Source: Haliotis rufescens
Taxonomy: Eukaryota
Reading direction: 5' to 3'
Assembly: GCF_023055435.1 (NCBI RefSeq)
Contig: NW_025964375.1
Coordinates: 1,054,001-1,118,000, forward strand
DNA: 64,000 nucleotides
Part shown: piece by piece, positions 1 to 64,000 of the stretch
How positions within the stretch are numbered: position 1 is the first letter of the stretch
Layout of the letters: every line of letters starts with the position of its first letter
Program-made: the position numbers and the translations under genes
Notes under the pieces: model-generated
Seen by the model: only the letters and a program-made list of their open reading frames with translations
What the model was told of the DNA's origin: nothing
Databases searched by the model: none

Positions 1-163
1 ATATTGCTAAAAGTGGCGTAAAATCAAACACACTCACTCACTCCCCATACAAGGTTGTCATTGCGTAATCTTTGTCCGTTAGCTCCCCTTTGAATAAGTT
101 TATTCACGGAAGTGCTAGACAGCATAACCATAGTACAATTTTCACATTTTCATACGGTAAGAG

Positions 164-352
164 TACAGTGTAACCCCGATATTCCAGAACACAATAATCC
201 GTAAACTCCGCTTTTCGGAAGATTTTGTAAGTGACATTTACATTAATACGTAAGGAATAATTATGTGACAATGATTCTATAATCCGGACATTTGTTAAAC
301 CGGACGAATTCAGTGGGAAAGGAACCGTCCGGATTAAAGGGGTTCCAATGTA
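164..352. mobile_element. Tigger/pogo-like MITE
   Basis: TA-CAGTGTAACCCC ... GGGGTTCCAATG-TA imperfect TIRs and internal TCCGGA-type repeats. Confidence 0.7.
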
Positions 353-3300
353 CTTTGTTTGTAACAGAGCATGGTGAACATAGAGCGAGTAGATTCGCAC
401 ATTTGCTAAACTTCACTGTCCATAAGAAATGCAGATAAGAAATACATGGTACAAACATACCGGTTGACAGTTGAAAAAATACCGCACACGTCTTAGTTGT
501 GCGGGTTAAAGTGTTGAGATAAGGCATCTAGAGTCTGTATTTACCTGACATATCTCATTATGTACGCGGCCCGGCTGTTCTTTCAAGGAAGACTGAGGTC
601 TGACTGATTATGAGGTCGATCCGTACCTCTTACAATACAATACGTGATTATGAGGTGATTCGTGACAACCTACATTGTTGGCTGTTTAAAGATTACCATT
701 AGCATGTGAACATCATAATATACCAGATATATTTATACAGTTTTATTGGCGGTCTTGTTTTGATAATGTAACGTATTTTCAATGCTTCCGGTTGCCAAGG
801 GACAATCCAATCAATGTAAAAATATATGACCTTCCATTTTTTAGCAACACGGGCTCATAGTTCTAAAAAATAGCCCATCATAATCACATATAAAAGGGTT
901 GATGCACACGTAAGCTATAAAATTTCAAAATCATCTAGAACATGATGTTCCTGATTGGTAACTCTTAGGAAACATAACTGAAAAAGGCTTTTTCACAAAC
1001 CAAATGGATAGAAATATAGTTTACCAGCTGTTGACTAAGAGTGGGTCGCTATATGGCTGAAATAATGCCGATGCGACGTTAAATTTTAACTCACTCACTC
1101 ACCCAAGTGTGGGTTATCTTGATCTGACACCGAAACTTATATTACGCAAACAATACAACTTGACGGTGATTTATGCATTGTGAACAGTTGCATGTGCCAC
1201 ACTATCAGCTCACATGGTGATACAACACACTTGTTTGATTACATTCATGCGTCTGTACCGATTCCATCAATAGTTAATCAGGAATCTTAACAGGCGTAAC
1301 GGGTCTGCACAGGAGAAACAGGAAGTATTTTAACATAAAGCAAGAATCACCTTGTTGTGTCCGACGCCAATACGTGGGGTGTCAAAAGGTGGGATTATCT
1401 TATCTGAACAACCTCGCCCCGTGACATCCTCAGTCATTAGTCGAGTGATCACTGGTAGATATACAAAGCAAGCATGCCATGATTTAATTGCTGGTCTTCA
1501 TATGTGTGGTATGTTTCCTGTGTCATGTTGACAGTGAAGCCCTAATAGAATTAGCACTGAGATTGGAATTGATTATTGTACGCATGGGGTGGTAGGAGCC
1601 GAAATGGGTTTTAACTCCTGGATCAAGATAATTGCACTCATATTGCAACGTTTGCGTGTCTGCTTGTATGAGTCCGGACCTATGTTGGTCTTATAGAGCT
1701 AGTACACTGTGATACCATGTCGCAGTTTAACATGGACAGCCCACTCACATTATACTGAATAAGAAACGACATGTACTTGTTTATCCCCTTACTGCCTAGG
1801 GACGAGAAGGGTAACAACAAGTACCATCTTTTAACGTATTTTGGTATGTCGCGGTCACGGTTTGATCGAACCAACGACCTTCGCTCACCGGACAGACGCT
1901 CTATCCACTAGACCACGTATGTGGTTTTTGTACGCGTGAGGAAACATTACAAGATATAGACTGCGGAGACTATTTAACTGAACTGATATGTGTTACCTTG
2001 AAGTTATTATTAATGTTACGGCATTGTCGTTATTTTAGGCATGCTGATACTGGTAATGGCACCGAGGCAACATATACATGATCACGAATCTACAGGGTCA
2101 TAATTTAGCGCGGGTAAATCCCAGCAAGTTTCATTCAAGTCTTTCTAACCCCATTTTGTAAACTCAAATGACACCATGAAGATCAATTTAGCAGTTGAAG
2201 TTTACGCTGCTTACAAAAAAGGCAATGTCTCAGTTTGAAACAAGTCACACATTTCAACGTCTTAATTAATCTGGGAATGGGATCCGGATCTTCATCACAC
2301 GTGGTAAGAAGCTTACAATTCTGTGAAAGTTGTTTTGCAATATTGTTATTTAAGTGAACGCAATAATGATCTTATTTATTGTGTTGAATGTGATTCAGTT
2401 TGAATACTGTATAAGTAGGTTGATATATTTTCAACGTCAGTAATTAAAGGTATTGTTACCTGCTTCATTGACAAACCAAACGAACAATGTTTCGACTTAT
2501 CACACAGGTATTACACACGAAAACTGTCGAACCATGTATACGTCTCTACCTACCACGATCAATGTACACCCCTCCAAAAATGTTAAGGACAACCCGATTT
2601 TTTCATCTTACTAAAGTTAATCTGTCATGGCATGAAAGATCAACTTTGGTAAACTGAAATGATTATATGTGATTTTCTTTGTTGTTTAACGCCGCACTCA
2701 GCAATATTCCAGCTATATGACGGCAGTCTGTAAATAATCGAGTCTGGACCAGACAATCCGGTCATGAGAATCGATCCACGCAATTGGGATACGATGACAT
2801 GCATCAACCAAGTCAGCGATCCAGACCACCCGATCCCGTTAGTCGCATGTGGATTGTGTGGTCCAAACTCGATTATTTACGACCGCCGCCATATTGCTGA
2901 GTGCAGGAATCAATCAATAAAACAATCAAATTATGGCAAAATCATATGCGAAATCGAATGTATATTATCGGAGGTCTCAGGAAAGTTTACCTTAGCAACA
3001 ATCACATCGACACTAATTAATGCTAACAGTAAAATTATGAAACATAAACGCTGACACACGCGTGTCAGAGCGTAAACTACTGGCAAAGGATAACTAGTTA
3101 ATGTTATTATAAAGTATCAACTCGTACATTGATATGCAAGCCATTGTCCCACCTTTATAAACCTGCGAGCTTAGGGTGTGAAATAATATCTTCCAGGGCG
3201 CCGGATGACCGATCCAAAACTATTGTGTATTTACAAAAGCCATCTACGAATGACACTTTGAGGAAGCCACACGAGATAAATCTTCCAAAGGAGCCATGTA

Positions 3301-3754
3301 TACCACAGTTAAAAATAAATCCCTGATTTTCGAAGGTTATTTAAATATGAAAGTAAGTATTTGGTGAGACTCATTAAAATTTAGAACCTCCAATCACAAT
3401 CTCCTAATTGAAACTGAAAGATTAAAAAAATGCCTTTAACTGAATGAAAATGTCCGACATGTTGTAAATCATTTGATTTAGGTGATGAGTTCCATTATCT
3501 ATTTATCGGCCCACTATTTCAAAATAAGAGAAAACAGCTAATAAGAAAATATTTTTACATTTCACCAAATAAGTACAAAATGAATTTAATCTTTTAATAG
3601 TAAACGATATGGAACACTTAGAAAATTATCCAAACATAATGCTGTTATTAAACCCTATCAATATGTCTCGTAACTGAACACTTTCCTGTATCTTTATTTG
3701 CCGAAGCCACTGCTTGGTAAATCTGTTGATATATATTGTATATTTGTAGATATT

Positions 3755-4249
3755 CAGAGCTCCAGATAAGCTTCTGGTGTTTTAAAATCATTTTAAAATC
3801 ATTGGGTATCAGTAATTCTATCTGGGTATTCAAATTTCTGTTACCCACTAGTTTTTACACATGTGGGTATTTAAGTTAAATATTTAAAAACACTATTCAT
3901 CTAGTCCCTGCAAACTGGTGTCGTGTGGCTTCAAGAGCTTTATAGGACTCAAAAATAGCACGATACTTCCACAAGAAAGTGTGATGGCAAATGATCATGA
4001 TGTAACTGTCATCGTGGAGTTTGGCAAGGTTGACAGTATGCCCGTTTATAATTTCAAAATAAGTTGCTGATTTGCTAATCGAATACGCAGGGTTACTTCG
4101 CAATATTTTGATGATACGCACAAGTTTTATTTTTGTAGCGTATCTGTAATGTTCGTTGCGTATTTGATACGGTTGGATTTTATTTCACTGCGTATTTCTG
4201 CATTTCTGATGCGTATTTTACGCAGATACGCAGCTTATCTGGAGCTCTG
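3755..4249. mobile_element. Non-autonomous DNA transposon with perfect 18-bp TIRs (CAG..CTG ends)
   Basis: CAGAGCTCCAGATAAGCT (3755-3772) and AGCTTATCTGGAGCTCTG (4232-4249), with subterminal TGCGTAT repeats. No clear TSD. Confidence 0.8.
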
Positions 4250-4573
4250 AATTAATATTGCTGTATATGTTGATCAATGCTGTACCTCTAATGCCGCTGA
4301 TAGCGGCCTGATTGTTATAAAGTTCAGTTCAGATGAAATAGTTGTTGACACAATCAGTGTTTTAAGTCCAAATTGTCTTTACAGACGAATAAAGCCATTT
4401 TCCGAAAGCTAGAATAAACACTTTAAGAAGATATAAAGTTTAGTAACGTAGTACTATAGGAGACGCAGCTCTTTGCTTGTGATGGGAGATCTCATTCCAC
4501 AACCACAACCTTGTAGACAAGTAAACACCCATGTCTAACATTAAACATGTGATTTACAGGTCATAGTTAATAC

Positions 4574-4740
4574 GGGGCGGTCGGGTAGCCTAGTGGTTAA
4601 AGCGTTCGCTCGTCACGCCGAAGACCCGGGTTCGATTCCCGAAATGGGTACAATGTGTGAAGCCCATTTCTGGTGTCCCCCGCCGTGATATTGCTGGAAT
4701 ATTGCTAAAAGCGGCGTAAAACCATACTCACTCACTCACT
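4574..4740 (+). mobile_element. SINE family A (tRNA-Asp-like head, (CACT)n tail), full length
   Basis: A box TAGCCTAGTGG, anticodon-like GTC and B box GGTTCGATTCCC. Perfect 13-bp TSD TCATAGTTAATAC at 4561-4573 and 4740-4752. Confidence 0.92.
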
Positions 4741-5756
4741 CATAGTTAATACCGAAAAGATAGACACTGGTCCTTGGTGAGTACATTTATACCAATGATG
4801 TTGGGTCACTCAAGCCGGGGTAAACTGGCAGTTTAAGTACACCATTTGTAAATATACGCTGGACTGGCAAAACTGACACATGGACAAGAGCAACGTTTTA
4901 TTATATATATTCAGTAATATCCTGTAATTCCGGATTCAAAAGGGGAATTTTATTCTCACTTCTCGGATGCTATCCCTCGTGGAACGGGAGTGTGTCATAT
5001 CCAATTCTTCTGATAATGTTTTCGGAATCTGCCATTAAGAGTGATCATTTGGATACTGATTCAGGCAATGTTTAACGCTGCAAATGTGATGAAATGTTTG
5101 TCACAAACTTATCAGTATAAAGTTGATGGCATTATTGAATATAACGCTTATGAGCTTTTGCTTTGCAAACAATTATAGTAATGAGAGGTCTTAGACATTA
5201 GCGCATTCCGCGAGGACGGGTATGATACAAACAAGCCATGGATCATAATGAGGAAGAATGTGAGATTCGAACGCACGATCAACGGATCCTGTCATAGCAG
5301 TGAATCGAAATTTTAAATCTTGATATGCCCTACATCTTACATACGATCCAAATAATCAGTTAACTGCAACCGAGCATTTAATAGAGATATTAGTTTGTGG
5401 TATGACACAATATTCCAACCATATGACGGAATAAATAATCGACACTAAGCCAGACAATCCAGTGATTGATATTGTGAGCAACGGTCCCTTCGTTGGTGCA
5501 CGCTGACACTCTATCAGCCAAGTGGCACAGCCTGACACCCCGATCGATTTAGTCGCCTCTTACGACCGGCATAGGTTGCATTCGTCACCACTCGCATATT
5601 TCCGTAACTTACAACCAGAAATTTGACGAGTTGGTCACGAATGTCTAGGTTGCCAGGACCCGGGATCCAACAAGCATAATCTACAATATAAATATCCGAA
5701 TATATCGACAATAAGCACAATCATTCAACACTATCCGCAAACTCTCTTTTATGACA

Positions 5757-5942
5757 TGTCAGAGACGAGTGTTTGAACACCTCGGCCAGGGGGTGCTGGA
5801 CAACGCTGCCCTCTTTGCCGACGTTCAGACAGATTCCGGGAAGAACTACTCAATGATCGGCTACAACGCCAACAAAGGCATCGTCCCCTTTACGTGTGGC
5901 GAGCTGTTTAATGCCAGAGAGGACTATATGAACACATACAAG
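5757..5942 (+). pseudogene. Kinesin-3 (KIF28-like) motor domain fragment with decayed P-loop
   Basis: QRRVFEHLGQGVLDNA-ALFADVQTDSGKNYSMIGYNANKGIVP aligns by eye to the kinesin pattern LGxxVLxNAwxGYNxxLFAYGQTGSGKSYSMxG. The GYN segment is deleted and the P-loop glycines are substituted. No other kinesin exons were found. Confidence 0.75.
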
Positions 5943-7961
5943 GTTTCATGTCGCTATTAACCGTGCGTCAGTTGGGTTTAATGTCACTTTAAATAGTGTT
6001 TAATTACGGTGTGTCAGCTTAATGTGGAGGAAAGCGCAAAATAATGCAGTTCGTAAACGATTACCACTTTGTACAGCACGGGTTTCGTGCTGACAGACCA
6101 ATGATCATTTTCAGGGTAAATCTCGGATTCGAACCCACGATCGTAGTATCCTTGTACGGGAAAGGGGCGCGACTCTGAACAACGAATCACTGTGCTTTAG
6201 ACGACTGGGCCACTCGTGTCCCCTGTCGGCTCAGCAAAACTGTGACCTGAATTATTCAGATCCTATTTTCTTCGGATGATAAACCGTATGGTAATTTCAT
6301 GTAAGATATTAATCCGGTTCACAAAATAAAATAAAAATGTAATAAAATAAAACCCAATAAAGAAGACGGATGTTTTCGGGGAGAAGAAATGTAATTAATT
6401 TTTGTTATATGTAAAAATTTCCGTCGTGGGGGATGGGGAAAGTAAACACTAAATTTGCATATATATAGCTTCCTCCAAAGAATATAAACATGTAGCTACT
6501 AACAGTACTAATGCTAACCGGTGAATATTTCCGTCAATGTAACTTGAATAATCTATGAGCTCAGATTTCACGGCCATGAATCATGGAGACTTGGCTGGTT
6601 GCATGAAATCGTACACCGCGTTGACTGCATTGGTCACAGACACATGCATGTGACGTTGCATATATGATTATTTGCATTTTCCTCTATGCGAGGGATCGGT
6701 GTAGGCTCTCGACAACATCAAGTAGTTACTTTGCGGTATAAACAACTAGTTATTCCCTACAGATATATATAGTCAGTACGTAGTAGTGTTGGTGTTGCCT
6801 CTAACCCAAGCTAGGCTAAGGATGCTACCTCTTTCCCTTCGTCTCTAGACTAAGGCTTACATGGCCAGGATCACCTGACACGGATTAAGTCATATATATA
6901 AACAACAGTAATTAATGCACAGTTCATTCGGGATGGCTGACAGTAAATGTACAATAAAATGGTGATGACTATTAACTACGGGGATTAGCAGCTTATGAAT
7001 AATGGCAATTAACGGATTCAAGACATGTCATGGCTTTGGAATTAAATGTTCATTCAGAAAAAGGTTATCCTGTATCGGTCGCTATGACAGAATCTCAATT
7101 GCGTGGACCAATGTTCGTGATGTCGATCACTCGATTGTCTGGTCCCGAGTGGATTGTTTACAGGCCGCTGTCATATAGATGGAATATTGCTGAGAGCGGC
7201 GTTGGACAACAAACAAAACAATAGACTTACACTCTCAAAACATATCGGTAAGAACAGTGTTAGTACCGGATGTTTACACTACATTGCATTACTACGTCTT
7301 CAGACATGCTTCCCCATTTATTCCCTATGATTTCTTTCAAAACGAACATTTGTAAAAATTGTCCTCAGGTATTGCCGTGGTTGTAAGCAGACATATATGA
7401 AATCACGGCCGCATTATTGCATTGATAATATTAATATAAAGCATCCGTTATAAACCAACCCATCAACACGCCGGGTCACAATATTACGTTTCAGTATTGG
7501 CCTGGGCACTCGATCAATTAAGTTAAGGCTTACGTTTTGTTTGTTTGTTTGTTTATTTGTCGTTTAAACCCGCACTCAGCAATATTCCAGCTATAAGACG
7601 GCGGTCTGTTGTTCACAGTTGTAGGGAGGAAAACTTATTTCAGCCAATGCTCATAATCATTGCGAATCCACGATCATGGGATCGTGGTACATGTAAGGGG
7701 AGCAACTGCCCATCCAACCACACGTGCCCCGCACCCCCACCCCACCAACCACCCCACCCCCAACACACACCCAAAAATGCCTACGAATCTACAGTGTATC
7801 ACCCGTCGAGATACATGTGGTACTTAATATATACTTAATAATAATACTTAAATATATGTAAGTCTTATATAGACTTATTGTTTGTATTCAAATTGCTTGT
7901 ATTTGTGTGTATATACTAATGACTATGCATTGACATAGAACTACATCCCGACGGGTTGGAA

Positions 7962-8120
7962 TGAGTGTGTGAGTTGGGTTTTAACCCGCTTTTGGCAATG
8001 GTCCGACAATTTCACGGCTTGGGACACCAGAAAGCTTCACACATATCCACATGGGGATTCGAACAGGGGCTTTCGGCGCGACGAGCGAATACTTTAACCC
8101 CTTGGCTACCCCGCCGCCCC
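7962..8120 (-). mobile_element. SINE family A copy
   Basis: Reverse-complement similarity to 4574-4740. Confidence 0.85.
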
Positions 8121-11100
8121 CGTTGGATGGGCACATCTAGAATATCCTCGGGGAAAAAAATCAATTTTGTAGATTTGCCCCCGAGTTGCGTGTCATGGTC
8201 AATAAACTTCGTCGGTCTACACTCACTATAGTATACGTGACCAGAGCCGTCAAATATTGGGTTGATAGTGTGAGAATTCACACCTTCCGGGTACGACGAC
8301 CAACCAGGTGACATCCTCCGACGTAGTGACAAATCTTGTATAACATTATTGAACCGCACTGGCTGATCCCCATTGTTCTCGAGTTTACGACATGTGTGGT
8401 CGTTTCAATACCGAGAACAAGCCTTACCTTGTCAAACACCGCAATTACTAGAATGAGAAACGCATGGAAGTCACAAGACACGAGAGAAAAAGACTACAGA
8501 CAATCAAAGGGTTAAAAAGAGGGTTTATATTTTCAGCCAATAGAGAAATATCACTGACAAACGGGGGTATACATTTCAGGGTATAAGGGTTATATTTACC
8601 CGGGCCGCTGACCAAATGACACAGAGAAGGAGGTTTGGAAGCGAGGGGAAGCTAAGCAGTTGGATAACAAGGCCGAGACTCGCGTACCAGGGTTTAGATT
8701 CCAGCGGACAAACTATCGGAGTGGCCAGTCCAGGAGGGGGCCGGGATGCGAGGGGTGACGACTCGCTGAAGGGCTGGGGAGGGGACTGAGCGACTAATAA
8801 CCGCTAATACGACACGAGAATGACGTCGAATGGTGTAGGTTTCAGGAAAGGAGATTAGCATGGCATCATCTGACTGTGAAGGGCTTTTGTTGTGATTGGC
8901 AATCCTAGTCAGCACGCTGGGATTAAATATTTCCTAGCGTCATATATCTATAAAGGTAATTACGGCTGACTTGTTGTGAGTGCTGCGGTTGTCTTGGAAA
9001 CCAAACAAATAGGTGTTATGTTTCCGCGTTCTCGACACACTGTGGGGGACATTCGGGAAACTGATTTAATAAGGATATCGAGAGGTTACCTGATACAATT
9101 ATCTTTCAGTTCTTATTCACATTAAAGACTATAACTATTGACATATAACCAAACCCTCTGCAAGAAATACAATAAATAAATCACTATGTTGGTTAATTTG
9201 AAACGGTAAGCAGAATGTAAGCAGGTGATTAAATTTTTTTCATGACATATCAGTAGGAAAGTGACAATAGCTGTATGTGAAGTGAGTTAAAATTTTAAAA
9301 ATAAAATTTTAAATGTAACGTCGCATTGGCATTATTTCAGCCATATAGCGACGAAGCTGCTTGTTGAACGAATCATTTGAAGTGTAATGATAGTGTTCAC
9401 GATTGACTTTCTTCCATAACGATTTAAGTATAGATGACATTTACATATATTTTCTTGTCAATGCGTTACAATATACTTGTATACACATAAAATAACAATG
9501 TTGAAAGACGTTTACTGGAAAGACTCCTATTTTGACTTGCTTCCTATACTTTAAAAACATCACTGTCATCTTGATTAACCAGGATGAGTTGGTGAATGTT
9601 GCTTAACGCCGCAGTCAGCACCACTACAGCTATATCAAGCCGGCCTGCACATATTAGAGTCTGAGTCAGGTAGTCCATGGCTGACAGCATGGGCGACATT
9701 CCGCGCCGTCAGACACGATGACATCCAATCTACAAGGTCACACACTAACCAAGCGATACCTATTAGTCGCCCCTTACCGTGTACTCAGGACTTAATCAGA
9801 CACGTGGGGATTAACCATAGTCATTCGGTACATAATCAAACTGAGTACTCTGACCTTACAGGTTGGTTTATCGTTTAACGTCGCACTCAGCAATATGACT
9901 AAACAAACAGACAACCCAGTGATTGACACCATGAGCCTCGATCTACGCAAATGAGATATGATGGCATATATCAACCAAGTCAGCGAACCTGGCGAATGCC
10001 GCGCAGAGCCAACTTTTATATGTGGTCATACGTGTTTTCCAACTTGCCGATCCAACCTGTGTCATTTACATTCGTAATAAGGGGCACTTGTACTCCACTA
10101 CCCCAAAGGGGCCATAACTATACCGATCGTTCAAAAACAGGCTAATTCGTTCACAATATAGGTTTGTTTATCTTTAACGCCACACTCACCAATATGACTA
10201 AACAATCGAGTCTGGAACAGACAATCCAGTGATTGACACCATGAGCCTCGATCTACGCAATTGGGATATGCTGGCATGCATCAACCAAGTCAGTGAACCT
10301 GGCCACCGGTAAAATTCTAAGACGGATCTTCACAGGCGACTCTGACCTTAACTTATGAAACGCACAAAATGTCTATCAGTATTGTGATATCACAGTCACT
10401 TTGAAGAAGCCTACTCTACGATGGAATATAGTGTGAGCGTGTGAGTTAGCTCAACGATTTGGTATTTAAAAAAACACCACTTAAATATTTTTAAGTTTAA
10501 CGTTGGAAGCTTAAAGTGGCGCATCTCGGAGACGTTTACCACTTTGATGAAACCCACGATCATAAATCTGGGCGAATCTAGGATTCGAACCCAAGTTAAA
10601 CCGACCACATCAAACTGCAGCACCTTTGCCGACTTGGTCGCCTGTCCTCTCGGTTGTAAAGAAGAACAGTTTCGACGCAGTTACATATCCATAATAAAAA
10701 GCAACACCGAGGTCGTGATTAATGAAACAGAGAACATAAAAAGCATTCATTTATATGCTGTGACATGGCTAACATTACCAAGTGACGCTCATACCTACAT
10801 ATTACCCCCACGGGAATGGAATTTTATCGATCGAGGCTTTAGTAAATCCTTTGTTCTTATCAAGACATGTCATTGTTAACACAGGCAGCTCTGAATTCAT
10901 AGGTATTGACAGTCGTTTTCTAACCCTAACGTGATATCTGATACGTTACACCTGTCTGCAAATAACGTTACTCTTGTAACTTGACAGACATAACATAACA
11001 AACATACTAATAATTATTTACAGTCGCATGGATTTGAATTTGAAAACAAATAGTTATATTTAACGTATTGTTAAAAATTTGAAATTCCCTGTCCGACCTA

Positions 11101-11139
11101 AAACTATTTTAGAGTTATTACATTGCGGCTTTTAATCCT

Positions 11140-11420
11140 TGAACTAGAGAGATCAATGAATAGTTTCAAATAAGCTCCCAACCCCTCAACTTCCAGAGTC
11201 CCTTAATTTAATCTATTTAAGTTACAGATAATTGTTTTGCAGGTAAGTTCATTTTACACATAACTACTGAACTATTTCAAGGTTATTAAATCGGGGTTGT
11301 TTTATTCTGAACTAGAGCGATGAATGATTATTTTCAAAAAAGCTTCTAACCCTTCAACCTACGTAGTCCCTCAATTAAATCTGTTTTGTGGTAAGTTCAT
11401 TTAAAACATAAATACTAAAC
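11140..11420. repeat. Diverged direct duplication (~168-bp period)
   Basis: TGAACTAGAG..GTAAGTTCATTT..ACATAA occurs at ~11140-11272 and ~11308-11420. Confidence 0.75.
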
Positions 11421-13280
11421 GTTAAGAACATATCATACTATCAGACATACAATAACATTTCCCAACCATTAATTCCGTCACCATAACAACGCAGGGACGC
11501 AACCCATTGCGTTAATCAGAGCGACAAATCAATACTGTAGACATTTACAAACGTGACGAATTGTCGTCTGCCTACCTGATTAAATGGTCGCACGCGCACA
11601 GCCACCTTGACACTGTCACCGCCTCCACCTGGCATTTCTTGTAGAAGCCCGTGTATCCAAATTCAACTATCTAATTCCAATATACACAACTGCGCGCTCT
11701 CTGGACAAGTTCACTGCGCTTTGATTTACGTTAACTGAACATTTTGTCTGATATCTCCGGGTCGTGACCTCCGACAACAGGTTGATAAGCCAATCAGTGC
11801 CCGCTCTTTTATGACGTAACCCGCCAGGATGGTTTGTGCTATAAATAGACTGCCATGTGCGTTCCATGGAGTGTGTTTATTTGTTTACGGTCATTTGTAA
11901 CAGATTAAGGAATGGTTTATTTCGCAAGACCGGTTGTTTGTTTCCAAGCTGTAATAGGCGTTGACGTTAGTTTCATACAAATACGAATCTTTAAATACTA
12001 GTAAGGGGATTGTTCAGCTTGATCTCACAATTATTATTTAATACGTCTTGAGCTAAATACTCCCGATTATAACGGAACGACAGTAGGCGCCTTTTGCTCA
12101 GCGAGTATTATAATCTTCAAAATCACAAATCCATGCAATAATCTTTGAACCAATAGGCACATGTTGGTCAAAAGCCGTCAAACTACAAAGCTGCACACTA
12201 AACGTATATTTGACTCAAATACAATTTCAACTGTTGTACCAGACCAATATTACATTTTGTAATGAGAAAATCTTCATAAAAACTTCTTCAAGTACACACA
12301 ACCGTAGCATAATTTAGTACATATCAAAATGCTGTGCTTTGATGGAAACGTTTGAAGCACATGTATTTCAATGACCCGGTGTCGACAACAAACTGCGTAT
12401 ATTAGCAGGGCGTAGATGTCAAACACCCATTAATAGTTTTACAGCTCCGGTGTAGCGGGTCACGTGACATGTTGGAGTGGGGGCATGTAAGGGTGTTCGG
12501 TGTACGTCAAAACGCGTTTCCGCGATCAGTCAGTTTCATGCTTAGTGCAAATATTTAATGTCCACTTAAATTTACCCCTGCACCCTTATTCCGGCGTTTG
12601 TAGCGATTTATGGTAAGTGTAAATGTCCTCATTTGCGTGCCGTGGTAGATTTGTAGTGTGGATCACCAGCTAATAGGCAACAACGATTGAAAACAATCCT
12701 TATGACGTGATGTGTGTGTAAAAGTTTCAAAGTCGGTGTTTTCTTATACTCTTGCCAATGTACTTGTAATGTTTATGTTTACTGTTTACACTGGTGATAA
12801 TGCGCACGGTTATGCGATTATTTCAAACCAAACTAATTGACCTTTGTTTTGTTCAGTGTTCCCCTTTGGTTGGTTGTTGTTTAACGCCGCGCTCAGCTAA
12901 ATTGGAGCTAAATGACGTCGGTCTGTAAATAATCGAGTGTGGATTCATTCCACCATGGCGGCCATATTGAATTAATTTTGGTGGCCCCATATTTGGAATG
13001 CCATTACCTACAACTGTATCAAGTTTCATGCTTTTAATGTATTCCCTGTATAAATTCACGTGTCAGACAATAATAGTCATTTGTTTTAGGGGGTGATTAT
13101 TGCTTAACGCTTCATCAGAACTTTTACCCAATATTTACAACCTAATTATACTACCAATATAACAGCTAGAATATGGCCAAAAAACTAAGAAATGACTCGT
13201 CCAGATTAAAAATACAATTTTTTATATTGAAGGTGAAAAGGGGATAAGGTGTTCAAACAGGTTGTATTCTTATAAGGATA

Positions 13281-13445
13281 GGGGCGGTCGGGTAGCCTAG
13301 AGGTGAAGCGTTCGCTTGTTGCGCCGATGACCCGGGTTCGCCGATTCCCGACATGGGTACAATGTGTGAAGCCCATTTCTGGTGTCCCCCGCCGTGATAT
13401 TGCTGGAATATTGCCAAAAGCGGCTTAAAGCCATACTCACTCACT
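13281..13445 (+). mobile_element. SINE family A copy
   Basis: Similar to 4574-4740, with TSD TCTTATAAGGA. Confidence 0.9.
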
Positions 13446-13502
13446 CTTATAAGGACAAGTAGCTAATATTCAACACACATTGGGATACATTAAAAAGACA
13501 TG

Positions 13503-13975
13503 TAGTCTGTTGTATGACTAAACTCGCACACTTTCTACCCTCGGAATGTTCATATTCTGGGATGGCCACTAGAGGAACAAACGGGGTTTTTAACTTTAGC
13601 AATACGCGGTTATGATTATCCTAGACTAACATATAGTCTCTGAAGTAAAATAATCAGGTGAAATTAAATTTAGTATTCAGGAACCCCCCCACCCCTCCCC
13701 CAAGTCTCCTACTTTTCGAGTACTGAGACTGAGTATAGACTTCTGAGGTGAAGAGGGGTATGTAAGAGAGATAACTCGGATTAGCCTAGACTAACATTTA
13801 GTCCCTGAAATATAGTTGTCTTATCTAAAAATACATTTCTACAAAATCAAATCGAAATGTAGCACAGAACAATGCTAAATTTCAGGAGCTGGGGCAATCT
13901 AGACTTGCCAAATCATTCTAGAATTGAATTGGATCCCTTGCTTAATATATTCTCTAGGGTCTGGGAGACGGACTA
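13503..13975. mobile_element. Dispersed repeat with TAGTC..GACTA ends (possibly Academ-like non-autonomous); related copy at ~56676-56870
   Basis: Shared CTAGACTAACAT.TAGTC.CTGAA and AATCTAGACTTGCCAAA blocks. The superfamily assignment is a guess from the termini. Confidence 0.45.
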
Positions 13976-13999
13976 GGGTTAACGCTGACACTAATAATG

Positions 14000-14140
14000 A
14001 CGCCGCACAGAGCCAACTTTTATATGTGATCATGTTCCAACCTATGTGTCATTTTCATTCGTAATTAGGAACACTTGTACTCTACCCCCAAGGGGCAATA
14101 ATTACACCGATTGTTCAAAAACAGGCTAATTCGCTCACAG
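14000..14140 (+). repeat. Unclassified dispersed repeat, second copy of ~9998-10155
   Basis: Shared GCCGC(G/A)CAGAGCCAACTTTTATATGTG ... GTTCAAAAACAGGCTAATTCG. Confidence 0.75.
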
Positions 14141-15212
14141 TAAAGGACCGACCATTTGATATTCTGGGCAGGGGGGATTTTGTATCGAGATCAGTTATGT
14201 TTTTAGCTACAGCTACAAAATCTGATATTTGTTTATTTAAAACCATGAGCTTGATTTAAAAGAAAGAAAGACACCTTGCTACAATGATTTTTTTGTGGCA
14301 GGCAATTTCTTTTTATTCAACAGTCTGAAACATAAATATTTTTAATGGTGCGTCCATAAACATCAAGGTAATTCATGAGGTTTTCAAGAACACCAGACCG
14401 ATCTTTAGGAAAACTTGAACCATGTCATGATTGCGTTCTTCGTTGCAGTATATTCAGGCACAAATAATGACCCCAAGGCAAAGAAATGAATCAGATAAGG
14501 AAAGGACAAAAAGACAACTGATTAACTGTGTGTGACAGAGCAACAGACACTGAAAGGTCGTCCTTTTCATTTTGCAGTATGACAAGGCAAATTTATATGT
14601 TGGCATGTCTCGTGACTGAACACGAGATCATAAAATACCAGTGAGATTTCAGTTCTTGAGGGTGAAACTTGTTATATGCCGTAGTGAACAATATACCATC
14701 TCTATCAGAGTCGCTGACTTGGTTGATAGCGTGTCATCATAACCCGATGGCGTGGATTGCTTTCACGATATCAATCACTGGATTATCTTGTCAAGATTCG
14801 ATTATTTACAGCCCGCCATCATATAGCTGGAATATTCCTGAGTGCGGCGTTAAACAACAAACAAACAAATAAATCCACAAAGTGAAACTCCCACACCCGA
14901 ACATAGACTTGGATAGTCGTAGAGGCAAGATCCCTTTATGGAACGAGATTCTAAGAATTTTGTTCAACTTTAAAAATGAATGTCGTATGAATGTCGTTTA
15001 GTATATAGAATGGATTGGGATTCCACGGGGATTGACGGGGCGACGCTGCTCACTGGCGACACGTATTTGAGAGAAAAGAAGTCATTTTTATTTGTTTTTT
15101 TTAATTATACCTTTTAATTGTGTAGTGCTATGGTCGTTGTATACCCATTCATGTCTTGTTACATTTCATGTTAGCTTGTATCTGTGTCTATTTATTTCGT
15201 GTATCAATGAGA

Positions 15213-15613
15213 CTTTCTTAAATGTAAACCAAATTCCCAAATTGGGTATGTGGTATTATTTCATCTTATATACCACTGGTCCTGGGTCCAGGGTCTTGGT
15301 GATGTCTTGGTGATGCCTTTCTTAAATGTAAACCAAATTCCCAAATTGGGTATATAGTAGTATTTCATCTTATATACCACTGGTCCTGGGTCCAGTCTTG
15401 GGTCCTGGGTCTTGGTGACGCCTTTCTTAAATGTAAACCAAATTCCCAAATTGGGTATATAGTAGTATTTCATCTTATATACCACTGGTCCTGGGTCCAG
15501 TCTTGGGCCCTGGGTCTTGATGATGTCTTGGTGATGCCTTTCTTAAATGTTAACCAAATTCCCAAATTGGGTATGTGGTATTATTTCATCTTATATACCA
15601 CTGGTCCTGGGTC
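15213..15613. repeat. Tandem repeat, ~4 units of ~103-116 bp
   Basis: The unit CTTTCTTAAATGTAAACCAAATTCCCAAATTGGGTAT...CCACTGGTCCTGGGTC starts at ~15213, 15316, 15421 and 15537. Confidence 0.92.
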
Positions 15614-16214
15614 AACAAAAATACACATCCGTCATAAGAACAGCTTGGTGATGTCTGGTGACAATAAATAACATATGTCTTGTACATTCTTTAACTATGT
15701 CTTATGAACCAGCAAATATACGACTATATGCGAAAGCTAAAAGTTCATGTCAGTGTCACTTGAATATTTAACTGAAGGTTGAAGTTTGCATTTTACAATT
15801 GATTGTTAGATATGCCATTTGATGTTTGCTTTTCCAAAGCTGAATTAAGTATTTGCGGACGATGTTGCATCGATTGTAAACATTAAGGCCTCACTTGAGG
15901 TTGGTTTTGTAGTATCAGCTGCACAGCATCCAATATTAGAAGCACATTTATCAGACGAATTCACACATTCAAACAAATGATTTCCCCCCAATACATTCAT
16001 GCTCCATTTCGTCCTACACAAGTACATTTGACGGGCGCTTCTTTTACTTTCCTTTCCATTTGATAGTTTCAAGTTAACCGATTTTGAGTTTGCGAGTCGT
16101 GTCATGCGGCTTTGAACAATACATCAGTTGTATCAAGGCGTGTCCGCTCATGTAGGAGGAACGCCCGACGCGAAGCAGGTCATTGAAGTTTATAAAAAAC
16201 AACAACACAACTCT

Positions 16215-16830
16215 CAGAGCGTGTATGTGATGCCGTCGATGCGATCACAGCCTGGCAGCGTCGTATCATGGTCCAAATAAGTGTCTGGTTGGTTGCCAAG
16301 GGAAAATTGGTCCTCTCTTCAGTAAGTGCATTGATGAGTTCAGTAGTTGTCGGAAGGACGGGCGTGATCTGTTGTTTTCTGGTGACCGGACTGAAAACTC
16401 CATGCAGAGTGGTCTCTGGTATACTGGTCATGATTGGCTACGTTGGAATCCTTAAATCTACGATTGGGTTGACAATATCTCGATTCATCAGTGAATAGTA
16501 CTGGAGCCTAGTCCTGGTCTGTCCAAATGACATGATCTGAAGCCCAATCCAAACGTGTCTGCCTGTGAGTGAGTGAGTTGGGTTTAACGCCGCTTTTAAC
16601 AGTATTCCAGCTTTATCACGGCGTGTCAGCTTAATGTGGGAGGAAAGCCTGTCTGCCTGTGATGTCGGGTCATATGGATGAGAATGCATGCCCTTTGTGA
16701 CTGATAATCAGCTTTGTGGACGATTACGCACTGTCCCCCAGGTCATTTCTGAGTGTGGTGGCAGTCACGAAGTAAAGATGTCCTGCTACTGATGTAACGG
16801 AGATAACTCATTCCAGAAGTTCTGGTGTTA
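16215..16830 (-). mobile_element. Highly decayed Tc1-family transposase remnant
   Basis: Minus-strand frames give WASDHVIWTDQD*APVLFTDESRYC and IRRCQAVIASTASHTR (compare RRCQAVIxARGGHTRY). It is interrupted by a SINE tail at ~16566-16650 with TSD TGTCTGCCTGTGA. Confidence 0.7.
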
Positions 16831-17925
16831 TGGTAGCGTGTGAATTGTATCGGTAAAATTGACAGAATTATTTTAAAAATTAAATAGCTAAATATATCAG
16901 TTCATTCACAAAGTTGTCTTAGCGCTGAGGTTGGCGTAAGGTGTTGTAGCTTAAAATATCTTAGCTAAGTCTATTCTCGGAGCTGTCTCAGTGCTAGGAA
17001 CTTAGGACAGGTACAATGGCAGCCAAAAGACAGTATGTCGAAGAAAACGATTTGTCAATATGGGTAATTTCTGACCACAAAATCGAGTGTTTTTCTACTA
17101 GCTTTTTCAAAAGAATGAACAAACAGATCTCAGCAAACACCAATGAAACATCGTATTTACCAATTATGACTTATGCCTAACAGTGAGTCGAAAGGAGATG
17201 AAAGCTTAACAATCATTCCATACAAAATGTTACATAAAAAACGGTTGTTTATTACGGTTGAAACACTAGCAACGCATTTGCACCCTAATTTATCACATTT
17301 TCGATTTCCTTCAGAATCCTGCTTTCTATATATCAATCTTCAATGCTTACTATATCTATCTATAAAGGACAACAGCTTCCTTGATCAAATGTACTTAACA
17401 ATAATGTGAGGCAACAGCATTAATCATAACATCAACATTTATCTTCAATAGGGGTTTAATTGTTTATCTTCAAAAGTTATATGAAATTTGATGAAAGGAA
17501 ATTATATAATTTCAATCTGGAGAATTCCCTGAAAAATCGATGACGTCATTGGGAAACACAAAGCTCATTACTTCCGTTCAAAAGAGCTCACTGTCTTAGC
17601 TAATTTGTTTGGTAAGAGAGATAATTTTGCGATAGGTTTAAGACAGCTTCAAGAATTAGCTCTTATGACAAATGTAATTGTAATATAGGCTGTAAGTCTT
17701 AGCAAAGGCAGCTTCTTGAATAGGCTGCCTGGAAACAAACTTGACTGATGAACAGTACCCAATCCCTTGACAAACTGTACCAATGTAGGAAATCAAACCC
17801 ATGGCTTCTTATTCAACTCTCCAATGTTAATCAGGCAAAGATAACAAAGAATATATTTGATGATAATGTTTATGTTGAGTGACATCCCACTCAGTACAAT
17901 ACATACACATGAATACATTGACACA

Positions 17926-23756
<5,831 letters not shown>

Positions 23757-24277
23757 GTCTACTGAAGTGAATAATACATATATAAAAAGAGGTGCTACAT
23801 CTTAATTATTGTAAATCTAGACATGTATATCATGCATTTATGTGATATATTACGCACTTGGGGTGGCGCACAAACACCTACAAATTAGAAGTCGCCTGTC
23901 TACTAATGGGTGTAAAAATACCAAACAAACTGGACCCATTGGGGGAAAATAAATTGATACCCCCCAAAAAACTATCAATACTGTTACGATGTGAACAATA
24001 ACATCACTGCAAATGTGATTTATGCTAAAATGTATGACCCGCTTAATTGACATGACCCCTATCAACACCAAGAGATGCCAAGCCTAATTGAAGCTTTGGA
24101 GCAATCAGAGGGGTAAAAAAAGCATAATTTCATGCGAAAAAGAGTAACGTTAAAAGTACAATGCCATGATGCTTGTTTTCGCTGCAACATTTTTGTTAGG
24201 CCATTACGTATGTGAAGCATGGGTACACATGATTGACCCTAGTAATGAAGCCATACATACAAGCCACACTATTTCAT

Positions 24278-24516
24278 TTTGGTTGTTGTTTAATGTCGTA
24301 CTCAGCAACATTCCAGCTATATGACGGCGGTCTGTAAATAATTGAGTCTGGGCCAGGCAAATCATTGTTTGACATCATGAGCATCAATCCTCGCAATTAG
24401 GATCGATGACATGCATCAACCAACTCAGGGAGTCTGACCACCTGATCCTGTTAGTTGCAGTCGCCTTTTACGGCAAGCATGGGTTGCTGAAGACCTATTA
24501 TACACCGGATCTTCAT
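24278..24516 (-). mobile_element. Family C copy
   Basis: Reverse-complement similarity to family C, head included. Confidence 0.85.
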
Positions 24517-24776
24517 CATGTTCATGGGCCCCGTACTATTTTAAAAAACAGTGTGATAAAGCTAAAAAAAAGACAGAAAAATTACTCCGCTGGCGTTTGT
24601 ATGGTATCTCTAAATTGAATATCAATCCAAACATAAAAAAGTGGACATCAACATCTCATCAACAACATTGCTCTCCGTGATATCTTATACATGTAAACAA
24701 TCAGTGAAAAAAATGTCAGTACCCAGTATAGTTGTCCCAAATCCTAATTTAACAAGAATTTCAAGAAAAAACTCAC

Positions 24777-24830
24777 GTCTGCAACATGTTGGACGGACAA
24801 GCTTGTTTATCCAATAGGACCTATATTATT
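24777..24830 (-). other. Candidate 5' first exon of PSMC1
   Basis: The minus strand reads GTCCAACATGTTGCAGAC|GTGAGT, a strong donor at 24776, with a CCAAT at 24811 nearby. The upstream boundary is unknown. Confidence 0.4.
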
Positions 24831-25014
24831 TAGCAATCGATTTAGTGGGATTTTGTTCTGAGAATACTGAAGAACTGATAGACCATAATAAGCTGTGGGA
24901 CTTTTAGGGTACTTGGGCCGGGTAGTAGTCCCTGTGGCCAGTAAATAATCTTATTTTTAAACCCTAGACTTTTGTATGTTAAAATGCCCACGAAAATAGG
25001 AGACAAACCTCGTT

Positions 25015-25028
25015 GTGATTCAGCAAAT
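25015..25028 (+). promoter_or_regulatory. ARE-like element (CNC-bZIP/small Maf site) upstream of PSMC1
   Basis: GTGATTCAGCAAAT matches RTGAYnnnGC with an AT-rich 3' flank and lies ~230 bp upstream of the candidate first exon. Confidence 0.45.
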
Positions 25029-26235
25029 AATGCTTACGAGGCTCTGACTATGAGATGAAAGAAAAAATTAGGTTATATGCCCATAGTGTGTATTCAGTCA
25101 ACTTAGATAAAGTGTCCTGTACGTCATATATGATGATAAATAAACAAATTTATGAGCAATGGAAACTGAAAACAAAATATATCACAAGAATCATTCCATG
25201 TCTCACCATTTTTACAGGATACGAAGGTCTGCGCCGACGCAAACAAGCGCCACCTATCGAAAATAACACAGTAGGGATAACTCTCATACCTAAAGTTCAC
25301 ACAGGCTAAAGAGGCATTCACACGGTACAACTAGTTGATACAACTTATTGTTTACAATTAGTTGTAGGGACTGAGGCTGTGTGCAATTCAGAATTCACAC
25401 GGCATAGTTGCATACAACTCGGATCTCGCAAGATCCCTGTCTAAAGCTAGTAAATTAGTAATTCTGTTCTAGATCTAGAGTCAGAAGTCAGTGTACAGGC
25501 CGTACGAACCACCTGAACACTGACTTCTGACGCTAGATCTTTCTTAGCCCAGAGCCGCGATGGGGACCTACAGTCAAGACATGACCCTACAATCACTGCA
25601 GTACTCCATCGCGGCTCTCGGCTAGATCTTTCTATAACTTTGCGGGAAAAAATAACGTGCGGTCGTGCGACCATGGGCCAGACTGATCGGTTTACTGCCT
25701 CCGGTCAGATACCGAAGTCAAGGAAGAATTGCAGAGACTTACAGAAATTACATCCGAAGAGTATGTACTTTGAAATAAATTATTTGTAATAACTTTTCAT
25801 GAACGTAATTTATAACTTTTAATCAAAAGTAAATATGTTTCACAATTTATTAACAATAAAGCATTGTTTTCAAAATATAGTGTTTATCATTTTTACTATC
25901 TTCCTGTGCCATTATGCTTGGGCGAAGTGAATTCAACAGGAGAATTTATCGTTTGTTCAAATGATGAAAAAATATATATGATTTGCAATGTGAATAAAAT
26001 CCATAAGAAATACATGTAATGTTGAACACAGCACAACCGGTCTTGATGTACTCCAAAATATTCTCCATCACGAGCAGTAACAACTCGATGAAAACAATTT
26101 TGTCAGTTATTATTCTTGATTTAAGACGTGAACACCTATCATGCAGTATGTGGAGTGAGTATAGTAATCACGTTGATTAGCGTGAAGAGATTTTACGATT
26201 TGACAATCAGTATCTATCGTGAGTGAGTGGATTTC

Positions 26236-26494
26236 GTGAGAGTGAGTGAGTGAGTTGGGTTTAACGCCGCTTTGAACAGTATCCCAGTTATATCGCGGCG
26301 TGTCAGCTTAATGTGGGAGGAAAGCCCGAAGTGAAGCAGGTCTCGGACGTTTACCACTTCGGTAAAACCGACGAGCACGGGTATGGTGCTGACAAACCTG
26401 GAAACATAATCGGGGTGAACCGGGATTCGAACCCACAATCATAGGTTTCTGGCGTGCCCAAGGGACGCAACTCTGCACAGCGAATCGCGGCGCC
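26236..26494 (-). mobile_element. SINE family B copy, 5'-truncated
   Basis: Reverse-complement similarity to 30080-30368. Confidence 0.88.
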
Positions 26495-26775
26495 AATTTC
26501 AAATTGGCGACTACGCTTCGAAACATATTTTGACAAATTCTCGCTTAAAAATTTGAAGCCCGTAACTATCGTTCGGAATACCCCGTTTTAAAGTTTTCGA
26601 GGCTGCACGATTAGAAATCACTTTCCGACTGTCACTTTCATGATCTGGGAAGCGACGCTCTGACTGGTCGGATGAAAGGTTGTGACGTGACCCTTAATGG
26701 GATGTCCTCAGATCTTTGTTTAGCGGTAGCGAGAACTAAGATCTGATTTTAATGAGATTGGGCTGTACATAGCTT

Positions 26776-27207
26776 GTGACAAGTGTGACAAGTGGCAGTA
26801 TCGAACCCCTTGTGCAGGAATTAGTCGTAAAGACTACAGGAAAGCTACCAACGTCTGATGACTTTGGAATGGACACGTCTGTCGTGCATGTTTTCCCCCT
26901 TGCCAGACCTCCAACCGACACCAATCTCCATCTCCGCCGACTTAATGGAGAACCGACGCCCCACGATCCGTTGTCTGGAGACGACACCATAGACTGCATG
27001 TTCTATTTAGGCCAAGAATATTCCTTGGTACACCCAGATCCAGAGATAGTGGAACCACGTCACGTCGACCCCACCGACTTCAAGATCATCGCAAGTGCCA
27101 GCAAGAGAAGGAAGTCTAAGTTGGTCGACCCTGAAGGATACACCTACGTCCCGAAGAAGACGATGTCACCCGGGGCAATTTGGCGTTGTAAGAAGTCGAA
27201 GTTATAA
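26776..27207 (+). pseudogene. ORF ending in the N-terminal half of a FLYWCH-type zinc finger, probably MULE-derived, truncated next to a Tc1 insertion
   Basis: FKIIASASKRRKSKLVDPEGYTYVPKK..GAIWRC matches the FLYWCH start pattern. The second Cys and the HxH are missing. Confidence 0.55.
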
Positions 27208-27217
27208 TTAATTAACA

Positions 27218-28510
27218 TATACTGAACCGCAAAAGAAACGTCACCATGGATAGATAATATGAGAAACCTTATTTGTCCAAACACTGTAAACATACTTAGA
27301 GACATATTAAAAAGATGAAACTTGGCAAAATTGATCATCAAGGTTGAAATTAAAGTGTCAAATTTTCTTAAAGTGAAACAAAACACTAGTCTCTCAGAAA
27401 ATGGCATCACAAGTCAGTATCTCGTGTGTCCGCCATGTGCATTGATGACTGCCGTGCAACGTCGATACATGGAATAGATGAGGCGGTTGATGAAGGCCAT
27501 AGGCACTTGAGCCCACACTCTGAGGAACGCCTGACTCAGTTCAGCTGCAGTTGTCTGCCTTGGTCGGACGTCATTCAGCCATCTTTGAATCTCGTTCCAT
27601 AGGTGCTCAATGGGATTTAAATCGGGACTGAGGGCAGGCCACTGCATGGTTCTGATGCCATTCTGCTGGAGGAAGTCTCTTGTTGCTCTCGCAGTGTGGT
27701 TACGGGCGTTATCATGCGGACACTCGTAGTTGCTGCGACGTGCCAAAATGAGGAATGATGTGTGGTCACAAGACTTGATCAATGTACCGAGCTGCTGTGA
27801 CACCATTGCCTCTCCCTGGACCGATGTTCTGGAAGACCACTGGGCCGACCCTCTGTGCAAGACCATGCAATTCCACCCCGCACCATGATGCTCGGACCAC
27901 CCCACGAGTCTCTCTCAACAACACAAGCATCCGAAAAACGTCCCCCCCCCCCCCCCCCCCCCCCCCTCCCCCTCCCCCTCGGCGTCGCAAGACTCTCTCT
28001 CTGCCATCTGCTGTTGAGATACAGTAACGGCTCTCGTCTGAGAAGAGGACTTCCACGCTGCTGGTGCTGTGTTGCCCACTGAAGACGGTCCCCACGATGA
28101 CGTGGTGGAGAATGGGTCCTCGGTGTGGCCTGTGACAGTGGAGGTGTCTGCTCGTCAATCGTCGACGCATGATGTCCGCACTAATTTGTCGCTGGTGTGT
28201 CCCCATGGTCTGTCGAGCAATTTCCGCAGCAGTAATAAAGCGATCTTGAACATGCTGTCGCGCAATCTGACGATCCTCAGGTCGGGTGGTGACCCTTGGT
28301 CTTCCACTACGAGGTCGGTCATCTGTAGTGTTGGTGGTCCGGCACCGTTGCTGGAGCCTGTATATGGTCCTTACGTGGACTTGAAATGCATTGGCTACTT
28401 GCCGGGCGGTTTGTCCAGCTTGCAATCGTCCAAGGGCTTGTGTCGCTGATTTCTTGTCAATCTTGGCACGTGGTAGCAATTCAATAATGAATTAATGTTA
28501 TCCGATCTGG
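27218..28510 (-). mobile_element. Tc1 DD34E DNA transposon, near full-length frameshifted transposase with one TIR
   Basis: ORFs 27766-28479 and 27414-27905 contain an HTH region, DRPRSGRPRVTT, VLFSDESRYC, HDNARNH...SPDLNPIE (34 residues between D and E) and GGHTRY. A TIR-like TATACTGAACCGCAAAAGAAACG starts at 27218. Confidence 0.92.
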
Positions 28511-28818
28511 GTGGATTTTTATAGGGCAAGAAATAGGGGAACGCATGTGCACTATAAATCGGCATCGGTCCGGACTAGTACAAGCAGTCACACACACACA
28601 CACGTGCATGCATGTCGCTATATAAGTGCAATAATCTTGGACGCGACGTTAAGCCCAATTTCACCTCACCTCACCATTGCGACGCATCAGACGATTCCTC
28701 TACTTCCCCATCTAGGCCTTAACTTGGGACAGCTGTTGTCATCATGATGGAAAAGACGGGTCAGAAGTACTACAGCGTTCCTCGTTACACCATCGCCAAC
28801 CTGTAGAATGCAGTGGTC

Positions 28819-29247
28819 CTGCTGAAGCGAGTTTACTGATTATGTAGGGTATTGCTGAAGTGAGTCTATTGATCATGTAGGGGTAATGTTGAAGCGAGTC
28901 TACTGATCATGTAGGGGTACTGCAGACACCAGTCTACTGATCATGTAGGGTACTGCTGAAGTGAGTATACTGATCATGTAGGGGTAATGCTAAAGTGAGT
29001 CTACTGATCATGTAGGGTATTGCTGAAGCGAGTCTACTGATCATGTAGGGGTAATACTGAAGCGAGTATACCGATCCTGTAGGGGTACTGCTCAAGGGAG
29101 TCTACTGATAATGTAGGGTACTGTTGAAGCGAGTCTACCGATCCTGTAGGTGTAATGCTGAAGCGAGTCAACTGATCCTGTAGGGGTAATGCTGAAACGA
29201 GTCTAGTGATCATGTAGGGTACTGCTGAAGTGAGTCTACTGATCCTG
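28819..29247. repeat. Minisatellite, ~13 units of 33-34 bp
   Basis: Consensus (C/A)TGCTGAAGCGAGTCTACTGATCATGTAGGG(G)TA, with no unique spacers. Confidence 0.93.
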
Positions 29248-30079
29248 TTTGTTGCCAATATTCCAGCTGTATGACGTCGGTCTGTAAATAATCGTAAGTG
29301 GAAGTTCTGTGATGGATTCATCAGTAGTTCTGTAGTAAACATGATTTAGTTTTTCAATTATTTGGCTCACTGTTCCACAGATTTAATCTTTCTCAACTAT
29401 GGTAAATATAATTAAAATTTTGGGAGTATGTTTTTCTTCTCGTCAAACTTACTTCCAGTCACATAGTTTACTCTTCTACTAATACCTTTCTGCTTGAAGA
29501 TTTGACAAACCATTTGGAGGTAGTGTTAGTGAACTTTGACAACCTTGTCTAAATGAAAGATACAAGGGCTCTACAGTCAACACAATATCCCATCGACAGT
29601 ACACCCCTTTCGGTGTATATGCCTTGGCACAACAATATATTATATATTCCATTCTGACCTGCCCGTTTATGTTCGTTTTCCTTACACAGATATTACATAT
29701 GTTGCTCTGAATACCAAGTACCCATAATTTAGAGAAATCGATGTAAATGACACAACATGGAGGGTTTGTCACATCTTCTCGCAGAGGGGCAAAAGAAACA
29801 ACAAAAATTTTCCATAATCAAAAGAAATATCTTCCAAAAGCAGAATATATTGCACGATCCAAACTATATCATAACACGTGTTTATGAATCACTATCAAGT
29901 TATGCTACCAGGTGTTCATGTAAAGCTGAGCGTATCCTGCCCCACTGGTGGCACAAACGATTGCAAAGCCAAGTTAATTGTTCACCTGACAAAATCACAC
30001 ACAGAAACATCTGGTACAAGTCAAAAGTCCGAATTGTATCGGAAATCGTGTTTTCATTGATGCTTACAATATGTAATTG

Positions 30080-30368
30080 GGGGGCACAGGTGGAACAGTC
30101 GTCTAAGGCGCCGCGATTCAGTGTGCAGAGTTGCGTCCCTTGGGCATGCCAGAAACCTATGATTGTGTGTTCGAATCCCGGTTCGCCCCAATTATGTTTC
30201 TAGGTTTGTCAGCACCATACCCAAGCTCATGGGTTTCATCGAAGTGGTTAACGTCTATGACCTGCATCACTTCGAGCTTTCCTCTCACATTAAGCCGATA
30301 AGCCATGATATAACTGGAATACTGTTCAAAGCGGTGTTAAACCCAACTCACTCACTCACTCACTCACT
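30080..30368 (+). mobile_element. SINE family B (tRNA-Leu-like head with long A-B spacer, V-domain-like TTTCCTCCCACA core, (CACT)n tail)
   Basis: TGGxxCAGTCGTCTAAGGCG ... GTTCGAATCC head and 13-bp TSD CAATATGTAATTG. Other copies or fragments occur at ~5969-6223, 10435-10650, 16566-16650, 34405-34467, 43669-43900 and 44405-44615. Confidence 0.9.
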
Positions 30369-31058
30369 CAATATGTAATTGTCCTCAACATGTCTACCAC
30401 AAAACTTTTTGAAAACTCAACTAAGGCCTTAATGTCGTAATCCTGACCAAAGAACTTTTGAGCAAGAATCATAATTATGATGCGGTTTGAAATTTTCATA
30501 GAAATGTGAATGTGTTAGCTATCCAAACCTTTAGAAAAAGTCAGGCAACATTTTTCATTGTAGTAATTTCTAGAACTAATGACATTTGTAACTAAAAAAC
30601 ATATCATCAGAATATATTGTCATACATGTATGTTGTTTTTCCAACACGCAGAGAGCAGTTAACAAGTCAAACATACGTTGCATCCTTCACAGTAATTGGT
30701 TCCTGCATCAGCAAAATACACAACAAAATATGAGATTATGATGTTTATTACGCTGGCTTAACAACATGAAACCTGCACAAAATCATGGTGAAAGACAACA
30801 TATGATAAGTCACCGACATACAGGTCCCCACTGGATCAGATGATCATTCATTCAAACTGATTACAAAAAACAACATTTTTCTTAACAAAAGGAATGTTTG
30901 AATTGAATACATTGGTCAACAACCTCCCAAACAGAAAAGCCAAGTGTTTATCCAGACCATTACAAGGAGATATTTCACTAGAGGCAATTAGGACATACCA
31001 GATCTTTTTGTGGCATTGTTAGCTTTCTAAGTACTTTCAAGTAATGTGGTAAGTCTTA

Positions 31059-31233
31059 GAGTGAGTAAGTGAGTGAGTAGGGTTTTAAACCATGTTTTTT
31101 CCCCAATATTCCAACAATATCACGACAGGGGACACCAGAAATGGGACTCACATTTTGCACTTACATGGAGAATTGACCAAAGGTTTTTGGCGTGACAAGC
31201 TACGCTTTAACCACTAGGCAACCCCACCACCCC
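31059..31233 (-). mobile_element. SINE family A copy, diverged
   Basis: Reverse-complement similarity to 4574-4740. Confidence 0.8.
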
Positions 31234-32082
31234 ATAAGAATTCGACAAACACATGTATAATGTAATAGTGCTTCTTCTCTTCTCTTCATCTCCTTCCAGG
31301 AATCAACATGTAATTATGCTTGAAGTTGTTTTTCAATAGTTTGTGAAAATATTCTCAATGTGATATAAAAGTAATACTAAGCCAAATTGTCACTTGATAC
31401 AGAATTGGGATAATTAACATTCCAAAAGTCCTTGATGGATGATTATTGTTTGTAACTACAGTAATTTTTTGACAAGCTTCATCCCTCACAAAACACATGT
31501 GTATTCATATTTCGCAAGTGGTGTTTCATACTACATATTAATTTGATTTGAACTTCAGATTCATGTGGAAAGTTTACAAGAAAATATAACAAGGAAAAAT
31601 CAACTCAGATTTAAGTGAAATGTGATCAAATCAGACATGAAGGAACTGAGTCGTATTTTCTTTAATGCTGTACAAAAAGTGTTCATCACAGTCAAAGGCA
31701 TATTCTGGCTGTTTCATTGATCATTCTGAAGACACTACAGCCTCAACAGCCAAAGGCATCATTGAGTCAACATGGTCCATGTAGATTTCTCACAACTCCA
31801 ACATGTTAATCCTTCCTGTACAATATGTTCCCCCATCTATCCTGAAGTGTAAATGTGTCACCATTTGCTGTGTGGAAGTTATTCCGGTTTGCAAATAACC
31901 ACCCAATCAAAGGGTGATGTCAGTGGGAAACATTTGCACTTATTAAATCATAGGGCTTTTGAAACAGTGCCAATAGTCAGAATTAACAATATTTTTCAGA
32001 TATAAAACAAACAAAAACACATAACAAGAAATCATTTTTGTATGCTTCTGCTTCAAGTGACCTGTAACTTCATGATATGTGA

Positions 32083-32384
32083 AGAGGTGAGGTGAAATGG
32101 GGTTCAACGTCGCGGTCAAGATTATTGCACTTATGTAGCGACGTGCATGCGTGTGTGCTTGTACTTGTCCCGACTGATACCTATTTATAGCGCTCACCCA
32201 CCGAGATACCATGTCACAGTTTAACATCCACTGACTGAGCCGACCAGTAAGTTTTAGGCCAGACAGAGGGTATTAACAAGTAGCATCTTTTAACGTTTTT
32301 TGATATGACGCGGCCGGGGATCAGACCCTAAACCTTCCGCTCTCCAGGCAGATGCTCTACCACTAGACCAAAGAGGCGATCCCC
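32083..32384 (-). mobile_element. SINE family D copy
   Basis: Similarity to 52497-52889. Confidence 0.85.
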
Positions 32385-32796
32385 GGACGGTTGGTAGTGG
32401 TTGCTTGCGACTGCTGATTGAAATATGCTGATAAGCATATGAATTTCAGAGAGAAAAATGTAAAGAAAATTATTTTGAGGTCAGGGTCCACGTTTTTGAT
32501 TTGAAAGTTTACAAACATGAACATGATAATGACAAACACTGAAAATGCTGCGATGAACTGAAATTTACTGTGCAGACAAAATGAGTATCATACGAATGAA
32601 TGCCTTTGAAACATTTTGTTTCATATCAATAGACCAACCTATTCTTCAATACATCAAGCTATGCTGCAATAGCGATATTGAAACTTGATGTATCTTGATG
32701 CATCGAAGAATCAGAGCAGCATCCCAACAAAAATGATTGATTGAATGTGGAGCATTTGCAACACATATTGACTGTTATCATCATAGATATACAATT

Positions 32797-32928
32797 CAAA
32801 AGAAGTTAAAGAACACTGATTCTTTCATATTACATTATTACTATAGTTAATCACTATCCTTTCAGATTTTTGTCATGACAGATTAACTATAGTAATTTGA
32901 AAGAATCAAGTGTTTTTAAACTTTTTTG
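32797..32928. repeat. Imperfect inverted repeat (MITE-like) just downstream of the TTC9 stop codon
   Basis: Perfect 16-bp arms ATTACTATAGTTAATC / GATTAACTATAGTAAT, plus outer arms AACAC.TGATTCTTTCA / TGAAAGAATCAAGTGTT. Confidence 0.75.
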
Positions 32929-33031
32929 AGTAGTATATTACTTCAAACTGTCAAAAAGAGCACTGGGATGATCCTCAACACATGAAGCATGGCACTCCAA
33001 TGCAGTAATTCCCAAGGTAGACTGTTAACTG

Positions 33032-35733
33032 TTAACTGTTATCAGCATCAGCTTCATTGTCTTTGCTTGCCGTCGCTTTTGAGTCATTTGAATATTTACT
33101 AAACATTCCTCTGTAAGCAGCTTTCAGTTCCTTTTCTTGTTTTTGAAGTTCTCTTTTACATAGTGTTGTGTACTTCTTTACTGATGGTTCTGGAAACAGA
33201 TTGTTAAATTACAACTCTGGGCTTTGGTTATTGATGAGAATTGTCTTGTTTTACTCAAAGATCTTACATAATGACCTATGTCTCAAGTTAAGTGTAAATT
33301 GCAATACTAAAAAATAAATTTATGGATACATGCTTTGCTTTAACCAGAGGGTGAATGTGTTGTATTTACAAAGGCCGTATATTTTGTGACACCAGGGCTT
33401 TATCTCCCATTTCCAATGAAGTGTCAGTGGGATAAAAGGTTATTTTGCTCAAAATTGGTATTTTGGTAAAGAATTAATTTCTTAAATTTACTGATATTGT
33501 TTGAGCATTATAAATAGTAATATAAACTAAGTATGAAAGACATTTTTTCTCTTTATTGGTTCTGTCATCAGTGAAATACAAGTCACTTATGCAAAAATAA
33601 ATCAATATTTATATAACATGAATTTAGAAATTATGAATGCCAATGTGGATAGAGTTATGCCTGGACATAGTTTTCAAATACAATAACACGTAAATAAGAA
33701 ATATGCTATGCCAACATGGCTAATTGCTATTTGTCCTGCTAAAATCATAATAAAATTCAAAATGCTTCATTGACAATCAAATGTCTTCTGATTAATGTCT
33801 CTTGGTGCCATTCAACTATGCATATCTGATCGTAAGCAAGAATGGATACAAATACAATGTAACATAGAAAAGTAATTGAACCTCACATAAAACAACACTG
33901 TTAACCACACACATCATAAATACCTTCATTGGCTTGGCTTAAGACATCTAATGCTTTCTCATATCTTTTTAAGTGGTACAAGGCCTGTCCTTTTCTGTAC
34001 ACAGCCTTGACATTCCCTGCCTGGATTGAAAGTACACTGTCACAGTACTCTATCACTTTCCCATAGTTGGGATCACCCTGCTGCAGGAGACAGGCTGCAA
34101 ATAGATATACTTTAACATGTTTAGATGCACAAGAAAAATAATGTGTCCCAAATAGCAAGTATCTCACTGTTTCTCAGTCCATGTTCTGAAATTCAAGTGA
34201 AATAGTGATCATGCTATAATTACAATCTCAATAAGATCTGATATTTTAGTCCGATACAAAAAGTCTCTGTGTAAGATCTACGACAACTCCAAAGGAGGTC
34301 ACGTCAGTGGTCAGGTGAACTTTGTAACTAGCCAATCAGTGTTGAGGCGTCCAAGTTCTTTGTATGAGTGAGCGAAGCATTCAAACCAGCATGTCTGATT
34401 TATAATGAGTGAGTGAGTTGGGTTTAACGCCGCTTTTAACAGTATTCCAGTTATATCACGGCATGTCCAAAAGTAGAAAGTATAGCAGCTCTATCACATT
34501 GTTGTGGATATTACATACAATTAACTTGTTGTTTCTGACTGTGGAATCTACACCCAACAGAGAATAGCATTGAAAGAACATTTGCGTTCTGTGTGGGTTT
34601 TCATTTGTACAAATAAAAAGATCTGAATCAAGTTAGTAAAGAAATAACGATGGATCATTTTAGAAAGCAGACAGCTGACTGGCTGAAAAAATCATGTAGC
34701 CTTTATTTAGATTGGGCGGTGAAAGTTCTCTCAGGGTTCACCTCACACGAAGGAAATGTAAAAGACCATTATGAGATTGCTATCATTACAACCTTTATCA
34801 ATAACAGAAATAGCAAGCAGACAAAAGACTGTCATGACAAGTATGACAATATACCTTCTTTCAAAGGGTATTTATCTTGTTTATTGGATGTTGACGAATT
34901 GGGTACCAGTCAAAATTGATCAACACGAAACAGACCTGCCGATCAAATAAAGTAAAAACATCCCTTTTCATAAGGGACACATGCAAACTGATAGAAGCTT
35001 CACTTATTGCTGAGATGTTTTCATAAGAAATCACTAATCAGATACCTAACCTGGTAAAGCACCAAGCTCTAACCATGCTGACAAATGTACTTATATTTTG
35101 AATCCACTTCTTCATGTTTGTAAATACTTTCTATATGACATAAAATATGGTCTTTGATTTCGATTGAATTTCACATGTTAAATTTTGACTGTCATCTTAC
35201 CATAGAAATTATAACTGTTTGTAAAGTTAATGTGGAATAACAAAATCATAGTAATAGACAAAGCTGAAAATATACAGACATTAATGTAGACAGCTTTTTA
35301 CATGCAGGACAGAAATGGTTCACACATGCCTATACTGTGTTAGCACTTTGGCTACTTATCTAGTTTCCCATTCCCATTCTCACAATGGTTATCATTTAGA
35401 AACAGGACAATGAGTTCATGTTCTAGTTCTACAAGCACTTCACTGTGAATATATACCTGCTAAGTTATTATAACAATCTGATTGGAGGTTTCCAACTTCA
35501 AAAATCATTTCTGGTGGTATTGGGTGTGTTTCATCTTCATCCTGGCCGGTGAACATAGCTGCTAATGATTCTTTACCCTGACCTATTCCCTTCAGATGCA
35601 ACAAAGCTCTGTGGTATTTCCCAATGGCCAGTCTGTAATTTTTATTTTTATAGGCGTCATTTCCCTCGGATTTATAATGTTTTGCTTTAGAAAGTTTAAC
35701 TGTGTCTGGAACTTTCCCACCGTCTTCCTCCAT
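33032..35733 (-). CDS. TTC9C: Tetratricopeptide repeat protein 9 family (TTC9C-like), ~201 aa
   Basis: Exons 35457-35733, 33924-34094 and 33032-33189 are phase-consistent. Motifs include KSEGNDAYKNKNYRLAIGKYHRALL, DCYNNLAACLL, NVKAVYRKGQALYHL and C-terminal AAYRGMF. Invertebrate co-ortholog of TTC9/9B/9C. Confidence 0.88.
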
Positions 35734-36235
35734 TACGGCTCAGTATCTCTTACTGAAATTAACAACACAAAGTGAAGCCGATCTGTTTACATCGAATCCG
35801 ACAGCTTCTTGAAGCATGGGTAGTAAATACTAGTTTCCAATCGGAGCCATTAATTTCTAGTGATATGTTATCAATGGATCTGTGTATTCATGTTATAAGT
35901 AACATTATATATTTCAAAGTGTACGAAAAACAAGGGAATGTTTTTTTTATTCACGCCGAGCGTCGATTTAGTAGATAATTTGCGATTTTCCATGGGACAC
36001 AAATATTGCCTATTATTAGTTTTGCCAATATCTTTTAGTATGCTTTCGTTTTTGGTTACCGTTTAAAACCTAAACTAACTATTCAGATTTTGATAAACCT
36101 ATCTTTCACCTTTTAACAGTTCTAGCTCTGATTATGGTGTGTTTTTGATTGTTTGCAGGGCCAACATGTATTATCTTTCAAATGAATTTTCACGACTTCT
36201 GCCGTAAACTGGTCTTTTACTTCACATGGTCCAAG

Positions 36236-39200
36236 ATGGCAGAAGCAATGAGAGCCACTGTTGGTTCCTTATTGAAAGGAATCGACAGGTATGTATTACC
36301 TTTTACGTTTATGTATAGGTATTTTTCATACACTGTGAAGTTACTTTCACAAATAATATGTTTATTAGGTTCTTGTTATTAGTCAGTGTAGGTGAGGCTC
36401 TTTAATTTATATCTGCCGGTACCAGATGTTTGATATTTGTTGACAGTGTCGGACTCTGTTTAGTTGGCCAAGATCAACATCGTGATACGGTCGTGATAAA
36501 CTCCAAATCAGGGTATTCGTTAGTCCGAGTACAACCGATAATTATGTGATATTTGCAAATAGGAAATCGTCACCAGCTGGTGACAGAGATGTCACTTCAT
36601 GACCTAACATGATCTTGGAATATTCCTTTATTTTATGACACTAATTGCCGCTGGTACATGGACATGTCTCGATCACCAGCTTTGTTTGCTGTTTAATACC
36701 TCACACACCAATATTCCATCTATATGACATAGACCGTCTGTAAATCAATCAATAATCAAGTCTGGATCAGACAATCCAGTGATTGACATCATGAGCAATG
36801 CTGCATCGGTCCATGCAATTGGGATACAATGAAATGCATCAATCAAGTCAGAAAGCCTGACCACCTGACCACCCGTAAGTCACCTCTTACGACAAGCATA
36901 TTCACCTTTTATGGCCAGCATGGGTTGCTGAAGACCAATTCTAACCAGAACCATTCACCAGCTAGCTGCTCACTCTTGTTCCTGTTGAATATTATTTGGA
37001 CACAATATTGATCAATAAATTGTCAGTCCTACTTGTGGCGCTTTTGTTAGCATGGCTAGGAATCTTTCCAGTTATTAAAGTCTCACACAATTCCCAATGC
37101 TTTTCTTAGTCCAGACTTGATTATTTTCATTTGATGCTGTATTAAGAATGTGAAATAGCATAAATCATTCCACTGACATCATGAGCATCGATCCACGCAA
37201 TAACGCAACCAAGTCAGTGAGTCTGACCACCCGATTCAGTTAGTTGCCTCTTATGACAAGCATAGTTGCCTTTCACGGCAAGCATGGGTTGCTGAAGACC
37301 TATTCTACCCCGGATCTTCACGCGTCAGACATTTCGTACCTAACGCTTAAGATCTACAGCGGGTATCCGGGTAGTAAACATGGACTGATCCCAGCCCTAT
37401 GATCAATGTTTTCTTTTGCAGGTACAACCCTGAAAATCTTGCAACATTGGAGCGGTATGTGGATATGCAAGCAAGAGAAAACACGTACGATGTGGAGGCC
37501 AATCTTGCTGTACTCAAATTGTAAGTATGAATGGAGGCAGCATGGTTTCTGTAACCAGCATCTCATGTGCTACCAACTTATGGAAGTTTATGCCACCTTT
37601 GACTGCTTGAAATCATTTCTGTCCTTTTTTTTATAACCTCCATGATGATTCAAGGTCACAATGGGTCCCAAGTGTTCCTTGAGTGTCATAAGTACTGACT
37701 CATGAAAATGCAGTATGTAACCTGGCTTACTGCATGTCATCGTTCTCAACAGGATGAATCATTATCTGTGCTTCCCTCCCTTGGAGACAGCATGTTGGGT
37801 ATTTTCAAACCAATGAGTACAAACACATCTGCTTAAAACGCTATCTAAGGTGACATCTATTTGGCATGAAGTCACGTGTTGTCCAAACTGTATGTGTTGC
37901 CCTAATCCAGTAACATACTAACATATGTCTAAGTTACAGTACTTGAGACCTAGCGATCTTGTGCAGCATAGTTCTTAAATATGTGATGTTTACAATCAAT
38001 CAATAGAGACCTGTAAAGAAATTCAGGTATGGAAGATGAAAAGAACTCATTTGGTACATTTGCAAAGTGTTGTTTTACTGTTATTGCGTTTTAAGTAAAT
38101 TTGTGCATGTTTGTATGCAAGCAACTCAAAATCAATTGGGTAATGATCATGTATTGTGTGCATTTTGTTGAAAAATGCAGCTTATCTTGAGCTCTGGATT
38201 TCAGTCCATTGTTGTCCTTGTGTTGCAGGTACCAGTTCAACCCCGGGTACTACCAGACTGAGATGACAGCTTTGATCCTCCTGAAGGCTCTCACCAACCT
38301 CCCCCACACCGACTTCATGTTGTGCAAGTGTCTCATAGACACAGCAAGAGTATCCTTCACGTTCAGCTTACCTTATGAGTTGTATGTCATATGTATTACA
38401 ATTCAAAAATGTCAAACAACACTGAATGAATTCAAATTTCATGACAGGTTTATGCAGATGTATATTGGCCTCCTTCGGTCTCTCTTATCAATTGGGGGCA
38501 TGGGTGTCAAAGTCATCGAAGGTTCCGTAATTTGCTGCCAAGAGTTGCATCCCTTTGGCTTGCCAGAAACTTATGATTGTGGGTTTGAATCCTGGTTCGC
38601 CACAATTATGTTACTAGATTTGTCAGCACCATACCTGTGTTCGTGGGTTTCACCAAAGCGGTAAACGGCTGAGACCTGCATTACTTCAGGCTGACACGGC
38701 ATGATATAACTGGAACACTGTTCAAGGAAGCTTTAAACCCAAATCACCTGCCCCTAATCATTATTCAAGATATTGTATGAAGGTTTCAGCTTCCCCTGTT
38801 CACTATTTAAAATCAGTTTCAATATTACCACGATAACTCCACTACCATGTTTGTGTGTTCTTGGATGAGGAGTGTCCCGGAGCTTTACGCAGCAGGTTGA
38901 TGTGATCGTGCACACATTTCTGAGCCATGTTGGCAGTGATACACAGCTTGTAGTTCGTACTTCCTTAGTTCTGTCAGCTTGAGGAAGAACCAATCAGCAG
39001 AATTGTTCAGCTTGCATTCTTGTTGGAAACCTGTCAGTTCAAAGATTTCTGGGTAAGAGTAAAGGCACTTGCATCTTGTTCCTGCTATGATATGATGTTA
39101 TTTAAATTAAGTTTGTGAGGAGAGAACTTCATCTTACTGAATGATTAAATGTGCTCCTTAACAGCAACCAATGCTTGCCGTAAAAGGTGACTATGCTTGT

Positions 39201-41754
39201 CGTAAGAGGCGACTAAGGGGATTGGGTGGTCAGACTCAGACTTGGTTGATGCATGTTATCGTATCCCAATTGCGTGGATCGATGCTCATGATGTCAATCA
39301 CTGGATTGTCTGGTCCAGACTCGATTATTTACAGACCACCGTCATATAGCTGGAATATTGCTGAGTGCGGCGTTTAACAACAAAAAAACAAAACTTAGTT
39401 AATGCAGCAGTCAAAAGGCTGAGACTACTTCTGTGAAAGATTATACAGCAATCTGATTTCATTTTCAGGCAGTCATCAATTCAAGTAGATTTTACACCTT
39501 ATACTAACACTCAACACTCAAACGTGTTTCTCTCTTTTCTGATTGTAGGAAAATCTGAGGACAGATCCAGATATCATAGCTGGTATTGTTGGTTTTGGAG
39601 ATTGTGTCAGGAAGTGTAAGTAAATTATTTAATTAAGGGCTATACACCATTTTATGCATCTATCTACACAAAGGAATTGGTTCTTGCCCAAATTCATTAA
39701 ATTTCAACTTACAGTGATTTTTCTACGGTATATGAATTATAGTAGAGAGGTTATTTCGCCCTCATACAATCAACACGTTCTTCTTCTTAACATACACCCA
39801 TGATGATCTGGGTGAGAATTGCTCTTTGGCAACCCACCCTTCTTGTAAGAGGCCACTAACGGGATCGGGGGGTCAGACTTGCTGACTTGGTTAATGATTG
39901 TCAGCACAACCCATTTGTGGAGATCAGTGCTCATGATGTCAATCACTCGATTGCCTGATCCAGACTCAATTATTTACAGACTGCCGTTATATAGCTGGAA
40001 TATTGCTGAATTCAGCGTTAAACAATGAACAATCAATCAGTTTACCTCCATAGACTCAAGCTTTTGGCCTCGCAGCCTTCATCAGGTACTCTGTTGGTTT
40101 TGTACCATCTCTGTCAGTGTGACGGTTGTCCTCATCCCATGTTGACGTAACAGTGTATGTGTGTGTGTATTTCAGATGTGTGCCATGTGGTGAGTGCAAC
40201 GTACCAGACCATCCCCCACTCCCTGCTGCAGGAGCTGCTAGGAGGAATCTCAGGTCAGCATCACACTCTCAAAACCTCTCCACAACCTTATTATTAAGTT
40301 ATTGAGGTCCTCAAATCTCCCAGCGTGGGTCTCGTTGTCCTAATTTATCTGAAATGTCCTTTTATTGGAGGCAAGGGGTGACCCAGTCATCTTGGGCGCC
40401 ATGTTTTAAAGGTAAATTCCATGAGTAAATAAGAAATTAAAAAAACCAGTAAAGACAAATTAACATGGTGCATCTAAGGTACAGTCTGGTTGCAACTTGC
40501 ATTGGCGAAAACTCAAACTGAGGCCTGCAGTGATTAAAGAGTCCCAACATCACCTTGAGTTTCATACTCCTATAATTTGAAACAAGTGTGTCCACATTGT
40601 CTTCTTGCATTCCAGAATTTGAGGTGAATCAGTGGATCACCAAGTACGGATGGGTGCCACAAGATGGGAATGTGATATTTATCATGAACCAAGATGACAG
40701 CATCAAAACTAAGAACATCACAGAGAAAATCACCTTTGACAGTAAGCATATTGGAATTATTTTGTTTTCTGGGAGACAAAATTCTGTACTCAAGCTAAAT
40801 AGGTTACATACAGCATGGTATGCTGTCTCCATAACTTTAACAGATTTATAGACATGTGCATTTTCCCTTCAGTAGAGAAGATTTATAGTCACATATTCCT
40901 CTATCCAACCCTTGTCTCTTACACACTTACTCCTATCTTTGACCATGAGGGGGATTATGGGCAAGAGCAGGTCCACAGTAATCCAAGCTTGTCGTACAAG
41001 CGACTTATGGAGATCAGGATCCTGTGGGGTCTTCAGAGAAGTGGGTCCTAGTAACCCCTAGCTTGTCATACGAGTGACTTATGGAGATCAGGACCCGTGG
41101 GTCCAAGTAACCCATGCACGTCATAAGAGTTACTCAGGGTGGCCAGTCTCTGATAACATGTCTGTGACTTGGCTGAGGGTATGTTATCATCCCCATGAAG
41201 ATCTGGGTAGAGAACAGGTCTTCAGATACCCATGCTTGCCGTAAGAGGCGACTATTCTTGTCATAAGAGGCAACTAACAGGATAGGGTGGTCAGACTCAC
41301 TGACTAACAGTGACTTGGTTAATGTATGTTATCGTATCCCAATCGCCTAGATTGATGCTCATGATGTAAATTAGACTCGATTGTTTACAGCCCACCATCA
41401 TATAGCTGGAATATTGCTGAATGCAGCGTTAAACAACAAAGAAAGAAAGCATGTTATCCTGCCCTCATGGTGTTGATTGTTGTTCATGCTTTCAATCACT
41501 TGAATGTCTAGCACAGATTCAATTATTTACAGGCTGCTGTGATGTAGCTGGAATTAGGGGCATTGACATGGCTGGATGGGGTGTAAAATAGCATACATTC
41601 TGTCGGATTGCATTGATTGTTGCTCGGATAGCCACTGCTTTTGTTGGACAAAGCTTGATTAACAGACTGTATGACATCGTGAAAAGCAACGTTCACTAAC
41701 TCCTCTTTTTGTTGTTGTGCAGGTGTTGCCGCCATCATGGCCAGTGCATTATGA
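36236..41754 (+). CDS. EIF3K: Eukaryotic translation initiation factor 3 subunit K, ~216 aa
   Basis: Exons 36236-36288, 37422-37520, 38229-38349, 38978-39052, 39549-39615, 40176-40253, 40616-40741 and 41723-41754 total 651 nt. Motifs include [46 protein letters not shown] and [20 protein letters not shown]. Confidence 0.96.
38350..38977 (+). other. U12-type (minor spliceosome) GT-AG intron, EIF3K intron 3
   Basis: The donor GTATCCTTC matches RTATCCTT. A branch-like TTCCTTAG at 38961-38968 sits ~10 nt before the CAG acceptor, with no long polypyrimidine tract. Confidence 0.8.
38494..38747 (+). mobile_element. SINE family B copy inside the EIF3K U12-type intron
   Basis: Similarity to 30080-30368. 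Confidence 0.82.
39797..40038 (+). mobile_element. Family C copy in EIF3K intron
   Basis: Head and tail present. Confidence 0.85.
41191..41450 (+). mobile_element. Short retroposon family C (non-tRNA structured head, (CAAA)n-type tail), full length
   Basis: Starts CCCCATGAAGATCTGGGTAG and ends GCTGGAATATTGCTGAATGCAGCGTTAAACAACAAA. TSD ATGTTATC(A/C)T at 41181-41190 and 41451-41460. About 20 copies or fragments in the window, e.g. ~2676-2845, 7070-7222, 10163-10336, 14709-14870, 36680-36960, 37170-37324, 39162-39393, 50945-51185 and 62785-63010. Confidence 0.88.
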
Positions 41755-41817
41755 TGCATCATCAGCTGACCCTGCCATCTCATTTATACCTGTACACATT
41801 CTGTATTTACTAAACAT

Positions 41818-41823
41818 AATAAA
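41818..41823 (+). terminator. Candidate polyadenylation signal of EIF3K
   Basis: AATAAA 64 nt after the stop codon. Confidence 0.55.
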
Positions 41824-43308
41824 AGTCTTGAAGGTACTTTGAAGTCTCATTTTATGAGTTGAATGAATTTGCAATTAGAGCTGCCATCACCACATCACAT
41901 TTGACAGATTCAGACGTTTAACTATTGAGTGTTGTTATGACATGTTTGTCTGGCATATTCATATTCTCAGAAACCACTGGACCAATGAAGCAAACATCAC
42001 ATACTTGTTCTCACCAACGATGGTCCAATTTGTTCGAGGTTCCAATCTGAATTTATTTGATGTTGAATAGCCTCTTTATGTTTTAAATGTAATGATATTT
42101 GGGACATAGAGGGGCTCAATATACCTGTTCCATTTTTTCGCGATATTTTAGATCTGAACCTTGCACTTTGACCACACTGAAAGCAAAAACCTATTGTGGT
42201 CATAACTCGGCCATTTTCTTTCAAAATGTCATGAAAGTTGGTACTTGTGTAGTAGAAGTGGGGCTTAAAACATTTTCCATATTTTAATACTTTGACCTTT
42301 GCCATTTCTCTATGCGCCTATATTCTCTTAAAATGCATTTTCTCTTGCTATAAATCATCTCAGAAGCCAATGAAACTGAAACTTAACAGTTTGTTTAAGA
42401 GGTACAAATCCATTTTAAATTGCTGACTACATAACCAGGTGAGCTACAGTGCCTGATAAAGTACTGTCACAAGTCCTCTATTGGTCTTAGAGCACATTCT
42501 CAAGTTCTACGGATAGCATACAGGAAACAGCTTGCACAAACAACACTTTGCACTTTAGGCCCACAAAGCCATGTCCAAGGTGTCCATAACCTGAGCAGCA
42601 CTGACCTGTAAGAACTGAGTACATGTTTGTTAAATAATTATACTGCACAGAAGCCAGAGGATCAAAACCTGTGCTCTTATCAGGTTATGAGCATACAGAT
42701 AATACATTAAAGTTGAAAGCTTAGAACATCCCATTTACATGTTCCACATCCAGCAGCTACTCTACCCTCTGATTCTCTGGTCAACCTTCATGACACACAC
42801 ACCATGTACTGAGGTCCTATCACAGCATTAATCCCAATGGTAAGTGTTTAAAGGAACTTGCAACAAGGGGAACAACACAAGAATACCAAACAAACAGTTT
42901 AATGACATTCAATAATCATTGAACATGAAGCTCGCATGGCTTATATCACCCAACATTGCTGGTAAGACAGAACTATAGCTGCCATGTTACAGAGACGTAG
43001 TGTGCCTACATATGAACTGTATTCCCAGCAAGCAATACAATAAATGAAACTCTGTCAGTCAAATCTTGCTCTTAATGTTCTCGGAGTGACACACTTTCCA
43101 TCAACTGAAGTTTGTATTGTGGTATCACTGTATTCAGCATGGTTCCTCCAAGTAACATGCAGCTACTCTTTCATCTGTCTGTAGGTCAAGCCACTGTCAG
43201 TGCATTCTGTAGGAGAATGACTTTAAATGACTTCCAGCTTTCCATCCGTTGTGGAGGTATTGCTGCCCTGTGTGGTGAACATCATCCTGCAACTGACTCT
43301 TCATAGGA

Positions 43309-46300
43309 TCAGGAATCATCCAGTGTTTTTAACATGTCAACAAGTTTCTTCTGATATGCCTCATCTAGACTTTTCATTACCTCTGCCGTAAAGGTATTAT
43401 CTGAAATAGGATGGGTAATCACATGATTAAATCCACAACGATATTACCAGTGCAAAGTCTCATCCTCTTAAGCGTGAGAACTTGTCTACAGATAGATAAA
43501 AGGAAAACCACAATTTACTTTACAGTAGGGGCAGCTTGTGTTGCAAAGAACTCACTAAAACCCATAAGCCAAAAAGGCCACACTGACAAACAAAATATGT
43601 ATTCCTATTTGTGCTGCATGTTTGTCAAATGCCAAAAATAAATTCAAATTATTTTTGGCAGGATTAGCAGTGAGTTGGGCGCAAGGCTTCTTTGAACAGT
43701 ATTTCAGTTCTATCACTGCCTTTCAGCTTGATATAGGAGGAAACACTGCAGTGTTGCAGGTCTTCAAAGTTTACTTCTTTGGTGAAACCAAGAATCATTA
43801 ACAGGGATTCAGAATTTCAGACCCACACAGGTAGACTTTGACAGAGGGACGCAACACTGCACAGAATATTGCAGTGCCTGGGTCACCCATGGTTCCCCGC
43901 ATGATTAGTCTGTCAACATATCATTATATCAACTACTACATGCATGTATATAAGTACAGGCTATTGATTGGCACACTGGTCACCAATAAACACCGGCTCT
44001 GTCATTTCTACTTGCCATAAGCTGTGGGGGTACAACACTCACCTTTTCCCATTAAGAAGGCAGCACAGGCAGCTTTCTCACACAACACTGCTATATCAGC
44101 CTGGTCAGCACAGCCACCACTCTTCAGTGTAAAATGGTAGGCAGGCCACCAGGACTCGCGCTCACGCCAGCAGTCTTCCACCACAGAGATGTTTAGTTTC
44201 AACTTGCTGAAAGAGATTTAAACTCCTGTGTACAAGTTCCCCAAGTTGTGTCCCACCTTTAGAAGAGGACAAGATAACCTTTGATTGCTGAACATGAACT
44301 GACCTGAACTAACCAATCAGATATCATTCAGGTGATAAGCATCAGAACCAACGAGAAAGTAAATTTTGTTTAATTTCATTTTAAACAGTAGTTTTGTAGT
44401 ACCACATGTCAGCTCAATGTAGAAGAACACCTGAAATGATGCAGGTGGTCCTAGATGTCACTTTGGTGTAACCCACATGTGAATGGTGCGGACAGACAAA
44501 GAAACAAGCAGGGTGAATCTGGGATTCCAACCAATGATCAACAGATCCTGGAATGACTAAGGGATGCAACTCCGCATATTGCAGTCTCTTAGATGACAGG
44601 GCCACCAATGTCCCTCTGGTTTTCGAAGGCACCTGTGTTTCTAGCATTCATATATAAAATTGGAACACACACATTTCCAGGTGGGTAAATGAGAGGAAAA
44701 TGTGTGTCACCAGGTACTTGTTTTGTATACTCACACTGATTGTACAACCAATATCCTAGTTTGTAACATACAGGGATACATAGATTAGGGGGAAAATGAA
44801 TGAAGTACCACCTGTGCAGTTAACTTAAATGTACTAGTTAGAAGCATATAGTCTACACAAAATGTTTCAAAAATGTTACCTAGAGTATATGTGTTGCAAG
44901 TATTTCCTAAACTTTTTCCATGGAGTCAATTTGTGTTGCCAGTTGCAGTAGTCCAGGAGGTTGAACAGCAGACTCCCGACTGAGTGACATTCTGAGTGAC
45001 AGCATGTATGTTTATTAATGTTTGAAATTAGGAATGACATCCGACTGAGTGACAATCTGAGAGACAGGACAAATTAATGTTTGAAATTACGAATGAAAGT
45101 CGCAGGGGCGAGTCTTTGTGATAACCCTTGTACACAAAATTCAGACGATCCCTCGATTCAGGTACTACTATGTACTGAAGGACTAAACCTCAAGAACCTA
45201 AGAAACTCTATATGAAAATGACCAATACCGCCAATCGAAAGACTGTTTTACAATTATACTGGAACAGTATCAGCAGGTACCATGGGAGTCACTTTCTTCA
45301 TTTACTTTCTTTTCATCCCCCTACACATAATAGAGAAACTAGTTATACATATTCTACATTTACTTTATCTATATTTCTGCACAGGTCAAAGTCTGTAGGA
45401 CATACCATTCAAAAGGTTACACAACTTTAATATGAGAGGATTAGATGGATCCCTTTTCACAAGCCCCTGAAACAAAAAGATTGTGTGAATAGTCTAATTA
45501 TAGTGAGTGAGCATGGTTTTATGCTGCTTTTAGCAATATTCCAGCAATATCATGGTAGGGGGACACCAGAAATGGGCTTCACACATTGTGCCCATGTCGG
45601 GAATTGAAGCTGGGTCTTCGGCGTGATGAGCAAACGCTTTAACCACTAGGCTACCCGACCGCCCCAGTCTAATTATAATGGGAATCATCCACAAAAGGTC
45701 AGCCACTCCCACATGACAAGCTATTAAAGAGGCTACCATCAGTAAGGCCAAAAACATACATTTTGAGAGACTTCACTTATGAAATCAAACATTAACATTT
45801 TGTTAGAAAGTAAAATTGGATGAAAATAATGGCATATGGAACAAATGGAACCAGTGATCAGCAACAACACCATGGATGAAATAGTGATTTCTGCAATTGT
45901 CATACAAATGAAATATGAATCCCAACTGCTGCCAATGTTTATATTCAAACACCATTACCCAGAAACCATTCTTATTTACAGCCTTATACTGTGTTTACAT
46001 TTATCCACTGCCAAGCCCCAGGCAGGGTAACAACAAATACCATTTCTTAACATCTTTTGGTAGGACAAGGACAGAGGATCAAACTACTGACCTTCCTATC
46101 TCCAGGCAGATGTTCTATCCACTACACTGGTTCTCTCCTTACCTTAAGGCACCCTATCTTGTCTTCATCTGAAGAGCCATGTTTGACATAGAAGTCGTAG
46201 ATGTATCGGTGAGAGTTGGGGTTGTCTGGGTTCTGGTCCCGGTATCTGGTCAGCACACTCAGCGCAGCATCCTTCCCCTCAATCTCCTCCTTCATCTGTT

Positions 46301-49300
46301 GGGAATATTAACATGAAAACGAGCCATTTACTAATATGTTCTTGGACAGGCTGGTACATTTGGAGGTAGTTGGAACTTGGGACCAGAAATATTGGAAATA
46401 AACCATGTGGCAAAATTAAAACCAAGTATCTGTGGTAATTTAATGAAAATCAAGTCTTCATCTATCTTTTCTGTCGTTAATCTGGATTTTCCTAACTTTT
46501 ACTCGGTTTACAAATAGATGCTTAATTTATTTAACTATTCTCAACATTTTAAAGGTTAATTCTTTGGAAATGTAATACGTCTAAAACAATACATGTATAT
46601 CGGGTACAATCATGAAATTGAATTCATACACTTTTCAAATTTTGGCAAACAAGGAGGAATTGTCTTGCATGGGAATTTTCCAATGATTTATTTCATGGAA
46701 CAAATTGCCAAGAAATCTGATACCCTGCATTGTAAAATGAACGTTTATTTTTCATGAAAGCAGTGTTCAACTGATACCTCTGGCCCATGAAGATTCGGGG
46801 TAGAATCTAACAGGATCGGGTGGTCATGGTCGCGGACTTGGTTGATGCATGTCATCGATCCCAATCGTGTGGATGGATGCTCATGTTGTCAATCACTGGA
46901 CTGTCTGGTCCAAACCCGATTATGTACAGACCACTGTCATTTAGCTGGAATATTGCTGAGTGCGGCGTTAAACAACAAACAAACAAACAAACAAAAAACT
47001 GATACCTGTGTGAGTTTAACAATGAAAGTGTCCCACACCCCAGGCTGGTCACACACATCGTCCATCAGCTTGATGGCCTTCTTGGCATGGTGGACAATCT
47101 TCATCTCATCATAGTTAGCTTGGGATGACGATTGCCACATCTCTCCTGCAAACAAAGTCAGAGTTACTGGAGGCAGTGGTCAAAATAACCTTCTGCATGC
47201 TTGCAAAATGCTAGTGTAATATGATTTGGATCGATAATTGTACAAAACTAGGTGAGGTGAAATTAGGTATGCATATGCATGTGTGCGTGCTTGAGTGTCT
47301 GCTTGTACTAGTCTGGACTTACACTGGTTTTATAGTGCTAGCCCACTGAGATACCATGCCACAGTTTAATATGGATACCCCACTTGGATAAATCTTTCGG
47401 GATGATGCACCCGGGCATCGAAACACAGGCCTTCTGCTCTCTGGGCAGACATTTACAAAACTAGACTGAATTTCTAGCTGAAAATCCCAAGCAACTATTG
47501 CTAAAGTCTGTTGACATTTCATTCCATTTTCATTTATCGCTCGATCAAATCCATGCACTTTTAAAAGCTGGGTTCCTGCTAAGTTATTGTGATGTTGCAC
47601 AGGAAAGGAACAACACACATCCCAACATCTGGGGCAGGATGCTGAAACCAGGAATCTGAGGACATGGTGAGGATGGTTCTTGTGACAGTTGTTATGACTC
47701 TGACTGTTGTTTCTCATCAGTCAGATGTTCACGTGTCTGACATTGATGAAGATTGATGTAGACAAGAGATAATGTAGCTTCACCTTTGAACTGCAGTGAT
47801 GTAACGCAGAGTATATCAGCCAGTTCAATTATAACATATACAATAATTTAATATATTTATTTGTCTTGTGTGTTAGAGCAAAATATTAATCAAAATACAG
47901 TTAACAAGTAATCCAAAGTTCACCACTTTCAATGTTTGAAAGTAAGGTGGGTCCTAGGTTCCTTGAGATTTTGCTGTGGTAGCATATGAATCTGAGATTT
48001 TCCTGAATCTTTTTAACATTAGGGTAATGACATTAGGGCCAGACCCCATTACTTTCATGCTTAATTGTGGACACTGGCTGTGGTGATACACATGGCAATT
48101 AGGGTTGGCGTATTGGCACATAATTTCGTATTGAAATATATCACAATACGGAGAGCTGCATTGCGATAATTATTGCAATACATATTGAGGCCCTAATTAT
48201 ATATATTTGAACTGTTCAAATGGATCTTCTCCATTCAATAATCCAGACTTCAGATTACGAGATTGGTAGTATGGATATTTGAGACTACCTATTATGCCAT
48301 CAATATGGAAAGTTAATGTAAACAGCACGAAGTTTACATTGTTTAGATAGGAACCCAGTCCATCCAAATGCTTCAGGATGGAAGATATTAGGGCTGTTAC
48401 AATTCACTTGCGTATTCGGTGAATCGAACCGTATCCATTCATGAATTGAATTCGTTATTCGTGGCCACTAGAATCGAATATTTATGAATATGCAGTCATG
48501 TGCATTTACATACCCTGTACCTAAAAATATCCATAAGAACATATTATATGCATAGATGTCTTCAAAAGACAATACTCTCATAATATTTAATTTGACAGTA
48601 TTGTGGTCACTGGTCATTGTCGCATTTGTGCAGATACTAGTTCCTGGATAAGTGCAGTATATAAATGTATAATATATTAATAATTAACAAACCATGTCAA
48701 GTAATTGATGTTGTTATTGTTTCACTGATTACAACAAATAATACATCAACTGCTGACTTGTTATTGTATTCGTGAATTGCTATTCGTATTCATTACCATA
48801 TATTCGTGATACGAATCGTATTCGTCTCACAGTGTATTCGTTGCAGCCCTAGAAGATATAATTATTATAAATATATATCAATTCTTCTGAGACTATATTG
48901 GAAAATATCAATACACAAAGGTTGTATACGGTATGTGTATTGCTGACAGCCGTATTGCAATATACCGGTATACCAGTAATATTGTCTTTTACAAAGAATT
49001 CTAATTGTGGCAAATCAAGAGTTGAACCCTCAAGCAGCAGACCCTGGCAGCCAAGGGAGACAACTCTGCATGGTATGAGATGTATGAGACCTGTACCACA
49101 GTGCAACCTGGGCCATGATGTTGCATTATCCTTTTTTAAAATTTGTAAAACCTTTTATATGTAAAGTGTGTGTAAAATATAAAATATTTTACATATCATA
49201 TTGTTGGGATACATCATCTGAAGTAAGTCACCTTCAGTTTCTTTCCCTTGCATGCTGTGTTTGAGTTGCAGCCACTCAATGTAATACACCAGCCCCTTGT

Positions 49301-52300
49301 AGGCCTTGTAGACGAAAGGAGGGTGGGCTGGCAGGTTCACTGTTCTGTCAAAGCTGGACTTTCTTTTATCCTGAACACAGACATGTAAGACTCAGATCGA
49401 GGGGAGTATCTCCATCAATGGTGGGAGCTTGATCAGTAACCAATTGTCATATCTGGATCATCTATGGTGGATCTTACTTTGCATGGCTACAAATGTAATG
49501 AATCTTGAAGTACTATAGTTTGAATGTTATATAACCTCTGTCACCAACAATCTAAATACAAACCATCCAAAAAGGGTAAAAAATGGCACTAATCCCATAG
49601 TCCTTGCCAAACTGCCCAATAGCTAAGGTATCATAAGGACAAGTAGACATTTGCCCTTTTTAAGGGCTTTGCTAAATGTTATCTTTATAAGGACTAGTGG
49701 ACTAAAACTCATTCTATCGCTGTCTAAAGTGACTCTAAAGGTTGAGGGGGTCCTTGGTCCATGCATATTGCACAGTATAATAATATGGGGACCCCTTAAA
49801 TCTTTAATCTTTATCCCAAGGAACCCTTGATTCCTTAATTTCAGAGTGTGTGTTTCTGGACCAGACAATCCAATGATTCATACTACGAGCAACAATCCCT
49901 TAAGTCACCTCATAACCTGGACCTAACCACAGATTCCCAATTTAGTTGTCTCTTACGACTGGCAGTGGGATGTTGGGTTCCAACAGAGTTTAAATTAAGA
50001 ACATAATTAGGATAGTAAAGGGTTTGACAGGGGAAAACTAAATTAAACTACTGGCACAACTAGAAGCCTCCCCTAACATCACGTCAAGTCACAGGCCATC
50101 AAGAAAATGATGTAGTCTAGAAACCTTGAGTCTGGAGGCGGCTGCAGCATCTGACACTCTCCCCTGCTGCAAGAGGTACATCACATACTCAAGTATCACA
50201 TCCTCGGCATGCAAGTCCTTAAAAAGTTTCAACTGCCTGAAACATACATATCTACAATTAGACATCATGATTATATATGTCAATATGGATATACAAATAC
50301 AGTAAACTATGGTTATAACGAACTCGAAGGGACCACTAATTTTAGTTCATAATAACTGTAATTCGTTATAAGCATATATACAGCATTTCAACAAATGATT
50401 GGGACTAAAAACTAAGTCTGTTATATCGGTTAGTTCGTTATAAGCGTGTTTGTTATAAATATAGTTAACTGTATCTACTTTTAATGAATAAGTCACTATT
50501 ATAACAGTATGAATATTCACAATTCACACGCGGGTACAATGTCTGAAGCCTATCTATGGTGTCTCTTGCCATGTAATGGTTGAAATATTGCTGACAGTGG
50601 CCAAAAAATGTTGTTACTCCATCAGTTTAGATGTCAAAATATTTCTGAAATATCTGGCACTGTAAGTCAGTAACAGGACGTTTTGTTACTTTTACAGTGA
50701 ATGAACTGAAGAGACAATATTTTACCTGCATTCTGTGAGTTTCCAATGTACACTGTATTTAAGGGCACCTGTCAATATCTACCATGACATATATCATGAA
50801 TATGGTCAACTGTACAGCAACAAACCTGAACAACTGTGATATGAATGCATCATTTTCTTTAGCGTTGCTGTACATCACTTCCATACCTGCCTGGAACAAG
50901 AGATGATCACTGACTGAATATGTTGAACATGGTTTGTGTGTATGTGATTGGTTCATAACACTGCACTCAGCAATATTCCAGCTATAGGATGGTGGCTTGC
51001 AAATAATGGAGTCTGGACAACACAGTCCAGTGATTTGTAAACAAAAATGAGCAATGATTCTCATCAGGGTACTTTGATATGCCATCAACCAAGTCACCGA
51101 TCCTGATAACCTGATCCATTCAGTCACTTCTTATGACTAGCAAAGGTTGATGGAACCAATCTCAACCCTGAGAAATCCCCATGGGTTCCCAGTATAGTTG
51201 CCTGCAGTCGTGAACTCGGTTCAATGAAACCAGTGACCTCAGCACATGGGTTTCGCAATGGTGCGAAATCTGCACGTACGTCTCGCAATGGCACGATATC
51301 TGCACGTGCGTCTCGTAGGCTGTTCGCAGTTTTTGTTCTATCAAGGGTTTACAATGATTGTAAGCCCTCCTGCGAGGTGTTACAATCGTTGTAATACCTC
51401 CTACAAGGTGTTACCACAATTAAAAAACTCCATATCGAGTTACACAAACAGCCAGTAGGTTTATAAGTGTGCACTATACTCCCAAGAAACACAGGTTTTG
51501 AGTATTTACCTCGATCATGGAACCCATAAGCATTGGGGAGCTCTGTACAGCAAATGTTTGCACCTCAGACAACTGGGAACCTGATGGAACACCCCCTCCA
51601 GCCTACTTTATATGAAGAATGTGTGAAAGTAAAAGAATATACTTAACCTCATTTTGGGGGCAAGTTACCAATATCCTTCCACAAATTAGACATGCCTATA
51701 GTGGAGATTTGGGTAAATCATGTACCTTCCAAATCGTCTGTGATGTTCCTTTTGGTTCGTAAGCCAGAGCTTGCAGTATTTTAACAGCTCCTTGCCAGTT
51801 ATGGGTCAGGAAACACTCTTGTAGCAGTTTGAAGAACTGGGGGACAATATATGTGTGTCCTTTGGCTCTTGCTTGGTAGTCTAATCCAGAGGCTGCAACA
51901 TACAATGATAAGGTATACACGGGGCCTTGAGAAAGTATCCAAAGGAGAGTTGCAGAACATGTCCATAGTATGAATGAACATTGACTGATGAGAACCGAGA
52001 AAATGACCATAGAAGTAACTTTAACAAAGAAGTATATTCAGTTCCCAGTTGTCCATGTTCCCATATAACCGCCTTGATTATTCTCACTTGTCATCTTGAA
52101 ATCTTCTATCAGCTGATAAAACCATTGTTTGACTGATTCCTCATCCACTTCTTCATCCAGTGCTATGTAGCGATTGTGGGTGCTCTTTGTAATCAACACC
52201 AACAATTCCTCCTGCATAGAAAATACACAAAATATATTGTGAAATAGGGCAATTTTCTACCCACGTACCCCTCCAACCCCCAATTACCCGACCCTACCTG

Positions 52301-55298
52301 GATACCTGCTGTGGGTCTCAAGGGTAGGGTACAAAGTTTCCACCACTTGGGAATTGTTTTACCAGAGCCCTGGCAAAAACTATTTAGATACGCATATAAA
52401 ACGATGTGATCATGTATACACTGAATCTTTATCTTTACTCACGCATATAAAAGTCTGAAAGAATATGTGCATAGTTAGAAAGAAACATGAACATTTGGTG
52501 AGGTGAAATGGGGTTTAATGTTGCATCTAAGATTATTGCACTTATTTTGCAAAGTGCTTGCAAGTGTGTGTGTGGTTGTGTGTATGGCTGCTTGTACTAG
52601 TCTGAACTAATGCCGACTTTATAGTGCTATTCCACAGAGATCCCATGCCACAGCTTAGCTTAACATGAATACTCGACTCCAACAGTATACCGACCAGTAC
52701 TTAACATGAATACCCCATTCAGACTCCAAGCCGACCAGTCCTTGTTTTAGCCCTTAATGCCGAGCGCCAGACAGGGTAACAACAAGTACTATTTTTAACA
52801 TCTTTTGGTATGACGCAGTTGGGGATTCGAACCCCGGACTTTCCGCTCTTGGGGCAGATGCTCTACCACTAGACCACGGAGGCAGTCCCTGCGAACATTA
52901 GAGAATTGTAGTGTAACCATGGAGTTCTATTGTTATTGTCATTTTAAAACAGTATATCACAGGACTACCCATGGATCCGGGTAGTCCTGTGTGTACCCAG
53001 GTCCTACTCAGGACCGATCTGACCCAAGTGACCGAGCTACCCATCCCAGCCCTATTGTAAAACTACCACATCATATGACATATGATCCATATTTCAGGTA
53101 TTTCAGTTACGACAGATTATGCTGAGCCACCCATGCTCCTAAAAAATACTAATGGAGTCTTTACCAATCACAAGCCAGATGTCATGGACAGAAATTAAAG
53201 GGGCACTGATCTAAAGCAATTCTCCGGGACTGGTTGTTGCCTTTGTTATTATTTTTTCCCGTGAGTACCCGGATGATATAGCAGAAACCTAGACTAGTTC
53301 GCGACCTGTGCTGCGCAATTCGTAAGCGCATTTGTCACTTTTTTATTGATAGTTTTAGGGCGTATGGTCACATTGATCAACAAAATCAAATACAGTTTTG
53401 GAAATAATAAGGAAATGTAGGTATCTTTATGGGTAGCATCGGTAATGGTGACGAAGTTTTGATTTGTCACTTGCTTGGAATTGTGCGATTTTCGTTTACA
53501 CTATATTGACTTGCAACACAAATTAACAAAAAAGTAAATATTTCTCCTGAGCATTGCTTATTTTATCGTGTTTATATTTTTACAGTCAAAATGTGCAAAA
53601 TTTTCACCTAGGAAATTTATTAAACGCCTGAATATTCAGTTATTTTACAAATTGACTGAAAACTTTGTCCATCTGTATTATTATGACAACATTTCCAAAC
53701 ATTTTTATGTTCAATATAATCACCAAGAGACTGAAAATGTTACGATGAAAAGTACATATCTATATTGTTTGGCTTCTAATCCTACATAATAATCTATTGT
53801 GATGTTTTTAGGCCCTTTTGATCGTCTTAATCAATTTTAGTCAATCTGTCAAAAAAATGGGCATATTTTTCAGTCAAAATGACTGAAATATTTACACATT
53901 TTATAAATTGCCTGAGATAATCACATTTTACAAATTGATTGTAATATATACACACTTATAAAGGAAAAGACTTGTAAAAACAACATCTATCGTGCATCGA
54001 AGAATTTCCCAACCAAGACGTAGAGGAACAAGAATGAATCTGTCCAATGCTACAGCAAATGAAGGAAAACAAAATGCAAATATCATAATTACAACCTATC
54101 AAATTTATTTGTATAATTTTAGGCAACTTCCTTGTTTGAGGAATGTATCCATGAATATCCACACAAAGGAATAATACAAAAAAGTAAATCAACTGATCAT
54201 TCATCTCTTGCTGGGCTGCCACGTGTATATTACATAACACACATTTCACTTAACTTCAAACCTGGATTTAGATTGAATAATTACCCTAGACACAATAAAT
54301 GCCAAATGGGAACCTTTGTCAGGTATTCTGAGTGGTGCTACCACTAATTATACCTGTAATAAATTCATTAACTGAGCATCAAGTGAATGACAACAAATAC
54401 ACAAGTGCAGGGTTATACCAGAAAACGTGGATGACAACAAGGGAGTACCAGATCACGATCTGAAAAATACTATCATGAAAGTGTATACCGTGGATAAGCC
54501 GACACCTTTCTACAGAATCTTTTTTCTGGTCCTCAAAATTCGGCTTATACGCAGTCATATACGGTAGTAATCGTATTATCGACGCAATCCGAAATCCGAA
54601 AATGCTTTCACTGCATGGATATTTTTTGATTATTATTAAACTTTAACAATCAGGGGTATTTCCAAATGACGACACCTGATGAGCTCCGCTGTTCTTTTTG
54701 TCTGTTTGTTTAGTCTGTTTAACATGCACCCTTTGTCGAAATCTTTATAGATCACGGTTAACCAATCAGTTTTCAAAAATGAGTAAATCAAATATTGCCG
54801 CCAAGTTTATTTAGCTGTCCTTGCAGACGGTAGCCCAGTCTCTTGTCACGCTCAGTTGCGTTGCGTATCGTTCGGGTAGTCACGGGGAAAAACAATAACA
54901 AAGGCAACAACCAGTCCCGGGGAATTGCTTTAGATCAGTGCCCCTTTAAGGTAAGGAGGAACCAGTAAAGGGGAGACAATTTGTTGGCTTATTTTATGAG
55001 CGCTTTGATGGGTATCACTATCCTGAAAACACAATGTAATGTCGTGTTTCCGAATCCCGAGAATGATTTCTGTTATTATAGCTGATAAGTCGTAATTGTT
55101 ATTATTATTCTGAGGATATCGGCGACTGACACAATGAATTTGTGCATCTGACAAACGTTTAAACATCAGCCACAAATTCGGTTTATTCAGAAATTGGTAT
55201 CGTAAGATTGTTGATCCTATTATCATGCAAATTTCTGACTTGTACACACATACCAAACGTTTCAAAGAACTGGACATATCGTCGTCATCATTATCCAT
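43309..55298 (-). CDS. TAF1A: TBP-associated factor, RNA polymerase I subunit A (SL1/TIF-IB), ~457 aa
   Basis: Exons 55254-55298 (less certain), 52088-52211, 51726-51892, 50826-50890, 50125-50236, 49232-49370, 47006-47145, 46143-46295, 45406-45466, 44880-44991, 44043-44206 and 43309-43400 are all phase-consistent. Motifs AYKGLVYYIEW, PGVWDTF, NPNSHRYIYDF, LLDYCNW..PWK and RESWWPAYHF resemble TAF1A. Confidence 0.85.
45503..45665 (-). mobile_element. SINE family A copy in TAF1A intron
   Basis: Perfect 12-bp TSD AGTCTAATTATA at 45491-45502 and 45666-45677. Confidence 0.92.
46783..46996 (+). mobile_element. Family C copy inserted at a TAF1A exon/intron boundary
   Basis: 14-bp TSD AACTGATACCT(C/G)TG at 46769-46782 and 46997-47010. 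The head has an internal deletion. Confidence 0.88.
48389..48851. mobile_element. hAT-type MITE
   Basis: TAGGGCTG...CAGCCCTA ends, a perfect 8-bp TSD GAAGATAT and subterminal GTATTCG/CGAAT repeats. It appears nested in an older TAGGG-type element (~48100-48990). Confidence 0.88.
50298..50473. mobile_element. Tigger-like MITE
   Basis: TA-CAGTAAACTAT ... ATAGTTAACTG-TA ends and internal GTTATAA repeats. Confidence 0.78.
52245..53054. mobile_element. hAT-type MITE hosting a family D SINE
   Basis: TAGGGC...GCCCTA ends, TSD TTGT(G/A)AAA and subterminal TACCC repeats. Confidence 0.75.
52497..52889 (-). mobile_element. SINE family D (tRNA head, Meta-like central domain, (CACCT)n tail)
   Basis: The minus strand has a TGGTCTAGTGGTAGAGC..GGTTCGAATCCC head, then TCATACCAAAAGATGTTAAAAATAGTACTTGTTGTTACCCTGTCTGGCGCTCGGCATTAAGGG, resembling the MetaSINE central domain. 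Other copies occur at ~1590-1925, 23298-23575, 28546-28674, 45990-46130 and 47250-47382. Confidence 0.85.
54840..54950 (+). other. Candidate non-coding first exon of MCFD2
   Basis: CpG-rich stretch ending in the strong donor AAG|GTAAGG at 54950/54951, with CCAAT at 54761. The MCFD2 ATG exon has an acceptor at 57043, so an upstream exon is required. The start coordinate is approximate. Confidence 0.4.
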
Positions 55299-57055
55299 GA
55301 CGCCACCAAAACGCTGGGTAAACAGTTAAATACAAGCAGACGGCACTTCCTCCACGTGGAAGAAAAGTCCTACTTTATTGACAACATATTTTATTGCGCA
55401 CACAATACAATACAATTTAGAAGATATAATATCAAAGCCCAGGAAATATGTAATATGTATAATAAAGAAAATAACATCTTCATATTGTATTCGTTGTATA
55501 TTTCTAAACATAAGAAGAGTCAAGTACTATATCCAACTAGATATTGGATTATATATTTTATATTATTAGTTGACTTTCCAATAGTACTAGATATATCGTA
55601 TCTCCAATCACACAAGATCGTCTTGTTCGGACGAGTGACACCTCATCGTTTAGAATCACTCGGGGATATATGTTCATCCTTATTTTCTGTAAGTATATGA
55701 TTTATTGCTGAAGAAACTGTGACGAAGTGGTGATTTATTGCACCCTTCAGAAGTGATCAGATACAATTGAGAAAGTAACTGTCGTGTATAACAATATGAA
55801 GATGCAGCAGAGTCAACAAATCACTTAGTTCCATATGGCTCACCGGCACCGAATCTGTTTGATTGTGTTTTCAACACTTTAAAGGGGATTCTTAGTGAAC
55901 CATAGACAATTCCCCAGTAAGTTTAATTTCTTGTAACAACGTACTATTTAACTGTTTAATATTTTCGAACATAAATCATGTATCCTACATCTGTACATAG
56001 TCTAGATTCTATTCGTTAACATTTCAAATCGTATTATATCCTGGACCCCAAATAATAAAGAGAAATGAAAAAGACATGAAAGATCCATGGACCCACAAAT
56101 CACTTGCAGAACAACATTCCATATCTCTGTTTTTGAGTTTTGTTGCATTTTGTTTAAGAAGTACATTCATCATACATGTGATAATCATGATCATAATCAA
56201 TGAAAAGCACCAAACTTAAAAAAGAAGGTTGAAGTGTATACAACTTAGATCCTACATGTTCAACACATTCCCTTAATCCGAATATTGTTCAGTTGTCAGA
56301 AGAATACGAACATTTATCAAAAATGAATTAAATGGAATAAAACAACTATGGATTTAAATGCATAGATCTAAATTTATTGAGTTCCATAGCTTTAAAATAT
56401 TCTCTTTAATATTGTATTTTAAAGTATATACATGGTATATTGCAAACACTTCAGTTACAAATAACATCAGTGCATTTACAAGCATAAGCTATAAATCAAG
56501 TACCTCTTTTCATGTTTTATATGCCCAAGTAAGAGGACACTACAGACTGTTTGAGAAAAGTGCATAAAAACTCTTTTGCATAAACTGAAATAAACACATT
56601 TTCTTATGATTTCTTATTAAATACTTACTAGTATGATACTTTAGTATAAGTTAATTCCAAAGACTATTCTGGAACTAGACTAACATCTAGTCTCTGAAAT
56701 ATTTTACAGAAAAAACAGTTGCTGAATTATAGTTTATATAAAATATAATAAAAAGGATCCCAGAGACTTTCTTCATTTCCTGATACTGCAGTAATCTAGA
56801 CTTGCCAAACATTATAGACTTGCATGGGCTGTATTGGATATATTTGTTTCAGGGTCTGTATGACAGACTATTCTAGAACCATCTCTTGAAGATGCGTCGT
56901 TGCAGACATCTCAAATTGTGAAATTCCGTTCAAGCATAATTTTCGCTTGAAACTACAGTCATGGATTCTGTGTGTTGCTTTCATCATGTACATGTAATAA
57001 TTAATTTCTTACTGTAGATTCACTCTACATTCTTTGTTTTCAGGAACTTTTCAAC

Positions 57056-60000
57056 ATGAAGATTCCTTTCCTTGCTTTGGCATTCCTTGCTGCAACAGCA
57101 AATGCTCATTTGAATGAACCAAGGTTTGCTCCAGGGGTGCCCCCGCCACAGCAACAGCACCATCAACAACCACCTCCACAGCAGCAACAACAACAGTATC
57201 AGCAGCAGCCACCACAACAACAGCAACAACAGTTTCAGCAGCAGCCCCCACAACAACAGCAACAACAGTATCAGCAGCAGCCACCACAACAACAGCAACA
57301 GTACCAGCAGCAACCACCACAGCAGCAGCAGCAACAGTTTCAACAGCAGCAAGTTAATCAGATGAATCAGCAGCAGGTGCCCCCTCCACAGGGAGGTGCA
57401 CAGCCTGTCCATGGTGGACACGGTCATGGACATGGGGACACAATGAAGTTCAGCTCCGACATCCATAATGCTGAGTAAGCTATTTTTTATTTTTTGGTTA
57501 ACACAGACTAGATTATTTTTTTAGAAAATTGGTTGGTGGTTGATATAAATAGAAAACTGCACAATAACAATTTTTTTAAGCGGACATTAAGCATGTAAAT
57601 AGTTTAGTCTGTAGGGTAAAAAAACCATGATCAGTTACAATGAAGTTCAGCTCCGACATCCATAATGCTGAGTAAGCTATTTTTTATTTTTTGGTTAACA
57701 CAGACTAGATTATTTTTTAGAAAATTGGTTGGTGGTTGATATAAAAAGAAAACTGCACAATAACATTTTTTTTAAGCGGCCATTTAAGCATGTAAATAGT
57801 TTAGTCTTTAGGGTAAAAAAAACATGATCAGTTTTATAACTACTATTTGCCACGTCATAAGGTATGTAAACAAGTATTAAAGCAATGGTAATTATTACAC
57901 ACCTACTTCTATGTTTTTAAAGACATTGAAGATTAAACTCACCCTTGGCAATGTTAATTTTTCTATTAGCAGATGTAAGAAATTGATTGTCCTTGTAATT
58001 TTAATTATATTCCACATTTGTGAAAGAAAGAAAGGAAAAAGCTAAGGCTTTTAATGTGAAACAATTGAATGGCATGCTAACCACAATGGATGGCAATTTC
58101 ATTAACACTGTTTGGTACAGATACTGTCACCTGTATCAAGACCCCCTGGTATGGTTTTTATTGGTAATGTTACCTTACCCGACTTCAGTGTGAACATCAA
58201 AGAATTGGATGATTGTTGTTTGTGGCTGTTCTGTTGTGAAAGCCTATGTGACCATAGCAATATCAGGATATTTGCTGATGAGAGACAAGCATGTTGCAAT
58301 CTTGTCATCTTGTAACATCTGCTCATTTTAAATTACTGATATTGTCAGGTGTTGACAATACTCATAAATCTCTATTGACATATGGATTTCTTGCTTGGTT
58401 GATTTTAATTTCATTTAATCACCTGATAGATTGTTTTACTTAGTTACTTATGTTTATGTGCAGGCTTTCACCGTATTGTCCTGTCGTTTCTCTGCTTGCA
58501 GTCTATAATACCAGCAGTAGAAACTTGACAGTTTCAGTCCACTAGTCCTTATAATGATAACATATAGCAAAACCCTTCAAAATGGCATATTTCTTCTAGT
58601 CCTTATGATACCTTAACAGCTGGTCAGTTTGGCAAGGACTATAGGACTAATGTCAATTTCTAATACTGAATACCCACAAATTGCATTGAATCTCACTGTG
58701 TCAGCTGAGTATATTGGTACAGATCAGAACTAGCAGATGACCAGTGACCACTTAATACACTCTCTCACTGGGATCCAGGTACATTTGTGGGCCATCCAGT
58801 TTTAACTCATGTTATCACAGTTGGTATTTATGTTTATTGTTTAGGTAATCAATATTTTTACTTTGATGGGTTCAGTCTATAACATTTGGGTATTTTTTAA
58901 TGAATGAGTACCCTGGGGTAGACCTTTTAAAAAAATATTCTGCTTATAACATGTATAATGCTGTTTCATGGGACATCAGAGTAACAGTAAGTGAGACCTG
59001 GCACTTTTATTTATAATTCACTGCAGTGGAGTTCATGCATGTGTGATGCCTGCATTTGATCCGTGAATGAAGGTCTGTGAGGTAATATAGGCTCCCAAGC
59101 TGAACAGCTTTGCATGAGTGACTTGTATTTCACTGTTGACAAGACCAATGTAAAGGAAGAAGCTTTAATCCTTTGTTCTGTGTTATTTCATTGAATGGGG
59201 TGTTTAAATATCTCTACCAAGGGCCTCTTAAATATCTGACAGTGTTGCCGACATCCATTCAAAACTAATACCAAACATGAATAAATCATTTCTACATGGA
59301 TTGGGATTGGTTTGTGTGGAAAGAATGAGGTACTGCAGAAATTTGGTGAAAAGATAGGAAAATCGGACTACTAGAGCACAGGAGAAATTCATACGGCTAC
59401 GGCCATCTCTGCCACTATGGCAACCCCAGGATGTGGCGGTGAAGGTATTTGCGCTAGACGACAAGTTTGAGGTGTCATTTTGATGGACCTGCATTGTCGT
59501 CTGTGACTTTAATGGTGTCAGGGTCACAGAGCATGGCCAGAACTGCGATGGAGACAAGTTTACTTTAGTGATGAGTTATGTTATATGCTTCGCTGTGCGG
59601 ATGGTAGATGTCGTGTTTACAGGCGTCACAGGGAGTGTTATGCACAAAAATGCATACAGGAGTGATGATGTGGGCAGCCATTTTCTACACTGGTAGAACA
59701 AACCAAGTTCTGGGGAATTTAACGGCACAAGGTTACTGGGGTGAAATTCCCATTATGTGACAAGCAACAAGTGAACGTCTTTTTCCAACAAGACAACATC
59801 CGACTTCAGACGGCAAAACTGACAACAACCTGTTTCAGGAATCACAACATCCAGGTCCTGCCATGGCCCTCCGGGTCTCCAGATTTAAACCCAGTGGAAC
59901 ATTTATGGGCTGCACCTGATCAACGACTGCGAGCATGTTGGCAACAACCACAGAACCTCCAACACTGCAGGCAGTGTGGCTGAACATTCCCCAGGCCACA

Positions 60001-60830
60001 ATTCGCGATCTGATTGCTTCCATAGGACGACAATGCCAGTCAGTTTTGGACTCTAATCATGGCCATACAAGATATTGAGAACATCTTGGAAAATCTGCTG
60101 TTCAATGTGTGACATTTGGAAGCTTGGTCAATGACAATGATTGGTGCCAATTTTGAACAGTTACTTACATACTGTTGATTATTTGTATTATATATAAAAT
60201 ATTCCTCTAAAATCACTTTTAACGTTTCTTTTTTTGCATAGTATATTTAAACTAAATACACCCAAAGGAAGCATTTAGGATCCTGAAGTCACTCAATCTT
60301 AGTAGTGTGGTTGTGTCAATAAATGTATTGTTGTGTTATGAAAGCACCTGATACATACTACTGATATTTCATTATTTTCAATGTCCTCATGAAAATCTGG
60401 GTTAGAATTGGTCTTCAGCAACCCATGATTGTAGTAAGAGGCGACTAACAGGATCAGGTGGTCAGGCTTGTGGACTTGGTTGATGCATGTCATAGTATCC
60501 GAAGTAGGAAGATTGATGCTCATGATGTGAATCACTGGTTTGTCTGTCACAGACTAGATTATGTACAGACTGCCAGCATATAACTGGAAGTTTGCTGAGT
60601 GTGATATAAAACAACAAACAAACAGACAAACAATATTTTCATTGGTGAATGATTGTTTTTTTTTGGCAGGCATGTCATGGAACATCTTGAGAACGTTATT
60701 GAAACCAAACCCAAAGACCAGATGTCTGAAGAAGAACTAGAGTTCCATTACTTTAAGATGCATGACTATGACAACAACAACAAGCTGGATGGTGTAGAGA
60801 TTGGCAAGGCCCTCACACACTACCATGCAG
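57056..60830 (+). CDS. MCFD2: Multiple coagulation factor deficiency protein 2 homolog with Gln/Pro-rich N-terminus (partial; 3' exons probably beyond the window)
   Basis: Exon 57056-57474 encodes the signal peptide [17 protein letters not shown] and QQQPPQQQ repeats. Exon 60670-60830 encodes [44 protein letters not shown] (EF-hand 1). Phases match. A possible further exon starts at 63950 and is unverified. Confidence 0.9.
57147..57376 (+). repeat. Coding CAG/CAA-rich repeat, ~33-36-nt unit encoding [10 protein letters not shown](Q)(Y/F)
   Basis: Seen directly in the sequence and in ORF 57056..57478. Confidence 0.9.
57440..57833 (+). repeat. ~197-bp tandem duplication spanning the MCFD2 exon end and donor
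   Basis: 57440-57636 and 57637-57833 are near-identical, and both contain ...CATAATGCTGA|GTAAGC. Confidence 0.92.
58535..58655 (+). repeat. Unclassified dispersed repeat, inverted relative to ~49585-49705
   Basis: AGTCCACTAGTCCTTATAA...GTCCTTATGATACCTTA...CAGTTTGGCAAGGACTAT is present in both copies. Confidence 0.7.
59270..60245 (+). mobile_element. Decayed Tc1-family transposon in MCFD2 intron
   Basis: Contains FQQDN..., [18 protein letters not shown] and HGHTRY*. The end CGTTTCTTTTTTTGCATAGTATA resembles the reverse complement of the TIR at 27218. Confidence 0.85.
60385..60631 (+). mobile_element. Family C copy in MCFD2 intron
   Basis: Head TGAAAATCTGGGTTAGAATTGGTCTTCAGCAACCCATG..GTAAGAGGCGACTAACAGG and a (CAAA)n tail. 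Confidence 0.87.
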
Positions 60831-62136
60831 GTAGGTTTTACATATAGCATGTATAGATTGATATGTAACAAGTTAGCTCCAGTGTTGATGAAGCTCCATC
60901 AGCTACCCATGTATTATGTATGCAGTGGATTCAATCTCCGGTAATATCAAATTTATGACATATCTATAAGAGACTAACCTGAAGGCAGATTACAATATGT
61001 GTGAAAACTGTGGATCTTTCTTCAGCTATTTCAATATTCTTGATAGTATGGGAGGGAGGGGATTTTTTTCAGTTGTGTTAAAACAAAACCTAAACACTTC
61101 ATGAAGCCAGTTTTTCTTATGGACTTCAACTTTGTTAATCTTTCAATGCGACATTACAGCATAGGTTCTTGTACATTATCACTTGCATTGAAGGAATGAT
61201 GAAGTGAAATCCAAAAGAACCCTGTCTTCAATGATCCCAAACTTCTAAGTACCACTTAGATCTTATAACAAATGATAAAAAAAATCTGACTAGTGTATTA
61301 CCTGCATAATATTGTAGTAAGAAATCAAATAGAACATCAGCTGAATTGAATAACCAGTATTTTGATATTTTACATGTTTTAGATGTTGGAGCTTCTTTAG
61401 CATGTTTACCTTTTCTATCCATGTCATTAAATCAGCATCCTTCATACACTTCAAGTGTAATATACAGTTATACTTTGAATAGACTATCAGAATTAACGGT
61501 TAGACTCTTTTCCAGAGTTATCTCCCTTGTACTGTTGAGAAATAGTGTAAACAAACAGTTGTGAAGTTTGTTTCATTTGTTCAGTTGAACTATATGTATA
61601 AGGAGTATGTTTAATTTCTATATTAACAGCTGGTGGAAGAGATTTGTGCCCTTACTTTATGTTCAGTAGACTGCATGTTTTTTTAGAAGTGTGTGTGTTT
61701 ATTTTTGGCAAACTTGGTAGAGGCAGATAACACGGAATCCCAATTTGTATGTTGTCTCTGTGTGTGGTAAATGGCTCATGTGTGTCATGCCTGTTGTAAA
61801 TGGTGATGGGTATGTTGTTTATAGATTTGTGTGTTGTAATGGTTTATTGTACAGATATGTTTGTGATTAAAACAATAGTGACCTAGAAAGAACAATCCAG
61901 AATTGCAGATTGACATGTATTTAACATGTTTGTGTATTTACCTGTGCGTCAGAACAGCTGGGTTGGAGGACAGTTGTTGGTTCAATGTGTGCAACCCATT
62001 CTAGGTATCCATGAGTGGAATATGGCTGGGAATCAGAAACCTATTTGTTTAATTTATTCAAACGTTTAAATAATTTGACTTAAGATATGTCAAGTTATCA
62101 AATACTGAAGGAAAGACAAATAACTTATGAGTGATT

Positions 62137-62415
62137 GACCCGGCCAAAAAACATTAAAAGATGGTACTTGTTGTTACCCTGTCTGGCGCTCGACATTAAG
62201 GGGCTAAAACACGGACTGATCGGTACGGAGTCAGTATACAGCGTCTGAGTGGGGTATTCATGTTAAGCTGTGGCATGGTATCTCAGTGAGCTAACACTAT
62301 AAATCAGCATTAGGCCAGACTAGTACAAGCAAGTCACACACACGTGCATGCACACTGCTATATAACTGCAATAGTCTTAGACGCGACGTTAAACCCCATT
62401 TCACCTCACCTCACC
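62137..62415 (+). mobile_element. SINE family D copy, 5'-truncated
   Basis: Central domain and TCACCTCACC tail. Confidence 0.85.
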
Positions 62416-63087
62416 CATAAGTGATTGAAGCAATATAAAATCTTCCTCTGTATCATGGGATGAGAATTGATAGACCTGGTAAATATGGGGATGTATTGAC
62501 TTGCTGACTGACTGTATGACTGTCATGGCCTCCATGGCCAGCTGTTACAAACTTTCAGGGATTCTCTCAGATTAAGTTAGCAATAGCTAATGTCACATTA
62601 CTATCAACACCTCTTCTGTGTATTACATTCAAATATCAGTTGACTTAAGAGATTATTTTTCTAAAATCTATATACATGTACATGTTTTTTCATTTGTTAG
62701 TAATGTTGGGTTGTTTTGGTACATTCATTTAAGGGATGTTGTGGGAATCTAATGGTAAGAGTGTCTGCTCATCATATCCTAGACCATGTCAGGATTTCAG
62801 GTTAGAGTGGGTTCCCAGAAACATTTGCTCAGTGGATTGGGTGGTTGGCTTGGTGGCTTGGTTGACTGTAGGCAGTTGACAGCTTGGAACTTTGCTCATA
62901 ATATTAATCACTGGATTGTCTGATCCAGACTTGATTAAGTACAGACCCCCTTTCATGTGTGGAATATTGCTGATTGCGGCATTGAATGACAAGCAGTAAG
63001 ACAAACAAATGATCATATCTGGGAAAAGTGCTGATATTGATGTAATATTGCAAAAAATCTGCTCCGTGGGGATTCAAGGTTAGAATA

Positions 63088-63293
63088 CAAAGTAGAGATA
63101 ATTTATGGATAACAACTTTGTTATTTTCTGTTAAGGTGACGTTTCAGCATAGATCCTTATACCTTAGTCCTTGCTTGACAACAGTATAAGGATCTATACC
63201 GAAACGCCACCTTTATGGTAAATTAGGAAGTTGTTATCCATAAATTATCTCTACTTTGTCATCTCTCAACTTCTGAGTAACGCCTATCAAACA
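63088..63293. mobile_element. Palindromic insertion, possibly Penelope-derived
   Basis: Perfect 32-bp inverted arms at 63087-63118 and 63228-63259, plus imperfect inner arms. Flanked by the 16-bp direct repeat ATTCAAG(G/A)TTAGAATA. Confidence 0.75.
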
Positions 63294-63467
63294 ATTCAAG
63301 ATTAGAATAGGTCACCAGCAATCTATTCTGGTTGCAAGCTGCATGGATCAGGTGGTCAGGCTTGGTGACTTGATTGCATGTCAAGTAACCCAGACAGAGT
63401 GGATCGACAGAGTGGATCGTCAGAGTGGATCGTCAGATACCCCTACTGTGTGTGTGTGTGTGTGTGT

Positions 63468-63758
63468 GGGGGGGGGGGGGGCACGGGTGGCCCAGTCATC
63501 TAAGGCGTTGCAATTCGATGTGCAAAGTTGCGTCACTTGGGCGTCCCAGAAACCTGTGATTGTGGGTTCGAATCCCGGTTCACATCGATTATGTTTCTAG
63601 GTTTGTCAGCACCATACCCATGCTCGTTTGTTTCACCGAAGTGGTAAACGTCTGAGACCTGCATCACTTTGGGCTTTCCTCCCACATTAAGCTGACACGC
63701 CGCAATATAACTGGAATACTGTTAAACACGGCGTTAAAACAACCTACTCACTCACTCA
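63468..63758 (+). mobile_element. SINE family B copy nested in a family C element
   Basis: Full head and tail, with TSD-like CCCTAC(T/A)GTGTG flanks. Confidence 0.88.
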
Positions 63759-64000
63759 CCCTACAGTGTGGATCATTGCTCATAATGTCTATCAGTGAAA
63801 TGTTAGGTCCAGACTCGATTACTGGCCACTGTCATATCTATAGCTGGAATAATGCTGAATGCACCATTAAAAAACATACAAACAAAAGTGAACAATCCTC
63901 TAACACATATTCATTCATGGTTTGACACAAGTTCTGTACTCCATTTCAGATAAAAAACTAAAGAAAGGTTCTTCTTATATTGAGAAACCATCACACGATG

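Follow-up and report, generated by a model that had tools for sequence, protein, structure and literature searches.

A known SINE type of Haliotis with a well-supported, apparently undescribed RNA fold that also occurs in some viruses

A 64-kb stretch of Haliotis rufescens DNA (the window) contains many copies of a short retroposon, here called family C, and raises the question of what sets the 5' end of such an element. A sequence-only reading of the window had proposed that the head of the copy at 41191 is a structured RNA and a candidate ribozyme, by which the element is cut out of host transcripts. We examined the copies, their head, its occurrence elsewhere and the functions that it might have. 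The comparisons below lead to the conclusion that family C is very probably a known type of SINE, whose head has a well-supported, apparently undescribed RNA fold that also occurs in viruses; the element type itself has been described before, and the fold and its viral occurrence appear to be new.

Family C and its 5' end

The core 17-mer of family C has 41,654 exact matches in the 1.33-Gb host genome, and the reversed control has none. A profile built from 16 genome copies gives 30 matches in the window, 26 of which extend to model position 150 or earlier, so that the abundance seen in the sequence alone (about 20 copies) is borne out. The tail shared with the window's tRNA-SINE, also noticed then, is confirmed by comparison. 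There are two subfamilies, one with a 22-nt duplication within the head; the duplicated-head subfamily is the commonest (13 of 17 classifiable heads at loci not picked for their head, with 12 more without a body nearby). Features of the window are collected in Table 1. On sequence comparison, the head units at 40950-41093, followed by a third partial unit visible by eye, are part of an older copy into which the 41191 copy was inserted.

Under the score cut used, a TSD was found for 20 of 67 family C heads, and in 16 of these 20 copies the CCC run begins within 0-2 nt of the TSD. At loci not picked for their head, 33 of 89 matches start at model positions 1-10 (head-only tandem units included); the others begin further inside the model, as expected of 5'-truncated copies, of which family C has many. 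Full-length copies have one start, as had been proposed. The three copies given earlier as TSD-bounded (41191, 46783 and 22005) all have duplications. None is an intact example of the fold: 46783 has lost parts of it, 22005 belongs to a rearranged dimer, and the 41191 copy combines a broken S3 with CpG decay in S1 and S5 and the 22-nt internal duplication of its whole subfamily.

An A precedes the CCC run in 52 of the 67 heads examined, and among 47 copies starting ACC the base at -1 is G in 32, the two positions further upstream resembling flank. Purine starts also prevail in metagenome SINE sets (38/42, 29/35 and 30/33; the sets overlap), unlike the viral copies of the fold described below, which have no purine start before the C run.

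Table 1. Family C copies and head parts in the 64-kb window
Feature	Position	Strand	Basis or remark
5' TSD ATGTTATC of the 41191 copy	41181..41188	+	3' TSD copy at 41451-41458
Full-length family C (LP-SINE-type) copy, 22-nt head-duplication subfamily	41191..41449	+	profile match
Helix S1	41192-41195 with 41204-41207	+	loop carries S2 5' strand; sequence and swap test
Helix S2 (first pseudoknot)	41197-41203 with 41217-41223	+	covariation and swap test
Linker of first pseudoknot	41208-41216	+	ends in conserved AGAAT; AGAAC in the 41191 copy
Helix S3	41224-41227 with 41233-41236	+	2 of 4 pairs broken in the 41191 copy
S4 5' strand, CCC in the S3 loop	41229-41231	+	covariation and swap test
First unit of duplicated hairpin, GCCG-TAAGAGG-CGAC	41238..41252	+	sequence
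Second hairpin unit S5 (CpG-decayed), TAA and S4 3' strand	41260..41281	+	closes second pseudoknot
S4 3' strand	41279-41281	+	AGG in the 41191 copy; GGG in most copies
Possible decayed tRNA-derived segment behind head	41279..41365 (limits approximate)	+	weak alignment
Tail common to tRNA-SINE, then A-rich short repeats	41405..41449	+	sequence comparison
Two older decayed tandem head units	40950-41005, 41020-41093	+	21.6 and 20.2 bits
3' remainder of older copy	41449..41596	+	profile match
Best single-unit copy in the window	60385..60620	+	head 60385-60460, 56 bits
Copy with intact duplicated head, 3' part absent	37166..37325	-	profile and model match
TSD-bounded copy with internal deletion of S2 3' strand, S3 and S5	46783..46996	+	sequence
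Tandem dimer of rearranged copies (22005 example)	21492..22004	-	sequence

Family C had been described as a non-tRNA element. ARAGORN calls no tRNA gene in the window, and exact A and B boxes are absent from family C, which has one B-like site, a single mismatch off, in register with SINE-A. Along their whole length, the 100 nt that follow the head align with the head of the window's tRNA-SINE, with the decayed B box in register, in an alignment that 22 of 2000 shuffles equal and that holds in one of three comparisons. The non-tRNA label is uncertain, and the segment behind the head is possibly a decayed tRNA-derived region.

By length and architecture, family C is very probably one of the LP-SINEs described by Matetovici et al. 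2016 and can be set beside Hdi_LP and Hmi_LP. LP-SINEs, known from snails, oysters and scallops (Hdi_LP, Hmi_LP, Lsa_2, Sgl_LP and scallop MESC), have a LINE-derived head of ~70 nt, TSDs and short-repeat tails (PMC4758252); family C likewise has TSDs of variable length and AAC-type terminal short repeats, and its copies measure 255-259 bp against a Hdi/Hmi_LP consensus of 255 bp. That head is reported as common to the 5' ends of three LINEs, Nimb-17_LMi, I-3_DR and RTE-9_CPB (two Nimb LINEs and one RTE LINE), with nothing beyond it shared (PMC4758252); our likening of family C to these LINEs follows the published description. In SINEs the LP head replaces or precedes tRNA heads (PMC4758252), as it also does in metagenome stretches L096 and L105. 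The authors guessed at a promoter and cited the L1Tc promoter/ribozyme as a parallel; the parts of the paper covered propose neither an RNA structure nor a viral occurrence, and leave open the role of a ~70-nt sequence common to otherwise unrelated LINE and SINE 5' ends (PMC4758252). With the fold described below, that role becomes a testable question of RNA structure. The sequence-only reading had included neither the published element type and the LINE origin of its head nor the viruses.

An autonomous LINE with the same 5' and 3' ends did not emerge from a narrow search of the host genome, in which none of 43 loci examined (from 99 core matches without a SINE body) leads into a LINE ORF. 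A young RNase H-bearing LINE of the host (ORF2 of 1260 aa) was rejected as partner, having a different start and a different tail.

The predicted fold of the head

The first ~75 nt of family C are predicted to form two H-type pseudoknots in series, S1/S2 and S3/S4. From 5' to 3', the head consists of the 5' strands of S1 and S2, the 3' strand of S1, a linker ending in AGAAU, the 3' strand of S2, the 5' strands of S3 and S4, the 3' strand of S3, UG, the hairpin S5, UAA and the 3' strand of S4. S5 (GUCG-UAARAGG-CGAC) sits in the last loop of the second pseudoknot, and the 22-nt duplication of the commonest subfamily falls inside that pseudoknot. All parts of the fold proposed from the sequence alone (first pseudoknot, CCC/GGG pairing and GTCG/CGAC hairpin) are present. 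The second module, read then as a hairpin closed by CCC/GGG, is actually a pseudoknot, as helix S3 (AGCA/TGCT), whose loop holds the CCC, had been overlooked. An alternative pairing of GGGTA with TACCC, drawn from the 41191 copy, reflects private changes of that copy, and its subfamily mates keep AACCC beside GGGTA.

The same head begins repeats in metagenome contigs. At least 122 metagenome stretches contain the exact core, and by eye they represent about a dozen repeat families, each with this head at its start. In one family an intact tRNA-like segment follows the head; in other SINE families the first linker is enlarged by about 60 or about 150 nt, and the halves of S2 remain complementary over these distances.

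We examined the conservation of pairing in two ways. In a plain MAFFT alignment of 19 SINE heads (hand-chosen clean copies, 18 of them distinct), 88.1% of pairing cells are paired, compared with 75.7 +/- 1.4 in shuffled data, and 36 cells contain two-sided changes, compared with 11.5; none of 500 shuffles was as high on either count. Sliding the partners out of register reduces pairing to 27-49%. In a model-fitted alignment, two-sided changes occur in all seven S2 pairs and in three of four S3 pairs, which appear for instance as U-A, C-G, A-U and G-C. The second approach swapped partners 5000 times among one representative per lineage (19 of 33 rows, 6 of them viral, several of the SINE families being related to each other). 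Own partners paired better than swapped ones in 5000 of 5000 cases for each helix: S1, which varies little, scored 80 against 59.4, S2 120/133 against 80.9, S3 71/76 against 43.5 and S4 64.0 against 39.0, the last being weak in 5 of the 19 representatives (L047, L109, L398, L399 and L401). S1 and S4 were absent from the model behind the alignment used.

In these comparisons pairing rather than sequence is kept in S1-S4, and a structured RNA head, as proposed earlier, is strongly supported by this covariation across lineages. The concern that apparently compensatory changes were mere CpG decay is answered by the two-sided changes between lineages, which are non-CpG. Conserved pairing in S1-S4 together with the presence of the fold in RNA viruses rules out an explanation at the level of DNA only. 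S5 never varies, an invariance partly forced by the search pattern, so its pairing is predicted rather than proved by covariation; viral matches to looser patterns include no variants of the S5 loop or UAA. These are the most conserved part of the head and lie 50-65 nt from its 5' end. Single-strand folding, computed without pseudoknots, is not exceptional (z from +0.84 to -2.52 for eight sequences).

The published LP-SINEs show the same arrangement. The core letters and helix order of family C match by eye the 'Nimb-17 homology' stretch of Fig. S2 in PMC4758252, where scallop copies have the same core letters, including the S5 loop and UAA, and both pseudoknots can be traced by eye, S2 being changed but paired. 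In a search of the non-subscription literature, no paper contained the motif string and none of those listed was on this fold.

Occurrence of the fold in viruses

In a viral collection, the exact core 17-mer occurs in five contigs, all of them true carriers, and looser patterns added two further carriers and otherwise chance matches. The carriers comprise a virus with a tetravirus-type capsid (Peptidase_A21) represented by two separate contigs with the same element (L032 and L034), one with a nodavirus-type capsid (L033), one with an RdRP_3 domain (L035), one with a toti-like polymerase (L400), a 6,138-nt contig (L031) whose last ORF has no Pfam match and shows permuted polymerase motifs by eye, and a 212,482-bp DNA virus (L399) in which the fold is intergenic and mid-genome, next to a gene with an iridovirus homologue. 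A search for relatives of two of the viral polymerases returned the query contigs only, and the core is absent from a phage collection.

All five RNA-virus lineages carry the fold on the coding strand, 6, 10, 23, 73 or 100 nt past the last long ORF and never within an ORF, and its core ends 27-119 nt short of the contig end. The bases remaining after the viral copies contain no SINE tail. In L397 a second copy follows in tandem, with an S2 that differs yet still pairs.

Chance matches behave differently. Under model R1, which was made from SINEs only, the full viral copies reach 43.4-70.1 bits. Of 80 prokaryote loci that share the 15 core letters, 79 stay at or below 26.0 bits; the exception (L343, 43.3 bits) is an animal SINE in a bacterial bin. 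A descriptor of the first knot fits none of 121 prokaryote and 4 of 121 loose viral matches, one of the four being L031 again. Whatever its function, the head represents an apparently undescribed fold common to retroposons and four kinds of virus.

Possible functions of the head

Our tentative preference is that the fold may be a road-block to the 5'-to-3' exoribonucleases Xrn1 and Xrn2, that is, an xrRNA of a new fold. The earlier idea that the element is cut out of host transcripts is plausible in this form. SINE copies would be carried along passively in host transcripts (introns, RNAs that run on beyond poly(A) sites, decapped RNAs). Xrn1 or Xrn2 would remove the flank ahead of the element until halted at the base of S1, and the tail of the resulting unit-length RNA would be taken by a LINE reverse transcriptase. 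A viral RNA halted in this way would yield a short non-coding RNA from its 3' part, as happens with the xrRNAs of flaviviruses and plant viruses. A single mechanism would then account for the 5' end of the retroposon and for the start of the viral 3' UTR, and would explain why a non-coding SINE keeps the fold. Put more broadly, and a shade more tentatively, animal retrotransposons might make their own 5' ends from host transcripts by an exoribonuclease-blocking RNA, a third route beside internal promoters and ribozymes, with tens of thousands of copies per genome and a module exchanged among LINEs, SINEs, positive-strand and double-stranded RNA viruses and an iridovirus.

Known xrRNAs sit at the starts of 3' UTRs, often in tandem (PMC11702639, PMC8374639), and we count the viral placement behind the last stop codon and the tandem copy in L397 in favour of an exonuclease block. 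Xrn1 stops one nucleotide before the first hairpin of coremin (PMC10520033) and at the base of P1 in ST9a (PMC11702639), which the 0-2 nt leader of family C fits. We likewise count in its favour that the fold fills the 5' slot of an RTE LINE (PMC4758252), a slot held in other RTEs by HDV-like ribozymes (PMC5786205, PMC6765202), and that the two halves of S2 keep their complementarity over the enlarged linkers of other SINE families. Ordinary H-type frameshift pseudoknots fail to stall Xrn1 (PMC10321173), so the first pseudoknot by itself proves nothing.

The class 3 xrRNAs RCNMV, PLRV and ST9a resemble the head in a 5'-terminal stem whose loop is knotted to the 3' side by a long (7-8 bp) helix, in a conserved AG motif just 5' of the 3' strand of the knot and in their place at the start of the 3' UTR (PMC12397905), a likeness in outline that also speaks for a block. 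They are found in plant viruses, whereas the head belongs to animal retroposons and animal-type viruses, lacks P2 and the L2B T-loop, and adds a second pseudoknot and an invariant hairpin. The stacked P1-P2 of class 3 has no room here, the S1 loop of 8-9 nt being taken by S2, and the supported helices include no three-way junction as in classes 1 and 2. Coremin (xrRNA-C) resembles the head in its strong sequence conservation, its position in the 3' UTR and its GUC...GAC hairpin, which has a UAA-containing spacer after it. In the head, the loop UAARAGG falls outside YGAD/YGNNAD and the hairpin lies within the fold instead of at the 5' edge; the coremin arrangement, with such a loop at the 5' edge followed by a spacer and hp2, occurs in 0 of 18 representatives.

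A functional xrRNA forms a ring of 15-16 nt around the 5' end. Several observations count against this function: the absence of the class 3 P2 and L2B loop, a most conserved part that lies so far from the 5' end, the tolerance of the commonest subfamily for its duplication within the second knot, and unexceptional single-strand folding (pseudoknots being outside that model). In viruses the product is predicted to be short, about 100-190 nt, and to consist mostly of the fold (contig ends are perhaps incomplete), and the purine start and frequent G at -1 also fit initiated, capped transcripts. If the head does block Xrn1, it would answer a call for xrRNAs in cellular RNAs (PMC8374639) and provide a new way to define a retroelement 5' end; with tens of thousands of copies in the genome, it could hold up RNA decay within host transcripts.

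The purine starts also agree with a fold that binds a protein or the ribosome, as an element for cap-independent translation or RNP assembly that acts as a 3' enhancer in viruses and from the 5' end in LINEs; SINEs would keep it to reach the LINE reverse transcriptase, and the 5' end would be set by the start of transcription. We consider this rather unlikely. SINEs and viruses have identical S5 loops and UAA, as expected of a binding surface (an identity partly forced by the search pattern), the same letters recur in the scallop copies of Fig. S2 (PMC4758252), and the distance of the fold from the viral contig ends is compatible with such a role. Binding leaves unexplained how promoter-less non-coding SINEs are transcribed and why all the families seen begin exactly with the fold, and the fold has no likeness to the 3'CITE or IRES families in Rfam.

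The flush 5' end is also what a self-cleaving ribozyme would leave by cutting just 5' of S1, freeing the element as HDV-like ribozymes do for R2, RTE and L1Tc. Of the earlier proposal of a candidate ribozyme, the structured-RNA half has stood; self-cleavage, which would make the head a new ribozyme class, we regard as improbable. The slot shared with HDV-like ribozymes in RTE elements and the many invariant unpaired nucleotides speak for it. HDV-like ribozymes (R2, RTE, L1Tc/Ingi) are, like the head, double pseudoknots at a non-LTR 5' edge with C-U-A-A before the last helix strand, and the CUAA directly before the last pseudoknot strand recalls J4/2 of HDV. The knots of the head are serial rather than nested, and there is no 7-bp P1, no P3/L3 and no P1.1. 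The pistol ribozyme, too, combines an A-rich linker with a 5' stem whose loop is pseudoknotted; the head has neither its P2 nor its P3 cleavage junction.

No known core fits. With descriptors built from general features and motifs of these ribozymes, without positive controls, 18 representatives gave no HDV-like core (nested P1, P2, P3/L3, P1.1 and J4/2 C), no joint occurrence of the hammerhead motifs CUGANGA and GAAA and no twister L4, and the pistol linker word in four. Rfam has no match in the window, and no family of any kind, hatchet, hammerhead, twister and pistol among them, matches the SINE or viral copies at E up to 5-10. These results agree with the earlier impression that canonical HDV, hammerhead and twister do not fit. 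We discarded a reading as twister-like (CCA with AGG), since the loop concerned lacks CC in L402. Linear RNA viruses, toti- and tombus-like viruses among them, are known to have ribozymes in their UTRs; those described lie mostly in 5' UTRs or as pairs (10.1101/2024.05.16.594327). Here, in five RNA-virus lineages, a cut past the last stop codon would strip the genome of its 3' end. The presumed cut site is not conserved between viruses and SINEs, and the 22-nt duplication within the presumed core is tolerated. The lack of a known core and a 5'-edge cut that would part the coding region from the 3' end of RNA viruses are the reasons why we do not favour a ribozyme.

Following the proposal of Matetovici et al., the head could be an internal Pol II promoter taken over from a LINE; we think it very unlikely that this is its chief role and the RNA fold secondary, even though a promoter role could coexist with an RNA role. 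A 5'-terminal position, a purine at +1 and the G at -1 suit a promoter, a G at -1 being what reverse transcription of a cap would leave, as in L1. The replacement or preceding of tRNA heads, seen in the published SINEs (PMC4758252) and in L096 and L105, suits one too. A promoter would not account for S1-S4 conserving pairing rather than sequence or for a fold in RNA viruses, which have no DNA stage, and one metagenome family shows by eye no clear excess of G just ahead of the first A (11 of 42 in a looser count). The nearness of every RNA-virus match to a contig end and the one real contaminant (L343) might suggest that the viral copies arose by chimeric assembly, or are SINE heads of the host inserted without function. 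We find this barely credible. Every viral copy differs in sequence from the others while S2 and S3 stay nearly completely paired, and lies in sense behind a stop codon without a SINE tail; one virus has the element in two separate contigs (L032 and L034), and the iridovirus copy stands mid-genome.

Small-RNA reads from three runs are few and short, with 7, 107 and 13 on one copy and 8, 37 and 2 on another; none of them pile up at the head, and they include one antisense species of ~31 nt in the SINE body.

Small RNA from the family C body

Small-RNA reads from the family C copy with a duplicated-unit head (L029) were dominated by a single antisense species of ~31 nt arising from the SINE body, which made up 63 of 78 reads in run X22 and 9 of 11 in run X23 and is piRNA-like by its size.

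Coordinates of the features discussed.
Feature	Location	Strand
Antisense small RNA	L029:264-294	minus
tRNA-derived SINE, A and B boxes intact	window 4573-4740 and similar	
Older family C copy	window 40950-41180 and 41449-41596	
Arrays of the head's first ~50 nt	L459:7945-8348; near L448 9857; L015:1452-1498	
Units with older head variant (L538-L545)	G000:C57:2180769-2223604	
RNase H-bearing LINE (L448-L459), example	G000:C52:307000-316999	
GC palindrome, iridovirus L399	L399:1465-1480	
SINE in bacterial bin	L343:1144-1530	

Repeated and modified heads

L459, L448 and L015 contain arrays built from the ~50 nt at the head's 5' end, each unit ending at the foot of predicted hairpin S5, and L530-L532 carry a 22-nt S3-S5 unit several times over; these arrays and repeated units may be the mark of reverse-transcriptase slippage at the fold. 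An older head variant occurs in at least 20 tandem units elsewhere in the genome searched. The older family C copy that the named copy's insertion interrupts has two or three tandem head units, now decayed.

Other SINE families carry inserts in the first linker, of ~150 nt and pyrimidine-rich (L095, L111, L133, L089, L076, L083) or of ~60 nt (L040, L044, L138), despite which the strands of pseudoknot helix S2 are still complementary. In L096 and L105 the fold lies immediately 5' of a SINE head that is tRNA-like and whose A box is intact. The window's tRNA-derived SINE shares its tail with family C; its head and the segment 3' of the family C head align weakly.

LINE, viral and bacterial-bin occurrences

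The RNase H-bearing LINE, which begins with CAGTTGCAG, is young and abundant (ORF2 of 1260 aa; ~99% identity among copies), and its 5' UTR holds a fixed, antisense fragment of the family C tail (L449, L451). In the iridovirus, the intergenic palindrome abuts the fold on its 5' side. The animal SINE with a family C-type head on a 3-kb contig from a bacterial genome bin is host contamination.
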